From: a bacterium
GTDB lineage: Bacteria; Patescibacteriota; Patescibacteriia; UBA2169
DNA length: 62,712 nucleotides
NCBI GenBank assembly: GCA_002687895.1
Contig: NZBL01000017.1
Span: 1 to 62,712, forward strand
Reading direction: 5' to 3'
Part shown: piece by piece, positions 1 to 62,712 of the stretch
Position numbering within the stretch: position 1 is the first letter of the stretch
How the letters are laid out: every line of letters begins with the position of its first letter
Position numbers and translations under genes: made by a program
Notes under the pieces: model-generated
Told to the model about the DNA's origin: nothing
What the model saw: the letters and a program-made list of their open reading frames with translations, nothing else
Databases searched by the model: none

Positions 1-2710
1 TGCCCCCATCTAGAACAGTTAATACTGCAGTAGAAGCATCATAAAGGTTGAATATGTCACCAGTTCCATGCTGGTACACAGCAAGGGTAGTTGAAGCTGA
101 CCCTGATTGGGATATGAGTGCTAGGGCAGTTGATGTTGCAGCTGTTATCCTTGCTGTTGTAGTTGCTGTTACAGAAGTTTGAGTGATATCTATGGCTACT
201 GCATTTCCTGATTGAGTAAGCGCGAACGCGGGGCTGGAAGTCGCAGCCGTGGTTAGTATGAATCTGTCATGCACAGTATCTACCTGGAAAGTGTTACCAA
301 TATCATCTTTTACCAAGAAAGCCTGCGTGCTTGACGCGGTTAAATTAAGAGTATCAATAAAAGCGAAAGTGTCATTTAAGATAACTGCTCCGTTGAAAGT
401 AGCTGCTCCTGCAACAGTAAGCGCGCTAGACAGCGTAGTTGTTGCTGTTACTGCTAGTGTATCAGAAAGAGTGGTTCCGCCAGTAACAGCAAGAGTTGAT
501 TGAAGCGTAGATGCTCCTGCTACAGTAAGAGCTTTTTCTGCGGTTACTTCGTCTTGAAAAGTGGCTGTAGATCCAAATGTGGCAGTAGAATTTACAACAA
601 AGACATCGCCATCTCCTCCTCCAAATGTTGCGTCTACTGAGCTTAACTGATCAAACGAGCCTAGCACGCCGCCTATGGAGTAGCCGGAAATTGGCCCTGT
701 TGTTACAACAGCGTGCGGGCTGAACGTGCCGCCTATAGTTAAATTATTTCCAACAGTAACATTTCCAGAAAGTATAGAATCTTTTGTTACATTGAGCGTT
801 CCTGTAATGTTGGCGTTTTTAGCTGTTAGTGTGTCGTTGACCTTGAGTGGCGCATTAAATGCCAAATCATTTATAGATGCCTCAAACAATGGCTCGCTAA
901 ATCCCTCTGGCTTAACCTCTAATGAATCAGTAATAATAGCAGCTTTTGACACAAGCCCTTGAACTGCTTGAATGGTTTTTGCGACTTCTAAAGTGTCATT
1001 CAAAGTAACTGATCCATTTGCGGTTAATGTCCCTGCTACAGTTAAGGTGCCCCCTGCGTCTAAATTACCAGTAATGGTTGCGCTGTCATTTACCACTAAA
1101 GTTGTGTTGATTCCTACTTGCTGGTTTGATGCTTGTAATGATCCAGCTCCAATATCTAAAGTTGACGCGATAAGGGATGAGGTTACTACAGAATTAGTAT
1201 CAATAAGCGTGGATGATGCGCCTACTTTCAAGACTCCTGACTCTGAAACAGAAAATACTACCTGGCCATTTGAATCAACTCCTTGGATAATATGGCCGCT
1301 TCCAAAACTCACAATCTGCAGCGCGGTTTCTGATATATCTTTTTTATTTGTAAATACTTTTGCGGCCTTTTGAAGCTCAATTTCTCCTACCATAAGCATG
1401 CCAGAGCTAGACTCTCCAAGCTGTGATGGACCAAACACCCCTGGATCGCTGGCAGAGGATGTATTGCCTGGAATATCAGATGTAACTTGGGCCACATAAG
1501 TTCCTGCTGGCTGAATTATTTTTGCAAGGCTTACTCTTGAACTAAGCTGGCTAATTGATTGGTTTACGCTGCTTAAAGGATTTACTTTTGTAACTTGCTT
1601 GCCTACTTCAACTGCTTGTCCTGAAAGCCGAGCCAAAGTTGCTGTAAGTGAATTTGGATTTACAAAGCTAATTAAGGATTTTGATATGCTGCTAGGAGTG
1701 TTGATTGCGTCTTGGGAGCTGTTTTTGAGCTCCTCAACAATATATCCAAAAGCTAATTTGTTCTCTGGAGCAATATTGCGCTGTGCTTGATCCCCAGCAA
1801 TAGTGCCTTTTGGAGTTTGTACAATAAACGCTGAATCCTTGTATCTCTTAAATCCCATGGAGCTTGCAATATCGTAAGAAAATTCTTGCTGGGCTTTTGC
1901 AATGTATTTTGTGGGCGAGCTCGCAAGCTGGGTTGATTCTAATATGCGCTTTACTAAATCATCAGCATTTGAAGCAACAGGCATGGCTGCTTTTTTCGCA
2001 ATAGTGCTTACAACTCTTATGCTTCCGTTTACTCCTAAATCAATAACTTTTCCAGCGACCTTAGAGGCTGTTACTCCCCAATGAGCCCAAGCCTCTGGAG
2101 GAGCTATAAATGCAAAAGCAATTGTAATTGCTAAAACTAATCCAAACACCCTAGTAGCTGTTAAGCGCGGTATAAACGCAAGCCTAACTCCAAACAATCT
2201 TGGGCCATATCCAATTCTATGTTTAGGCTTAAAAAATCTCTTTTTAGCTTGAGTATCGGTTTTCAGATATTGCTTTACTTTATCCGATACTGTTCCATTA
2301 CCATGCTTAGCTGTATATTCATCTATCCAGGCTTTTTTGGTGTACCAATTTCTGCCTATTTTTTTGCCGCGCAATTTGCCTTGGCGAACTCGCAAAGACA
2401 GGTATTCTGAAGAGTAATTAGTAAGGTTTCCACTTGCTTCTGAAAGCAGTACAAAGTCATCAATACTAGATGCCTTGCTTGCTTGCTTGTTTTGGCCTTG
2501 CTCTTTACCAGATGATAAAGATGAATCTATTTTTTTAACAGATTTCAGGTATTGGGTAACATCAGCTTTGGTGGTAAACCATGTCTTGCCGCGCTTTTCG
2601 CACTTGAGCCTTTGTTTTCGCGCAAGCAAAGACAGATACTCCGCAGAATACGGAGTATTTATAGCAGCCTCTGAAAGAGGAATTAGTTGGTTTTTATTTT
2701 TCTTTCCCAT
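1..2710 (-). CDS. Large membrane-anchored, repeat-rich surface protein. The N-terminus is in the window and the C-terminus runs off the left edge. It is absent from the supplied ORF track.
   Basis: Manual reverse-complement translation from the ATG at 2710-2708 gives MGKKNKNQLIPLSEAAINTPYSAEYLSLLARKQRLKCEKRGKTWFTTKADVTQYL. A second copy of the same HTH-like module follows (SSEYLSLRVRQGKLRGKKIGRNWYTKKAWIDEY), then one hydrophobic helix (VFGLVLAITIAFAFIAPP). About 700 aa of T/S/G/A/V/N-rich repeats follow (e.g. TLTVAGTLTANGSVTLNDTL), and I met no stop down to base 1. The + strand ORFs at 249-2738 are low-complexity antisense artefacts. Confidence 0.6.
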   Translation of the reverse strand, partial: MGKKNKNQLIPLSEAAINTPYSAEYLSLLARKQRLKCEKRGKTWFTTKADVTQYLKSVKKIDSSLSSGKEQGQNKQASKASSIDDFVLLSEASGNLTNYSSEYLSLRVRQGKLRGKKIGRNWYTKKAWIDEYTAKHGNGTVSDKVKQYLKTDTQAKKRFFKPKHRIGYGPRLFGVRLAFIPRLTATRVFGLVLAITIAFAFIAPPEAWAHWGVTASKVAGKVIDLGVNGSIRVVSTIAKKAAMPVASNADDLVKRILESTQLASSPTKYIAKAQQEFSYDIASSMGFKRYKDSAFIVQTPKGTIAGDQAQRNIAPENKLAFGYIVEELKNSSQDAINTPSSISKSLISFVNPNSLTATLARLSGQAVEVGKQVTKVNPLSSVNQSISQLSSRVSLAKIIQPAGTYVAQVTSDIPGNTSSASDPGVFGPSQLGESSSGMLMVGEIELQKAAKVFTNKKDISETALQIVSFGSGHIIQGVDSNGQVVFSVSESGVLKVGASSTLIDTNSVVTSSLIASTLDIGAGSLQASNQQVGINTTLVVNDSATITGNLDAGGTLTVAGTLTANGSVTLNDTLEVAKTIQAVQGLVSKAAIITDSLEVKPEGFSEPLFEASINDLAFNAPLKVNDTLTAKNANITGTLNVTKDSILSGNVTVGNNLTIGGTFSPHAVVTTGPISGYSIGGVLGSFDQLSSVDATFGGGDGDVFVVNSTATFGSTATFQDEVTAEKALTVAGASTLQSTLAVTGGTTLSDTLAVTATTTLSSALTVAGAATFNGAVILNDTFAFIDTLNLTASSTQAFLVKDDIGNTFQVDTVHDRFILTTAATSSPAFALTQSGNAVAIDITQTSVTATTTARITAATSTALALISQSGSASTTLAVYQHGTGDIFNLYDASTAVLTVLDGG

Positions 2711-2864
2711 GTGTGACAAGCTGGGGAATTTTCTTTGAATTCTGCGTATACGATATCATCTGATACCTTAATACGATATGAATTTATTATACAATATAGA
2801 GTATCGGATTGTCTATAGGTTATCCACATACTATCCGATACTGACACATTTTATGTTCACAATA

Positions 2865-2887
2865 CAAAAACCCGCTTTATAAGCGGA
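2865..2887 (-). terminator. Intrinsic terminator downstream of tRNA-Asn
   Basis: The minus strand reads CCGCTT-ATA-AAGCGG followed by GTTTTTG. Confidence 0.55.
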
Positions 2888-2893
2888 CTTTTG

Positions 2894-2968
2894 TGGCTCC
2901 GGGGGTCGGATTCGAACCGACGGCCAATTGGTTAACAGCCAACTGCTCTACCGCTGAGCTACCCCGGA
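2894..2968 (-). tRNA. tRNA-Asn (anticodon GTT), CCA encoded
   Basis: The minus strand reads TCCGGGGTAGCTCAGCGGTAGAGCAGTTGGCTGTTAACCAATTGGCCGTCGGTTCGAATCCGACCCCCGGAGCCA. It folds as a cloverleaf with anticodon loop CTGTTAA and T-loop GGTTCGAATCC. Confidence 0.9.
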
Positions 2969-2987
2969 TTAATTAATTGTAAAAACA

Positions 2988-4274
2988 TTAATAATCATGC
3001 AACCTACGCATATTATCAGCTTCTTGGATTTTTTCAAGTGCTTTTGCCTCAATCTGCCGAATCCTCTCTCGCGTTACTCCAAACTCCTGTCCCACCTCCT
3101 CTAAAGTATGCGCTATTCCGTCATTCAAACCAAATCTCATCTGCAAAATCTTTTGCTCCCGCGGAGTTAATCTATCAATTGCCGCCTTAACATGATCTCG
3201 CAAAATCTCTAAAGAAGCAATTCTATCTGGAGATATTGTTTTAATATCTTCTATAAAATCACCCAAAGTAGAATCCTTGTCATCATCATCTCCCACTGAT
3301 GTTTCCAAAGACACAGTATCCTGCGAAATCTTGCGTATGTGATGAATCTTATCAATCTCCTCCCCCATTTCAGCTGCTATTTCCTCTGGCAAAGGCTCGC
3401 GCCCAAGGTCTTGAATAAGCCTTCGCTCTACTTGCTGATAGCGGTTGATTGTTTCCACCATATGAACAGGAATTCGGATGGTGCGCGACTGGTCCGCAAG
3501 AGCGCGCGTAATTGCCTGCCTAATCCACCAAGTCGCGTACGTAGAAAACTTGTATCCTTTGCGGTAATCAAACTTTTCCACTGCACGAAAGAGCCCGATG
3601 TTTCCCTCCTGGATAAGATCTAATAAGGACAAAGATCTGCCAGTAAACTTTTTAGCGATTGATACAACTAATCGCAAGTTTGCCTCAATAAGCTTTTTCT
3701 TGGCTTCTAAATCGCCTGTTTCTTTCCTTTTAGCTAATGCGACTTCTTCTTCGCTTTTGAGCAAAGGAACTCTTCCTATCTCTCTTAAATACATTTGAAT
3801 AGAGTCTGCGCTAATATCAGAAAGGTCTAAATATCGCAATAAATCTTTTTCAGAAGATTGTTTTGCTTTATCTTCTTTTTTCAATTTTTTCTCTTCTGTA
3901 CTGCCCAAAGCAACACTTCCTAAAATCCCTTCATCTGTCTGCTTAAGCTCTATTCCGATAAAATCCATTTCATCTAAAAACTCCTCAAAATCAGGAACAT
4001 ATTCCTCTATTTCTGGAAACGTATACAACACCTCCTGCTCTGTAATAAACCCCCTGCCTCGGCCCTTAGCGATTAAACTTGAATATTCCTGTTCTGTTGG
4101 AGGCGCGACCTCTTTCCTTTTTACAGCAGGCTTTTTTACAACAGATTTTGGAGTGGTTCTTTTTGCGGACTTAACATGCGCCTTTATGGGCGCTTTCTTG
4201 CTAATTGCTGGCTTTTTAGCTTTTACAGCAATTTTCTTAGGTGCTGATTTTTTTGCCTTTTTCTTAGCTGGCAT
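2988..4274 (-). CDS. rpoD: RNA polymerase sigma factor RpoD (sigma-70) with a Lys/Ala-rich N-terminal extension
   Basis: Conserved sigma-70 regions 2-4 are present ([40 protein letters not shown]; [24 protein letters not shown]). Confidence 0.95.
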
Positions 4275-4284
4275 ATATATAATA

Positions 4285-6036
4285 TTACTGGTTTAAGCTC
4301 TTGGGATTAGCTGATAATTCTTTATTTAAATTTTGGTATTGCGCAAGATAAGTATCTAATGATTGCGTATCTCCCTGCTCTTCTGCCGCGCGTATTTGTT
4401 CACGAAGAGAAGAAAGCTTGTTGCGTACGCTGCTGGATTTGAGCCTGTTAATAATCTGTCCTATCTCCTGCTCGCGCTCCTCTTTTGTTAATGACGAGCC
4501 AAGGTCGTCTGACAGCATTATTATTTCACGCCCCAAAGCCTGTAAATCCTGCGGCAGTTCATCAATACGGCAATCATACAATTCTATCCTGCTTTTGTAA
4601 AGCTCGCGCAATTGGCTGTTTGCGAGCAAATCCTCCTCTAATGCTATATCTAACTTATCAGATGACATAAGCCCTAAAAGCCTTATTCCTGCTTGTTCTA
4701 TAATATCTTTTTTAGGCTGATTAGTGTTGTTTGATTCAGGCTGCGGTTCTTTAAAGGATGATGCGTTCTTTTTAGCTATAATTGACCTTAACATTTCCTC
4801 ATTAACATTAATGATGTTTGATAATTTCTGCAGATAATGAGTCTGCTCAATTGGATCTGGAATTCGCGCTATCCATGCCAGAATTATTCCTGCTGCCTGC
4901 TTTTTGCCTTGGGCAGAATTCATGTCATGCTGTTTTGACACTGCATTAAAAACCCAATCCATAAGTTCAACTCTGGATTCTATTGCTTTTTGCCATTCTT
5001 CAGAAGACTTTTTAATAAGATCGTCTGGATCAACTCCTTCTGGCAAACTTATGACCGAGATTGACATGTCAGCGCGCCACGCGACCTCAAGACCACGCAT
5101 AAGTGCGTCTTGGCCAGCTATGTCAGGATCAAATGCCAAAGCAATATTTTTAGTATATCTTTTTAATAATTGGATTTGCTCGCTCGTAAGCGCGGTTCCA
5201 CTTGATGCAACTACATTTGTGACGCCTGCCTCATGGCTTGATATGCAATCCATGTTTCCTTCTACAACAACCGCGAGATCTTGCTTTCTGATCTCTTGCT
5301 TGGCGCGCGACAATCCATACAGAACACTGCTTTTGTGGTAAATAGATGTTTCTGGAGTGTTGATATACTTGCCACCAATATCCTCCTCATTTAATTTACG
5401 CGCTGTAAATCCTATAACACTGCCGTGAACATCTGTAATTGGAAACATTAAGCGATTGCGAAATCTGTCATACAATCCACCTCTGTCGTTTGCTGACGCT
5501 AATCCTGCTTTTACAATCTCCTGATCCAAGTATCCACGGCTATGAAGATATGTAGTTAAGCCTTCCCATGCATCTGGGCTAAAACCCAATTGCCAAGTAC
5601 TTTGTGTTTCGCTTTTGACATTGCGCTTAGTTAAATACTCGCGAGCTTTATCCCCAGATTTTGCCTTGAGTAGTGCTTGATGATACCAGCTAGCTGATAA
5701 TCGCAGCATATCTAATAATCTGGTACGCTCTGATTCTGCTTTTGGATCTTGGCGCTCAAGTTTGACGCCTGCACGCTTTGCCAGTAGCCGAAGAGCGTCC
5801 CTAAACTCTATGCCTTCTGTTTCTTTTATAAATCCAAACACATCTCCCCCTCGCGAGCAACCAAAACAATGCCAAATCTGCTTTACAGGGCTTACAATGA
5901 AAGAAGGAGTTTTTTCCTGATGAAACGGACATGGAGCTTTCCAGCTTGTGCCTGCTTTTTTTAAACTAGGCACATATTCGCGCACAAGTTCAACAATATC
6001 AACTTGCTCCCTAATTTGGTCAGTTATTTGCGACAT
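4285..6036 (-). CDS. dnaG: DNA primase DnaG
   Basis: It has a zinc-finger and TOPRIM primase sequence ([24 protein letters not shown]; [11 protein letters not shown]). I moved the start to [15 protein letters not shown] (ATG at 6036) because the ORF-track N-terminal extension is encoded by the tRNA-Ser gene. Confidence 0.9.
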
Positions 6037-6044
6037 AAAAATCA

Positions 6045-6136
<92 letters not shown>

Positions 6137-6148
6137 ATATTATAATAA

Positions 6149-6421
6149 TTACTTCCTATATATATCTTTTCTATGCCTTACAGCAAGTATCAATAATACA
6201 TTAATATTGCCTTGTTTGTCTACATCAAAAATTACCCTATAATCGCCTATGCGAAATCTGTACTCACCGCTTGATGCATGCGCCAGCTTATGCGCAAAAG
6301 ACAAGGGATTATTTTGTTTTGAATAAAAATACAATTTATCAGTAATTCTCTTTCGCAATGGCATGTGTAGCTTATTAAGCTGGCTTATTGCATTTTTTGC
6401 ATAAACGAGCTTATAAATCAT
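6149..6421 (-). CDS. Type II toxin, RelE/ParE family
   Basis: The 90-aa product contains GEYRFRIGDYRVIFDVDKQGNINVLLILAVRHRKDIY, typical of RelE/ParE. It overlaps the upstream antitoxin ORF by 4 bp. Confidence 0.8.
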   Translation of the reverse strand: MIYKLVYAKNAISQLNKLHMPLRKRITDKLYFYSKQNNPLSFAHKLAHASSGEYRFRIGDYRVIFDVDKQGNINVLLILAVRHRKDIYRK

Positions 6422-6666
6422 AATCCAAGAGCCTTTAGTGCTTCTTTGTGAGTGTAAGTTTCACCTCTTTTTACTTGTTCTCTTGCTTCTTTAATGTCTT
6501 CTTCAAGATCCTTAAGAATTAAACGATCATCAGTAAGCGGCTTTACCTCAAACACAGGAGTGGCATGATGCATAACAATATAGCGCCTATTTTTCTTGCG
6601 TGCATCTTTCCAAAGCGATGTAATATTTTGGCGAAACTCCTTAATTCCAATTACTTGTGTAGTCAT
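6418..6666 (-). CDS. Type II antitoxin, Phd/YefM-like
   Basis: The 82-aa product starts MTTQVIGIKEFRQNITSLWKDARKKNRRYIVMHHATPVFEV, resembling the Phd/YefM N-terminus. It is translationally coupled to the RelE-like gene. Confidence 0.7.
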   Translation of the reverse strand: MTTQVIGIKEFRQNITSLWKDARKKNRRYIVMHHATPVFEVKPLTDDRLILKDLEEDIKEAREQVKRGETYTHKEALKALGL

Positions 6667-6728
6667 AATAAATTAAAATAATAATAAGTATACCTAAAGT
6701 GTACACTTATTATTTAAAATGTCAATTG

Positions 6729-9098
6729 TTATTTTTGTTCTGCTTCCGCAACTCGTTCAATTACTCCTACGACAGAATCCGGGGTCAATGACATGGAATC
6801 AATATCCTGTGTAGCTAGCCAAGCAGCGAACTCTGGATAATCACTAGGCGCTTGGCCGCATATTCCAACTTTTCTATTGTGCTTGCGAGCAATAATGATG
6901 AGGTCTGAAATCATTTTTTTAACTGCTGCGTCATTCTCATCATATATATGCGACACTAACTCACTGTCGCGATCAACGCCAAGTATAAGCTGTGTTAAAT
7001 CATTTGATCCAATTGAGAATCCATCAAAAATTTTTGCAAATTCCTCTGCAAGAATTATGTTAGATGGAATCTCTGCCATTACATACACCTCTAGCCCATT
7101 TTCGCCTTGCCTTAAGCCATACTTTTGCATAACTGACAGTACTTTCTTACCCTCTTCAACTGTTCTGCAAAATGGAATCATAATTTTTATATTAGACAAT
7201 CCCATTTCATCTCTAGCTTTGAGCATTGCGCGGCATTCCAAGCTAAAAGCCGCAACATAGTTTTCATCATAATACCGAGATGCTCCACGCCACCCAAGCA
7301 TTGGATTATCTTCTTTTGGCTCATATTCTTTGCCGCCTATTAAGTTGGCATATTCATTGGTTTTGAAATCTGAAAGGCGGACAATCACGTCTTTTGGGTA
7401 AAAAGCAGCTCCAATACGGCCAACCCCTTGGGCTAATTTATCCACAAAAAACTGTGCTTTATCTTTGTAATCACTAGTTAACTCATCAATCTTTTGTTTC
7501 ACGCTCTCATCCTTAATTGAAGCGTAATTGATCAAAGCCAAAGGATGAATTTGTATAAATGTATTAATGATAAATTCTTCGCGAGCTAAACCAACTCCTT
7601 TGTTTGGTATAAATGAATGATGAAAAGCTTTTTCAGGTGAAGCCAAGTTCATCATAATATTGGTTTTTGTTTTTGGAAGTTTGCGCAAATCATGCTTTGT
7701 AATGGTAAATTCTGCCTTGCCTTCATACACATATCCTATTTCCCCTTCTGCACAGCTGACTGTTGCCAATATGCCTGACTTCAAAACCTCTGTGCCTTTT
7801 TTAGTGCCAACAATCGCGGGAATCCCAAGCTCGCGCGAGACAATTGCCGCATGGCAAGTTCTGCCCCCAGCGTTTGTTACAATTCCAGAAGCCATTTTCA
7901 TGATTGGCTCCCAGTCCGGATCAGTCATTTCTGTAGCAAGAATCTCTCCTTGCTTAAATTGGTTTAAACCAGATACGTCTTTTATAACACGAATCTTTCC
8001 AATGCCCAGTTTTGAGCCAACTGCCTGGCCTTGTGTTAATACCTTGCCCTTGGACTTGATGTGATATTCATTTAAAATATACGCGTCTTTTGAGGCTTGA
8101 ACTGTTTCTGGCCTTGCCTGCACAATATATAATTTTTTATCATTTCCATCTTTTGCCCATTCAATATCCATTGGCCTTTTGTAGTGCTGTTCTATGATGA
8201 TGCCCCAGCGCGCTAATTGCAGAATTTCTTGTTCACTCAAAACATGCTTGCGTTGATCCTCTTGAGTCACATCAACTGTCTTGGTTGGATCTGTTTCCCC
8301 TTGCGAATACAGCATTTTCACTTTCTTGGTGCCAAGAGATTTGCCAACTATTGGCTTTAACTTATCTAATAGCCGCGGCTTAAACACATAATATTCATCT
8401 GGGCTTACCTTGCCCTTTACAACAAGCTCTCCCAATCCCCAAGAGCCGTTGATTAGAATTACGTCTTTGAACCCTGATTCTGTGTCTAAAGTAAACATTA
8501 CTCCAGCGGAGGCAAGATCAGAGCGAACCATCTTTTGCACGCCAACAGATAGTGACACTCCTTCGTGCTTGAATCCTTTATCCACTCTGTAGCTGATAGC
8601 TCTGTCCGTAAATAATGATGCCATGCACTTTTTAACTGATTCCAAAACTGCTTGCTCTCCTTTGATATTTAAAAATGATTCCTGCTGCCCAGCGAATGAC
8701 GCATCAGGAAGATCTTCCGCAGTAGCAGATGACCGGACAGCTACGTCTACTGCCTTTGACTTGTATTGCTTTGATAATTGCAAGTATGCCTGTATAATTT
8801 CCTTTTTTAAATCCAAAGGCAAGGCAGCTGAAAGGATCGCGTACCGAATAGCAGCGCCCCTCTCTGCTAGTTGGCGCATGTTTGTTGTGTCTAAACCCAG
8901 GAGTTGACGCTCTATCTCATCATCTATTCCTGCTTTTTCTAAAAAATATTTATAACCCTCACTAGTCACTGCAAAACCATCAGGAACATTTACCTGACCA
9001 CCAAGATTTTGCACCATCTCGCCTAAGCTTGCGTTCTTGCCTCCCACAAGAGGAACATCTTGGATGCTAAGTTCTTTGAATGTTTTTATGAATCTCAT
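6729..9098 (-). CDS. ppsA: Phosphoenolpyruvate synthase (pyruvate, water dikinase)
   Basis: The 789-aa product has VGGKNASLGEM near the N-terminus, the phosphohistidine region GGRTCHAAIVSRELGIPAIVG, and a C-terminal PEP-utilising domain. Confidence 0.9.
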   Translation of the reverse strand: MRFIKTFKELSIQDVPLVGGKNASLGEMVQNLGGQVNVPDGFAVTSEGYKYFLEKAGIDDEIERQLLGLDTTNMRQLAERGAAIRYAILSAALPLDLKKEIIQAYLQLSKQYKSKAVDVAVRSSATAEDLPDASFAGQQESFLNIKGEQAVLESVKKCMASLFTDRAISYRVDKGFKHEGVSLSVGVQKMVRSDLASAGVMFTLDTESGFKDVILINGSWGLGELVVKGKVSPDEYYVFKPRLLDKLKPIVGKSLGTKKVKMLYSQGETDPTKTVDVTQEDQRKHVLSEQEILQLARWGIIIEQHYKRPMDIEWAKDGNDKKLYIVQARPETVQASKDAYILNEYHIKSKGKVLTQGQAVGSKLGIGKIRVIKDVSGLNQFKQGEILATEMTDPDWEPIMKMASGIVTNAGGRTCHAAIVSRELGIPAIVGTKKGTEVLKSGILATVSCAEGEIGYVYEGKAEFTITKHDLRKLPKTKTNIMMNLASPEKAFHHSFIPNKGVGLAREEFIINTFIQIHPLALINYASIKDESVKQKIDELTSDYKDKAQFFVDKLAQGVGRIGAAFYPKDVIVRLSDFKTNEYANLIGGKEYEPKEDNPMLGWRGASRYYDENYVAAFSLECRAMLKARDEMGLSNIKIMIPFCRTVEEGKKVLSVMQKYGLRQGENGLEVYVMAEIPSNIILAEEFAKIFDGFSIGSNDLTQLILGVDRDSELVSHIYDENDAAVKKMISDLIIIARKHNRKVGICGQAPSDYPEFAAWLATQDIDSMSLTPDSVVGVIERVAEAEQK

Positions 9099-9130
9099 TT
9101 TATTTTGATATCACAATTTGTGATTTCAAG

Positions 9131-10582
9131 TTACACAGTATGAATCTTCAAAAGATTCAATGAGCCATGCGGGCCAGTTGGATGCCCAGAAGCAATTATA
9201 ACTTTATCGCCTTTTTTGATTTTCAATTCTTTTTTGATGAGCTTGATACTTGCATCAATAAGATTATCTAAATTATCATATCGCTTCATATAATATGGAG
9301 AAACTCCCCATGATAATGACATTTGTCTGCGCGTAATTTCATTTTGCGTTAAAGCTATGATTGGAACTTCTGGCCTTTCTGATGATATTAAGCGCGCGCT
9401 TCTGCCTGAAGCTGACATTACTATAATTGCTTTAATTTCTTCATGGTCAACAATATCATCCGCAGTATGAGCTAAAATATTTGGAACTATAACTCTCTCT
9501 ATTGGATGCGGCCGCATGTCATCATAATGCGATGATTCTGTTTCTAGTATAATATCCTTCATCATTTGGCATGTTTCAACTGGATATTTGCCAGTACTTG
9601 TTTCGCTTGAAAGCATTAAGCAGTCTGCATGGTCAATTACCGCGTTTGCCACGTCACTGACCTCTGCGCGAGTTGCTCTGGCGTTAATTGTCATGGATTC
9701 CAGCATCTGCGTTGCGACTATGACGGGCTTTGAGGCTTTTAGGCATTTTTCTATAAACTGCTTTTGCAGAATTGGGATTTCTTGTGTTGGAACTTCAATG
9801 CCCAAGTCTCCGCGAGCAACCATGATTGCATCGCTTGCCTCTAAAATTGCGTCAAAATTTTCCACTGCTTCAGCTCTTTCTATTTTCGCGATTATTTTTG
9901 GCTGATAATCACCTTTTTGCGGCTTGTCCTCCGGAGCCTTGGCGTAGGGGGGAAGCATATTCCTTAATTGACGAATATCTTTATCATCGCGCACAAATGA
10001 CAAAGCAAGCCAATCAACTTTTTGCTTTATGCCGAACTCAACATCTTGCTTATCTTTTTCAGTCAACACAACATCAGGCAAATCTGATTCTGGAAGATTA
10101 ATTCCGCGTCCTGATGTAAGCACATCCCCTTGCTCAACTTTCGCTATCACGGTTGAACCATGCACTTCAACTGCGCGCATGCGAACTAATCCGTCTTTAA
10201 TAAGTATGACTTCTCCGGTTTTAACCATTTTTCCTAAAGGCTCTTGTGTTGGAATAGATACTAATCCTGCACGCTTATCTTTTATCTTATTCTGCTTTTC
10301 ATAAACTAATGCGACTTTTTCGCCCCGCTTAACTGGTATGCCGTCTTCTGGAAGCTCGCCTAATCTAATGCGAGGACCTTGCAAATCCTGAATAATAGCA
10401 ATTGGCCTATCCAGCTTTTTCGCGACTGATCTGATGTTTTTTATAAGCATTATGTGATGCTTATAACTGCCATGGGAAAAATTCAACCGAGCGCAATTCA
10501 TGCCTGCTTTTACTAATTTTGTTAATGTTGCAACAGACTCTGTTGCAGGCCCAATTGTGCAGATAATTTTAGTACGTTTCAT
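9131..10582 (-). CDS. pyk: Pyruvate kinase
   Basis: Motifs MKRTKIICTIGPA, MNCARLNFSHG and MVARGDLGIEV are present. Confidence 0.9.
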   Translation of the reverse strand: MKRTKIICTIGPATESVATLTKLVKAGMNCARLNFSHGSYKHHIMLIKNIRSVAKKLDRPIAIIQDLQGPRIRLGELPEDGIPVKRGEKVALVYEKQNKIKDKRAGLVSIPTQEPLGKMVKTGEVILIKDGLVRMRAVEVHGSTVIAKVEQGDVLTSGRGINLPESDLPDVVLTEKDKQDVEFGIKQKVDWLALSFVRDDKDIRQLRNMLPPYAKAPEDKPQKGDYQPKIIAKIERAEAVENFDAILEASDAIMVARGDLGIEVPTQEIPILQKQFIEKCLKASKPVIVATQMLESMTINARATRAEVSDVANAVIDHADCLMLSSETSTGKYPVETCQMMKDIILETESSHYDDMRPHPIERVIVPNILAHTADDIVDHEEIKAIIVMSASGRSARLISSERPEVPIIALTQNEITRRQMSLSWGVSPYYMKRYDNLDNLIDASIKLIKKELKIKKGDKVIIASGHPTGPHGSLNLLKIHTV

Positions 10583-10612
10583 ATATTCATTATATCATAA
10601 AATCATCCAAAG

Positions 10613-10687
10613 TGGTGGACCCGACGGGACTTGCACCCGCTACATCGGGTACCAACACCGATATGTTACTATATACAACACGGGCCC
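10613..10687 (-). tRNA. Atypical tRNA-like gene of uncertain identity
   Basis: The minus strand reads GGGCCCGTGTTGTATATAGTAACATATCGGTGTTGGTACCCGATGTAGCGGGTGCAAGTCCCGTCGGGTCCACCA. It has a 7-bp acceptor stem with G3:U70, A73 and an encoded CCA, plus a T-arm GCGGG/CCCGT. The D-loop lacks GG, the T-loop is TGCAAGT, and the anticodon stem ATCGG/CCGAT closes a 9-nt loop (or a 7-nt loop GTTGGTA if a U-C mismatch is allowed). Confidence 0.5.
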
Positions 10688-10837
10688 AAATTCTAGGTCC
10701 ACCGGCATTTATTATATAACAGAAAAAGCCCCTCGTAAAAGGGACTTTTCTGGGTACCCGAATGGCCCATTTATGTACAAGCCATATCAGTGTTAAAATA
10801 AGTATAGCATGCTGAGAATATTTGTCAACACCCTATA

Positions 10838-12797
<1,960 letters not shown>

Positions 12798-12810
12798 ATG
12801 TGTTGACCAC

Positions 12811-12849
12811 GTCATCCTGATCCGCCAGCCGGCGGAGAAGGATCTCGTG
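12811..12849. repeat. GC-rich hairpin repeat, copy 1 (in the groES 5' UTR)
   Basis: GTCATCCTGATCCGCCAGCCGGCGGAGAAGGATCTCGTG is near-identical in core to copy 3 at 62582-62623. The core CCGCCAGCCGGCGG is self-complementary. Confidence 0.7.
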
Positions 12850-12878
12850 AATACTTAATTAATAGATTTATAATTAAA

Positions 12879-12905
12879 TTATCACTCTAAATTTGCGAGT
12901 GATAG
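12879..12905 (-). promoter_or_regulatory. CIRCE-like HrcA operator upstream of groES-groEL
   Basis: TTATCACTC-N9-GAGTGATAG compares with the CIRCE consensus TTAGCACTC-N9-GAGTGCTAA. It lies between the promoter and groES. Confidence 0.75.
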
Positions 12906-12922
12906 CTTTGTTATGAAGTTGT

Positions 12923-12950
12923 ATTATACAGAATCTAGGGTATATGTCAA
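12923..12950 (-). promoter_or_regulatory. Sigma-70-type promoter of groES-groEL
   Basis: The minus strand carries TTGACA (12950-12945), a 16-nt spacer and TATAAT (12928-12923), directly upstream of CIRCE. Confidence 0.7.
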
Positions 12951-12976
12951 TACCCTAATTTTGCCTATTTTTAGAT

Positions 12977-13330
12977 AAAAAAAGACCCAGAAACTTCATA
13001 CGTGGGATCAAAGGCGCTAGCTGGGCTTTCCAGCTGTAAAGGGAGGTAGAAGTTTCTGGGACAAAGGGGTGGGGGCTCTGGTATGCCGATATACCAGTCA
13101 AATCATCAGAATACAGTACCCGAGGGGAGGGGGAGGGTTGATGATTTGATACTCAATAAGCGGCAGGAAAGAACAAATTGAGCAAGCCCCAAAGAACAAA
13201 AAATGAGAGCGGGAAGAAATCTTCAGCGAGGTGGTGTGGAAGAAGATCTCTTTACCCGAAAAGGGGAATCCGAATAGCTCTGAGTGGCCCCGCTCTCGTA
13301 ATTATGTAATTTTCAAAGCCGCTTTGAACT
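12977..13330 (-). ncRNA. Candidate structured ncRNA of about 350 nt, family unknown
   Basis: It has its own promoter (13337-13364) and no credible ORF. Nested helices include GAGAGCGGG/CCCGCTCTC, a four-way-junction module closed by GGGGCT/AGCCCC, CAAATCATCA/TGATGATTTG and CTGGTAT/ATACCAG. A terminal 12-bp helix CCCAGAAACTTC/GAAGTTTCTGGG is followed by a U-run. Confidence 0.45.
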
Positions 13331-13336
13331 GCCAAA

Positions 13337-13364
13337 AGTATAGCATTTGCCGAAAAAAAGTCAA
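13337..13364 (-). promoter_or_regulatory. Sigma-70-type promoter for the 12977-13330 RNA
   Basis: The minus strand carries TTGACT (13364-13359), a 16-nt spacer and TATACT (13342-13337). Confidence 0.55.
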
Positions 13365-13402
13365 AAAAAAGGACCCCGATGCAATATTTCTGCATCGAGG
13401 CC
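13363..13402 (-). terminator. Intrinsic terminator (minus strand)
   Basis: The minus strand reads GGCCTCGATGCA-GAAATAT-TGCATCGGGGTCC, a stem of about 12 bp, followed by eight Ts. Confidence 0.7.
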
Positions 13403-13790
13403 GTGAGAGCAGAACCCGTAGGTCTGCTCCTTACATTCTCCTATGATCAGTAGGAGCCCGTCCTGAAACTTCACACGCCGTCTACGCGACGTGCCGCAGT
13501 GGGACAGACACTGCACAACTTTTGGGCTCTGACCAAGAGCCACTATCTCTACCGCTGGTCAAGCGGTAGCTACCTCGTGAATCTCCCTGTTGGGAGCCGC
13601 GGCCCGAGGCAGAGGTATAACCGCGAAAAATGAACGAAGGGGAGGGTCAGCGCACATATGCGAGTGACCACTCCCCGATCGGCAATCATCACATGGTATC
13701 TGGGTTATCTGCCCAAGCCCAATGCTTGGGAATGGGTGGCAAGGAAACGCTTATTCCTAGGGAGGAGGGCGTTTCTGCATAAGTGTATTT
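13403..13790 (-). ncRNA. Candidate structured RNA of about 390 nt, or a structured 3' UTR of the upstream gene; family unknown
   Basis: This GC-rich block has at least nine perfect 5-8-bp local hairpins, including GAGCAGA/TCTGCTC, CTCCTA/TAGGAG, GCAGTG/CACTGC, GGCTCT/AGAGCC, CTACCGCT/AGCGGTAG, CCCAAGC/GCTTGGG and GAAACGC/GCGTTTC. It ends at the 13363-13402 terminator. Strand is inferred from that terminator only. Confidence 0.35.
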
Positions 13791-13791
13791 G

Positions 13792-15210
13792 TCAAGAACC
13801 TTTTTCACTGTCTATGTTATTTTTACTTAATATTAGCCAAAATACAGCTAAATATGATATTCCAATCATCAAACCAGAATACAAAGACCACATATAATGA
13901 TCAAACAAACCTAATACTGCAAATGGAATCAAGAACATCAAGCTAATGGATATTTCCTGTTTTTTCTTTGTTCCTAGATATACAAAATTCACAATAAATA
14001 ATGCAAATACAATCACAAAAATCAATCCAATTATCCCTAATTCTGCCCAAATCAGCAAAAACATATTATGAACTGGTTGGTAAAAATATGCTGGCTTAGA
14101 ATCATCAATATTTCTATGAACAGAAAGACCATAGCTCCCTATTCCAGTTCCAAGTATTCTATTTTTTTTGATTACTTCCCATCCTTGGGCTAATGACGCA
14201 CCACGCTCCTGTGTTGACCGAACCTCTAGCCTGTTCTGCATGCTTACCCGCGTTGAAAGCTGTTCTGGAAACATATATCCAAATAAAACAACAACTAATA
14301 TAAGGATTGCAGTCATCTTGATTGCCAATCTCCTGAACATTTTCTTTTTGATTGCCATTGCAATAAATATCCCAACTCCTGTGAGTGCCGCGAGCCAAGC
14401 TGATCTGGAAAATGTCGCAAGCAATCCAAATATAATAACTCCGAAGACTAGATAACGAATAGCGAACCGCATTCTTGTTGTTTGGTCGCTTTCCCCTCCT
14501 AACGCGACAACAAGCGACCGCGACTCATTCAGCAAAAGCATTAAAGATAAAACCAGCCATGCTCCTAAAATATTTGGATGAGGAAATGTTCCATACGCGC
14601 GCAGCCATCTAATTTCAACTGTCTCCACAACAGATACACCAAGATCTCGCGCGTCCTGCAAAGCTGTTCCTAGAATAGTTGAGCTTGGCACAACTTGCAA
14701 AAATGACTGCGAAATTCCAATCACAGCCTGAATAAATCCAGAAGCAATTATTGTCCATGCTAGGCTATTGAACGAAACAGCGCGCGAGCCAAGAACTAAA
14801 AATATTACTCCAGCCTCAACTAAAACAATCCAATGCTCCAAAGAAACGCTAGAATCACTTGACCATATTATTGATAATCCAGACCAAACCACTAAAATAG
14901 CAAACGCGCCTAAAGGAGTATATAATTTTTTGACAGAAATTTGAGGCTTTTTGTGCTTAAGAGCATGAGTGCCCTTTGCGATTAACGCGATCAAAATCAA
15001 AAACAATAAAACTTCTGTTGCGTACAAAGATTGAGTTCCATATTCCCAATAATCGCCATTGATTGATCCTTCAACTAAAATCAACCTTGCTTGCCAAGGG
15101 ATAAGGAACACGAACACCAAAGTTCCGTATTTTATAATAAAATCAAATATGCGATAATGCCTTATCATATTTTTGTATAAATTCTTGTAAATGTTCAATT
15201 CTGCGGTCAT
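13792..15210 (-). CDS. O-antigen ligase / Wzy_C family polytopic membrane protein
   Basis: The 472-aa product has more than 10 hydrophobic helices and a central loop with ..TFSRSAWLAALTGVG.., typical of the O-antigen ligase family. Confidence 0.7.
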   Translation of the reverse strand: MTAELNIYKNLYKNMIRHYRIFDFIIKYGTLVFVFLIPWQARLILVEGSINGDYWEYGTQSLYATEVLLFLILIALIAKGTHALKHKKPQISVKKLYTPLGAFAILVVWSGLSIIWSSDSSVSLEHWIVLVEAGVIFLVLGSRAVSFNSLAWTIIASGFIQAVIGISQSFLQVVPSSTILGTALQDARDLGVSVVETVEIRWLRAYGTFPHPNILGAWLVLSLMLLLNESRSLVVALGGESDQTTRMRFAIRYLVFGVIIFGLLATFSRSAWLAALTGVGIFIAMAIKKKMFRRLAIKMTAILILVVVLFGYMFPEQLSTRVSMQNRLEVRSTQERGASLAQGWEVIKKNRILGTGIGSYGLSVHRNIDDSKPAYFYQPVHNMFLLIWAELGIIGLIFVIVFALFIVNFVYLGTKKKQEISISLMFLIPFAVLGLFDHYMWSLYSGLMIGISYLAVFWLILSKNNIDSEKGS

Positions 15211-16087
15211 TCACATGCATTTTTATCAAGCCATCTTGCACGCGAACGCGCGTATCTTTGTTCGCGAGAAGCATAATTTTTTTAGGCAGTTTTTTTAATT
15301 GAGCTACTTGCATTGGCCATGTAAAAAGCGCGAGTAGCCACTCTAGTATGATTCTAAATATAGGCCTATGACGCGCGACATAATTCGGATGCGCGCTAGT
15401 TTTTTGAGTATTAGGAAAATATTGCTTAAGCCATTCCCTGTTCGCGTTCCAAAACTTATTATAGTATCCCCCTGCATCATAGATCAAATAAAAGTTAGCT
15501 ACCCAGTAGCCAAAATCAATATCTGCCTTGCCCATGCGCAGGCCCCCTATATTAAGATTGTCTTCATCAACAAAAAAGCTTAAGCAGATCTTATCATTAT
15601 CACCGGGCATTCCAGGGCGGAGCTTTTTAAATCTTAAATACAAAAGACAAAATAATCGCACCCACCACGCTCCTCTTTTTTTGCAGATCATAACTAAATC
15701 AATATCACTGTAATATGTAGTATTATGAATTGCCAAAGAATTGCATGCTAGTATGGCCCTAACAAATGGAACGCGCGAAAGCACTTGTATAATCTCATGC
15801 GCAAAATCATATTTCTTTTTCGCAATCACATGCCTTGCATGGCGCCTGTCTAAAATATATTCTTTTTGGCGCAAATAAAAATAACCATTGCGAGAACGAA
15901 TAGTTGATCTTAATAGCACGCCTTGGGAAATTACCTCTTGAATTTCGCGTAATGAATATTTCCTAATATCTTCCTTTGGAAGTAAGTGTAATAAATGCCT
16001 TTGAATTTCAACCAAGGTTAATGGATAATCAAAAACATCATAATATACAATAGCTCCGAAAATTGATTTTTCCAGTTGCGTGATCAT
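15143..16087 (-). CDS. Hypothetical protein, possibly nucleotidyltransferase fold
   Basis: The 314-aa ORF contains a YYSDIDLVMICKK motif resembling the DxD of pol-beta-type nucleotidyltransferases. Its 3' end overlaps the downstream ligase-like ORF. Confidence 0.45.
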   Translation of the reverse strand: MITQLEKSIFGAIVYYDVFDYPLTLVEIQRHLLHLLPKEDIRKYSLREIQEVISQGVLLRSTIRSRNGYFYLRQKEYILDRRHARHVIAKKKYDFAHEIIQVLSRVPFVRAILACNSLAIHNTTYYSDIDLVMICKKRGAWWVRLFCLLYLRFKKLRPGMPGDNDKICLSFFVDEDNLNIGGLRMGKADIDFGYWVANFYLIYDAGGYYNKFWNANREWLKQYFPNTQKTSAHPNYVARHRPIFRIILEWLLALFTWPMQVAQLKKLPKKIMLLANKDTRVRVQDGLIKMHVNDRRIEHLQEFIQKYDKALSHI

Positions 16088-16138
16088 ATTACTATGATAT
16101 CAAAAAACGCGACTTTTGCCACGTTTTCTCGGGTACAA

Positions 16139-19009
16139 CTACAAAACTCTTTTCAAATACTGCCCAGTAAAGCTCTTTTTCTCTTTTGCCACATCTTGCG
16201 GAGTTCCTATTGCCACAATTTCTCCGCCTTTATCCCCTCCTTCTGGCCCAAGGTCTATAATCCAATCACAGCTCTTAATCACATCTAAATTATGCTCAAT
16301 AATGAGGACTGTGTTACCTTTATCTACTAATTTATTTAGGACATGAAGCAAACGCTCCACATCTGCGAAATGCAATCCAGTTGTTGGCTCATCTAAGATA
16401 TATAATGTACGCCCAGTTGCACGGCGAGATAATTCAGTTGCGAGCTTTATGCGTTGCGCTTCTCCGCCAGACAAAGTTGTTGCTTGCTGTCCAAGATGGA
16501 TGTAGCCCAATCCAACCTCAAACAAAGTATCTAGCTTTGATTTTATGGCGGGAATATTTTTAAAAAAGTCTTTTGCCTCTTCCACAGTCATGGCAAGGAT
16601 GTCCGCAATTGTTTTTTCTTTGTAATGAATTTCTAAAATTTCGCGGCTATAGCGCGCGCCTTTGCATTCTTCGCAATCCACGTAAACATCTGGCAAAAAG
16701 TTCATTTCTATGCGCTTGACTCCATCGCCTTCGCAAGCCTCGCATCTTCCGCCTTTTACGTTAAAGCTGAACCTGCCAGCTTTGTATCCTCTAATTTTCG
16801 CTTCTGGAACTTGGGTGAACAAATCGCGGATTGGAGTGAATAAGCCAGTATATGTGGCAGGATTTGATCTGGGTGTTCTGCCAATTGGAGACTGGTCAAT
16901 ATCAATTACCTTATCTATATGATCTAATCCATTTATTGCCCTGTGCTCGCCTGCATGGTCTTTTGCCCTGTAAAAATGCTGAAGCAAGTACTTTGCCAAG
17001 ATATCTGTCATTAAGGTTGATTTTCCAGAGCCGGAAACTCCTGTAATCGCGACCAAGCGAGCCAAAGGAATATCAACATCAACTGATTTTAAGTTGAACT
17101 CATTTGCCCCTAATATTGATATGGCTTTTCTATTTCCTTTGCGGTATTTTTTAGGAGATTTAATTGATTCTTTTCCAGAAAGATATTTTCCAGTAATTGA
17201 TTTTGTGGATTTTTTAATCTGAACAGGAGTTCCTTGGGCCACGATTTCTCCGCCATGCTTGCCAGCTCCAGGCCCTATATCAACAACCCAGTCTGCGCTG
17301 TTGATTGTTTCTTCATCATGCTCAACTACAATTACTGTATTGCCTAAATCGCGCAAAGCTTTGAGCGTTGTGATAAGACGAGAATTGTCGCGCTGATGCA
17401 ATCCAATTGAAGGCTCATCAAGCACATAAAGCACGCCAGTAAGCGCTGATCCGATTTGGGTTGCCAAACGGATACGTTGCGCCTCTCCTCCAGATAAAGT
17501 ATGCGCTGCTCTTCCTAATGTAAGATAATTCAACCCAACATTCTGCAAAAACAAAAGTCTTGATACAATTTCCTTAAGCACAAGCTTGGCAATCTTCATT
17601 TGCGATTCACTTAAAATATCTTTGCTTGATGAAAGCTTTTTAAAATAATCCAAAGAATCGTCTATGGAGTCGCTAGTTACATCTGAAATGCTTTTTTCCG
17701 CAATGCTCACGCTAAGCGCTTCTGGCTTTAGCCTCTTTCCGGAACAAGCAGGGCAAAGCTTGATTCTCATGTAAGATTCTATTTCCCTGCGAATATAATC
17801 TGAATCAGTATCTTTGTATCTTCGCATTAAGTTCGCTACAACCCCTTCAAAAATAGTTTCAAATTCTTTTACTTTTCCCTCGGTTTCTGGATTGCTTACC
17901 CTGTAGTTCGCGCTTCCAGTTCCATAAAGCACTGTATTAATCTCTTTTTTAGATAAATCTTTTACAGGATCATGTATTGAATATCCATTAGCTTTTGCAA
18001 CTGCTTCTAAGATGCGGAAATACCATCCTTGGAAAGATGCTGATCTTGACCAAGGCCTAATTGCTCCCTCTGCAATTGAAAGCTTTTTATTGGGTATAAC
18101 CAGATCTGGATCAACTTCTAATTTAGTTCCTAATCCATCGCATTCTGCGCAAGCTCCATGCGGGGAATTAAATGAAAAATTTCGCGGCTCAAGAAGTGGA
18201 AGATTAATTCCGCAGTCAGCGCAAGCCAAATGTTCTGAATACAAAGTATCATTATCTGTATCTACTTCATTAATGATAACAAGCCCATCTCCAAGCTCTA
18301 AGGCGGTTTCCAAGGAATCAGCCATGCGCGATCTATCGTCCGCGCTTGGTTTTGCTTTTACAACTAATCTATCTACCACAACTTCTATTGTATGTTTTTT
18401 CTGCTTATCCAGCTTTTTATCTTGGGCTTCATCCAAACTGATAACTTCCCCATCTAATCTCACGCGCGCGTATCCAGCGCGAATAAGCTCTGTGAACACA
18501 TGCTGATGCTCTCCTTTTTGATCCCGAATCACTGGAGACAAAATTAAAATTTTAGTTTCATTTGCAAGCTTTTGAATCTGCTTAATAATCTGCTGCTTGC
18601 TTTGCTTGGAAATTATTTTTCCGCATTTTGGGCAGTGCGGGGTTCCAACTCTTGCGTACAATACGCGCAAATAATCATAAATCTCTGTAACAGTTCCAAC
18701 AGTAGAGCGAGGATTATGTGAAGTGGATTTTTGGTCTATTGAAATTGCAGGCGAAAGCCCGTCTATGCGCTCTACATCTGGCTTATCCATTAAACCCAAA
18801 AACTGCCTAGCATAGGCAGATAAAGATTCCACATATCTCCGCTGTCCCTCGGCATAGATGGTATCAAATGCCAAAGATGATTTTCCTGAACCTGAAAGAC
18901 CAGTTATTACAATCAACTGATTGCGCGGAAGATCTAAAGAAATATTTTTTAAATTGTGTACTCTAGCTCCTTTTACAGATATAGCATCTGCTGTTGTTTT
19001 TTTGGGCAT
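16139..19009 (-). CDS. uvrA: Excinuclease ABC subunit UvrA
   Basis: The 956-aa product has two ABC ATPase modules ([34 protein letters not shown]; [10 protein letters not shown]) and zinc-finger cysteines. Confidence 0.95.
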
Positions 19010-19109
19010 AGAATTTAAAACAATACGAAACAGTATACATTAAATTTAGGATTTGATCAAGTTTAAAGAGCATCTTAACAATATTGCAAAACCCGCCTAT
19101 ACTACTCAC

Positions 19110-20912
19110 ATGGCTAAAACTCTAGAAAATCAGCTTAAATCACTTCCCCAATCTTCTGGTGTATACTTTTTCAAGGATAAAAAAGGGGTGATTTTGTATA
19201 TTGGAAAAGCAAACAAACTGCGCGATCGCGTACGGTCATATTTTGTTTCGTCTAACGACCTGTCTCATTCCAAGCAAATCATGGTAACTAAAATTGATTC
19301 AATTGATACTATTATGACATCAAACGAATCAGAGGCTTTGATTTTAGAATCTATTCACATTAAAAAACATAAGCCGCATTTTAATGTAGCCTTAAAAGAT
19401 GACAAAAGCTTTAACTTTATAAAAGTTGATTATCAATATGCTCGGCCAGTGGTTGCGACTGTACGCAGGCCTGAACTAGATCGCGGAAGATCCAAAGCCA
19501 GATATTTTGGTCCATATACTACAGGCACAAACATCCAAGAGACATTGAGATTCTTGCGTCGCATTTTCCCATACCGCAAAAAATCTAATGAGCCAACACA
19601 ATTTGAAGATGATCTACTGCACAAAAGAACTCTTGGCCCAATTCCAGAAACTGACCAAGAATACAAAATAATGATCAAGCGATTAATGCGCGTACTAGAT
19701 GGACATAGCGATGATGTTATTAAAGATCTGAAATTGAGAATGAGCGATCTTAGCAGAGCCAAGAATTACGAAAAAGCAGGCGCTGTGCGTGATCAAATCA
19801 AACAACTTGAGATAATGCAGTCCAGACAAAAAATAATGTCAGTTAAAGGCGAATCCCAAGATGTGATAAGTATTTACAAAAATGACAATTCAGCCGCTGT
19901 AAATGTATTTGTAATTCGCGCGGGCAAGCTTATGAATAAATTAAACTTTATCTTGCAAAATGTAGATGATGAATCCATGACAACGCTCTTGGATGCATTT
20001 TTGACGCAGTACTATTCAGAAGTAAGTCATCCTCCACATGAGCTAATATTGCCTGTGCGCACTAGTTTGACGCAAAGTGATCTTCACGCGATTGCGGGTA
20101 ACCGCATCAATAGAAATATAAAAATCACTATTCCAAACCACGGCAAAAAACGAGAACTTATCAAGCTTGGAGAAGAAAACGCAAAAGAGCACTTAGAAAG
20201 ATCACTAGTTTCGTGGGAGAAAGATGATCAAACAAAAACACTCAAAGACCTGCAAAAAGCTCTTAAGCTCAAATCCCCTATCAAGCGCATTGAGGGATAT
20301 GATATCTCCAATATCCAAGGTAATCTTTCAGTCGGCTCAATGGTTGTATTTACTAATGGCAAACCAGATAACAGCGAATATCGCAAATTTAAAATAAAAA
20401 CAGTTAAGGGTGCTGATGATTTTGCATCGCTTGCTGAAGTATTAAAACGAAGATTTACTCCAACTGACAGCAAGCGCAAAAAGAAATGGCCAAATCCAGA
20501 TTTAGTTTTGCTTGATGGCGGCAAAGGACAGTTATCTACAGTGATCAACGCTCTTCCTAATAGTAAGCCAATCAATTTTGATCATATTATTGCGATTGCC
20601 AAGCGTGAAGAAGAAATATTCCAAGGTAGGTCGCTTAAAAAAATTAATCTTGACCCTAACTCTGATGCCTCTCGCCTGCTGCAGCGAATTAGGGACGAGG
20701 CGCACAGGTTCGCGCAAAAGTATTATCATGCTAGGCACGCAAAAGCAGACACAAAATCTGTTCTAGATGAAATTCCAGGCATTGGGCCAAAAACTAGGAA
20801 ACAATTGATCCAAAAATTCGGATCAGTTGCAGGTATCCGAATAGCTGCAAAAGATGATATAATCAAATTAATAGGAATTGCTAAGGCAGATCGCTTGCTA
20901 GAAAACCTATAA
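19110..20912 (+). CDS. uvrC: Excinuclease ABC subunit UvrC
   Basis: It has a GIY-YIG N-terminus (SGVYFFKDKKGVILYIGKANKLRDRVRSYF), an endonuclease V-like domain and a C-terminal HhH. I prefer the ATG at 19110 (MAKTLENQL) to the TTG at 19053. Confidence 0.9.
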   Translation: MAKTLENQLKSLPQSSGVYFFKDKKGVILYIGKANKLRDRVRSYFVSSNDLSHSKQIMVTKIDSIDTIMTSNESEALILESIHIKKHKPHFNVALKDDKSFNFIKVDYQYARPVVATVRRPELDRGRSKARYFGPYTTGTNIQETLRFLRRIFPYRKKSNEPTQFEDDLLHKRTLGPIPETDQEYKIMIKRLMRVLDGHSDDVIKDLKLRMSDLSRAKNYEKAGAVRDQIKQLEIMQSRQKIMSVKGESQDVISIYKNDNSAAVNVFVIRAGKLMNKLNFILQNVDDESMTTLLDAFLTQYYSEVSHPPHELILPVRTSLTQSDLHAIAGNRINRNIKITIPNHGKKRELIKLGEENAKEHLERSLVSWEKDDQTKTLKDLQKALKLKSPIKRIEGYDISNIQGNLSVGSMVVFTNGKPDNSEYRKFKIKTVKGADDFASLAEVLKRRFTPTDSKRKKKWPNPDLVLLDGGKGQLSTVINALPNSKPINFDHIIAIAKREEEIFQGRSLKKINLDPNSDASRLLQRIRDEAHRFAQKYYHARHAKADTKSVLDEIPGIGPKTRKQLIQKFGSVAGIRIAAKDDIIKLIGIAKADRLLENL

Positions 20913-21013
20913 TATGCAAAAAACAAAAGCAGAAAAGAGAGAACAAAAAAAGCGCAATATGCGCAAAATGAAAGTACAAGGAGCTAGTGTTAAAAAACTT
21001 CGCAAACTGCAAA

Positions 21014-22351
21014 CTAAACAGTCGTAACTTGTCTTACAATGTCGTAAATATCAGCTGACTTATCAACCGCGAAAATCTCTGGAATATATTTCGCAATAGC
21101 GCTTGAGAAGTTGTCATTAATATCAACATCATCAAACTGCGCTAATGCGTGCTCAAGATATAATATTGATTCCGCAGCTTGGCTGAATCCAAGTGGAATA
21201 TCAAGATTCCCATGCCAGCCATATTCCAACAGCTCCCAAATAAGATCTGAAACAGGAGCTTTTTTAGATTTTGGAACAGATATGCCAGCTCCAAAATATC
21301 TATGTTCGCGCTGAATATTATTATAGTGGTTATGCAGCAAAACTTTTGCCGCAAGCTCTGGCTCTTGATTTAACAATGCATATAGCATTGCAATAAACTG
21401 CTTTCTTTCATCTGGCTCCAGAATGCCAGTGCCAAGCAGATGATTCATAATAACTGTATTTTTTTCCGCGATTTGAATATCACGAATATTTGGGCGCAGA
21501 ATAAATACCCCGCTAACTCCGTATTGATGCACCATTGCTTCTAACACATATCTAGATACGTATTTTTTCGCGATTCCAGGCTTTACTCCTCTTTGGGTTG
21601 TCTCTTTCATATTAGGATGATTCTGCCAAATCTGGGTTAAAACATTTTGGCTAGTGTATTCCCACAGCACTTCTGGTATGCTGATTTTTGCCTTGTCCTC
21701 GTAATGCGATTGCAAAATTTCCGCTCTTCCCGCGACTTGGGTTAAATCAGTCAGCATTAACGCTCTTTGCTCAAACTCATTAAATATACTTTCCCATAAT
21801 CCTATTTCATGATCTGAAACTTGGGGAGCATACCAATTATACAGCCATTCAATTGTTGAAACGCTTTGCGACAAAGACATAATTGCTTTTGGGTTGTTTA
21901 TTGTGATAAGAACTCTGCGGCCGTCTTCAAGAATGGCCTTATGGGTCTGGCTAACAAGATTTGCGCGATATTGCTCTGCATCTATATGAGTAATTTCCTT
22001 TTCAATATTTCTTCCAAGCTCTACTCGTAATATGCTTTTTACTTTTTTCTGGCTTAGTTCAGAAGCATGGGATTCATTGTTCAATAATGCTGTTTGATAT
22101 TGTATTGGAATAATATCGCTTCTGCTTGCTACAATTTTTCCAGCTTCCACAAATCCAGGGCCTAATTCAACCAAAAGACTAGCCAAAGACTGTGCATCTC
22201 CTAAAGAGCCAATAGTTTCTTTATGTCTCCTAAATCGCGAAAACGGCAATAAATGAACCAAATTATGATCATGCAGAAAATCAGAAAACCCTTGATCTGC
22301 TATTTTAGATGCTGCTTGTTTTAATTGCTGTTTTTTGACTTCTTTTATCAT
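21014..22351 (-). CDS. ABC1/UbiB (AarF)-like atypical kinase family protein, divergent
   Basis: LGPGFVEAGKIVASRSDIIPIQYQTALL resembles the ABC1 signature LGPtFIKlGQ..StR.DllP.ey. The rest is poorly conserved. Confidence 0.5.
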   Translation of the reverse strand: MIKEVKKQQLKQAASKIADQGFSDFLHDHNLVHLLPFSRFRRHKETIGSLGDAQSLASLLVELGPGFVEAGKIVASRSDIIPIQYQTALLNNESHASELSQKKVKSILRVELGRNIEKEITHIDAEQYRANLVSQTHKAILEDGRRVLITINNPKAIMSLSQSVSTIEWLYNWYAPQVSDHEIGLWESIFNEFEQRALMLTDLTQVAGRAEILQSHYEDKAKISIPEVLWEYTSQNVLTQIWQNHPNMKETTQRGVKPGIAKKYVSRYVLEAMVHQYGVSGVFILRPNIRDIQIAEKNTVIMNHLLGTGILEPDERKQFIAMLYALLNQEPELAAKVLLHNHYNNIQREHRYFGAGISVPKSKKAPVSDLIWELLEYGWHGNLDIPLGFSQAAESILYLEHALAQFDDVDINDNFSSAIAKYIPEIFAVDKSADIYDIVRQVTTV

Positions 22352-22366
22352 GTAATTATTATAGCA

Positions 22367-24529
22367 CTACCATTCATCCTCATCAAAAAATTGCACATGC
22401 TCATCATTTAGTTCTGATAGAAAACGCGAGGGAATATTGCCCACAATAGAGCCATGCAATGCGCGCTGGCGAGTATGAATTAAGTATAATCTATCCATTG
22501 CGCGCGTAATTCCTACATAGCAAAGTCTGCGCTCTTCTTCTAATTCCTGCGGATCAATTATGCTATTAGAATGAGGCAATAAACCTTCCTCTAATCCCAC
22601 CAAAAACACAGTTTCAAATTCCAAACCTTTTGCCGCGTGCAAAGTCATGAGTGTAAGCGCTTGTCCTGCTTCTGGATCATATGAATCAATGTCTGTGATT
22701 AATGATACTTCTTCTAAAAACGCTTCAAGCCCTTGCAATCCTTTTATAGCTTCAAACTTTTTTGCTACATTTTTTAGTTCTTCAATATTTTCTATCCGCT
22801 CCTCGCCTTCCTCTGCTTGGGCTTTTAGATAATCAAGATATCCAGAACGTGCTAAAAGCAGATCAATTATTTCTGTTACTGATAATTCATCAATTGATTG
22901 CCGCGCCCTGTCAAATACCAATGCGAATTGCTTTATAGCTTGCGCACGCTGGCTAGATAAACTATCCAGATCTTCTATACCTAGCATGGTTAAAAGTATG
23001 GATTGATTTTTAGCGCGCGCTAACCCTTGCACCGCGGATAATGATCGCTCCCCTATGCCGCGGCTTGGTTCGTTTATGACGCGAGCAAGGCTGACTGAAT
23101 CATTTGGATTTAACAAAAACCGCAAATAAGCCAATGTATCTTTTATTTCTTTTCTTTCGTAAAATCTTATTCCTCCAATTAAGCGATATGGCACCCCATA
23201 CTTAAGAAGGACTTCCTCTAAAGCGCGGGACTGCGCGTTTGTGCGGTACAGCACTGCAAAATTATTCCAATTAATTTTCTGCTGGCCAATGTCATATGGA
23301 ACTTTGCTTGGTTTGCGGCTAACTGAATCCACGTGCTTTGAACCCTTACCTTTACCCATTGTCCCCATTATCTTATCAAGAATTCCAGTGCCTTCTGATT
23401 CTGCTTCATAATCATAAGTAATTTCTTCGCTAGATTCTACCTCATGCTTTAAATCCGCATGGTTTGAGCTTTGAACTTCTTCAATACCTGAAATTTTTTC
23501 CAAAACCTTTTCTGCTTCCCGAACTTCATCAGAAACCTGCAATACTTCTGGCACATGTTCTCCGGATTTTTCTGTCCAAAGCTTTTTCTTTATTTGACCA
23601 GAATTGCCAGCTATTATGCTGTTTCCTAATTCCACGATTGGAACTGTTGAACGGTAATTTTGCTCAAGACGGATTACTAAGGCTCCTTTAAAATCCTGTT
23701 CAAATTCTAAAATATTGCGAATAGTAGCTCCTCTCCATGAGTAAATCCCTTGCCAGTCATCCCCTACAACAAATAGATTCTGGCGCTTTCCTGCAAGCAT
23801 GCGAGCCCATTCATATTGCACATGATTTGTGTCTTGATATTCGTCAATCATAATATAATGCCACATGTCTTGATATTTCTTAAGCACATCTGGGTGTTTC
23901 CTAAATAATATGACGCATTGCATAAGTAAATCATCAAAATCCATTGCATGATTTTGTTTAAGATAATTTTGATATGATGAATATAATCTACTAGCAATCT
24001 TCTCCACAGGTCCGCGCGCTTCAGGTTCAAATTCTTCAGGTGACAATAATTCGTTCTTGGCACGACTTATCATGCCCAAAACAGTACTTGGATTTACATC
24101 TTTTGGAGAAACTCCCTCGCGGCGCATCACATCCCGCATGCTTGCCTTTTGATCTGCAGTATCATAAATCACAAATGAGCGTTTGTAGCCAATCTTTCCA
24201 GTATCCTCGCGCAAAATACGCACGCAAATTGAGTGGAATGTTCCTAAAGCTGGAGATGATCCAAATCCGCGCCAAGTAACCCAAGCTTTTGGATTTTGAC
24301 GCAGCAAGGTCGCAGCTCTTTGGCGAAGCTCTGCCGCTGCTTTGTTGGTAAATGTTACCGCCAAAATCTGATGCGGTAAAACACCCTTTTCAGCTATCAA
24401 ATATGCAATGCGGTGTGTGAGCGTTTTTGTTTTACCACTTCCAGCTCCAGCTAAAATCAAAACAGGGCCTTGGGTAGCTTGCACAGCCTGAATTTGCTTA
24501 TCATTTAGTTCATGAAATAGATTTGACAT
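22367..24529 (-). CDS. pcrA: ATP-dependent DNA helicase, UvrD/PcrA family
   Basis: LNDKQIQAVQATQGPVLILAGAGSGKTKTLTHRIAYLI, a DEYQDT motif and C-terminal VGITRA are present. Confidence 0.9.
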   Translation of the reverse strand: MSNLFHELNDKQIQAVQATQGPVLILAGAGSGKTKTLTHRIAYLIAEKGVLPHQILAVTFTNKAAAELRQRAATLLRQNPKAWVTWRGFGSSPALGTFHSICVRILREDTGKIGYKRSFVIYDTADQKASMRDVMRREGVSPKDVNPSTVLGMISRAKNELLSPEEFEPEARGPVEKIASRLYSSYQNYLKQNHAMDFDDLLMQCVILFRKHPDVLKKYQDMWHYIMIDEYQDTNHVQYEWARMLAGKRQNLFVVGDDWQGIYSWRGATIRNILEFEQDFKGALVIRLEQNYRSTVPIVELGNSIIAGNSGQIKKKLWTEKSGEHVPEVLQVSDEVREAEKVLEKISGIEEVQSSNHADLKHEVESSEEITYDYEAESEGTGILDKIMGTMGKGKGSKHVDSVSRKPSKVPYDIGQQKINWNNFAVLYRTNAQSRALEEVLLKYGVPYRLIGGIRFYERKEIKDTLAYLRFLLNPNDSVSLARVINEPSRGIGERSLSAVQGLARAKNQSILLTMLGIEDLDSLSSQRAQAIKQFALVFDRARQSIDELSVTEIIDLLLARSGYLDYLKAQAEEGEERIENIEELKNVAKKFEAIKGLQGLEAFLEEVSLITDIDSYDPEAGQALTLMTLHAAKGLEFETVFLVGLEEGLLPHSNSIIDPQELEEERRLCYVGITRAMDRLYLIHTRQRALHGSIVGNIPSRFLSELNDEHVQFFDEDEW

Positions 24530-24574
24530 GAACTATAGTATAACGCTTATTAATTATATAGCCAAATACAATAC

Positions 24575-24602
24575 TTGACACTAATTTTACATGTGCTATA
24601 CT
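24575..24602 (+). promoter_or_regulatory. Sigma-70-type promoter of the yerC-like gene
   Basis: TTGACA (24575-24580), a 16-nt spacer and TATACT (24597-24602). Confidence 0.6.
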
Positions 24603-24654
24603 TTACTTTAATAAAGTACTTTATCCAACTAAAGTACTAATATTAGCCAAAACT

Positions 24655-24972
24655 ATGTCTAAATGGGATAACAAATTAACTAAAGATCTAATTGCCGCAA
24701 TACTTGAATTAAAGAATGAAAAAGAGGCAAAAAAGTTTTTTCGAGATCTGCTCACAGAGCCAGAACTTATTGAATTTGGCAAACGCTGGCAAGCAGCGCA
24801 AATGCTAAATAATAAGGTTCCCTACTCTGAAATTGTAGAAAAAACAGGTTTAAGTTCAACCACGGTTGCGCGTATTTCTAAGTGGTTAAATAAAGGCATG
24901 GGTGGATACAAACTTATGCTTACGCGTATTTCTCATCATCACAACCATTCTTTTGAGAAGAGGTTGTCTTGA
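24655..24972 (+). CDS. YerC/YecD family TrpR-related DNA-binding protein
   Basis: FFRDLLTEPELIEFGKRWQAAQMLNNKVPYSEIVEKTGLSSTTVARISKWL is typical of the family. Confidence 0.8.
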   Translation: MSKWDNKLTKDLIAAILELKNEKEAKKFFRDLLTEPELIEFGKRWQAAQMLNNKVPYSEIVEKTGLSSTTVARISKWLNKGMGGYKLMLTRISHHHNHSFEKRLS

Positions 24973-25051
24973 TAGTGTTATAAATTAACTATTTACAGAA
25001 CCCCTTCTAAAAAGAGAGGGGGTTCTTTTCACTTAACAATATGAGGACATC

Positions 25052-25249
25052 ATGTCTAGCCAGAAGCAAGAAGAACAGATCACGAGCAACGAAGAGAAGA
25101 TTCATCGACTGCAGAAGGAGCTTGATGCTGTCAGAGAACAATTAGAACAGCTACAAAGGTTCCGATTTGAAGTTGAATATGACGAATTGGTTAGAGATCA
25201 ACCAAGGAGGATCAAAAGAGCAGGATCTGATCCATGTGACGGTCACTAG
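25052..25249 (+). CDS. Small coiled-coil hypothetical protein
   Basis: The 65-aa ORF is E/Q/R-rich with heptad-like sequence (IHRLQKELDAVREQLEQLQRF) and follows the yerC terminator. Confidence 0.35.
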   Translation: MSSQKQEEQITSNEEKIHRLQKELDAVREQLEQLQRFRFEVEYDELVRDQPRRIKRAGSDPCDGH

Positions 25250-25277
25250 AAACTAAACAAAATAAAGGAGCGCGATC

Positions 25278-25781
25278 ATGGAACAACTTGTGCAGTTTTT
25301 TACCGAAGGCATTACTCAGGAAGATATGGGTTTGGTTGGCACTGAGATTGAGACCCAATTCATTACCGATGAATCATGCGTGTCTCAAACCTATAAACCA
25401 ATTACTCCACACCAATCCCAGGGAATATTCTGGTATCTCGTGGAAAAACTAGGTTGGTGCATTGCAGACCGAAAGAATATGCTCATTACAGAGCTACGTG
25501 ATAGTGTAGGAAACGCCATACGCTATGAGCTGGGTCGGCATAACATAGAAATTGCCACAATACCTCATAAGCGAGAACACCTTATGCGACATGTGGATGG
25601 CTTGCTTAATCAATTACGAACTGCTGCATGGAAAGGTGTACGAGCAATACCATGGCACAAACCAATCCTTAGCACTAGCGAAGATCTCTTGGTTGTGCCA
25701 GACGAACGAGATGAAATCTGGGTGCAGCGTGATGGGCGCAATGTGCTGTTATCTTTATTTAAACCTGATTCCGTATCGTGA
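25278..25781 (+). pseudogene. Probable N-terminal remnant of a glutamate-cysteine ligase / carboxylate-amine ligase family gene
   Basis: The 167-aa ORF has GTEIETQFI and YELGRHNIEIATIPH motifs reminiscent of GCS2-type ligases. It is less than half the usual length and runs into a different-frame ORF. Confidence 0.3.
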
Positions 25782-26091
25782 TAGCAGTGTATCAGGAGTT
25801 TTAGTTGAGATTAATAAAAAAGAACTTGAACTGTTAAAAAAGCGTGAACCTGGTTATAACCGTATTGATGTTACTTCTAGAATATACCCAAAACCCAACC
25901 AAAAAGTTATCTCGTTTATTGGACCAAATAATAACTACCCTGATTTACAAATTCTGCAATCATACATTAATACCCGTACTACATACCTTTCTAAAAAAGA
26001 ACAAAAACAATGGCTTAGTAACACAATCATAAAAAACAAAATTAAGAATGATAATCAAAATCCTGAATACAGTAATGCATCGACTATTTGA
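25774..26091 (+). pseudogene. Probable C-terminal remnant of a gamma-glutamylcyclotransferase (AIG2/ChaC-like) gene
   Basis: VSGVLVEINKKELELLKKREPGYNRIDV matches the V.G.l..i....l..LD.rE..Y.R..V pattern of GGCT-like proteins. The upstream half of ORF 25552-26091 is an alternative frame of the preceding ORF. Confidence 0.3.
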
Positions 26092-26124
26092 CAATCCAGC
26101 AAACAAATTGATACCATAAACTAT

Positions 26125-26301
26125 ATGAACACAACCACAGTAAAAACAAAAATTAGAAAAATTGAATCAGAACTCTCATTACTTAAAAGAACATTATTGC
26201 GAGAGCCAAATTTTGATATTGATGAAAAAAATTGGAAAAAAATAGAGCCAACTGTCCGACAAATACGAAAATCAAATGTCGCAGCACATAAACAAAAATA
26301 A
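26125..26301 (+). CDS. Small antitoxin-like protein (58 aa, below the ORF-track cutoff)
   Basis: ATG at 26125 gives MNTTTVKTKIRKIESELSLLKRTLLREPNFDIDEKNWKKIEPTVRQIRKSNVAAHKQK. It overlaps the start of the PIN ORF by 26 nt. Confidence 0.45.
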   Translation: MNTTTVKTKIRKIESELSLLKRTLLREPNFDIDEKNWKKIEPTVRQIRKSNVAAHKQK

Positions 26302-26736
26302 CAACATATTTCTGGATACAAGTATTATAATAGCCGCTCTTCTTTCTTCACAAGGCGGCTCTTTTTATATTATCATGCAACTTCATGATGAGTATCAAAT
26401 TGTGATTAATGAATATGTTCTAAAAGAGGCCCTTGATGTGATTAATAATAAATTCTCTATGGACAAGGAATTACTCAATACGCTATTTTCACTGCTTACT
26501 ATAGCGCACATAGAAATACTCAAAGACCAGAAAAATCAACATACTTATCTACAAAAAACATTATCAATCAAGAAAACGCGCCAATTCTACTATCCGCGCT
26601 AAAATATTGTGAGTATCTCATAACATTAGACAAACACTTCATTTATGAAAATGTCAAAAAATATGCGCTACAAAAACAAACCAATATAATGACACCAAAA
26701 AAATTTATCTCTTTACATAGAAAAAACAATATTTAA
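26276..26736 (+). pseudogene. PIN-domain toxin (TIGR00305-like) interrupted by a frameshift
   Basis: The N-terminal frame reads NIFLDTSIIIAALLSSQGG. The C-terminal PIN motif NAPILLSALKYCEYLITLDKHF continues to the TAA at 26734-26736 in another frame (461 nt total, not a multiple of 3). The shift lies near the A-run around 26550-26565. Confidence 0.6.
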
Positions 26737-26749
26737 TTTAGAACCTCAT

Positions 26750-26778
26750 TTGACAACACCGCCTATTTCTGCTAGTAT
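26750..26778 (+). promoter_or_regulatory. Consensus sigma-70 promoter of secG
   Basis: TTGACA (26750-26755), a 17-nt spacer and TAGTAT (26773-26778). The ATG is only 10 nt after the -10 box. Confidence 0.65.
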
Positions 26779-26788
26779 AGTCTCATTC

Positions 26789-27004
26789 ATGTTTTTACCA
26801 ATTCTTCAAGTTATATTCGCAGTTTTGTTAGTTACCGCAATCATAATGCAGCAAAAAGGCACAGGCCTTGGAGCTGCGTTCGGCGGAGGCGGCAATAATT
26901 ATAGATCTCAAAAGCGTGGCGGAGAAAAAGTACTTCATATAGCCACAATTGTATTTGCACTCATCTTCTTTGGTCTGCTTATAGCGGACATCTTCATTGT
27001 GTAA
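26789..27004 (+). CDS. secG: Preprotein translocase subunit SecG
   Basis: MFLPILQVIFAVLLVTAIIMQQKGTGLGAAFGGGG..., with two TM helices. The ORF-track TTG start at 26750 is the promoter -35 box. Confidence 0.8.
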   Translation: MFLPILQVIFAVLLVTAIIMQQKGTGLGAAFGGGGNNYRSQKRGGEKVLHIATIVFALIFFGLLIADIFIV

Positions 27005-27043
27005 TCCGCGTACATACTGCATCGTGCGCAGGATCACCTTATT

Positions 27044-28972
27044 ATGATCCATATTTCTCTTTGGACGAAGTTTACAGACTTATTACAAAAAAAATTCAAA
27101 AAGCTTTCAAGAAAGTCGCATTTTTCTTTGACCCAAAAACAGGACCAAGATTTTGTATTTGATGTTATTAAAACCAAGCATCTTCCAAGCTTAAAACAGC
27201 TAAAGTACATTGGAAAATTCTATAATGATACAGAAGTATTGCTTACTAGGGCTTCATTTTTTATAATGCTTGTTTCCAGCATAGTGCTAGGCGTAATATT
27301 ATATCAAAACTATGTCGTAGAGCAGCCTTCTATAGGGGGCGAATATGTGGAAGCTGTAATAGGCGCGCCTACATATATTAATCCGTTGTTCGCGCAGACA
27401 AATGACATTGATCAGGATATTTCCCGCTTAATTTTTTCCAGCCTAATGAAGCTGAATGAAAACGGACAGCTTGTGCCTGATTTAGCCCAATCATACGAAA
27501 TCGATGAAGCTCAAACCACATATACTTTTACATTAAAGCAAAACATAATGTGGCATGATGGCGAGGCTCTGGATTCCAACGATGTTCTGTTTACAGTAGA
27601 AAGCATTCAAGACCAGGATTTTAAAAGCCCGTTGTATGTAACATTTAGAAACGTGCAGATCCGCGCTAGTGATGAGCGCACAATAGTATTTACTTTAGCA
27701 GAGCCTTTTGCGCCTTTTCTTTCTGTTATGACATTTGGAATTCTTCCAGAAAGGCATTGGTCTGATATAGAGCCAAGCCACGCTATATTAGCAGAACTCA
27801 ATTTAAAGCCTATTGGATCTGGCCCCTATAAATTCAAATCTTTAACTAAAGATAAAAAAGGAAATATCAAAGAATACAAACTTGAGCGATTTGATAAATA
27901 TTATGAAGAAGGGCCTTTTGTTAAAAAAATATCCTTAAGATTTTTCAGCACTTTCCAAGAAGCTCAATCAGCTTTTATTGACGGCAATGTGGATGGAATA
28001 GGGTTCTTGCCCCAATACCAGCAAAATGAGGTGGAGGGCCATATAGATGAGCATAAATTTTCCCTTCCCCAATACACAGCTCTCTTTTTTAATCAGGCAA
28101 GCAACCCGGTTCTTGCGGACAAAAATGTCAGGTTAGCCTTATCGCTTGCAACAAGCAAATATGAAATTATTGATACTGCTTTTGGAGGAGACGCAATACC
28201 AGTTGATGCCCCAATTTTAGCGGGAATGATCGGGCATACAGAATCATTAAACACAACATTGTTTGATCCAGCGCTCGCGGCAAAAATTTTAGATGACGCA
28301 GGATGGAAGCGCGTATATAATGAATCAAAAGAAGATGAACAATCTGTTCCAGTAACTAGCGGAAACAGCGCTTTAGGACTTAACGACCAGCAGGCAAAAA
28401 CATATACAAGGGAAAAAACAATAAACAAAGAAGAAAAAAACGAACTAACAACCCTTGAATTAAACTTAACCACCATCCAAAGGGATGAAATGATACAAGT
28501 TGCGCAAACCCTTAAAAACCTATGGCAGACCATAGGCGTAAAAGTAAATCTGCAGATTGTTGAAATAGGAAAAATACAAAAAGACGCCATTAATCCACGA
28601 GCATACGAAATTCTATTGTTTGGCCAGATTTTAGGGCGAGACCCAGATCCATACCCTTTCTGGCACTCATCCCAGTCCAATAATCCAGGATTAAATCTTT
28701 CTTTGTACTCCAACAAGGAAGTTGACGAGCTTTTAGAAGACGCGCGCAGAACTTCCAACACAGAGGACAGGGAAGAAAAATATATTGAGTTCCAGCAAAA
28801 ATTATTAGAGGATATTCCAGCTATTTTCCTATACAGCCTTCAATATACTTATTTGACTCCAAAAAATATAAAAGGAATCGCCACACAGCGAATTAATCAT
28901 CCTTCAGACAGGTTCAGCAACACCACATCTTGGTTTATAAAAACTAAAAAAAGATTAAACTTTAATTTATAA
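27044..28972 (+). CDS. ABC transporter substrate-binding protein, family 5 (OppA/DppA-like), with an N-terminal membrane anchor
   Basis: The 642-aa product has a TM helix (FFIMLVSSIVLGVILY) followed by typical SBP_bac_5 sequence (LVPDLAQSYEIDEAQTTYTFTLKQNIMWHDGEALDSNDVLFT). Confidence 0.85.
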   Translation: MIHISLWTKFTDLLQKKFKKLSRKSHFSLTQKQDQDFVFDVIKTKHLPSLKQLKYIGKFYNDTEVLLTRASFFIMLVSSIVLGVILYQNYVVEQPSIGGEYVEAVIGAPTYINPLFAQTNDIDQDISRLIFSSLMKLNENGQLVPDLAQSYEIDEAQTTYTFTLKQNIMWHDGEALDSNDVLFTVESIQDQDFKSPLYVTFRNVQIRASDERTIVFTLAEPFAPFLSVMTFGILPERHWSDIEPSHAILAELNLKPIGSGPYKFKSLTKDKKGNIKEYKLERFDKYYEEGPFVKKISLRFFSTFQEAQSAFIDGNVDGIGFLPQYQQNEVEGHIDEHKFSLPQYTALFFNQASNPVLADKNVRLALSLATSKYEIIDTAFGGDAIPVDAPILAGMIGHTESLNTTLFDPALAAKILDDAGWKRVYNESKEDEQSVPVTSGNSALGLNDQQAKTYTREKTINKEEKNELTTLELNLTTIQRDEMIQVAQTLKNLWQTIGVKVNLQIVEIGKIQKDAINPRAYEILLFGQILGRDPDPYPFWHSSQSNNPGLNLSLYSNKEVDELLEDARRTSNTEDREEKYIEFQQKLLEDIPAIFLYSLQYTYLTPKNIKGIATQRINHPSDRFSNTTSWFIKTKKRLNFNL

Positions 28973-28981
28973 CTAAAACAT

Positions 28982-29536
28982 ATGCCAAAACAAACCAAAA
29001 GAAAATCTAAATCAGACAATCAGTCAATTAGAGACAACATATCTTCAATTGGGGATGCCATAAAAGACGCAGCAAGCGTCCCAACTGAAGTTGGCCACGC
29101 AGTTCAGGAAGAAATGAGCGACTTTATGCGCAGAGCCACCAACCCTTTAAGGGCTGAATTCAGGCCAAAAGACCTTTTGCAAGTGATAATTGGCGCGTCA
29201 ATCTTGGCTGTGCCAGTAGGCTTTACAGAAGAAACATGGCGCTTGGCCCATGAGCTGCCCATGCGCAATATACTTATTTTAAGCGCGGTTTCAATAATAT
29301 TTATTGGATCATTTGTATATTACAACTATTATCGCAAAAACTTTAAAAGGCATTGGTCTGAATACGCTAAACGAGTGCTTTCAACCTATCTATTCTCTTT
29401 GGGAGTGGTAGCTGGCTTTCTGACATTGATCGGAGTAGCGCAATGGGATATTGACACAATGCTAGCTCTTAAACGAGTCATCTTAGTCAGCTTTCCCGCT
29501 TCAATGAGCGCTGTGGTTGCTGATACTATTAAATAA
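28982..29536 (+). CDS. Integral membrane protein (DUF2391-like)
   Basis: The 184-aa product has a charged N-terminus followed by 3-4 TM helices. LLQVIIGASILAVPVGFTEETW resembles DUF2391. Confidence 0.45.
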   Translation: MPKQTKRKSKSDNQSIRDNISSIGDAIKDAASVPTEVGHAVQEEMSDFMRRATNPLRAEFRPKDLLQVIIGASILAVPVGFTEETWRLAHELPMRNILILSAVSIIFIGSFVYYNYYRKNFKRHWSEYAKRVLSTYLFSLGVVAGFLTLIGVAQWDIDTMLALKRVILVSFPASMSAVVADTIK

Positions 29537-29539
29537 TTT

Positions 29540-31363
29540 ATGACACCAAATACATCTAGAACTTACAACAAACAGCGCCCAGCGCGTCCAAAATCTGCTA
29601 ATTCATCTGGCAGACGACCTCAAAAAAGCGGTTTTAAAAAGCGTCCAATTCGCGGTGGCCGAAGTTCAAGACCGCAAGGACAGCAGAATAAGCTTAAGAT
29701 CATTCCTTTAGGCGGATTAGAAGAGGTCGGCAAAAACATGACTATTTTTGAATATGGCAATGATATTGTGATTTTAGATATGGGCCTATTGTTCCCTTCC
29801 GAAGACCAGCATGGTGTTGATTACATTATTCCAAATATCTCTTACCTAAAAGGCAAAGAAAAAAATGTTAAAGCAGTAATATTTTCGCATGGGCATTTAG
29901 ACCATATTGGAGCTGCTCCAATTCTTTTAGAAAAACTCAGCTACCCTACCATACTCGGCAGGCCAATGACTTTGGCAATGGTAAAGCACCGCCAAGAGGA
30001 CTATATACCAAACTCAACCAACAGGTTAAAAACTATTACAATAAAAAACCTTAAAGATAAGTTCAGCTTTGGGGCTTTTAAAATTAAATTCTTCCAAGTT
30101 GACCACTCTATCATGGACGCAGTTGGCGTTATATTGGAAACTCCAGAAGGAACAGTGATTCACCCCGGAGACTGGACTTTAGAAAAAAATTCTAAAACCG
30201 GTCATCCAGTTGTGGACTACAGGCCTCTTGCGCGGCTTAAGCGCCCTACTATATTGATGCTGGAAAGCTTAGGGGCCACAGATGTGCGTAAAAGCGCAAC
30301 ACAAGAAGAGATGAAGCACAATTTAACAACCTTGATTAGTCAGGCTTTGGGAAGAATTGTTATTGGAACTTTCGCGTCCCAAATTGAGCGCATTGCTTGG
30401 ATTATCCAGGCTGCAGAGCAATCCAACAAAAAAGTCGCTTTAGACGGATATAGCATGAAAATGAATATAGAAATAGCAAGCAAACTTGGATATGTTAAGG
30501 CAAAAAAAGGCACTTTGATTAAGATCAACCAAATTGATGATTATCCTGACAACAAAATTATTGTAATAGCTACAGGCGCGCAAGGCGAAGGCAATGCCGT
30601 GCTTTCGCGCATTATTACGGGCAGCCATAAATCAGTTAAGCTTAAAAAGAAAGATACTGTTATACTTTCTTCATCTATTATTCCTGGCAATGAAAATACA
30701 ATTCAAAAGCTTAAAGATGAGTTGTACCGCCAATCAGATAATGTAATTCACGGCCAGATCATGGATATCCATGTTTCAGGGCACGGCAACAAAGATGATA
30801 TTGAATATATATTAAAAACCATTAAGCCAGATTATTTTATTCCAGTTTACGGGTGGCACTATATGCTTCGCGAGGCAGCAAAGCTTGCCAGGGATTTAAA
30901 ATTTAATGAAAACAGGGTTCTAGTTCTTGATAATGGACAAATTGCTGAATTTGACAAATCCGGAGGCAAAGCGACTGAAAACAAAGCAGACACAAGCCAT
31001 GTGTTTGTGGATGGATTAGGCATTGGCGATGTTGGTAATATTGTTTTAAAAGATAGGCAGGTTATGGCAGCTGATGGCATGGTGGGGGTGGTTGTGCAGG
31101 TTAATACTAAAACAAGGAAAGTGATTAATAATCCAGATATTATTACACGCGGATTTATTCATATTAAAACATCGGAAAAACTGATGCAGGCTATCCGCAA
31201 TCATGTTAAAAAGAAGACTGAACAGATTGTAGCTAAAAAAATGCCAAAAAAGAGCGAAGAATGGGGCGCTATTCGCGCAGAAATTAGGGATGATCTTGGA
31301 AAATTCCTTTTCAAAGAAACGCAAAGAGAGCCAATGATAATGCCAGTTGTGTTGAAAGTATAA
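29540..31363 (+). CDS. rnj: Ribonuclease J with a basic N-terminal extension
   Basis: It has the metallo-beta-lactamase motif FSHGHLDHIGA, beta-CASP and C-terminal domains, and an R/K/P-rich first 50 aa. Confidence 0.9.
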   Translation: MTPNTSRTYNKQRPARPKSANSSGRRPQKSGFKKRPIRGGRSSRPQGQQNKLKIIPLGGLEEVGKNMTIFEYGNDIVILDMGLLFPSEDQHGVDYIIPNISYLKGKEKNVKAVIFSHGHLDHIGAAPILLEKLSYPTILGRPMTLAMVKHRQEDYIPNSTNRLKTITIKNLKDKFSFGAFKIKFFQVDHSIMDAVGVILETPEGTVIHPGDWTLEKNSKTGHPVVDYRPLARLKRPTILMLESLGATDVRKSATQEEMKHNLTTLISQALGRIVIGTFASQIERIAWIIQAAEQSNKKVALDGYSMKMNIEIASKLGYVKAKKGTLIKINQIDDYPDNKIIVIATGAQGEGNAVLSRIITGSHKSVKLKKKDTVILSSSIIPGNENTIQKLKDELYRQSDNVIHGQIMDIHVSGHGNKDDIEYILKTIKPDYFIPVYGWHYMLREAAKLARDLKFNENRVLVLDNGQIAEFDKSGGKATENKADTSHVFVDGLGIGDVGNIVLKDRQVMAADGMVGVVVQVNTKTRKVINNPDIITRGFIHIKTSEKLMQAIRNHVKKKTEQIVAKKMPKKSEEWGAIRAEIRDDLGKFLFKETQREPMIMPVVLKV

Positions 31364-31378
31364 CCAATAAATAGCTTA

Positions 31379-31412
31379 AAAGATTCTGTGTAATGGCAGA
31401 ATCTTTTATTTT
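31379..31412 (+). terminator. Intrinsic terminator after rnj
   Basis: AAGATTCTG-N8-CAGAATCTT is followed by a T-rich run. Confidence 0.7.
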
Positions 31413-31430
31413 ATGCTAGCATTGTTGTAT

Positions 31431-32405
31431 ATGAATAATCTCATCTTCTCTGGCATGCAACCAACTGGCTCATTGCACTTAGGAAACTATTTAGGCGCTT
31501 TAAAACAATGGGTTGAGCTGCAAGAACAGCATGATTCTATTTTTTGCATTGTTGATTACCATGCTTTGACAATTGATTATAGCCCAAAAGATCTGCCTAA
31601 CCGAATAACTGAGCTTGCTTTAGATTATTTATCTGCTGGAGTTGATCCAGAAAAATCAATTGTATTTGTTCAGTCCCAAATTCCAGAACATACTGAACTG
31701 GCTTGGATTTTTAATAGCATTACTCCAATGGGTGAATTAGAGCGTATGACCCAATTTAAGGAAAAAAGCGAACAACATAAACAGAATATCAATGCAGGAT
31801 TATTTACCTACCCCATTCTACAGGCAGCTGACATTTTGCTGTATAAAGCAGACAGAGTTCCTGTTGGAGAAGACCAGGTTCAGCATGTTGAACTTACTCG
31901 GGACATTGCTAAAAAGTTTAATAAAACTTTTGGCAAAACATTTCCAGAAACAAAAGTTATATTAACTAAAACTGCGCGCATCATGTCTTTGGTTGATCCA
32001 GAGAAGAAGATGTCAAAATCTTTGGGTGAGAAGCATTATATTGCTTTGTCTGATTCTCCTGACGCAATAAAAAAGAAAGTTCGCTCCGCGGTTACAGACA
32101 CGCATGGCGGTTCAAAGTCAGCTGGTGTAACTAATTTGTTTGATATTTTAGAAGCTTTAAACGGCGATGACATGGTTTCTGAACTAAAAGACCAGCACAA
32201 AAAAGGCAAGCTACCGTATAAAGATTTAAAAGATATTGTTGCAAATACTATTATAAGCCATTTAAAGCCTATTCAAGAACGCAGGCGCGAACTTGAGGAA
32301 CAAAGAGAAGAGATTGGCGAAATTTTGATTGAAGGCGCAGAACGCGCGCAAGAAATTGCTCAAAAAACCATGGAAGAGGTTCGCGAGAAAGTAGGAGTAC
32401 GATAA
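31431..32405 (+). CDS. trpS: Tryptophan--tRNA ligase
   Basis: MNNLIFSGMQPTGSLHLGNYLGAL and the KMSKS motif are present. I prefer the ATG at 31431 because 31413 lies in the rnj terminator. Confidence 0.9.
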   Translation: MNNLIFSGMQPTGSLHLGNYLGALKQWVELQEQHDSIFCIVDYHALTIDYSPKDLPNRITELALDYLSAGVDPEKSIVFVQSQIPEHTELAWIFNSITPMGELERMTQFKEKSEQHKQNINAGLFTYPILQAADILLYKADRVPVGEDQVQHVELTRDIAKKFNKTFGKTFPETKVILTKTARIMSLVDPEKKMSKSLGEKHYIALSDSPDAIKKKVRSAVTDTHGGSKSAGVTNLFDILEALNGDDMVSELKDQHKKGKLPYKDLKDIVANTIISHLKPIQERRRELEEQREEIGEILIEGAERAQEIAQKTMEEVREKVGVR

Positions 32406-32455
32406 ATTTAAGGTATTATAAAAGGCTACGATTGATCGCGGCCTTTTATTTTATT

Positions 32456-33808
32456 CTATTTTTGAATCAAATCTAATAATTCATCTCGTTTTTCTTCCAT
32501 CAATTTTTTATCATCCAATGCCTCCACATTCAAGCGAACCACTGGTTCGGTATTTGATTTGCGAACGTTCGCGTGCCAATTGTCTGCAATGATTGATACT
32601 CCATCCATTTCATCAGTTTCAAAATCTTTTGAATAATACTCTTTTATATTGGCAATAGTTTCGTCTGGATCTTTTACTTCGGTATTCTCTTGCTCTATCA
32701 TGAAATATTTATTTCTCAATGGCTCCACAAGCTCTTCTAAGGTCTTATTATAATGGCCCAGCATCTCCAAAAGCAGCAAAGACATTCCTACTGCTGTTTC
32801 AGCAAAATAGAAATTAGGCAAATAATAATGCCCGCTTTTCTCTAGACCAAAAACTGCTTTTGATTTTTTCATTTCTGACTTTATAAACACATGCCCAACT
32901 CTTGATGCATTAGTGCTTCCACCTGCAACTTTAACAAGATCTCTTACTGCCCATCCAATAATGACATCATGCACAATAGAGCCTCCTCCATGCTTTTCTA
33001 TTAAGTACTGAGAAAATAATGCTCCCAGATAATCACTTGGCACATATCTGCCGCTGGCGTCTACTGCAAAAAATCTATCTGCATCAGTATCAATTGCAAA
33101 GCCTAAATCAGCTTTCTCTTTTTTAACGCGCGCCTCAAGATCTTTTCTATTTTCTTCTTTTAGAGGATCGCCTCCGTGGTTAGGAAATTCGCCATCTGGC
33201 TCATAGAACATCTTTATAATTTCTACTGGCAAATCTTTATATACTAAATCAGTGGCCATTCCGCCCATTCCATTAGCTGGATCAACAACAACTCTTAGGT
33301 TTGTAGGGATTTTACTTATATCTATTAAAGAAAGAATCTTTTTTTGATACTCATTCTTGAAGTCTATATCTTGAACTGAGCCAGTCGCGCCTGATTTTGG
33401 AAAATTTCCATCTAAAGCTGCTTTTTTAATCTTATCTCCGCTTACTAAATCTGGCATGCGCTCTACAAGCTTAAATCCATTATATTCCTTTGGATTATGA
33501 GAAGCTGTTATGTTAATTCCTGGAAAACCTTTTGAACCGCACGCAAAATAAAACATATCAGTGCTAACCAGCCCAATATCAAGCACACTAGCCCCTTGCT
33601 CTGTAATTCCCTTGATCAATGATTCACGAAGCTTGGGACCTGATACTCTAATATCTCTGCCAACAATAACTTTTTGAGCTTTTGTGTACACAACAAACGC
33701 CCTGCCAATCTGCTCTGCTACCTCCTCGTTCACTTCATCTGGATATGTGCCCCTAATATCATACGCTTTGAATATGTCTGGATTAATTTCCATATTATTT
33801 TGATTCAA
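32456..33808 (-). CDS. Phosphomannomutase/phosphoglucomutase (alpha-D-phosphohexomutase family)
   Basis: FKAYDIRGTYPDEV, the active-site sequence TASHNPKEYNGFK and metal site DTDADR are present. Confidence 0.85.
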   Translation of the reverse strand: MNQNNMEINPDIFKAYDIRGTYPDEVNEEVAEQIGRAFVVYTKAQKVIVGRDIRVSGPKLRESLIKGITEQGASVLDIGLVSTDMFYFACGSKGFPGINITASHNPKEYNGFKLVERMPDLVSGDKIKKAALDGNFPKSGATGSVQDIDFKNEYQKKILSLIDISKIPTNLRVVVDPANGMGGMATDLVYKDLPVEIIKMFYEPDGEFPNHGGDPLKEENRKDLEARVKKEKADLGFAIDTDADRFFAVDASGRYVPSDYLGALFSQYLIEKHGGGSIVHDVIIGWAVRDLVKVAGGSTNASRVGHVFIKSEMKKSKAVFGLEKSGHYYLPNFYFAETAVGMSLLLLEMLGHYNKTLEELVEPLRNKYFMIEQENTEVKDPDETIANIKEYYSKDFETDEMDGVSIIADNWHANVRKSNTEPVVRLNVEALDDKKLMEEKRDELLDLIQK

Positions 33809-34796
33809 CTTTTTTAATAGTATTTAATTTAAGATTCACCAAAAGCCCTAAGCCCCAGATCATTGCAAGCAGCTTCAAAATCCATCCTATGCCTGGGATT
33901 CCAGTTACAAGCCATAACACAATCACTCCCAAGACCATGGTTGCGAGCAAAGAATATTTACTAGCGATCTCTCTACCGCGTATAGCGCCGAATATATAGG
34001 TTCCAAGAATAATTCCAACCATAATTTTTGCAAGATACAAGCTAACAAGCAATCCAGCGCCAAGAATAAATGCAAGCGGAATGCCTATAATTGTGAACAT
34101 AAGAACAATAATCGCAATTGGCGTTGCCACAAGAATTCCCAAGCCCCACAAAATATCATGTGTAGGGTTTTTTATAGATTGAGTAATTGCCCTGCGCACT
34201 GTCTTTGGCCATATGCTGACTAATACCAACCCAACTACCAGCATGCCAAAAAAGCTTGTTAGACTAAAAAACCATGCAAATGCATTTGTAGGGGCCTGTG
34301 AACTGCTTATTTCTTCATGAATCAGCTCTCCAGAAATAATGCCATTTTGCTCAAAACTTTTTGCTTTAATATTAGCGTCTCCAGCTATATTGCCGTTCAT
34401 TACAACATTGTCTCCCCTAACCCATAGCAAGCCTGAAATATTCGCTTTAGGAGTAATTTCAATATTATTTCCAACAACAGCCACATTGCCTTCAACAGGA
34501 GCGTCAATTATAATTTTATTTGCTAAAGCGCGGACATCGCCGCCAACACTATCTTGGATTAAGACTGTGCCTCCTGCTGCAAGCACGTCTTGAGTGACAG
34601 GATTATTTATATCAACAATACCGCCAAATGCCATTACATCTCGCGCACCCTCTTTAGGCGGATGAACCTCTGCCGCAATATTAAAATAGTCAACTACCTT
34701 GGAAGTCTCTGAAATCAACTCTGGCTCTTGGGCTGTTAACAAAGCTGGAGCGCCTATGATAATAAATGCCAGTAAAAAAATAGATGCCGTTTTCAT
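33795..34796 (-). CDS. Membrane protein with an N-terminal bactofilin-like repeat domain and a C-terminal multi-TM region
   Basis: A signal/TM helix is followed by repeats such as GDVRALANKIIIDAPVEGNVAVVGNNIEI and GNIAGDANIKA, then about 5 TM helices. Confidence 0.5.
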   Translation of the reverse strand: MKTASIFLLAFIIIGAPALLTAQEPELISETSKVVDYFNIAAEVHPPKEGARDVMAFGGIVDINNPVTQDVLAAGGTVLIQDSVGGDVRALANKIIIDAPVEGNVAVVGNNIEITPKANISGLLWVRGDNVVMNGNIAGDANIKAKSFEQNGIISGELIHEEISSSQAPTNAFAWFFSLTSFFGMLVVGLVLVSIWPKTVRRAITQSIKNPTHDILWGLGILVATPIAIIVLMFTIIGIPLAFILGAGLLVSLYLAKIMVGIILGTYIFGAIRGREIASKYSLLATMVLGVIVLWLVTGIPGIGWILKLLAMIWGLGLLVNLKLNTIKKVESK

Positions 34797-34843
34797 GGCC
34801 TAACTTTATCATGAATAACTAAGATTTTCAATGGAAAAACCCA

Positions 34844-34871
34844 TTGACAAAACCACTCATACTTTTACAAT
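34844..34871 (+). promoter_or_regulatory. Sigma-70-type promoter of a short + strand transcription unit
   Basis: TTGACA (34844-34849), a 16-nt spacer and TACAAT (34866-34871). Confidence 0.6.
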
Positions 34872-34889
34872 AAACACAAAGGAGGCGGT

Positions 34890-35045
34890 TTGTTCACAAT
34901 TTACACTGGGGAGAAGGTTGTGAAAAAAACAAGTACATTAATAGTATGGATCATTAGGGGCATTGCGTGTGTTCTGGGAATTGCGACATTCTTTTTTTGG
35001 TTTGTCCTTTTCAGAAACCTAAACAAAGAATCGCAAGAGGAGTAA
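34890..35045 (+). CDS. Possible small membrane protein (51 aa, TTG start; or 41 aa from the GTG at 34920)
   Basis: AAGGAGG lies 5 nt upstream of the TTG. The product is ..KKTSTLIVWIIRGIACVLGIATFFFWFVLFRNLNKESQEE, with one TM helix. It is below the ORF-track cutoff. Confidence 0.35.
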   Translation: MFTIYTGEKVVKKTSTLIVWIIRGIACVLGIATFFFWFVLFRNLNKESQEE

Positions 35046-35313
35046 AACTCATCAAAACAGAGAGGATAATCTAATGGCAAAAATCGTCAATCGAGTTACA
35101 AAAAAGACGCTTAAAGGCATGGGCCGCACTCCTCCGACAGAGAGTGAAACAATCCCGGACTAAGAATCACTCGTCGGTGTGCAACAATTCCTAAGTGACA
35201 ATGGCAAGGCCCTGCATCAGGCAGTACTTGAACTTCGCTCACATCGACTCGCGAAGAGAAAATCTTAAGGACAAAAAAGGCCATAGTAATAAAAAACCCA
35301 TAGGTTACAACAT

Positions 35314-35350
35314 GGCGGACCAGAACTAAAGCTCTGGCCCGCCTTTTTTT
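35314..35350 (+). terminator. Intrinsic terminator closing the 34844-35350 unit
   Basis: GGCGGACCAGA-N8-TCTGGCCCGCC is followed by TTTTTTT. Confidence 0.75.
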
Positions 35351-35390
35351 ATTTGACATTTTTAGCTTGATATAATAAAGTCAATAACCT

Positions 35391-36680
35391 ATGTCACATT
35401 TATCTGAATTTGACCCAGAAATTTCTAATGCCATAGAAAACGAGATAAACCGCCAAAGAAACGGTTTGGAAATGATTGCTTCTGAAAATCTTGTCTCAAG
35501 AGCAGTGCTAGAAGCACTTGGCTCGCCTTTAACAAACAAATATTCAGAAGGATATCCTGGAAAGCGATACTACAGCGGAAATGAATTTATAGACAATGTA
35601 GAAAACCTGGCAATTAACCGCGCTAAGGAGCTTTTTGGCGCAGAACACGCTAATATGCAGCCGCACGCGGGCTCGCAAGCAAATATGGCGGCTTATTTCG
35701 CAATGGCTGAACCTGGTGATAAAATCATGGCAATGAATCTGGCCCATGGCGGGCATTTAACGCACGGATCTCCTGTAAACTTTTCTGGAAAGCTGTTTAA
35801 TATAGTCCCCTACGGAGTACAGCAAGATACGCATTTGATTGATATGAACGAGGTGCGGGACATTGCTTTGCGCGAAAAGCCAGTAGTGATCCTTGCTGGC
35901 CATACTGCATATCCTAGAACTTTGGATTTTGAAAAATTCAGACAAATAGCAGATGAAGTTGGCGCATATCTTATGGTGGACATGGCTCATTTCGCGGGCC
36001 TAGTAGCTGGAAAAGCTCATCCTGATCCATTTCTTTGGGCAGATGTTATAACAACAACCACGCATAAAACCTTGCGCGGACCAAGAGGTGCTGTGATATT
36101 CTCTAAAATTGAAGACAGAATACATCCAGAAGATAAAAAGAACCTTGCGAAAAAGATTGACTTCGCGATTTTTCCATTTATGCAAGGCGGTCCTCTTGAT
36201 CATGTGATAGCAGCAAAAGCTGTTGCTTTTAAAGAAGCGCTGCATCCAAGCTTTGAGCAGTACGCGGAACAGATTATTGTAAACGCGCAAGCTTTAGCTG
36301 AATCACTAATGAATAATGGAGTTGATCTTGTGTCTCGCGGAACAGATAATCATTTAGTTCTTGCTGATTTGACTAAAACAGGGCTCGCGGGCAAACAAGG
36401 AGAAACATTGCTTGATTCAGTTGGAATTTATACTAACAAAAACATGGTGCCTTTTGACCAGCGAAAGCCAATGGATCCTTCTGGCTTGCGAATCGGCACT
36501 CCAGCTTTGACTACTAGAGGGTTCACAGAAGATGAACTTAAGCAAGTTGGGGAAATGATCGCCCATACTTTGCATAACCCAAATCAAAACGACATATTAG
36601 AAGGCGTGCGCAAAAAAGTTGAGGCAATGACTCAAGCCCATCCTTTGTATGATGGATGGAGCTATGAAACGCCTGAATAG
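35391..36680 (+). CDS. glyA: Serine hydroxymethyltransferase
   Basis: [36 protein letters not shown] and the PLP-lysine region [13 protein letters not shown] are present. An extended -10 (TGATATAAT) lies at 35368-35376. Confidence 0.95.
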
Positions 36681-37741
36681 GTGTCATTGCGCCGTGCCCC
36701 GTCGGATGACCGGGGAGGAGTCCGACTACTGACGGACGACGAAGCAATCTTATCGTCGCATGATACGTTATGTATTTCATCTCTAAGCTTGTGCGTGTTT
36801 CCATGATTCAATAATCCAAGATACGACCCCACTGTTTCATTGCTTGGGTGGTTTTTGATATGCTTCATCATTCTTTGTTTTGTCGTAGTGCGTAGGATAC
36901 GGTGATCTGGAAAATGTATCCATCCAAGAAAATCTATTCCAGAAGCAAGTGTATTGATAAAAACTTTATTCGGATGCAAAGACAATTGCAATCTATCGTA
37001 TAAAAAAGACCTAATCAGATACACGCAACTTTCAAGCTGGGCACGGTTTTCTGATAATATAACAAAATCATCAGCATACCTGATATAATATTTCACACGT
37101 AGTTTATACTTCACAAACTGGTCAAATGCATTCATGTATATATTTACCAACAATTGCGACGTCAAATTGCCAAGCGGCAATCCTTTACATGGATGTGTCT
37201 CAAAACTTTCTATAATTCTGCTCAACAGCCAAAGAATTCTTTTATCTGGAATGTATTTTGTAAGGATATTCTTTAAAATTTCATGGTCAATGTTTGCAAA
37301 AAATTTTCTAATGTCGCATTTCAAAATCCAGCACGTTTTTGTATTGTTCTTGCTTGCTTTAAAAGCCATATAACGAAATCCATCAAGCGCCTTATGCGTT
37401 CCTTTGCTTATGCGACAGGAATATGAATCCGCAATAAAGATCAGGTCAAAAAACAGATATAATATTCTATAAACCGCATGATGTAATAGGCGATCACGGA
37501 CGCATGCCTTGTGTATGTTTCTTGGTTTTGGATCAGAAATCTTAAAAGCATCATATCCACCATGCATATAAGTAAAATCAGCAAGATCGTTGTGTAACGA
37601 CATAATATTGTCCATCAAATTAAAATTAAACTCGCGCACATCTTTTCTTTTTCGTTTACCTCTGATAAACTCTGTCCATGCTACTAGTAAATTATCAATG
37701 CAAATTATATCTTCAAACTTATGGCTCAATTGAATCTTCAT
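36662..37741 (-). CDS. DGR reverse transcriptase
   Basis: RT motifs include [31 protein letters not shown] (the DGR-type [LIV]GxxxSQ motif), [11 protein letters not shown] (YxDD) and GIDFLGW. There is no maturase X, endonuclease or intron RNA context. The last ~45 codons read into the GC-rich element and overlap the glyA stop by 19 bp. Confidence 0.9.
36683..36727. repeat. GC-rich hairpin element, divergent copy 2 (between glyA and the RT 3' ends)
   Basis: GTCATTGCGCCGTGCCCCGTCGGATGACCGGGGAGGAGTCCGAC shares the architecture of copies 1 and 3: a GTCAY lead, a GC-rich hairpin (here CCCCG/CGGGG) and a GGAG..TC tail. Sequence identity is much weaker. Confidence 0.4.
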
Positions 37742-38110
37742 AATAATGCTTTAGTGTACCGCCCCCCAACGGCATATATTCCGCTTATTCAAAAATTGAA
37801 AGATGCCTACAAACTATGGCAAGAATTTCTGAAACACTTTCCAAAAACAACAAAATACACGCTTGGTGAAAAAATTGATTCATCTTTTCTGGAAGCAATT
37901 GAATTTGTGTTCACTGCCAGTTACTTAAGTAAACAACAAAAGCGACCATTTGTGCAAAGAGTATCGTCTAAAATTGATTTACTCAAACTGTTTTTGCAAA
38001 TCGCCTGGGAAGTTAAATCGCTTAATAACAAAAAATATATTGCTCTCTCTGAAAAGCTAGATGAAATAGGCAGAATGCTTGGGGGATGGAACAAACAACT
38101 ATCTGAATAA
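37721..38110 (+). CDS. avd: Avd-like accessory variability determinant (four-helix-bundle, 23S rRNA IVS protein family)
   Basis: The 129-aa basic helical protein contains LIQKLKDAYKLWQEFLKHFPKTTKYTLGEKIDSSFLEAIEFV, typical of the four-helix-bundle family that includes DGR Avd. It lies between TR and RT but on the opposite strand. Confidence 0.7.
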   Translation: MAQLNLHNNALVYRPPTAYIPLIQKLKDAYKLWQEFLKHFPKTTKYTLGEKIDSSFLEAIEFVFTASYLSKQQKRPFVQRVSSKIDLLKLFLQIAWEVKSLNNKKYIALSEKLDEIGRMLGGWNKQLSE

Positions 38111-38136
38111 AAAAACTCCTCCAAAAAAAGGAGGAG
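38109..38136 (-). terminator. Hairpin plus U-run immediately 3' of TR (minus strand)
   Basis: The minus strand reads CTCCTCC-TTTTTTT-GGAGGAG followed by seven Ts. It abuts the avd stop codon on the + strand. Confidence 0.65.
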
Positions 38137-38147
38137 AATAAAGATAG

Positions 38148-38281
38148 TTGCTGAGGCAGAAAACCCACACATTACCAGGATTCCACACATTGCTAGGATT
38201 AGCATAGTTCGCGTTGAGCCACAACTCATCGTTGTCGCAATCAACGTTGAAGACGTTAGGATCGCCGTCGGAGTCGGTTTT
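38148..38281 (-). repeat. DGR template repeat (TR)
   Basis: This 134-bp repeat matches 38592-38725. All 21 differences are at + strand T, which is a minus-strand A in TR. TR reads in frame as ..DSDGDPNVFNVDCDNDELWLNANYANPSNVWNPGNVWVFCLS. Confidence 0.9.
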
Positions 38282-38534
38282 GTTTAGAACATCATCCATG
38301 CCACCATCCTTTGAATGCTCTCAGAATTGAATCGTATTTGTGATCTAAAAATCACCTAATGCCCTAAACCAAGTATCTTCATTTTTAAAAGATTAACAGA
38401 TATCACTGCAAGCAGGCGTACCAATTTGCATTCTGTATCTTGAAAATCCTAGAATCAGATGGTTCAAAGCCGTAGCCGTGAACATGCTCATCTAGCATCC
38501 AAATATATGGTAGCATATTCTGAAGAATTAAAAA

Positions 38535-38566
38535 GGGTCAAAGGAACCAAAAAGTTCCAATGACCC
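38535..38566 (-). terminator. Strong hairpin plus U-run about 20 nt after the target stop codon (terminator and/or DGR target-recognition hairpin)
   Basis: The minus strand reads GGGTCATTGGAAC-TTTTT-GGTTCCTTTGACCC followed by TTTTT. Confidence 0.6.
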
Positions 38567-38587
38567 AAACTACAAAGTGCCTGAAGA

Positions 38588-39292
38588 TTACTTGCTGAGG
38601 CAGAAAACCCACACACGACCAGGAGCCCACACAGCGCTAGGACTAGCATAGCGCGCGAAGAGCCACAACCCATCGTAGCCGCAACCAACGCCGAAGACGT
38701 AAGGAGCGCCGTCGGAGTCGGTAATTGGATTCATGGCAATACGGATCCATTCGCCTTCTGGCTGGTCCTTGTACTGCAAGCGAAGCTGGGGGCCAACTTC
38801 GGAAGGACAGAGTTCCAAACCAAGCTCTTTGGCCCGACGAAAAATCTGCTCTGTGGTTCCTCCTTCACTAAAGCCAAGTTCAGCAACTGAAACCTGGGCA
38901 AGATTGACTTTTTCTTTGGATTCAGATGCCTTGAACTTGGGCTTTCCGAGAATGTCGTTCGCCCAATCACTGGCTTTGAACCCGCCCTCTTTGAATGCGG
39001 ACCGAAAATCATCAGCCGTCCGGAGGCCGGTGCCGAGATTGACGGTTTTCCAAACTCCCCAATCGCATGGCACGGTCTTAGGCCATGCTTCCTCCTTGCG
39101 GAGAAACTTCTTTGTGGCTTCAACCCATTCTGGGTCAGCCATCTTTTCTAGGTGGTCGCAGACGGTCCCAAGAGTGCTGTCTGGGAGCGTCACAAGCTTC
39201 CTCACTGCAACACCGAGCATGTCTTTGGACATGGTCAGTCCTCCTTGTTTTTGGCTTGCCAATAACACCGCATTCTGCGGAATATCAGCCAA
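38588..39292 (-). CDS. DGR target (variable) protein
   Basis: The 234-aa ORF ends in the VR. It is visibly more GC-rich than its neighbours and has no obvious signal peptide. An alternative start is MSKDMLGV (residue 21). Confidence 0.85.
   Translation of the reverse strand: MADIPQNAVLLASQKQGGLTMSKDMLGVAVRKLVTLPDSTLGTVCDHLEKMADPEWVEATKKFLRKEEAWPKTVPCDWGVWKTVNLGTGLRTADDFRSAFKEGGFKASDWANDILGKPKFKASESKEKVNLAQVSVAELGFSEGGTTEQIFRRAKELGLELCPSEVGPQLRLQYKDQPEGEWIRIAMNPITDSDGAPYVFGVGCGYDGLWLFARYASPSAVWAPGRVWVFCLSK
38592..38725 (-). repeat. DGR variable repeat (VR)
   Basis: It forms the 3' end of CDS 38588-39292 and encodes ..DSDGAPYVFGVGCGYDGLWLFARYASPSAVWAPGRVWVFCLS. The 3'-most 24 nt are identical to TR. 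Confidence 0.9.
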
Positions 39293-39373
39293 GCCGTGGA
39301 TTGTAAAAGAAGCTTATATATACACCTTTTCTTTACACTTGTCAACCCAATTGATAGTATACTAATATATATT

Positions 39374-39619
39374 ATGGACAAATGCAATTTTTGCGGAGGT
39401 GAACTCCGTACAACAACACTACAACATTTTGACTATCTGTGGCAGAATAAGACTTTTCGTTTTGAAAATGTTCCTGCGCATGTTTGTGATGCATGCGGAG
39501 AAAAATATTTTGATGCAAACATATCGCAAGCAATGAACAAAGCAGTTATTAACAAAGAAGATCCAAAACGTTTTGATAAAATCCCAGTCCTAGATTTGCA
39601 AACCTCTGTTCCTGCCTAA
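39374..39619 (+). CDS. YgiT-type (MqsA N-terminal-like) zinc-finger protein
   Basis: MDKCNFCGGELRTTTLQHFDYLWQNKTFRFENVPAHVCDACGEKYFD has CxxC...CxxC. I prefer the ATG at 39374 to the ORF-track start at 39296. Confidence 0.7.
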   Translation: MDKCNFCGGELRTTTLQHFDYLWQNKTFRFENVPAHVCDACGEKYFDANISQAMNKAVINKEDPKRFDKIPVLDLQTSVPA

Positions 39620-39694
39620 CAATCACCTACTGAATCTAAGCAATCCGTCCACAAGCGGGTTGCTTTTTGTTCTAAAAACAGTATCATAGCAACT

Positions 39695-40546
39695 ATGACT
39701 ACCAAAGCAAAAATAATTGATGGTAAATCTATTGCTAATGATATTCAGAACGAAGTCGCAGAGCAAATTACCAATCTCAAGCTTACTCCAGGACTTGGAG
39801 TTATTTTAGTTGGAAATGATCCAGCAAGCGAGCTGTATGTCTCACTTAAGCAAAAAGCAGCCAATAAAGTTGGCATTAACTTTTGCTTATACAAGTTTGA
39901 TGAAGATGCTAAAGAATCTGAAATTTTAGAAACTATCAATTGGCTGAACAAAGACGATGAAATACATGCAATACTGGTCCAACTCCCGCTTCCAAAACAC
40001 TTAGACGAAGATGTAATCATTCAAGCAATTAATTCTAAAAAAGATGTAGATGGGTTTCATCCACAAAACATAAAAGCTTATCTAAATAATGAACCAACCA
40101 TAGCTCCTGGGCTTTCCATGGGAATTATACAGCTTATAACATCAACTGGAGAAAATCTAAAAGATAAAACAGCACTTATTATTGCAAAGAGTGAAGAATT
40201 TACCAAGCCTCTGGAGCATACGTTGAGCGCATTTGGCGTGCAATCACAATCAATCCAGCCAAATGACCCAACACTTCGCGACGTAATGCCTACATTTGAC
40301 ATCATTATCACGGCCATAGGTAAGCCAAAATGGATTATGGCTGACTTTATCAAAGAAAAAGCAATCTTAATAGATGTTGGAACCACAAAACTTAATAATG
40401 AGACAGTTGGTGATGTTGATTTTGAATCATGCAAACTAAAAGCTAGTTGGATTACACCAGTGCCAGGAGGCGTAGGGCCAATGACAGTTGCTATGCTTCT
40501 CAAAAACACAGTCGCGCTCGCCCGCCAGCCAATTGAACAAGCATAA
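39695..40546 (+). CDS. folD: Bifunctional methylenetetrahydrofolate dehydrogenase/cyclohydrolase
   Basis: IIDGKSIANDIQNEV..PGLGVILVGNDPASELYV..LVQLPLP..VDGFHP..TPVPGGVGPMTVAMLL. Confidence 0.95.
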   Translation: MTTKAKIIDGKSIANDIQNEVAEQITNLKLTPGLGVILVGNDPASELYVSLKQKAANKVGINFCLYKFDEDAKESEILETINWLNKDDEIHAILVQLPLPKHLDEDVIIQAINSKKDVDGFHPQNIKAYLNNEPTIAPGLSMGIIQLITSTGENLKDKTALIIAKSEEFTKPLEHTLSAFGVQSQSIQPNDPTLRDVMPTFDIIITAIGKPKWIMADFIKEKAILIDVGTTKLNNETVGDVDFESCKLKASWITPVPGGVGPMTVAMLLKNTVALARQPIEQA

Positions 40547-40762
40547 CTTATAAACTCTATCCACAGGGTTTGCCTTTAAATTATTGACGCTCATATTTGA
40601 GCGTGGTATACTACTTTCTGGTCCAGTTGTGTGATAGATCGGATTATCTTATTCGTATACAATTACAGCTGGCCTGTTCTTTCTTTTTTACTTTGAGGAA
40701 TGCAGTGCTTTGGAAACTCTAAGCCGCAATAGGCCTAGATTTCTGGGTAACGGTTCCCAAAC

Positions 40763-40791
40763 AAAATACCCCGCGTAGTGCGGGGTATTTT
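40763..40791. terminator. Bidirectional hairpin terminator next to tRNA-Cys
   Basis: AAAATACCCCGC-GTAGT-GCGGGGTATTTT is a 12-bp perfect stem with A/T runs on both sides. Confidence 0.7.
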
Positions 40792-40794
40792 GTT

Positions 40795-40868
40795 TGGAGG
40801 CCACGACCGGGATTGAACCGGTGTAAAGGGTTTTGCAGACCCTTGCCTAACCACTCGGCCACGTGGCC
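40795..40868 (-). tRNA. tRNA-Cys (anticodon GCA), CCA encoded
   Basis: The minus strand reads GGCCACGTGGCCGAGTGGTTAGGCAAGGGTCTGCAAAACCCTTTACACCGGTTCAATCCCGGTCGTGGCCTCCA. The anticodon loop is CTGCAAA and the discriminator is U73. Confidence 0.9.
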
Positions 40869-40968
40869 TCGTCTCGCTAGAAGCGAGATATTACTACCAT
40901 AAACGATTTTACGAAAAAAATCCAGCCAATATTGCAGAGCCTGCCAATGAACACTTTTTGTGTACACA

Positions 40969-41625
40969 TCATCTCATACCAGGGAAAGCTGCTTCATAAT
41001 GATTTAATACATAATCACGCGGCACGCGCGCTCCTAATTCCTCCATACGTAAATACTTTAACCCAAAAGCTACTGCTTCTGGCCGAGTGTACATCCAAAT
41101 ATCAGCGCGATATGGATATCGCACATTCATACGGTCTTCTACTATAAATATTTTGTCGCCGAATTTGTCTGGAAACCGCACCATGCTTCCTTTTGGCAAA
41201 AAATTCAACGCAACAATGCCGTCGCGGACCGGAGTAATCCATGCAGTAGTAAAAGGAGTAGAATCAGTCTGCCTTGGTTCAGATGAATACGCAGTTACAG
41301 TAAGCCAATGCTCGCGTACGACCGTTGGCTCGCCCTCTAAAGGCAAGGATGCTTGTTCGTTATATTCCGCTGTATCAGCGCTAATTAAGCGCTCTTCGCG
41401 GGATAGAACCATTTCATAGCTATCAACTGAAGGCTGCGGGCCTAAAATACTGTATTCATAAGGCTTTTCTACTCCTTGGCGCAATGCTTCATAGTTTTCA
41501 TGCGCAGCTAAGGACATATGCGGCATTCCAAGGTTAAATAGCAATGACAAAACAGCCAATGTTAGGCATTGTTTGACGTATTTTAGTTGTCTTTTCGTAA
41601 GTATCATATCGCGCCTATAGCCCAC
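40969..41625 (-). CDS. 3D-domain (MltA/RlpA-like double-psi beta-barrel) cell-wall protein with an N-terminal anchor
   Basis: A TM/signal segment (LTLAVLSLLFNLGMPHMSLAA) is followed by VTAYSSEPRQTDSTPFTTAWITPVRDGIVALN..IFIVEDRMN, typical of 3D domains. Confidence 0.65.
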   Translation of the reverse strand: MGYRRDMILTKRQLKYVKQCLTLAVLSLLFNLGMPHMSLAAHENYEALRQGVEKPYEYSILGPQPSVDSYEMVLSREERLISADTAEYNEQASLPLEGEPTVVREHWLTVTAYSSEPRQTDSTPFTTAWITPVRDGIVALNFLPKGSMVRFPDKFGDKIFIVEDRMNVRYPYRADIWMYTRPEAVAFGLKYLRMEELGARVPRDYVLNHYEAAFPGMR

Positions 41626-41760
41626 CCTCGAGCTTATAGACGCAAAAAGACACCGGTAGAACCGATGTCTGTTGGAAACAATAGCTATTTACTAGCTAAT
41701 ACAAGTATAGCACATCTAAACGAAAAAATCAAGTAGCTTCGTGCACTAATAATCCATGGT

Positions 41761-42789
41761 CTAGTTAAATAATGCTGATGACAAATTATCTTTTGATTGC
41801 GCGCCAAGATGCGAATAGGCTCGTTCAGATGCTACGCGCCCGCGAGGAGTTCGCTCCAAAAAGCCAAGCTGCATTAAAAACGGCTCATATATATCTTCTA
41901 TGGTTGCCTCTTCCTCGCTTGTTGCGGCAGCTAAGGTATTCAACCCAACTGGGCCGCCTCCAAACTTCTCTATGATTGTTGCAAGAATCTTTCTATCTAC
42001 TTGGTCCAAGCCAAGCTCATCAACTTCTAGCAGATGAAGAGCTTCGTCTGCAAGCGCAGGAGTAATAATACCGTCTGCTTTTACGTCTACATAGTCGCGA
42101 ACACGCTTTAAAAGCCTGTTTGCAATGCGCGGAGTTCTGCGAGATCGCTGTGCAATTTTTGTGTTCGCTAAATTTTCTATATTGATTGATAAAATATTTG
42201 AGCTGCGCGAGATGATTTCGCCTATTTCATTCTCTTCGTAAAAGCTTAAAGGATATATTGCGCCAAACCTATCGCGCAAAGGAGATGATAACAAGCTGAT
42301 TCTGGTTGTTGCTCCTATTAAAGTGAACCTTGGAAGATCTAATTTAAGCACACGCGCTGAAGGGCCTTTGCCCACGACCAAATCTAAAGCATAATCTTCC
42401 ATTGCTGGATACAAAACTTCTTCCACTGTTTTGTTTAAGCGGTGAATTTCATCAATGAAGAGGATATCGCCATCTTCAAGATTGGTAAGGATGGCTGCCA
42501 CATCCCCTGCCCGCTCAATAGCTGGCCCGCTTGTGACCTTTATATTAACTTCCATCTCATTTGCTATTACTCCTGCGAGCGTGGTCTTACCCAAACCCGG
42601 GGGTCCATACAAAAGCACATGCTCAATTGGCTCCCTACGCTTTTTAGCTGCACCCATAAAAATTTCCAAGTTCTGCTTTACCTTGGATTGGCCGACATAT
42701 TCAGACAAGTTCTTTGGGCGCAAACTTAAGTCCAAAGATTTGTCTTCATTGCCTCGAGCCTTTTGAGATATGATTCTTTCTTCTTGCAT
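41761..42789 (-). CDS. ruvB: Holliday junction branch migration helicase RuvB
   Basis: [48 protein letters not shown]. Confidence 0.95.
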
Positions 42790-42861
42790 ATTAAATTAGG
42801 TTATCACAATTCATTATACAAAAAAAGCCCGCATATATTTGCGAGCTCTTTTAAATCATAA

Positions 42862-43857
42862 TTATCGCCTGGAACGTCCACCACGCTTTGCACGCGATAC
42901 ACGGATAAAACCAGAACATGGAACAATCTCTATGCCTTTCTTTTCTAGATTATCCAAGAATAAATTCAATCCAAGCGAATCAGAAGCCATGTGCCCAGCC
43001 ACGACAACATTGATATGGTGCTTTTCTGCTTCTTCTTTCCATTCCTCTTTCTGGTGCATTGAAATAATTGTTCCTACACCAGCATGCGCCAAGCGCTCAT
43101 AAATTTCTTTTGCCCCGTCAGTTCCGCCTGTTACTTCTGTTACTGCAATTTTGCCTGCAAAATTTTCATTAGAGCCGCTAAAAATAATTGGTCCTGCTTT
43201 GTGCTTCAAAGCTTGCTGATATTCTGGAATTGATTTTAGGAATTTAATGACATCTTCCACATATACCAAATCCTTTTCACGCTTTTTTATTTCTTTATAT
43301 AAATAATTAGCCACATGGTTGTCAGTTGGAGTATGAATACACATAATCGGAATATCAAGCAATTTTGCAGCATCAACTGATTGTCCATGGTTAAATGGAG
43401 AAATACCGCGTTCCACCTCACTAATACGCTTTTTAGTAATCTTTTCCGCAATATTTATTGGCACACCATAATGCGCGAGCAATTCAACCTGAAGATCCAT
43501 AACCTCATGCAAACCAGCAAACCCGCTTGCCAAAGGATGGTGAGCAATAATAAGATCAATAGGATTGCTGCGATCTTGACGATTAAGCTCATTTGCAAGC
43601 ACTACTTCTCCTGTATCAATATCAACTCCAACTAAAACCTTTTTTATTTTTGCGGCAAAATCACCATGGAAAATGCGCGTATCAGAATATGGATTATCCA
43701 AGCGCTCTTCATCAAATTCCTCTTTTTGCTCGTCTGAAAATTTTTCGTACTTTGTATTAATACGCTTTAAAATTTCACGTACGCGGCTGCTGCCCCGCAA
43801 ATCATGCTTTATTCCCTCGCTTACAGCTAAATTATATATCTGCTTGATGGTCATCAT
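42862..43857 (-). CDS. NIF3-family (YbgI/YqfO-like) dinuclear metal centre protein
   Basis: LIIAHHPL, HTPTDN and AGHMASD motifs sit at positions typical of NIF3-like proteins. Confidence 0.6.
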   Translation of the reverse strand: MMTIKQIYNLAVSEGIKHDLRGSSRVREILKRINTKYEKFSDEQKEEFDEERLDNPYSDTRIFHGDFAAKIKKVLVGVDIDTGEVVLANELNRQDRSNPIDLIIAHHPLASGFAGLHEVMDLQVELLAHYGVPINIAEKITKKRISEVERGISPFNHGQSVDAAKLLDIPIMCIHTPTDNHVANYLYKEIKKREKDLVYVEDVIKFLKSIPEYQQALKHKAGPIIFSGSNENFAGKIAVTEVTGGTDGAKEIYERLAHAGVGTIISMHQKEEWKEEAEKHHINVVVAGHMASDSLGLNLFLDNLEKKGIEIVPCSGFIRVSRAKRGGRSRR

Positions 43858-43926
43858 ATAATTACGATTATTAAGATTAGTAGCTTACCTTACCAAAAAC
43901 AAAACAAATATGCAACACAAATAAGC

Positions 43927-43955
43927 TTGACACAGCCAAAAAGATATGATAGGAT
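43927..43955 (+). promoter_or_regulatory. Sigma-70-type promoter with no downstream CDS
   Basis: TTGACA (43927-43932), a 17-nt spacer and TAGGAT (43950-43955). Confidence 0.5.
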
Positions 43956-43959
43956 ATTC

Positions 43960-44105
43960 TCTTGCTGTAGTAATAGCAAGAATTTAAAAACCACCTGCCA
44001 CTGCAGTCACGACAAGCATGGGGATACCATTTAAGGTATATTTCGGCTTCTAGCTATAATATTCCTTAAAAATATCTTCTTGACTGCAGTTGCAAGCGGT
44101 TTTTT
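43960..44105 (+). ncRNA. Candidate small RNA of about 145 nt, family unknown
   Basis: It has a hairpin TCTTGCT/AGCAAGA (43960-43981). A long-range helix pairs 43991-44008 with 44082-44099 (core ACTGCAGTC/GACTGCAGT) around a ~70-nt domain, followed by TTTTTT. Only an 11-codon ORF lies inside. Strand is uncertain because a U-run also follows on the minus strand. Confidence 0.35.
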
Positions 44106-44108
44106 GTT

Positions 44109-45992
44109 TTAAATAGTAGCATCAATTAAATCAGCGCCATCAAGCTCAAGTCCTTCTTCAGCTTCAGGAGACAGCTCTTCCACGCCAATTAAGCATACCT
44201 CTTGCCAAGGCCTATATTGGCTTTTAAAAGTTTCTTCATTTACAGTGCCGTCTGAATATGTAACTGTATAGTCAAATTCAGCCTTTATGCCGGCATGCGG
44301 GCTTTCTGTGCACTTTGTTTCACCAACTGGAAGATCAAGTGTTTCCACATATTTGGTTTCTGGAGGCGGAACATGATCCCAAGTCCTTGTTTCTGACTGC
44401 ACAACTTTTCTTCCATCTTTGGTTCCCCAATATTCAAAATATAAATTATCCCCCTCAATGCGGGTTGTAATAAGAATATGATTTTGGGTATCATTTTTAA
44501 ACCTGTAATCTGGAGCAGGATCATAAATAGTTGCGTCAGTTCCTGGCTTGCCTTGGCTGTCATAATAATATGGCACTGAATAGGAATGATTGTGGCGTGC
44601 AGTTACCTTGAGGCCTGCCTCTAAAGTGCCGCGGAACGTGGTAGTGCCTATTTGGCATAATCCTCCGCCATATTCTGGTATTGTTTCATTGCCTTTTATG
44701 ACAAGCTCCTGAAGATAACCAGTAGAGCCGTCAATAGTGCCTAAAGTCGCGAGCAAAGAAAACTCCTCATCTGGAGGAATGATGGTGCCATTTACAGCTT
44801 CCGCGCCAATGCGGATATTATGCCTTCGGTTAGCTGGACTGCCTGCGAAATTTGATTTTCCAACTCCTAATAATTCAGTAATTCCAAAATCATTTACATC
44901 AGCAATACTCTGGTTTGGCTCAACAACTACTACTATAGGCTCAAGTTCTGTAATATCTTCTTCTAACAATTTCTGCTCCCAAGAGCTCCATGTGTCTTCA
45001 AAAACCAATCTCTGCCCATTTGTACTGGTCTTGAACTCAACAACTTTTCCATCCTCCAGAGCAAAACGAGGCTCTTGAGGCTCTATGTTCAGCCTATTTG
45101 TTATAGGCAGAAGAAGCTCTTTTAGCTTTATTTTAGAATACCCGACTTCTGGACTTCCTGATTCTCCCAGCCTAATTTCTAGAAGACTGTTAACCCTGCT
45201 TGAGGGCCAAAACCATGATTGCTCCTCATGATTTATTCTTATGCCTTGAGTCCGCAAAGCTTGTTGCGCCTGCTCTATTAATGGGCTTGCCTGCTCGCTT
45301 GTTATACGCGGAATGTCTTTTTCTAGTTTAAGAGGAATAGGAGTAAATATTAAGTTACTAAGCTGTTCTTTGGCTTCTGATATGGCGCGGTCATAATCAA
45401 ATACAATTCCTTCTTTTTCCTGTGATATTTGTGCTTTAGCGTTTTTAATTACAAGTTCTGCGTCTTTTGCCGGATACTCAAGAGTTGCTAAATTTTCTTT
45501 AAGAAGATCGCGTATAGATCCTTCGCGCCAAGTATATGAAGGCGCAATAGCAGACCTTCCGATTAATCCAAAAATTCTATCTTGCCATTGCTCAAAAAAA
45601 GAATTGCTTCTGCCGTATTCAAAAGCCTTGCTCAATGTTTCATCAATATCATAACTTATAAGCTCATACGAAAGATCAGGATCTTCTGTGGCTGCCACAA
45701 CTGTAGGGACATTTACATTGCGGTCGCGGAACACGAACTCAAGCCCGTTCTGGTGCAGTACATCTATGCTTGATTCAATAGTCTGTGTTGCCTCAACTTT
45801 CGAAAATCCTCCTAAAGAAAAAGACCCAACAAAAACTCCAGCATATATCTCATCATCATACGCGAGTGTATATCCTTTTCCAAGCGCAAAAACCAATACT
45901 GCCGCAGCAATTATTATTATTATGAATCTTTGGTGCCAATTCTTCCAAAGTTTATTTTTTTTATTTTTGCTTTTCTTAGACATAAAAATCAT
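44109..45992 (-). CDS. VanW-domain protein with an N-terminal membrane anchor
   Basis: A TM helix (FIIIIIAAAVLVFALG) is followed by VanW-type sequence (IPPDEEFSLLATLGTIDGSTGYLQELVIKGNETIPEYGGGLCQIGTTTFRGTLEAGL). An alternative start is the ATG at 45983. Confidence 0.8.
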   Translation of the reverse strand: MIFMSKKSKNKKNKLWKNWHQRFIIIIIAAAVLVFALGKGYTLAYDDEIYAGVFVGSFSLGGFSKVEATQTIESSIDVLHQNGLEFVFRDRNVNVPTVVAATEDPDLSYELISYDIDETLSKAFEYGRSNSFFEQWQDRIFGLIGRSAIAPSYTWREGSIRDLLKENLATLEYPAKDAELVIKNAKAQISQEKEGIVFDYDRAISEAKEQLSNLIFTPIPLKLEKDIPRITSEQASPLIEQAQQALRTQGIRINHEEQSWFWPSSRVNSLLEIRLGESGSPEVGYSKIKLKELLLPITNRLNIEPQEPRFALEDGKVVEFKTSTNGQRLVFEDTWSSWEQKLLEEDITELEPIVVVVEPNQSIADVNDFGITELLGVGKSNFAGSPANRRHNIRIGAEAVNGTIIPPDEEFSLLATLGTIDGSTGYLQELVIKGNETIPEYGGGLCQIGTTTFRGTLEAGLKVTARHNHSYSVPYYYDSQGKPGTDATIYDPAPDYRFKNDTQNHILITTRIEGDNLYFEYWGTKDGRKVVQSETRTWDHVPPPETKYVETLDLPVGETKCTESPHAGIKAEFDYTVTYSDGTVNEETFKSQYRPWQEVCLIGVEELSPEAEEGLELDGADLIDATI

Positions 45993-46004
45993 GCCGCAAG
46001 CCTA

Positions 46005-46211
46005 TTAAGCCTCTATATAAAGCAGCTCATTCAAAAGATCTCTTGCTTGAGATTGGTCTGCTGCCTCGCCAACCGGCACTAGCATCAGCTTAATGCTATC
46101 TCCATTTTCAAGCGATTCAGGCAATGCTTTTTTGTCAATTTCAAATGAGTCTCCATTTAAAATCTGTACACGGCACTTGCCGCTATTATCAATAACCACT
46201 GTGCCGTCCAT
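46005..46211 (-). CDS. Small hypothetical protein co-oriented with hsp20
   Basis: The 68-aa ORF lies 3 nt downstream of the hsp20 stop. I recognise no family with confidence. Confidence 0.4.
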   Translation of the reverse strand: MDGTVVIDNSGKCRVQILNGDSFEIDKKALPESLENGDSIKLMLVPVGEAADQSQARDLLNELLYIEA

Positions 46212-46214
46212 AAA

Positions 46215-46712
46215 TTATTCTTCCCTTACTTTAACTGAAATGCTCTTGGATTTGCGCGAGCGCGGCAAACGAACCGTGAGCACGCCGTTCTTTAAGCTCG
46301 CGGAAACTTGATCTGCCTCAACTTCTACTGGCAAAATAATAGAGCGCGAAAATCCTCCCCAATAGCATTCCTGATAATAGTAGTCATCAACATGCTCTTC
46401 TTTTTCTTGGGATCTTTCGCCGCGGATCGTGAGCATATCATTGTTGATTGAAATATCAATCGCGTCCGGCTTAACTCCTGCAATAGTTGATACCACTATT
46501 ATCTCATCATTTGTTCCGTACACATCCACTGAAAGCTGGCCCTCGTAGTTTTCATCAAGCCAGTCTTTTTCCTGCTTTGTGTTCTTTTCAGCTGCAATAT
46601 CGCGCTCATCAGTAGATTCAGGCGCTTGGGATGATTCCCTATTTACTGACTGCACTTCTTTTTCCTGCTCCTCCTCTTTTATGCCTGATAATTTATTTAA
46701 AAAGCTTGACAT
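46215..46712 (-). CDS. Hsp20/alpha-crystallin family small heat-shock protein
   Basis: LSVDVYGTNDEIIVVSTIAGVKPDAIDISINNDMLTIRGER...GFSRSIILPVEVEADQVSASLKNGVLTVRLPR. Confidence 0.9.
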   Translation of the reverse strand: MSSFLNKLSGIKEEEQEKEVQSVNRESSQAPESTDERDIAAEKNTKQEKDWLDENYEGQLSVDVYGTNDEIIVVSTIAGVKPDAIDISINNDMLTIRGERSQEKEEHVDDYYYQECYWGGFSRSIILPVEVEADQVSASLKNGVLTVRLPRSRKSKSISVKVREE

Positions 46713-46725
46713 AGGATATATTTAC

Positions 46726-46752
46726 TTTTTAGTATATCTAGTATACTAAAAA
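46726..46752. promoter_or_regulatory. Perfect 11-bp inverted repeat directly upstream of hsp20 (operator or RNA-thermometer candidate)
   Basis: TTTTTAGTATA-TCTAG-TATACTAAAAA lies 14-40 nt upstream of the hsp20 ATG and overlaps a possible -10 box (TATACT, minus strand). Confidence 0.5.
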
Positions 46753-46785
46753 TATAAGCTGTAAACAATGTGCATATTAATATAG

Positions 46786-46814
46786 TTGACCAAACACCAA
46801 GAAACTTGTATACT
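46786..46814 (+). promoter_or_regulatory. Sigma-70-type promoter of tRNA-Glu
   Basis: TTGACC, a 17-nt spacer and TATACT, ending 25 nt before the tRNA. Confidence 0.65.
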
Positions 46815-46839
46815 CGTTTTGTCTATCCGACTCTAACGC

Positions 46840-46914
46840 GGCCCCATCGTCTAGTGGCTAGGACATCAGGTTTTCATCCTGGAAACAGGGGTTCGATTCC
46901 CCTTGGGGCTACCA
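46840..46914 (+). tRNA. tRNA-Glu (anticodon TTC), CCA encoded
   Basis: GGCCCCATCGTCTAGTGGCTAGGACATCAGGTTTTCATCCTGGAAACAGGGGTTCGATTCCCCTTGGGGCTACCA, with anticodon loop TTTTCAT. Confidence 0.9.
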
Positions 46915-46943
46915 AAAAACACTCAAAATTATGGGTGTTTTTT
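46915..46943 (+). terminator. Intrinsic terminator after tRNA-Glu
   Basis: AAACACTC-N8-GGGTGTTT is followed by a T-run. Confidence 0.6.
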
Positions 46944-47233
46944 GATAAAAAAATTAGTCAAGTTAGTTTTCAACATTTAATCAACAGTTGTGAATTGACG
47001 AGCGCATTATGGCTGATATACTAGAGGGGCTTTATTATTAAGCATGCCTAATTTGATGATTGTTTTTCAATTATCATTAGGAAGCAATAAAGGGATAATC
47101 ACATGATTATTTTCCAAGAAGATGACTCAGCAGCTCCATCTGAGCCAGCTGCTTAAGTACTGTAAATCAATAAAAGCGGCGCTATATAGTAGCCGCTTTT
47201 ATTATTGTCCTAGCAATGCTAATATTCGGCTAT

Positions 47234-48244
47234 ATGATGATATTGGGTATTGAAACTTCATGTGATGACACATCTAGCGCGCTTGTTGAAGTCAAACGAG
47301 GAAAATTTCATGTACATAAAAATATCATTGCTTCACAAGCTAAACTCCACAACAAATACGGGGGTGTGGTTCCAGAGGTTGCGGCACGCAAGCATGTTGA
47401 AACAATTATTCCAGTTATCAAAGAAGTGATTGGAAACAAACAACCACAACTTGATGCAATAGCTGTAACCCAAGGTCCGGGTTTGATCACAAGCTTGCAT
47501 GTTGGAGTAGAAACCGCAAAAGCGCTTTCCATTGCATGGAATGTGCCCTTAATCGGAACAAATCATATAGAAGGCCACATCTACTCTGTGTTGTTGAATG
47601 AAAAAATCAGCAAACTTAAGTTCCCTGCTGTAGCACTCATAGTATCGGGAGGTCATACTGAACTTATTTTGATGACTAATCATGGTAAATACAAACTCCT
47701 TGGCAGAACACGAGATGACGCAGCTGGAGAAGCATTTGATAAATCTGCTAAAATGTTAGGTCTGAACTATCCCGGAGGTCCAGAGATTTCAAAGCATGCT
47801 CAAAAAGGAAATCCAGATGCATTTGACATTCCTCGTCCAATGATTGAACGTGATGACTGCGAGTTCAGCTTCTCTGGAATGAAAAACGCGATCAGGCTGT
47901 TGATTGAAGACCTCAAAAAAGAAAAAAAGAAATTACCTATAAATGATCTTGCTGCCTCAATTGAAGAGGCAATTGTTGATTTATTAGTAACAAAATCACT
48001 TATTAGCGTAGCACAAAACAAGCCAAAGACCTTTGTTTTGGCAGGTGGAGTTAGTGCCAATAAAAAATTACGCTCATGCATAAAAAAAGCTTTGCCCAAA
48101 TCAATCAATATATTAATAGCTGATCAACAATTCACCCAAGACAATGCTAGTATGATTGCAGCTGCTTCATATCATCACATAAAAAAGAAACAATTTTCTA
48201 ATCCCTACAAATTAACTGCAAATACCAATTGGGAGTTGGTGTAA
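47234..48244 (+). CDS. tsaD: tRNA N6-adenosine threonylcarbamoyltransferase TsaD
   Basis: MMILGIETSCDDTS..., HIEGHI and SGGHTEL motifs are present. The ORF-track start at 47216 is also possible. Confidence 0.9.
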   Translation: MMILGIETSCDDTSSALVEVKRGKFHVHKNIIASQAKLHNKYGGVVPEVAARKHVETIIPVIKEVIGNKQPQLDAIAVTQGPGLITSLHVGVETAKALSIAWNVPLIGTNHIEGHIYSVLLNEKISKLKFPAVALIVSGGHTELILMTNHGKYKLLGRTRDDAAGEAFDKSAKMLGLNYPGGPEISKHAQKGNPDAFDIPRPMIERDDCEFSFSGMKNAIRLLIEDLKKEKKKLPINDLAASIEEAIVDLLVTKSLISVAQNKPKTFVLAGGVSANKKLRSCIKKALPKSINILIADQQFTQDNASMIAAASYHHIKKKQFSNPYKLTANTNWELV

Positions 48245-48292
48245 ATACGTTGCAAGTATATATAGCAGTCCGTCGAAGAAGCATATATTCTA

Positions 48293-49075
48293 TTATGCCT
48301 CTTTTTTTTGATCCAGTCGTTTTGCTTCTTTCCAAGATAGTTCGTAAATCTTCTTCATAGCGTCTGCGATTTCCTTGCTTTCAATAATAATGCCCAGTTT
48401 CTCCCGCCATGAGGCAATCATGATTTTATTATCATAGATATTTATCTCCGGACTAAAATAATACTTATCAGTTGGCACAAACGCGATTTCTCTTTTTTCT
48501 TCTTCATCATGCTTGGTGCGCTCAAGCGCGAGTTCGGTCTTTGGAACAATGCCGCGAATTGAAATGCCTTTACCTGCCCTGCGCTTGTAATACTCTGGAA
48601 AATAATTTGGCAATGTGCGGTGCATGTCATCAATGGTCGCATATGCGCGAATTGGCTCAGTTGAAGTGAGCGTGTCCTCATATACTTCTTTTAAACCATC
48701 TTTTCCCTCGTAGAATCGGACACTAGGCCTGCCAGTGGTATTATGCATTGATTTAAGACTAGGAACCAATTCTGTAGCTGCCTCAAGCTCTTGTTTTGCG
48801 CGGTTAAACTGCTCTGTTACCAGTTTGATGATGTAATCTGGTGATTCTGCAGTATATTCCTGTTTTGGCTCTTTTCCGGAAATACTTACTAATCTCTTAG
48901 AAACTAGCGAATCCAAAACATCATACCCAGTTGTGCGATTAATTCCTGCTTTTCTTGATATCTGTGAAACCGTGCCTTTTCCCAATTCTAACAAAGCCAA
49001 GTACATATTAGCCTCTTTTTCTGTAAAATTGAGTAATTTTAATGATTCTCTAAGTTTTTGGTTGGTTTGTTGCAT
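48293..49075 (-). CDS. TrmB-family transcriptional regulator
   Basis: An N-terminal winged HTH (LNFTEKEANMYLALLELGKGTVSQISRKAGINRTTGYDVLDSLVSKRLV) is followed by a C-terminal TrmB-type effector domain. It is divergent from the radical SAM gene. Confidence 0.8.
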   Translation of the reverse strand: MQQTNQKLRESLKLLNFTEKEANMYLALLELGKGTVSQISRKAGINRTTGYDVLDSLVSKRLVSISGKEPKQEYTAESPDYIIKLVTEQFNRAKQELEAATELVPSLKSMHNTTGRPSVRFYEGKDGLKEVYEDTLTSTEPIRAYATIDDMHRTLPNYFPEYYKRRAGKGISIRGIVPKTELALERTKHDEEEKREIAFVPTDKYYFSPEINIYDNKIMIASWREKLGIIIESKEIADAMKKIYELSWKEAKRLDQKKEA

Positions 49076-49268
49076 ATATAGGTAGTATAGCGCACTTAGA
49101 GAATTGTGTCAACCCCCTCCCACAAAATTAGAAATATACGTATTTCCTTTAGAAAAAGGATATATATTTCTGACGGAGATACTTGACAAACTACTAAATA
49201 CATGCTAAACTACTTGACTACAATACAAAAAATCATTCTTTTACATTTCAACATCACAGGAGATAGCC

Positions 49269-50489
49269 ATGAATTCGTTAGAATTTTTGACCAAAAAGAT
49301 TTCGGTAGTTTTTGAAGGTAATTTCCCCGAAGGATACTGCAATGACGTGCAGTACTGGGGAAATACGTCTAGGGAGGGTCTCCACACTACCCTTCCCGAC
49401 GGAACCATGAAGATGACATGCATGGATCTGGACGTTGGGAATGCGTGCAGTTTCAAATGTCCGCATTGCTTCCGTCGCGACGATAGATTTGACGTCGTTG
49501 ACGGATGTAATAAGTTAACCCACGAGGAAATCGTGGGTTATATCCGAGAGGCCAAGGAATTGGGTCTCAAGCAGATTAAGGTACTAGGACGAGGCGAGCC
49601 ATTCCAGAACCCTCGCTTCCTTGAGTTTTTAGAAGAAGTAAGCGCCATGGGAATCGGCGTGGCTGTTTTCACCAAGGGCCATGTCATCGGCTCTGACGCG
49701 CATGCCAAAAAGTATAACGGACACCGCGGGATAACTACTGGTCAGAAGCTCGCTGACCGTCTACACGAGCTGAATGTCAGTATCCTGCTTGGGTTTCACT
49801 CTTTTAACAAAGAAACCCAGGAAGAATTTGCTGGCATAGACCTGTTGTCCATAAATTCTCCGCTAAAGGATTACGTGGGAATGAGGGACCAAGCCCTGTT
49901 GAATCTTGTGAAAGCGGGGTTCAACAAGTATGTAGAAGGTGAGGCCACTCGCTTGGCGATAATACCGGCACCAGTCAAGCCTGAAAACATACAGGAAATT
50001 TTTAACCTGTATACATGGGCAAGGAAACGCAATATTTATTGCGTGAGTAGCCCTACCATGATTAGTGGCAAGGGTATTGACGAACTCATGAGGGAGGAAA
50101 ATTTTAAGTCTTATATCTCCGAGCTGACGGAGATTTGGACTCAGATTTACATCTGGGCCATAGAGACAAATTTAATCCCTCTGGAAAAATTCGTTGAGGA
50201 CGGGGTGTCCATGTACCCCGGCGCCCACCCCTGCAATCAGACCGCTGCAGGATTTTATCTCAACCTGTCTGGGCAGGTAAATATGTGCCCAGGTAGGGTG
50301 GATTCGGAGACCATTTTTTCCGAGGATATTCGGAAAGATGGTTTGAAGGCCACATGGATGAACTCCGCCAACTACCAGCGGGCACAGGGCAATGGGTTTA
50401 ATTACCATTGCCCAGCTCGTGACGGGCACAGCGTGCCCGTAAATTTCTATGACGACATTCAGGCAAAGGTTTTAGAAGCCCTAGCTTAA
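49269..50489 (+). CDS. Radical SAM enzyme with a Cys-containing (SPASM/twitch-like) C-terminal region
   Basis: The CxxxCxxC motif is GNACSFKCPHCF. A GRGEPF SAM-binding-type motif is present, and C-terminal cysteines occur at HPC..MCPG..HCPARDG. It is visibly more GC-rich than flanking genes. Confidence 0.75.
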   Translation: MNSLEFLTKKISVVFEGNFPEGYCNDVQYWGNTSREGLHTTLPDGTMKMTCMDLDVGNACSFKCPHCFRRDDRFDVVDGCNKLTHEEIVGYIREAKELGLKQIKVLGRGEPFQNPRFLEFLEEVSAMGIGVAVFTKGHVIGSDAHAKKYNGHRGITTGQKLADRLHELNVSILLGFHSFNKETQEEFAGIDLLSINSPLKDYVGMRDQALLNLVKAGFNKYVEGEATRLAIIPAPVKPENIQEIFNLYTWARKRNIYCVSSPTMISGKGIDELMREENFKSYISELTEIWTQIYIWAIETNLIPLEKFVEDGVSMYPGAHPCNQTAAGFYLNLSGQVNMCPGRVDSETIFSEDIRKDGLKATWMNSANYQRAQGNGFNYHCPARDGHSVPVNFYDDIQAKVLEALA

Positions 50490-50515
50490 TGAATGTCAAA
50501 ACAAGCACCTTTAAC

Positions 50516-50549
50516 CCGCCCATAGCTAAAAACTATGGGCGGTTTTTTT
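50516..50549 (+). terminator. Intrinsic terminator after the radical SAM gene
   Basis: CCGCCCATAG-N7-CTATGGGCGG is followed by TTTTTTT. Confidence 0.8.
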
Positions 50550-50625
50550 ATCTGTAAATTGATTGGCAGGACTTAGTCGTTAAATCACAAACAACTCATA
50601 CATGTGAGCTGTTTATTTTTTTAAT

Positions 50626-51120
50626 TTATTTCTCTTCTTCTTTCCCTTTCTCCAAAATCCTCCTCGACTCCTTCTCGAAATCAGACTCTATCACTTGATG
50701 CTTATTAAATTCTTCATATTCAGAAACAGCTTTCTCTTTTGCTCTTCCCGACGAAACACGACCCTTACCCTCAAGAATCTCATATTCGTTAAAAGTTAAA
50801 AACTTATCCACGCTTTGAGCGAACTCCTGCATTGTGAAAGTTTTTTTGCGGTCAATAACACCCTCTATATAATCAAAAAACCCTGTGACAGTGCGCTCAA
50901 GTTTTTTTATCTCATCTTCTTGTAAATAATTTTTAGCTATTACCACATCAGATTTCAAAATCCTGCCCGGTGAATTTTTCCAAGTCTCAAGACCCATATT
51001 TGGTTCCTTTGCATTAGCTTTTGTGTGTGTCAAGCCGCGGATCAAAACAATTATTTTTAAACAGTACCTCTCTTTCGCGAATTTGTGGCTTAAGGTCTGG
51101 TGGCAGCTTCTTAAACGCAC
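50626..51120 (-). pseudogene. RhuM-family gene remnant (C-terminal half only)
   Basis: KEPNMGLETWKNSPGRILKSDVVIAKNYLQEDEIKKLERTVTGFFDYIEG...EYEEFNKHQ matches the C-terminal region of RhuM-family proteins. There is no room upstream for the N-terminal half before the next gene. Confidence 0.55.
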
Positions 51121-51165
51121 GTTGAAAATGGGTAGAATATCTAATCCTCCTAATTTCCATACCCA

Positions 51166-51408
51166 TTACTCCATTAAATTAGTGAGTGACCCTTTAAGCT
51201 CTTTTAATTTTCCTGCATTCTTTTCACGATCATATGACTGTAATGCAACCTCTGCTTGAGATTCTTCTCTATGTACCTGCTCAAGATAATTGCGAAGCGC
51301 GCTGCGCATAAGCTCAGAGCGAGTCATGTGTCTTTTTTTTGCCACCACCTCTGACTGTTTAACCATGGCTTGGGGAAGTGATATTGTCATCACCGAAGAA
51401 GTACGCAT
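51166..51408 (-). CDS. Ribbon-helix-helix (CopG/ParD-like) antitoxin-type protein, apparently orphan
   Basis: MTISLPQAMVKQSEVVAKKRHMTRSELMRSALRNYLEQV has the beta-strand, helix, helix pattern of RHH proteins. No intact toxin lies downstream. Confidence 0.6.
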   Translation of the reverse strand: MRTSSVMTISLPQAMVKQSEVVAKKRHMTRSELMRSALRNYLEQVHREESQAEVALQSYDREKNAGKLKELKGSLTNLME

Positions 51409-51414
51409 AATAAA

Positions 51415-51441
51415 ATATTACTAAGTATTACTTAGTAATAT
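51415..51441. promoter_or_regulatory. Perfect 27-bp palindrome upstream of the RHH gene (likely autoregulatory operator)
   Basis: ATATTACTAAGTA-T-TACTTAGTAATAT starts 7 nt upstream of the ORF. Confidence 0.55.
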
Positions 51442-51504
51442 AATCTATAACAATATTGTTGTCAATAGATTGATAAAAAGAGCGCAAAACGGTATGATAA
51501 CTGC

Positions 51505-54138
51505 ATGAAAACTTCCATACCAAAAGCATATGACCCCAAAAAAGTAGAAGATGCCATTTATGAACAATGGGAATCTTCTGATTTATTTAAACCTGATTCA
51601 AGTGCCACAGGCAAGCCATTTACCATTTCCATGCCACCGCCAAATACAACAGGCATACTCCATATTGGGCATGCCATGTTTGTTACATTACAGGATATTA
51701 TGACGCGATACGCGCGCATGAACGGTAGAAAAGCACTATGGCTTCCAGGAACAGACCATGCAGCCATTGCCACAGAATCAAGAGTTGACAAAGATTTAAT
51801 AGATGAAACAGGAAAATCCAAACATGATTTAGGGCGTGAGGATTTTTTGAAAAAAGTTCATGCATATATCAAGGACTCTCAAGGAACAATAAAAAATCAA
51901 ATCAGGAAAATGGGAGCAAGTTGCGATTGGTCGCGAGAGCGGTATACGCTTGATGAAGGATTAACGCGGTGCGTGCAAGAGGTGTTCATCAAGATGTACA
52001 ATGATGGATTAATCTACCGCGGCAATAGAATCGTAAACTGGGATCCTAAAATGCAGACAACTGTGTCTGATGATGAGATAGAATATGTTGAGAAAAAAAC
52101 ACCTTTCTATACTTTCAAGTATGGCCCGTTTGAAATCGCGACAGCCAGGCCAGAAACCAAATTCGGGGACAAATATGTTGTCATGCATCCAGATGACAAA
52201 CGATATGCTAAATACAAGCATGGAGAGCAATTTGAGGCGGACTGGATAAATGGAAAAATTACCGCGACCGTGGTTAAAGACGAATCTGTTGATCCGGAAT
52301 TTGGCACAGGAGTTATGACAATTACGCCTTGGCATGATACTGCGGACTTTGACATTGCCCAAAGGCACAAACTAGACCGCGAACAAATTATTGATCTTAA
52401 TGGCAAGCTCCTAGATATAGCTGAAGAATTCAAAAACATGGAAATTGGCGAAGCACGGCCATTAATAGTTGAAAAACTAAAACACAAAGGGCTCTTAATC
52501 AAAACAGATAATGAGTACATAAACAAAGTCGCAACCTCATATCGCGGAGGCGGCATTATTGAGCCCCAAATCATGGAGCAATGGTTTGTTAATGTTGATA
52601 AGCCAGCCCGCACATGGAAAGGAAAAAAACGATCACTCAAAGAAATCAGTATTGACGCGGTAAAATCCAAAGACATTGACATCATCCCAAGTCGTTTCAA
52701 AAAAACATATTTCCATTGGATGGAAAACTTGCATGATTGGTGCATTTCGCGCCAACTTTACTTTGGCCACAGAATTCCAGCGTGGTTTAATAAAAATGAC
52801 AAAACTGATATTAAAGTAGGTATTCAATCCCCTGGCAAAGAATATGAGCAAGACCAAGATACCTTAGACACATGGTTTTCTAGCGCAATGTGGACATTCT
52901 CTACATTGCTTGATGAGCCAAAAAAGGATGACACAATTGATTCATGGATTAAGCGCAACAAAATATTGGGTACTGATCTTGCAACTTTTCATCCAACAAA
53001 TGTTTTAGAAACCGCGTATGAGATTTTGTTTTTTTGGGTTGCAAGGATGATTTTAATGACTACATATGTGGTTGGAGAAATTCCATTTAAGACCGTATAT
53101 TTACATGGATTGGTGCGTGATAAACAAGGCCGCAAGATGAGTAAAACACTTGATAATGGAATTGATCCTTTAGAAATGACGCAAAAGTATGGAGCAGATG
53201 CAACACGCCTTTCGCTCGTGATTGGCACAACTCCTGGCAATGATACGCGCATGTATGAAGAAAAAATCGCCGGGTACCGCAACTTTGTAAACAAAATCTG
53301 GAACATTGCTCGGTTCATAATTATCTATAGAGGAGGCACTCGCAAATTTGATGAAAAAACCTTAGCCGACAAATGGATTGAATCGCGCTTGCAGAATTTA
53401 ATTAAAGAAGTAACCAATCATTACGAACAATTTGAATATTCAATTGCAGGAGAAAAAATTTATGAGTTCTTGTGGCATGAGTTGGCTGACTGGTATGTAG
53501 AAATATCAAAACAGCAAGATCACACACTTGCTCCACAAATCTTACTAGAAGCTATCAAGCTCTTGCATCCATTTACCCCTTTTATTACAGAAGAAATATT
53601 CCAGATGCTTAAAAAGGAAAAGCTTGTTGACTCCAAAGATGAATGGCTTATGACTTCTACTTGGCCAAAAGCGCAGGCCAAGATTATTAAGCCAAAAATA
53701 GAGAATGACTTTTCAGCTCTCCAAGAGCTCATAACAGAAATCAGAGATTTGCGCGCAACATATCATCTGTCTTACAGCCAAAAGCTTAATGCAGTTGTAA
53801 CAACCAAAAAATATAAAAAACTATTCCAAGATCAAGAATTAGTTGTAGAAGCTTTAACCAAAGTAAAAATTCAAGTTTTACCAAGCAAGCCAGTAAAGCG
53901 CGAAGAATTTATTAGGGCTCATACATCGCATTTTGACGTGTTTATAAAGCTATCCGCAAAAAAGTTTAAACAGCAGTCCCAACGATTATCAATAGAAAAA
54001 GAACAGCTTGAGCAATATATTGAAGTACTAGAAAAAAAGCTCGCAAATAAAGAATTTATACAAAACGCGCCACCTGATATTGTAGAGCTTGAAAAGAAAA
54101 AACTGCAAGACGCGCAAAATAAATTAAGGAAATTATAA
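51505..54138 (+). CDS. valS: Valine--tRNA ligase
   Basis: PPPNTTGILHIGHA (HIGH motif), KMSKT and a C-terminal coiled coil are present; 877 aa. Confidence 0.95.
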   Translation: MKTSIPKAYDPKKVEDAIYEQWESSDLFKPDSSATGKPFTISMPPPNTTGILHIGHAMFVTLQDIMTRYARMNGRKALWLPGTDHAAIATESRVDKDLIDETGKSKHDLGREDFLKKVHAYIKDSQGTIKNQIRKMGASCDWSRERYTLDEGLTRCVQEVFIKMYNDGLIYRGNRIVNWDPKMQTTVSDDEIEYVEKKTPFYTFKYGPFEIATARPETKFGDKYVVMHPDDKRYAKYKHGEQFEADWINGKITATVVKDESVDPEFGTGVMTITPWHDTADFDIAQRHKLDREQIIDLNGKLLDIAEEFKNMEIGEARPLIVEKLKHKGLLIKTDNEYINKVATSYRGGGIIEPQIMEQWFVNVDKPARTWKGKKRSLKEISIDAVKSKDIDIIPSRFKKTYFHWMENLHDWCISRQLYFGHRIPAWFNKNDKTDIKVGIQSPGKEYEQDQDTLDTWFSSAMWTFSTLLDEPKKDDTIDSWIKRNKILGTDLATFHPTNVLETAYEILFFWVARMILMTTYVVGEIPFKTVYLHGLVRDKQGRKMSKTLDNGIDPLEMTQKYGADATRLSLVIGTTPGNDTRMYEEKIAGYRNFVNKIWNIARFIIIYRGGTRKFDEKTLADKWIESRLQNLIKEVTNHYEQFEYSIAGEKIYEFLWHELADWYVEISKQQDHTLAPQILLEAIKLLHPFTPFITEEIFQMLKKEKLVDSKDEWLMTSTWPKAQAKIIKPKIENDFSALQELITEIRDLRATYHLSYSQKLNAVVTTKKYKKLFQDQELVVEALTKVKIQVLPSKPVKREEFIRAHTSHFDVFIKLSAKKFKQQSQRLSIEKEQLEQYIEVLEKKLANKEFIQNAPPDIVELEKKKLQDAQNKLRKL

Positions 54139-54239
54139 AAGTAATACCCCCGCCTCTGTACTCCCAAGGCGGGGTTTAAAAATTGATCTCTGTATTCATG
54201 CATATATCCTCTTCCTATGGCAAATGCCGATAGTAATCC

Positions 54240-54458
54240 CTATAAAGTTCGCTGCGCCTCCTGCACCTCTCCGGATCGTACGCGAGCCAGCACAGTATTG
54301 GAATCAGTAGAACTAACACTATCATGCTCAATCTTACCTCCTTTCTGGTTCATTCCATATTCCTCACAAACTTCCTGAGGAGATGGAACGCAAGCCAAGA
54401 TGTCAGCGATCAACCATATCAATCCCATAACCAAGATTGCTATAATTGTAATAGCCAT
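54240..54458 (-). CDS. Small membrane protein downstream of pilB
   Basis: AAGGAGGG lies 5 nt upstream of the ATG at 54458. The product MAITIIAILVMGLIWLIADILACVP... has a single TM helix. The ORF-track start at 54494 is less likely. Confidence 0.45.
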   Translation of the reverse strand: MAITIIAILVMGLIWLIADILACVPSPQEVCEEYGMNQKGGKIEHDSVSSTDSNTVLARVRSGEVQEAQRTL

Positions 54459-54496
54459 ATTGCCCTCCTTATTTAAAAAGTTTAAAAAGGTCAAGA

Positions 54497-56239
54497 TTAC
54501 TCTTCAGTCACTCTAAATATTTCATCAACCGAGGTGATTCCGTCCAAGGCCTTAAGCATGCCATCCTGAACCATGGATACCATGCCTGCTTTTTGAGTAA
54601 CCGTCTTAACGTCTGCCTCCGCAACTTCTCCAGAAAGCACCATTTTCTCTATTTCAGGAGTCATGGTAAAAACTTCATAAACTCCTGTCCTGCCTTTGTA
54701 TCCTTCTTTTCCACATTCATCACATCCTGCTCCTTTGTAAAACTTTATTTCCTTGTCCTTATCAACAGCAAACTCGGAATTTTCTGGAATTGAGTTAATA
54801 ATATTCATTACGCGGGTTAATACCTCGTTATCTAATTCAAGCTCTTGCTTGCACTTTTCGCAGATCTTGCGTACAAGCCTTTGGCCAATTACCGCGTTAA
54901 CTGAAGGAGAAATCAAGAAAGGCTTAACACCCATAGCCAAAAAACGCGGAATAGCTCCGGACGCGTCATTTGTATGCAAAGTTGAAAGCACTAGATGGCC
55001 GGTAAGTGCCGCGTTAATAGCAACATCAGCAGTTTCCAAATCCCGTATTTCACCGACCATTACCACATCAGGGTCTTGGCGAAGTATGGATCGCAAACCT
55101 TTTGCAAAATCATATTCTTTTGATTTATCAACTTGGCTTTGGTTGATTCCCTCTAGCTTGTATTCAATAGGATCTTCTAAAGTAATGATTTTAGTTTCTT
55201 CGTCATTTAGCTTGTTAAGGATCGCGTAAAGAGTGGTGGTTTTACCGCTTCCCGTAGGGCCTGTTGTTAAAATCATTCCATTAGGCCTTTCTACTTCGCG
55301 CTTTAAATCCATAAATGCTTTTCCTCGGATGCCGAGCTTTTCAAAACCCAATCCAACATTGCTAGAGCGCAGCAAGCGCATGACTACTGATTCTCCATGG
55401 GCTGTGGGAAGCGTTGAAACGCGGATATCAAGCTTGTCATCTGGAAGTTCAATTGAAATTCTGCCGTCTTGAGGCTTATCAGTAATATTTAATTTAAGGT
55501 GTGATAATAACTTAATGCGGGAAATTACCTGTTCCCACATTTCTTTTGTAAGCGTAGCCATCTCATGGAGAACACCATCTAAACGAAACCTAAGCTTGAT
55601 TCCGTCCTCTTCTGCTTCTATGTGAATATCGCTTGCCTCTGATTCAATGCCAGCAGCTAAAATAATTGTCATAACATCTGTTAAAGGAATCTTATCTAGC
55701 TTTTGTGGCAAAGACTTAATGTCTTTGACATCATCTTTAAATTTTTCTAAATCTTTCGCAGTAATTGAAACCGATTTTTGGATTTTAGGTTTTTTAGGAA
55801 TTCTCTCATAATCTTTTAAAGCTTTTTTTAGGCTGTCTTCTGAAATCAAATACAGTTTTGCATTTGCATGATTATCTTTTGCAAGCTTATCCACCATCTG
55901 TGCCACTGCATTGCTCGGAGCTGTTGTTGCAACCCGTATTTGGCCGTCGCGGTTCAAAAAAACAACAGACTTTAGTTGCACGATCTGCTTTTTGGTTAAT
56001 AACCCTAAAGCCTCCATATCAATAGGAGTATCTGTTAAATCAACATACTCAAGGCCCTGGGAAGAAGCAGCTGATTGGATTTCTTTTTCATGTCCCTTGT
56101 GCTCAATCTTTGATACTTCCTTTTGAAGCTCTTCTTTGGGATCTTCTTCCTTTTGCGCTAGATCTTGGGGTTGATTTTTAGCAGGGCTTTTTTTTGCTAG
56201 CAAATCCTCTATAGAAGGATTATCTTTATCATTTGGCAT
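54497..56239 (-). CDS. pilB: Type IV pilus assembly / type II secretion ATPase (PilB/GspE family)
   Basis: Walker A GPTGSGKTTTLYA, an Asp box, Walker B and a tetracysteine motif (CEKC..CDEC) are present. Confidence 0.9.
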   Translation of the reverse strand: MPNDKDNPSIEDLLAKKSPAKNQPQDLAQKEEDPKEELQKEVSKIEHKGHEKEIQSAASSQGLEYVDLTDTPIDMEALGLLTKKQIVQLKSVVFLNRDGQIRVATTAPSNAVAQMVDKLAKDNHANAKLYLISEDSLKKALKDYERIPKKPKIQKSVSITAKDLEKFKDDVKDIKSLPQKLDKIPLTDVMTIILAAGIESEASDIHIEAEEDGIKLRFRLDGVLHEMATLTKEMWEQVISRIKLLSHLKLNITDKPQDGRISIELPDDKLDIRVSTLPTAHGESVVMRLLRSSNVGLGFEKLGIRGKAFMDLKREVERPNGMILTTGPTGSGKTTTLYAILNKLNDEETKIITLEDPIEYKLEGINQSQVDKSKEYDFAKGLRSILRQDPDVVMVGEIRDLETADVAINAALTGHLVLSTLHTNDASGAIPRFLAMGVKPFLISPSVNAVIGQRLVRKICEKCKQELELDNEVLTRVMNIINSIPENSEFAVDKDKEIKFYKGAGCDECGKEGYKGRTGVYEVFTMTPEIEKMVLSGEVAEADVKTVTQKAGMVSMVQDGMLKALDGITSVDEIFRVTEE

Positions 56240-56256
56240 AATGGAGAAATACTATA

Positions 56257-57642
56257 TTATCCATTATACAGCCTCTGGCGAATTGAGCCAATATCCTGGC
56301 GAACGCGTTCATCTGAATCAAAATCTCTCTTTATCTTTGAATACGCGTGCATGGCAGTTGTATGATCCCTGCCTCCAAGCTCTTGCCCTATTGTTGGGTA
56401 TGATGCATCAAGCTCTTCGCGCATTAAATACATGGTAATCTGGCGCGGAACAACTAATTCCTTGCGCCGCGACTGGCCTGAAAGATCTTCCAAAGATATA
56501 TCAAAATATTCCGCTACAATTTTTACTAATTCGCGGATTGTGACCCCTCCCCTGCGCTGGCTTACTGTGATTGAGGATACAACCTCGCGCGCAACATCTA
56601 AGTCTGGAGAGGCATTATGAAGCTCTGCATACGCTAAAAGCCTGTTTAAGGCGCCCTCAAGCTCGCGAACATTGCTTTGGACATTAGTGGCTAAAAATCT
56701 TTGAACTTCCTCATCCAGCTCAATTCCGCGCTCTTTGCTCTTGGACTGCAAAATAGCCATTCTGGTTTCTAAATCCGGACTAGAGATATCAGCGATCATT
56801 CCCCATTCAAAACGAGAGATCAAGCGCTCTTCTAAAGCGGGAATTGCTTTTGGAGGCCTGTCAGAAGTAAGCACAATCTGCTTGTGCGAATCGCGCAACG
56901 CGTTGAACACATGGAAAAACTGCTCTTGGGTCTGCTCTTTGCCTCCTATGAACTGAATATCGTCAACCAGCAAAAGATCAGGAGTTCTGTATTTGTGCTT
57001 GAATTTATCTACATTGCCGGACTGCAAAGATGAAACATAATCATTTGTAAACTGCTCCCCTGTGATATACAGAATTTTGAGTGATTGGTTATTAAGCAAA
57101 AGCTCATTCCCAACTGCAAGCATTAAATGGGTCTTTCCCAATCCAACGCCCCCGTACAAAAACAAGGGATTATACTTTGTACCAGGCTCTTTGGCAACTC
57201 TAACTGACGCGGCATACGCGAGCTCGTTTCCTTTGCCAACGATATAGTTCGCGAAAATATACCTAACATTTAATCCGCTGTCTTTTGCGCCCGAAGCCTG
57301 CGGCTGCACGTCTTGAACAGCTTCTGATGATTCGCTGCCTGCTTCAGCGGCCGTAACATCGCCAACAGAAACACTGCCTGAATCAACATGCTTAGCAGTT
57401 TCTACTCGGTACTCAATATATGAAATCTTATTTTCACTAATATTCTGAAGCACCTCAAGAATTGATTTATGGTATTTGTTTTCAAGCCACGCTTTGGTGA
57501 AATTATTCGGCACAGCAACCACCACCTTATTATCCTGCCAGTCAATAATAAATGTGTTGCGGAACCATGTTGTGAAATGCACCTTAGAAACCGAGAGCTC
57601 AAGCTCTCCAAGCGTGGCTTGCCAGAGTTGCTCGCTGTTCAT
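56257..57642 (-). CDS. dnaA: Chromosomal replication initiator DnaA
   Basis: LFLYGGVGLGKTHL, the sensor motifs and a C-terminal DNA-binding domain (VVPRQITMYLMREELDASYPTIGQELGGRDHTTAMHAY) are present. Confidence 0.95.
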   Translation of the reverse strand: MNSEQLWQATLGELELSVSKVHFTTWFRNTFIIDWQDNKVVVAVPNNFTKAWLENKYHKSILEVLQNISENKISYIEYRVETAKHVDSGSVSVGDVTAAEAGSESSEAVQDVQPQASGAKDSGLNVRYIFANYIVGKGNELAYAASVRVAKEPGTKYNPLFLYGGVGLGKTHLMLAVGNELLLNNQSLKILYITGEQFTNDYVSSLQSGNVDKFKHKYRTPDLLLVDDIQFIGGKEQTQEQFFHVFNALRDSHKQIVLTSDRPPKAIPALEERLISRFEWGMIADISSPDLETRMAILQSKSKERGIELDEEVQRFLATNVQSNVRELEGALNRLLAYAELHNASPDLDVAREVVSSITVSQRRGGVTIRELVKIVAEYFDISLEDLSGQSRRKELVVPRQITMYLMREELDASYPTIGQELGGRDHTTAMHAYSKIKRDFDSDERVRQDIGSIRQRLYNG

Positions 57643-57776
57643 AACGCCTAGTACTATAGCATAAATTTATTTTGTGTAAAATAATAACAACTCGTGCACA
57701 TGGTGTGCATATTGTGTGGAAACTTGCAAAATGAGAAAATTTTCACTATACTAGGCATACCAATTATATAATTATT
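57643..57776. promoter_or_regulatory. dnaA-rpmF divergent promoter region with degenerate DnaA boxes (possible oriC part)
   Basis: AT-rich region with TGTGGAAAC (57715-57723) and TGTGCATAT (57704-57712), each 7/9 to TGTGGATAA, and TGTGTAAAA (57672-57680, 6/9). The rpmF promoter is TTGCAA-N17-TATACT, and a dnaA promoter reads TTTACA-N16-TATAGT on the minus strand. Confidence 0.35.
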
Positions 57777-57962
57777 ATGTCAGTACCAACAAAGCGAAGA
57801 ACTTCATCACAGCACAAGCGCAGAGCATCGCACTTTGCTTTAAAAAAAGCAGTATTTTCCGAATGCGCAAAATGCAGCGCCCGCGTATTAGCGCATAGAA
57901 TATGTCCAGAATGCGGAGAATACAAAAAGCAGGCCAAATCAGGCGAATCAAAAAAAGCCTAA
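57777..57962 (+). CDS. rpmF: 50S ribosomal protein L32
   Basis: MSVPTKRRTSSQHKRRASHFALK...C..C...HRICPECGEY. Confidence 0.9.
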   Translation: MSVPTKRRTSSQHKRRASHFALKKAVFSECAKCSARVLAHRICPECGEYKKQAKSGESKKA

Positions 57963-57974
57963 TAGAACTTTTAT

Positions 57975-58478
57975 ATGTCAAACAGGCATCTTGCTCGGAC
58001 CGTTGCCATGCAAAGCCTATATGAATGGGACTTTAATGGTAGAAAGAGCAACACATTAACAGATATTACCAAAAAAAATCTGGTTAGCTTAGCCCCTGGT
58101 CTTGCTGACCAAGATTTTGTATTAAAACTGGCTAAAGGTGTGGAAGAAAAGCAAGATGAGATTGACAAGACAATTACCGGCTATGCCCCAGAATGGCCAT
58201 TGGACCAGATTACTGTTGTTGATAGGAATGTGCTTCGCATTGGCATTTTTGAATTATCTCTAGATACTGCTATTCCACCCAAAGTCGCGATCAATGAAGC
58301 AATTGAGCTTGCAAAAAGCTTTGGAGGCGCAAGTAGCGGCAAATTTGTTAATGGCGTATTAGGCTCTATTTACAAAGATATGGTTTCACAGAATCATCCT
58401 AAAGTTGCTGCAGATACTTCTGGCGATAAAAAAGAAGAAAATATTAAAGAAGACCCGCCCAAGGCGGATAATAAATAA
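57975..58478 (+). CDS. nusB: Transcription antitermination factor NusB
   Basis: [17 protein letters not shown]...[13 protein letters not shown]...[27 protein letters not shown]. Confidence 0.9.
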
Positions 58479-58480
58479 CT

Positions 58481-59170
58481 ATGAAGGATTTCACGCCTTT
58501 GGAGGAAAAAATTGATATTAAATTTAAAAAAGCAGAACTCTTGCAGCAGGCTTTAGTTCATAGGTCATACTTGAACGAGAACCCTAATTTTGAATTGGAC
58601 CATAATGAGCGCTTAGAATTTTTAGGTGATGCTGTTTTGGAGTTGGTTGTTACTGAACACCTATATAATAACTACCCCAATCCAGAAGGAGAGCTTACTA
58701 ATTGGCGTGCAGCTTTGGTAAACGCAACCACATTAGCCGCAACTGCAAAAGAAATGGAATTAGAGGATTTCTTATATCTCTCTCGCGGAGAATCTAAGGA
58801 TGGCAACACCAAGGCGCGTAATTATATTTTAGCTAATGCCATGGAAGCAGTAATTGGTTCTGTGTATCTTGATCAAGGATATGAAGTGAGTGAGAAGTTT
58901 ATAGGAAAATGGATTCTTTCTAAACTGCCTAACATTTTAAAGCATGAACTATACCGCGACGCAAAGACCGCGTTCCAAGAAGCAGCGCAAGAAAAATTAG
59001 GCACAACTCCTACATATCACGTTGTTAGCGAAGAAGGGCCTGACCACAACAAAGAGTTTACCATAGAAATTAAACTTGGTAATGAAGTTATAGCCGAAGG
59101 AACTGGCACATCCAAACAAGAAGCAGAAACCGACGCTGCCAGAGCTGGGCTTGAGGCTAAAGGCTGGTAG
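58481..59170 (+). CDS. rnc: Ribonuclease III
   Basis: NERLEFLGDAVLELVV is the RNase III signature, with a C-terminal dsRBD (GPDHNKEFTIEIKLGNEVIAEGTGTSKQEAETDAA). Confidence 0.9.
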   Translation: MKDFTPLEEKIDIKFKKAELLQQALVHRSYLNENPNFELDHNERLEFLGDAVLELVVTEHLYNNYPNPEGELTNWRAALVNATTLAATAKEMELEDFLYLSRGESKDGNTKARNYILANAMEAVIGSVYLDQGYEVSEKFIGKWILSKLPNILKHELYRDAKTAFQEAAQEKLGTTPTYHVVSEEGPDHNKEFTIEIKLGNEVIAEGTGTSKQEAETDAARAGLEAKGW

Positions 59171-59225
59171 CTAAATAATACTATCTATATAACACAATAG
59201 GGCTGTTTTGTGGTACAATATTCGT

Positions 59226-61451
59226 ATGTATTTAGAAAAACTAGAACTCCAAGGCTTTAAATCATTTGCCCAAAAGACAGTAATGGAATTTCCAAAGCTG
59301 CGCGGGAGCAATCCTGATATTGCCGCTATTGTGGGGCCAAATGGAAGTGGAAAATCCAATGTTGCGGATTCAGTTCGCTGGGTATTGGGTGAGCAGAGTT
59401 TGAAATTACTCCGCGGCAAACGCGCAGAAGATGTAATATTTTCTGGGTCTGGAACTAAAGCTCGCTTAGGCTTTGCGGAAGTTTCGCTATTTTTGAATAA
59501 TAATGATAAGAAAGCAAATATTGATTATGATCAAGTAGTTGTAAAAAGAAGAGTATACCGCAATGGAGAAAGCGAGTATCACATCAATAATTCAAAAGTT
59601 CGCTTGGCAGATATACAGCTCTTGCTTGCGCAAGCCAATTTCGGGCAACGCACCTATAGCGTAATTGGGCAAGGCATGACAGACGCAATACTATCAAGCA
59701 CCCCATATGAACGAAAAAATTTTTTTGATGAAGCAACCGGAGTAAAGCAATATCAAATCAAACGCGAGCACGCTAAAAGCAAAATAAAAACCACAGAAGA
59801 AAATTTAGCTCAAGTAAAATCACTTATTCGCGAAATCAAGCCTCGCTTAAAAAATTTAGAACAGCAAATTGAAAAGCGAGAAAAACGAAAACATCTAGAA
59901 AAAGAATTGCATCATCTTCAGCTCAAGCATTATGGCTCATTATGGCATTCTACCAATACTAAGCTTGATGATTTGCGCGACAAAAAGAAAACAATTGAAA
60001 AATCACATCTCTCCTTAAACAAAAAACTTTCAGAACTGCAAAACAAACTCCAAAAACTTGAGCAAGAACAAAAGCAAGCAGATATTGGAGACTATGACAA
60101 AGTACAATCTGGTTATCAACAGGCCTTGACCAAGAAGAATGAACTAACAGGCGCCTTAGCTGGATTTACGCGCGAACTAGAAGTGCTTGAACGCCTAGAA
60201 AAAGCGCATCCTACTAATATTGATACAGAAAAGCTAGTTGAGAGCAGCCACAAGCAAATAGATCTGCTTGAAACTGTTATTAAGACAACAACTCTGGACG
60301 CGCTTAAAGACCTTCAATCAAAAGCAAAAAAATTAAAAAACGAAATTACAGATATCTTAAAAGACAAGGATTCAGCGCCGCGCGAAACAACCACGGAAAA
60401 AATCCATGAACTAACCAAAAAAATTAGATCTATTAAGCAAGAATTAGAAATCGCGGCCCAGGAAGTTGATAAAAAACAAAATCTTGTAACTGATTTGCGC
60501 AAAGTAGAATCAAAAGCAACATCAATTGTGTTTGATACGCAAAAGCAATATCAAAAACTCCAACTTGAGTTGAATGATGTATCAAGCAAAAAACATCATA
60601 TTGATGTTGAACTAGCAAAAATAGAAACTCGCAAGCATGATCTTTCACAAGAAATTGAACGCGAGGTTCGCGGAAATTTAAAAGAACGAATTAAAAATAC
60701 GCACAATAACGATAATCAATCTCACGACCATTGGCCTCGCATTGCGAACGTAAAAAGCGAGCTGGAAATGATTGGCGGGTTTGAGCCGGAAACAGATGAG
60801 GATTACAGCGAAACTAAAAAGCGACATGATTTCTTAGCAGAACAATTACATGATCTTGAAGACGCGCTTAAAAAAACCAACCAAGCATTGCATCAGCTGG
60901 ACGCGGTAATTGAAAAACAATTTAATAAATCATTTGAAAAAATTGAAAAAGGCTTTACTGAATACTTTAAAATACTTTTTAGCGGGGGAACTGCTTCTTT
61001 GACATTAAACCGCCAAACAGAGCTGGAAATGCTAAATGAAGATATTGCAGCTGGCTTAACAAAAAAAGAACAAGAACAATTGGCAAATACCATTAAAATG
61101 GGAATTGAAATAAAGGCATCCCCTCCCGGAAAAAAAGTCACTACAATTAACATGCTTTCTGGTGGTGAGCGAGCTTTAACATCAATCGCGCTTATATGCG
61201 CTATTATACGCGCTAACCCATCCCCTTTTGTTGTTTTGGATGAGGTTGATGCTGCTTTAGACGAAGCTAATTCAGAGCGCTTTGCCGCAATTTTAGAAAA
61301 ACTATCACATCAAACCCAATTTATAGCGATCACGCATAATAGGGCTACTATGGAGCAGGCAAATATTTTGTATGGAGTTACAATGGGCGAAGACGGGGTA
61401 AGCAAACTCTTATCAATTGACCTAGAAAAAGCAGTAGAAAATATTGCTTGA
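59226..61451 (+). CDS. smc: SMC-like chromosome segregation ATPase, unusually short (about 740 aa)
   Basis: MYLEKLELQGFKSF, Walker A GPNGSGKSN, the signature LSGGERALTSIAL and Walker B VVLDEVDAALD are present. The ~500 aa in between are continuous coiled coil. Confidence 0.8.
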   Translation: MYLEKLELQGFKSFAQKTVMEFPKLRGSNPDIAAIVGPNGSGKSNVADSVRWVLGEQSLKLLRGKRAEDVIFSGSGTKARLGFAEVSLFLNNNDKKANIDYDQVVVKRRVYRNGESEYHINNSKVRLADIQLLLAQANFGQRTYSVIGQGMTDAILSSTPYERKNFFDEATGVKQYQIKREHAKSKIKTTEENLAQVKSLIREIKPRLKNLEQQIEKREKRKHLEKELHHLQLKHYGSLWHSTNTKLDDLRDKKKTIEKSHLSLNKKLSELQNKLQKLEQEQKQADIGDYDKVQSGYQQALTKKNELTGALAGFTRELEVLERLEKAHPTNIDTEKLVESSHKQIDLLETVIKTTTLDALKDLQSKAKKLKNEITDILKDKDSAPRETTTEKIHELTKKIRSIKQELEIAAQEVDKKQNLVTDLRKVESKATSIVFDTQKQYQKLQLELNDVSSKKHHIDVELAKIETRKHDLSQEIEREVRGNLKERIKNTHNNDNQSHDHWPRIANVKSELEMIGGFEPETDEDYSETKKRHDFLAEQLHDLEDALKKTNQALHQLDAVIEKQFNKSFEKIEKGFTEYFKILFSGGTASLTLNRQTELEMLNEDIAAGLTKKEQEQLANTIKMGIEIKASPPGKKVTTINMLSGGERALTSIALICAIIRANPSPFVVLDEVDAALDEANSERFAAILEKLSHQTQFIAITHNRATMEQANILYGVTMGEDGVSKLLSIDLEKAVENIA

Positions 61452-61467
61452 CTGCCGCTAGACAGGC

Positions 61468-61496
61468 TTGACACAATCAAAAATTTTAGATAGTAT
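61468..61496 (+). promoter_or_regulatory. Consensus sigma-70 promoter of rpsP
   Basis: TTGACA, a 17-nt spacer and TAGTAT. The ATG is 15 nt after the -10 box. Confidence 0.65.
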
Positions 61497-61511
61497 CCTG
61501 TTATTACAAAT

Positions 61512-61958
61512 ATGCTAGCAATTCGCCTACAACGCATTGGCAAAAAGAACCGACCTTCATATCGGGTTGTTGTGTCTGAACATAAGCGCGATTTATATGG
61601 CAAGCACAATGAAATTTTAGGAAATTACGATCCAGTTAGCGAGCCAAAGCAAATTAACCTGAAAGTTGACAGAATTAAGCACTGGCTTTCTGTTGGCGCC
61701 CAGCCCTCTGCTACAGTTCAAAACCTTTTGGTGAAAGAAAATATTATTGAGGATAAAAAGATAAAATCTTGGAGGCCTAAAGTTAAAAAAGAAAAAAAGG
61801 AAGGAGATGAGAAAGAACCTAAAGCAGAAGCGCCAAAAGAAGAAAAGTCAGAAGATGCAAAACCAAAGCCAGAAGCAAAGCAAGAAGATAAGCCAAAAGA
61901 CGAAAAGCCAGCCCAAGAGAAAAAGGATGAACCAGCTGCTGACGAATCAAAAAAATAA
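61512..61958 (+). CDS. rpsP: 30S ribosomal protein S16 with a K/E/P-rich C-terminal tail
   Basis: MLAIRLQRIGKKNRPSYRVVV...WLSVGAQPS is followed by about 60 aa of KEKKEGDEKEPKAEAPKEEK-type low complexity. Confidence 0.9.
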   Translation: MLAIRLQRIGKKNRPSYRVVVSEHKRDLYGKHNEILGNYDPVSEPKQINLKVDRIKHWLSVGAQPSATVQNLLVKENIIEDKKIKSWRPKVKKEKKEGDEKEPKAEAPKEEKSEDAKPKPEAKQEDKPKDEKPAQEKKDEPAADESKK

Positions 61959-61966
61959 TCAATTCC

Positions 61967-61992
61967 AAAACCATCCGCAAGGGTGGTTTTTT
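61967..61992 (+). terminator. Intrinsic terminator after rpsP
   Basis: AACCATCC-GCAA-GGGTGGTT is followed by TTTT. Confidence 0.7.
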
Positions 61993-62014
61993 GTATCCCA
62001 ACATGTATATGACA

Positions 62015-62042
62015 TTGACAAAACACTTTAATATGCTATAGT
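62015..62042 (+). promoter_or_regulatory. Sigma-70-type promoter of the KH-domain gene
   Basis: TTGACA, a 16-nt spacer and TATAGT. Confidence 0.6.
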
Positions 62043-62147
62043 AATTTATGCTTATATACTACGAAATCTCGCATAGAGTTTGGTCACTCAATGCCCACAG
62101 AATTCAGTATAGAGCAGTTTAACAAGCTACTATTAATGTAAATCAGT

Positions 62148-62516
62148 ATGGCAGAATTAGACCAAGAATTCTTAGAATTCGTCGTTAAGTCTCTGGTAGA
62201 TCATCCAGATGACGTACAGGTCGAAAGAACTGTAGACGAAATGGGTGTTCTATTAACACTCAAGACCAATCCAGAGGATATGGGCCAAATAATCGGCCGC
62301 TCTGGAAACACTGCGCGCGCCATTAGAACGCTTTTGCGTGTTGTAGGCGCAAAGAACAATGCTCGCGTTAACCTCAAAATTTATGAACCAGAAGGTTCTA
62401 ACAGAGGTCCGCGCAGAGACGACAGAGGTGGACCAGACAGGCGCGACAGCGCACCTCAAGCTGCAGCTCCCCAAGAGGAAGCAGATGTAAGCGCAGTAGA
62501 CGACCTAAAATTGTAA
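62148..62516 (+). CDS. KH-domain RNA-binding protein (YlqC/UPF0109-like) with an R/D/P-rich tail
   Basis: LVDHPDDVQVERTVDEMGVLLTLKTNPEDMGQIIGRSGNTARAIRTLLRV. It sits in the conserved rpsP-KH-trmD context. Confidence 0.8.
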   Translation: MAELDQEFLEFVVKSLVDHPDDVQVERTVDEMGVLLTLKTNPEDMGQIIGRSGNTARAIRTLLRVVGAKNNARVNLKIYEPEGSNRGPRRDDRGGPDRRDSAPQAAAPQEEADVSAVDDLKL

Positions 62517-62540
62517 TCTTTTAAAAGATTGAAAAATTCT

Positions 62541-62570
62541 AAAAACCGTGTTATTCTAATGCACGGTTTT
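62541..62570 (+). terminator. Hairpin plus T-run after the KH gene
   Basis: AAAACCGTG-N11-CACGGTTTT. Confidence 0.6.
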
Positions 62571-62581
62571 TAGTTTAACGA

Positions 62582-62623
62582 CGTCACCCTGAGCGATCCG
62601 CCAGCTGGCGGAGAAGGGTCTTG
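62582..62623. repeat. GC-rich hairpin repeat, copy 3 (upstream of trmD)
   Basis: GTCACCCTGAGCGATCCGCCAGCTGGCGGAGAAGGGTCTTGTC. The core CCGCCAGCTGGCGG is a perfect 14-bp palindrome, and the element is close to copy 1. Confidence 0.7.
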
Positions 62624-62631
62624 TCAATAAT

Positions 62632-62712
62632 ATGAAATTTGATGTAATAACAATTTTTCCAAATATTTTTGATTCCTATTTAGGCGAGTCTATTTTAGGT
62701 CGCGCGCAAAAA
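62632..62712 (+). CDS. trmD: tRNA (guanine37-N1)-methyltransferase TrmD, 5' end only (runs off the window)
   Basis: ATG at 62632 gives MKFDVITIFPNIFDSYLGESILGRAQK, a typical TrmD N-terminus. It is not in the ORF track because it is partial. Confidence 0.8.
   Translation, partial: MKFDVITIFPNIFDSYLGESILGRAQK

Follow-up and report, generated by a model that had tools for sequence, protein, structure and literature searches.

Evidence for a complete, recently active diversity-generating retroelement of the Patescibacteria type, with a putative free-standing template RNA

The window (the whole 62,712-nt stretch of DNA analysed) carries a 134-nt repeat close to a reverse transcriptase (RT) gene. 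Do the two belong to a working diversity-generating retroelement (DGR), with a template repeat (TR) and a variable repeat (VR), and are its wiring and target, as the original prediction had it, non-standard? We are highly confident that positions 36662-39232 are a complete chromosomal DGR of the Patescibacteria (CPR) type that was active recently in nature. The DGR reading is supported because RT, Avd, repeat, and activity were each tested and found; the RT, the Avd, the TR/VR pair, and the position of VR at the 3′ end of an ORF are all as had been predicted. The genes and repeats are as follows.

36662-37741, minus strand: DGR reverse transcriptase, 359 aa, with YADD and LGNLTSQ
37721-37741, both strands: 21-nt antisense overlap of the RT and avd start regions, ATGAAGATTCAATTGAGCCAT, read directly
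37721-38110, plus strand: avd (accessory variability determinant), 129 aa
37762-37767, plus strand: C6 tract, coding for Pro-Pro, close to the 5′ end of avd; on the opposite strand it reads as G6, 20 nt before the RT ATG
38148-38281, minus strand: TR, with a mutagenic core at 38172-38262 (25 adenines) and an invariant 3′ segment of 24 nt (38148-38171) identical to VR (IMH*-like)
38592-38725, minus strand: VR, covering the target's final 44 codons, with a diversified core at 38616-38706
38588-39232, minus strand: target gene, 214 aa from ATG 39232, with N-terminal helical residues 1-45 and a compact alpha/beta domain (58-214) ending in VR

TR and VR differ at adenines only. Their ungapped alignment on the minus strand (134 nt) contains the 21 differences originally reported, and tabulation by TR base, as had been suggested, places 21/21 at A and none elsewhere in the window pair (A>G 10, A>T 6, A>C 5; 21 of the 34 TR adenines; hypergeometric P = 5e-16 for all 21 falling on A by chance). 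All nine AAY codons of TR are altered in VR with the third base retained, and the two peptide strings given earlier, for the TR reading and for the target C terminus, are correct. A repeat search finds the same pair, offset by 3 nt, at 85% identity. Only two copies of the 23-mer common to the 3′ ends of TR and VR exist in the whole window, so there is one VR. The 3′ segment of 24 nt, which marks the mutagenesis boundary and is only moderately GC-rich, is the same in both copies; it shows no IMH/IMH* sequence difference of the BPP-1 kind, a point against the DGR reading. Identical IMH and IMH* are known in some DGRs (Wu et al. 2018, PMC5758913).

Both motifs claimed for the 359-aa ORF, YADD and LGNLTSQ (the DGR-clade motif being [ILV]GxxxSQ), are present in 36662-37741(−), and sequence comparison identifies the ORF as a DGR-type RT. 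It matches phrog_1423 at 6.9e-98 and Pfam RVT_1 at 6e-24, and its best PDB match is the bRT of Bordetella phage BPP-1 (8ub7, E 1.4e-39, residues 10-308); in the comparison that had been proposed, group II intron and retron RTs in the PDB reach E 3.5e-15 at best. One could suppose an RT of another class (group II intron maturase, retron, or defence-associated RT) beside a coincidental repeat, given that NCBIfam has no DGR-RT model, that the best match there is a group II intron RT model (133 bits, far under its 300-bit cut-off), and that PADLOC DRT models match in part. However, no NCBIfam match reaches a family cut-off, Rfam at gathering threshold shows no intron RNA domains, the DGR RT bRT is the closest structural relative by 24 orders of magnitude, and Avd and an adenine-specific TR/VR pair are adjacent, so that another class is extremely improbable. 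From residue ~325 to 359 the RT is a GC-rich tail; relatives align only to about residue 323-336.

Profiles from three libraries agree that the 129-aa gene predicted between TR and RT is a real avd: Pfam bAvd (57.7 bits, cut-off 40), NCBIfam NF033474 (DivGenRetAVD, 78.8 bits, just under the cut-off of 80), and phrog_3206, which PHROG annotates as "Avd protein of DGR". Whereas RT, TR, and target are on the minus strand, avd is on the plus strand and runs towards the TR RNA and away from RT.

Activity was inferred from differences between assemblies, each a consensus: the window was compared with four further public assemblies from this organism over a gap-free alignment of 8705 nt. This approximation of the suggested population-polymorphism check was positive. 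There are 34 variable columns out of 8705, 28 in VR and 6 among the about 8570 non-VR positions, and 25 of the 28 VR columns coincide with TR adenines (the other three are T59, T81, and G116). Natural genomes thus vary, outside these few columns, only in VR and there only at adenines. The VR flanks are 99.93% invariant, and the five assemblies have five VR alleles, the window's and four further ones. All 25 adenines of TR positions 20-110 correspond to variable VR positions; those at positions 1-14 and 130-134 show no VR variation in the five assemblies. As a homing tract, the 134-nt repeat stands except for its first three positions (A, then AA vs. TT), which are probably outside the tract because the TT is fixed in 5/5 assemblies and variation is limited to TR positions 20-116. 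TR itself is invariant in 4/5 assemblies, with a single SNP at TR position 6 in L001. The 90% protein cluster of the target (n = 9, two being shorter at the N terminus) has residues 25-195 invariant in 9/9, and every difference falls in VR.

Two other explanations of this variation were weighed. The cassette might be a fossil, now inactive, whose VR differences are old fixed differences between strains; consensus assemblies give no within-sample view, and three VR alleles are each common to several cluster members. Against this, 6 of about 8570 non-VR positions differ among the five genomes vs. 28 of 134 in VR, a contrast that requires VR to turn over faster than the background divergence of these strains, and all ORFs and TR are intact across the five assemblies. 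We consider a fossil very unlikely. Alternatively, a surface protein under ordinary diversifying selection or recombination could account for VR diversity, the repeat being a decayed partial gene duplicate unrelated to RT. The three non-adenine VR substitutions would suit this explanation, as would 33 target-homologue loci that have no adjacent RT in a downstream flank of at least 3 kb. It is contradicted by the placement of 21/21 window mismatches and 25/28 variable columns on TR adenines, by a TR that is essentially invariant, outside any target-length ORF, and within a covarying RNA structure, and by RT-Avd-TR-VR linkage repeated in 32 loci; we give it hardly any credence. Recent adenine-directed diversification by the DGR is the reading we retain.

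The RNA structure around TR, and a hairpin downstream of VR, comprise the following elements.

38535-38566, minus strand: interrupted hairpin GGGTCA..GGAACC/GGTTCC..TGACCC, then T5, starting 26 nt past VR
38505-38515, minus strand: promoter-like extended −10 box TGCTACCAT (clade consensus TGnTAnAAT), a conserved column block directly upstream of the leader
38282-38499, minus strand: structured leader of the TR RNA, P1-P5 (RNAalifold on 37 loci)
38499-38452 and 38443-38397, minus strand: leader P1 and P2
38369-38358 with 38293-38282, minus strand: leader P3, enclosing P4 (38355-38340) and P5 (38327-38306)
about 38367-38386, minus strand: invariant single strand of the leader, AAAAATGAAGATACTTGG
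38137-38147, minus strand: linker from TR to hairpin, CTATCTTTATT (CTCTCTTCATTT as clade consensus), which pairs with the leader as 3′ strand of a long-range helix
38109-38136, minus strand: hairpin CTCCTCC-T7-GGAGGAG (38136-38116), then T7 (38115-38109), interpreted as an intrinsic terminator for the TR RNA

The leader structure is supported by covariation. Its 53 pairs (RNAalifold, 37 loci) include 43 with compensatory changes, 97.4% of cells are paired vs. 38-49% in slid controls, and the covariation score of 0.62 (controls 0.13-0.15) was reached by 0/500 shuffles. The window sequence makes 49 of the 53 pairs, and no Rfam family matches the leader. The leader-linker helix is 94% paired vs. 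46-58% in slid controls, 4 of its pairs having compensatory changes. The hairpin 3′ of TR (dG −12.4 kcal/mol, z −3.97; terminator scan and folding) and its T-run stand at equal distance from TR in 36/39 loci, where the stems are complementary but different in sequence. The extended −10 box may be the promoter of this RNA. TR is thus placed, from sequence and covariation, inside a predicted structured RNA of ~400 nt that has a promoter-like −10 box and a terminator hairpin of its own. Folding of the hairpin downstream of VR gave dG −20.6 kcal/mol (z −3.15), and a hairpin domain of at least 10 pairs within 65 nt of the VR end recurs in 37/39 loci (median z −2.1). By analogy it is likely the counterpart of the hairpin/cruciform that follows IMH in BPP-1, and it probably serves as terminator of the target gene as well.

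The claim of non-standard wiring and target did not survive comparison with relatives. The window has the order target/VR > TR > (avd reversed) > RT, which 32 of the 34 related loci that carry RT and Avd have in the same orientation; TR-(avd)-RT with avd on the reverse strand is architecture B3, reported as that of 90% of CPR DGRs (Wu et al. 2018, PMC5758913), and targets without known domains are typical of CPR DGR clade 2 (Roux et al. 2021, PMC8144416). Adenine-biased TR/VR pairs occur in 38/79 related loci, and host labels of homologous loci are overwhelmingly Patescibacteria. The likeness to these DGRs (B3; clade 2) extends to the host lineage (Patescibacteria is the label of homologues and of one identical protein), the TR-(avd reverse)-RT order, a cellular rather than viral setting, an aquatic sample, and a target without transmembrane or known domain. 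The DGR of the window is a further member of this known group, with no defining difference from it. In the accessible CPR DGR literature we found no description of a covariation-supported leader, a conserved terminator after TR, overlapping RT/avd start codons, or an avd homopolymer tract.

Compared with the BPP-1 DGR (mtd-VR, avd, TR, brt), the window has a homologous RT and Avd, a 134-nt TR, an adenine-only TR-to-VR difference, VR at the target C terminus, an invariant 3′ segment that TR and VR have in common, a hairpin beyond VR, a stem-loop that directly follows TR and occupies the position of the BPP-1 Avd-binding stem-loop, and a duplex joining sequences up- and downstream of TR. It differs in that avd is not upstream of TR; in place of the avd coding sequence of BPP-1, a dedicated non-coding leader of ~220 nt precedes TR in the RNA. 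The RNA 3′ of TR is ~45 nt and ends in a terminator, whereas the BPP-1 spacer has 140 nt with primer strand, Thumb Ring, and bRT-binding stem; ~45 nt is too short for these elements, and the BPP-1 priming mechanism is therefore not simply transferable. Furthermore, the IMH-like and IMH*-like segments of the window are identical, its element is chromosomal in a cell and not in a phage, and its ~200-aa target has no recognisable tail-fibre or other domain.

The target had been given as an ORF reaching to 39292 (TTG, 234 aa). The ORF holds, but its start is most likely ATG 39232, because an AAGGAGG Shine-Dalgarno lies 7 nt upstream of this ATG and homologues begin MSKDMLG. There are >1000 homologues of about 200 aa, mostly in Patescibacteria. 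The target has no match in Pfam, NCBIfam, PHROG, or PADLOC and no FGE-sulfatase or DUF1566 signature, and a profile search against PDB sequences found nothing. A confident AlphaFold model of its domain (pLDDT 97.5, pTM 0.91) gave C-type lectin domains as 11 of the top 14 Foldseek matches, none of them significant (E 0.15-0.8, TM 0.3-0.47), and no match to the solved DGR variable proteins Mtd, TvpA, and TaqVP; the model hints at a weak C-type-lectin resemblance. As in the solved CTLD variable proteins (Mtd, TvpA, TaqVP, archaeal AvpA), VR supplies the last strands and loops of a compact alpha/beta domain in the model, and the predicted order of secondary-structure elements appears CTLD-like; unlike them, the target has no significant structural or sequence match to any member (E 0.15 or worse).

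We propose that a non-coding RNA of ~400 nt would be made from the minus strand, with inferred ends at the −10 box near 38510 and at the terminator hairpin and U-run (38109-38136). It would consist of the ~220-nt structured leader (P1-P5), the 134-nt TR, a linker of 11-12 nt pairing back to the invariant A-rich leader strand, and the 3′ hairpin. RT and Avd, produced from divergent genes with overlapping start regions, would bind this RNA and reverse-transcribe TR, with random bases opposite adenines. The cDNA would then take the place of VR, its homologue at the 3′ end of the target gene (214 aa), VR being told from TR by its differing 3′ flank with the conserved interrupted hairpin. The outcome would be 16 diversified codons (25 adenines; about 6e14 possible peptides), modelled on one face of a small, probably lectin-like domain whose presumed role is ligand binding.

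The avd tract of the window is one of two G/C runs of at least 6 nt in its 62.7 kb; it is in frame and unchanged in five assemblies. In most relatives the tract has 8-13 nt and usually breaks the frame by +1 (out-of-frame tracts: +1 n = 19, +2 n = 2), in-frame states also occur, and its length varies between otherwise identical contigs. The +1 bias fits programmed recoding as well as random slippage. Phase-variable poly-G/C contingency loci (Campylobacter, Neisseria, Bordetella fim) resemble the relatives in the 8-13-nt G/C tract, here at the avd 5′ end in AT-rich genomes, in having both in-frame and out-of-frame states, and in tract lengths that differ in otherwise identical contigs. Unlike such loci, the relatives' out-of-frame states lean strongly to one direction, in a comparison made between contigs, and the window itself has only the short C6 tract, which is invariant and keeps the frame.

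It is conceivable, although we hold it somewhat doubtful, that CPR-type (B3) DGRs have an RNA architecture permuted relative to BPP-1 plus an extra control layer, a gated avd. TR would then be a free-standing, terminator-bounded non-coding RNA gene, with protein-binding and positioning elements mainly in the covarying ~220-nt leader upstream of TR and not in a long downstream spacer. In most members the conserved avd poly-C tract (which reads poly-G in the RT sense and lies shortly before the RT start) would interrupt avd, shifting the Avd domain to the +1 frame relative to the conserved start codon, and slippage would gate hypermutation through DNA phase variation or through transcriptional or translational recoding. 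The window would be a constitutively in-frame (C6) variant.

In the overlap of the two start regions, the minus strand encodes the first seven residues of RT (codons 1-7, MKIQLSH) and the plus strand those of Avd (codons 1-7, MAQLNLH). This ATG...CAT 21-mer is retained in 18/35 loci, and its variant ATGAAAATTCAATTGAGCCAT occurs in 44 further metagenome contigs.

The template repeat (TR) and the variable repeat (VR) of the diversity-generating retroelement (DGR) align without gaps over 134 nt with 21 mismatches, all 21 of which lie at TR adenines (A>G 10, A>T 6, A>C 5). The affected positions are 21 of the 34 TR adenines, and the chance that 21 random positions would all fall on adenines is 5e-16. 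A repeat search of the window recovered the pair independently. The original prediction had described the mismatches as confined to TR adenines, and this is what the alignment gives; its translations of TR and of the target C terminus are both exact, and all nine of the nine AAY codons are altered with the third base retained, as it had claimed. The coding potential of TR is 16 variable codons, ~1.1e15 DNA variants, and 6.3e14 peptide variants. Repeat positions 2-3 show a fixed difference, AA/TT, which is probably outside the exchanged tract. VR is taken to be single because the 3' 23-mer shared by TR and VR has only two copies in the window; searching with it returned no second VR there, and tblastn returned no target paralogue in the window. 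The components discussed below are as follows.

Features of the cassette and its flank in the window
36662-37741, reverse strand: reverse transcriptase (RT), a 359-aa ORF with YADD and LGNLTSQ
37721-38110, forward strand: avd, a 129-aa ORF on the strand opposite to the rest of the cassette
37762-37767, forward strand: C6 homopolymer at the avd 5' end, in frame and the same in five assemblies
38148-38281, reverse strand: TR
38282-38515, reverse strand: non-coding leader of ~220 nt with five covarying helices, upstream of TR, and a -10-like box
38535-38566, reverse strand: post-VR hairpin (z -3.15)
38592-38725, reverse strand: VR, at the 3' end of the target gene
39374-39619, forward strand: YgiT/MqsA-type zinc-ribbon ORF (TIGR03831, 7e-12), divergent from the target gene

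Among all solved structures, the best match of the RT is bRT (8ub7), the reverse transcriptase of the Bordetella phage DGR (E 1.4e-39, residues 10-308), whereas group II intron, retron, Cas-linked, and DRT reverse transcriptases match at E 3.5e-15 or worse. The RT also matches phrog_1423 in PHROGs (6.9e-98); no NCBIfam family was reached at its cut-off, in a library without a DGR-RT model. Avd scores above the cut-off of Pfam bAvd and slightly under that of NCBIfam DivGenRetAVD (78.8 bits, cut-off 80 bits), and its PHROGs match is annotated 'Avd protein of DGR'. The assignments of a DGR-type RT (from LGNLTSQ and YADD, both present) and of an Avd gene are thus upheld, and so is the DGR finding as a whole, in observation and in interpretation. 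Both genes are AT-rich (35-38% G+C). The C-terminal ~35 residues of the RT ORF (36662-36790, reverse strand) are GC-rich, of low complexity, and without alignment in relatives; the DNA there has a pair of short GC hairpins (GTCCG...CGGAC and CCCCG...CGGGG), and there is a 19-nt overlap between the end of the ORF and the stop of the convergent gene glyA. This segment may be a terminator region included through read-through of the ORF call.

We collected relatives by a target-profile search with one genome per species, which gave 79 loci, almost all with host labels of Patescibacteria/Parcubacteria lineages. An adenine-biased TR/VR pair of ~130-140 nt was found in 38 loci, and RT and Avd were both present in 34, of which 32 have the order seen in the window (target > TR > avd on the reverse strand > RT). 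The original prediction had regarded the wiring as non-standard, which does not hold: the order is architecture B3, exactly the TR-(avd)-RT core (Wu et al. 2018), and it recurs in nearly all of these loci. DGR clade 2 has been described as Patescibacteria-restricted, cellular, and mostly aquatic, with targets typically without a recognisable domain (Roux et al. 2021, PMC8144416). Because the order is common to the relatives and both descriptions fit, the cassette is a typical member of a described Patescibacteria DGR group and not a new kind of system. A DGR in such a genome is expected rather than surprising, and the value of this one is as an unusually clean natural example. The zinc-ribbon ORF next to the target gene was considered as a DGR component and rejected, being absent from all 79 related loci.

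The relatives vary in content. Some have a duplicated TR, or two targets or VRs for a single TR (L008, 5815-5948 and 6296-6429; L068, 1449-1584 and 1972-2107; also L043, L071, and L072), and L071 carries two complete cassettes; the window is minimal in this respect, with one target. In 33 loci with a target homologue and at least 3 kb of downstream flank (about half of such loci; e.g., L005-L007 and L010-L018), RT and Avd are both absent; such targets may be orphans or may be served in trans. Targeting in trans is not claimed from the one same-MAG pair assessed, in a comparison whose output was dominated by cross-clade TR homology: the TR of L081 and the orphan target L016 differ at 18 A and 16 non-A positions, which is not adenine-specific.

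Evidence of activity comes from natural genomes. The 90%-identity cluster of the target comprises nine proteins (from Tara, JGI, ENA, Logan, and NCBI, the NCBI member being from the Patescibacteria MAG GCA_030744675.1). No difference falls within residues 25-195 of the nine, two of which have a shorter N terminus, and all differences are confined to VR, giving five alleles. At the DNA level, we compared the window with four other assemblies of the locus (L001-L004), which belong to members of this cluster, in a gap-free alignment of 8705 nt; this approximates between assemblies the population-polymorphism check that had been proposed for VR. The outcome agrees with the expectation: there are 34 variable columns, 28 of them within the 134 nt of VR against 6 in the other ~8570 nt, and 25 of the 28 are at TR adenines. 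All 25 adenines at TR positions 20-110 vary among the five genomes, whereas those at positions 1-14 and 130-134 are invariant; TR itself is the same in four of the genomes, and the fifth differs by one SNP. The three other variable VR columns are T59, T81, and G116 (window 38667, 38645, and 38610), changed T>C and T>G in L001 and G>T in L003, the last being 6 nt past the last mutable adenine. Non-A changes at low level are reported in other DGRs (Wu et al.). Judged from these alignments, the pattern bears the mark of mutagenic retrohoming that has recurred within less time than the strains took to diverge, and the DGR of the window is evidently active. Five samplings of the 8.7-kb locus show five VR alleles and changes at all core adenines, which makes the system a compact candidate for reconstitution, with 2.6 kb of cassette, 214 aa of target, and ~400 nt of RNA.

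The non-coding sequence around TR is conserved in structure. The VR-TR interval is of near-constant length (~310-410 nt) and is alignable across the clade after the target-gene terminator and a conserved TGnTAnAAT box. In the leader, RNAalifold predicted 53 base pairs in five helices (P1-P5), with compensatory changes in 43. Standard pairs fill 97.4% of the alignment cells, against 38-49% with partners slid by 1-3 columns; the covariation score is 0.62 against 0.13-0.15, and the observed values were reached by none of 500 shuffles. The window forms 49 of the 53 predicted pairs. Directly 3' of TR is a conserved linker of 12 nt (consensus CTCTCTTCATTT in 39 loci compared; CTATCTTTATT in the window), and an invariant single-stranded leader segment, AAAAATGAAGATACTTGG, includes its complement, AAATGAAGA. 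The resulting leader-linker helix of 9 bp, formed in the window by 38376-38384 with 38136-38144, is 94% paired, compared with 46-58% in slid controls, and four sequences exchange G-C for A-U. The linker is followed by a hairpin and a T-run, with at least 6 T within the 9-nt tail in 36 of the 39 loci. RNAalifold on raw MAFFT alignments missed part of the post-TR and post-VR hairpins because loop lengths vary, so these were scored by per-sequence hairpin detection and folding. The stems after TR vary in sequence and keep complementarity (CTCTCCC/GGGAGAG, ACCCGTC/GACGGGT, CCACCC/GGGTGG); that of the window (CTCCTCC/GGAGGAG, -12.4 kcal/mol, z -3.97) was scored as terminator-like. Leader covariation, leader-linker helix, and 3' hairpin together imply that TR would lie within a self-contained RNA of ~400 nt, consisting of leader P1-P5, TR, leader-paired linker, and 3' hairpin; on the minus strand it is predicted to run from roughly 38500 to 38109-38115. 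No Rfam family covers it, either in the whole window at the gathering threshold or in 38050-38620 at E <=10, the matches obtained being tRNAs and chance matches. The comparison thus yields a secondary structure at the level of covariation for a CPR-type TR RNA.

To our knowledge, the BPP-1 DGR is the only one studied structurally. In BPP-1, RNA both upstream and downstream of TR envelops bRT-Avd; the elements comprise an Avd-binding stem-loop directly after TR, a primer strand, the 'cPRT Stop' (a duplex of upstream with downstream sequence), the Thumb Ring, and a bRT-binding stem, all inside a 140-nt spacer (Handa et al.). The TR 3' hairpin and the leader-linker duplex of the present clade are plausible counterparts of two of these elements. 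However, only ~45 nt separate TR from the terminator here, against the 140-nt spacer of BPP-1, and the remaining BPP-1-type functions must be located in the leader or be otherwise organised. By eye, no convincing complementarity was seen between the 3' U-run/hairpin and the TR 3' end that would give a priming site. Since the RNA 3' of TR is too short for the BPP-1 priming and positioning elements, how cDNA is primed in B3-type systems is a question raised by these data and now testable.

The VR flank has a structure of its own: a hairpin domain of at least 10 pairs lies within 65 nt of the VR end in 37 of 39 loci, usually three-tiered and interrupted, with T-rich internal loops. As TR and VR do not differ in their last 24 nt, we infer that this flank is the obvious feature marking VR as the recipient. 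The post-VR hairpin parallels the hairpin/cruciform that BPP-1 requires (PMC5758913). The invariant leader motif GATACTTGG (38367-38386, reverse strand) resembles ACTTGG/CTTGG motifs near VR (alignments A5 and A6), which recur in internal loops of the relatives' post-VR hairpin (window region 38535-38590, reverse strand); the likeness could reflect chance, a shared protein-binding motif, or RNA-DNA recognition.

The divergent RT and avd genes overlap antisense at their starts by 21 nt (37721-37741), a stretch read as MKIQLSH in RT and as MAQLNLH in avd, so that the seven first codons are mutually antisense. Because of this overlap, the promoter and leader of each gene must lie inside the other. 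The ATG...CAT arrangement was found in 18 of 35 loci, the junction 21-mer is kept in many divergent loci, and the variant ATGAAAATTCAATTGAGCCAT matched 44 metagenome contigs. A G-run of 6-13 nt (RT-sense) precedes the RT ATG by 7-40 nt in 29 of the 35 loci and in 45 of 48 in the junction-bearing set, in genomes where such runs are otherwise almost lacking; 678 kb of related loci contain only 39 G/C runs of at least 7 in total. On the avd strand it is a C-run encoding Pro-Pro-Pro, 8-13 nt long in most relatives (L008-L127) and 6 nt in the window. Where the run is absent or 6 nt, the overlapping ATG and the Avd domain share a reading frame in six of six informative cases including the window, which indicates, as far as reading frames can tell, that it is the real avd start. 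Among non-duplicate loci with longer runs, 9 are in frame, 19 need +1, and 2 need +2 (19 vs. 2: binomial P ~2e-4, optimistic since the loci are related), and in several a canonical in-frame start is missing downstream of the preceding stop. The run length changes between near-identical contigs that show no further indel over ~1 kb (C8 vs. C9, C9 vs. C11, C9 vs. C7, and C13 vs. C11); no such difference was seen in five other lineages. Slipped-strand phase variation, programmed +1 recoding or transcriptional slippage, and homopolymer assembly error are possible explanations. The homopolymer may be a phase-variation or recoding switch and, if functional, would be an on/off switch layered on a hypermutation engine; a literature search returned nothing relevant on a DGR with a homopolymeric tract. 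Together with the TR RNA structure and the short 3' flank, this frameshifting homopolymer in the avd of relatives is a by-product worth experiment.

The most probable start of the target gene is the ATG at 39232 (214 aa), given an AAGGAGG Shine-Dalgarno and homologues that begin MSKDMLG. No domain was matched in PADLOC, NCBIfam, Pfam, or PHROGs, and by inspection no hydrophobic signal-like stretch was seen at the N terminus. The AlphaFold model, built with 66 homologues (pLDDT 90.9 at full length; 97.5 with pTM 0.91 for domain 58-214), has three N-terminal helices followed by a beta-alpha-alpha-beta-alpha-alpha-beta4 domain, of which VR forms the last four strands. With Foldseek against the PDB, run with both full-length and domain-only models, C-type lectin domains made up 11 of the top 14 matches, all non-significant (E 0.15 or worse, TM <=0.47), and no solved DGR variable protein was matched; the target profile gave nothing meaningful against PDB sequences, and the model matched no viral structure in BFVD. 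The target is likely a divergent C-type-lectin-like scaffold. Outside VR, the G+C content of the target gene is ~13 points above its surroundings in 78 of 79 loci (55% vs. 42%; RT 38%), and in the window it is 52.5% (38726-39232, reverse strand) vs. 40% in the flanks.
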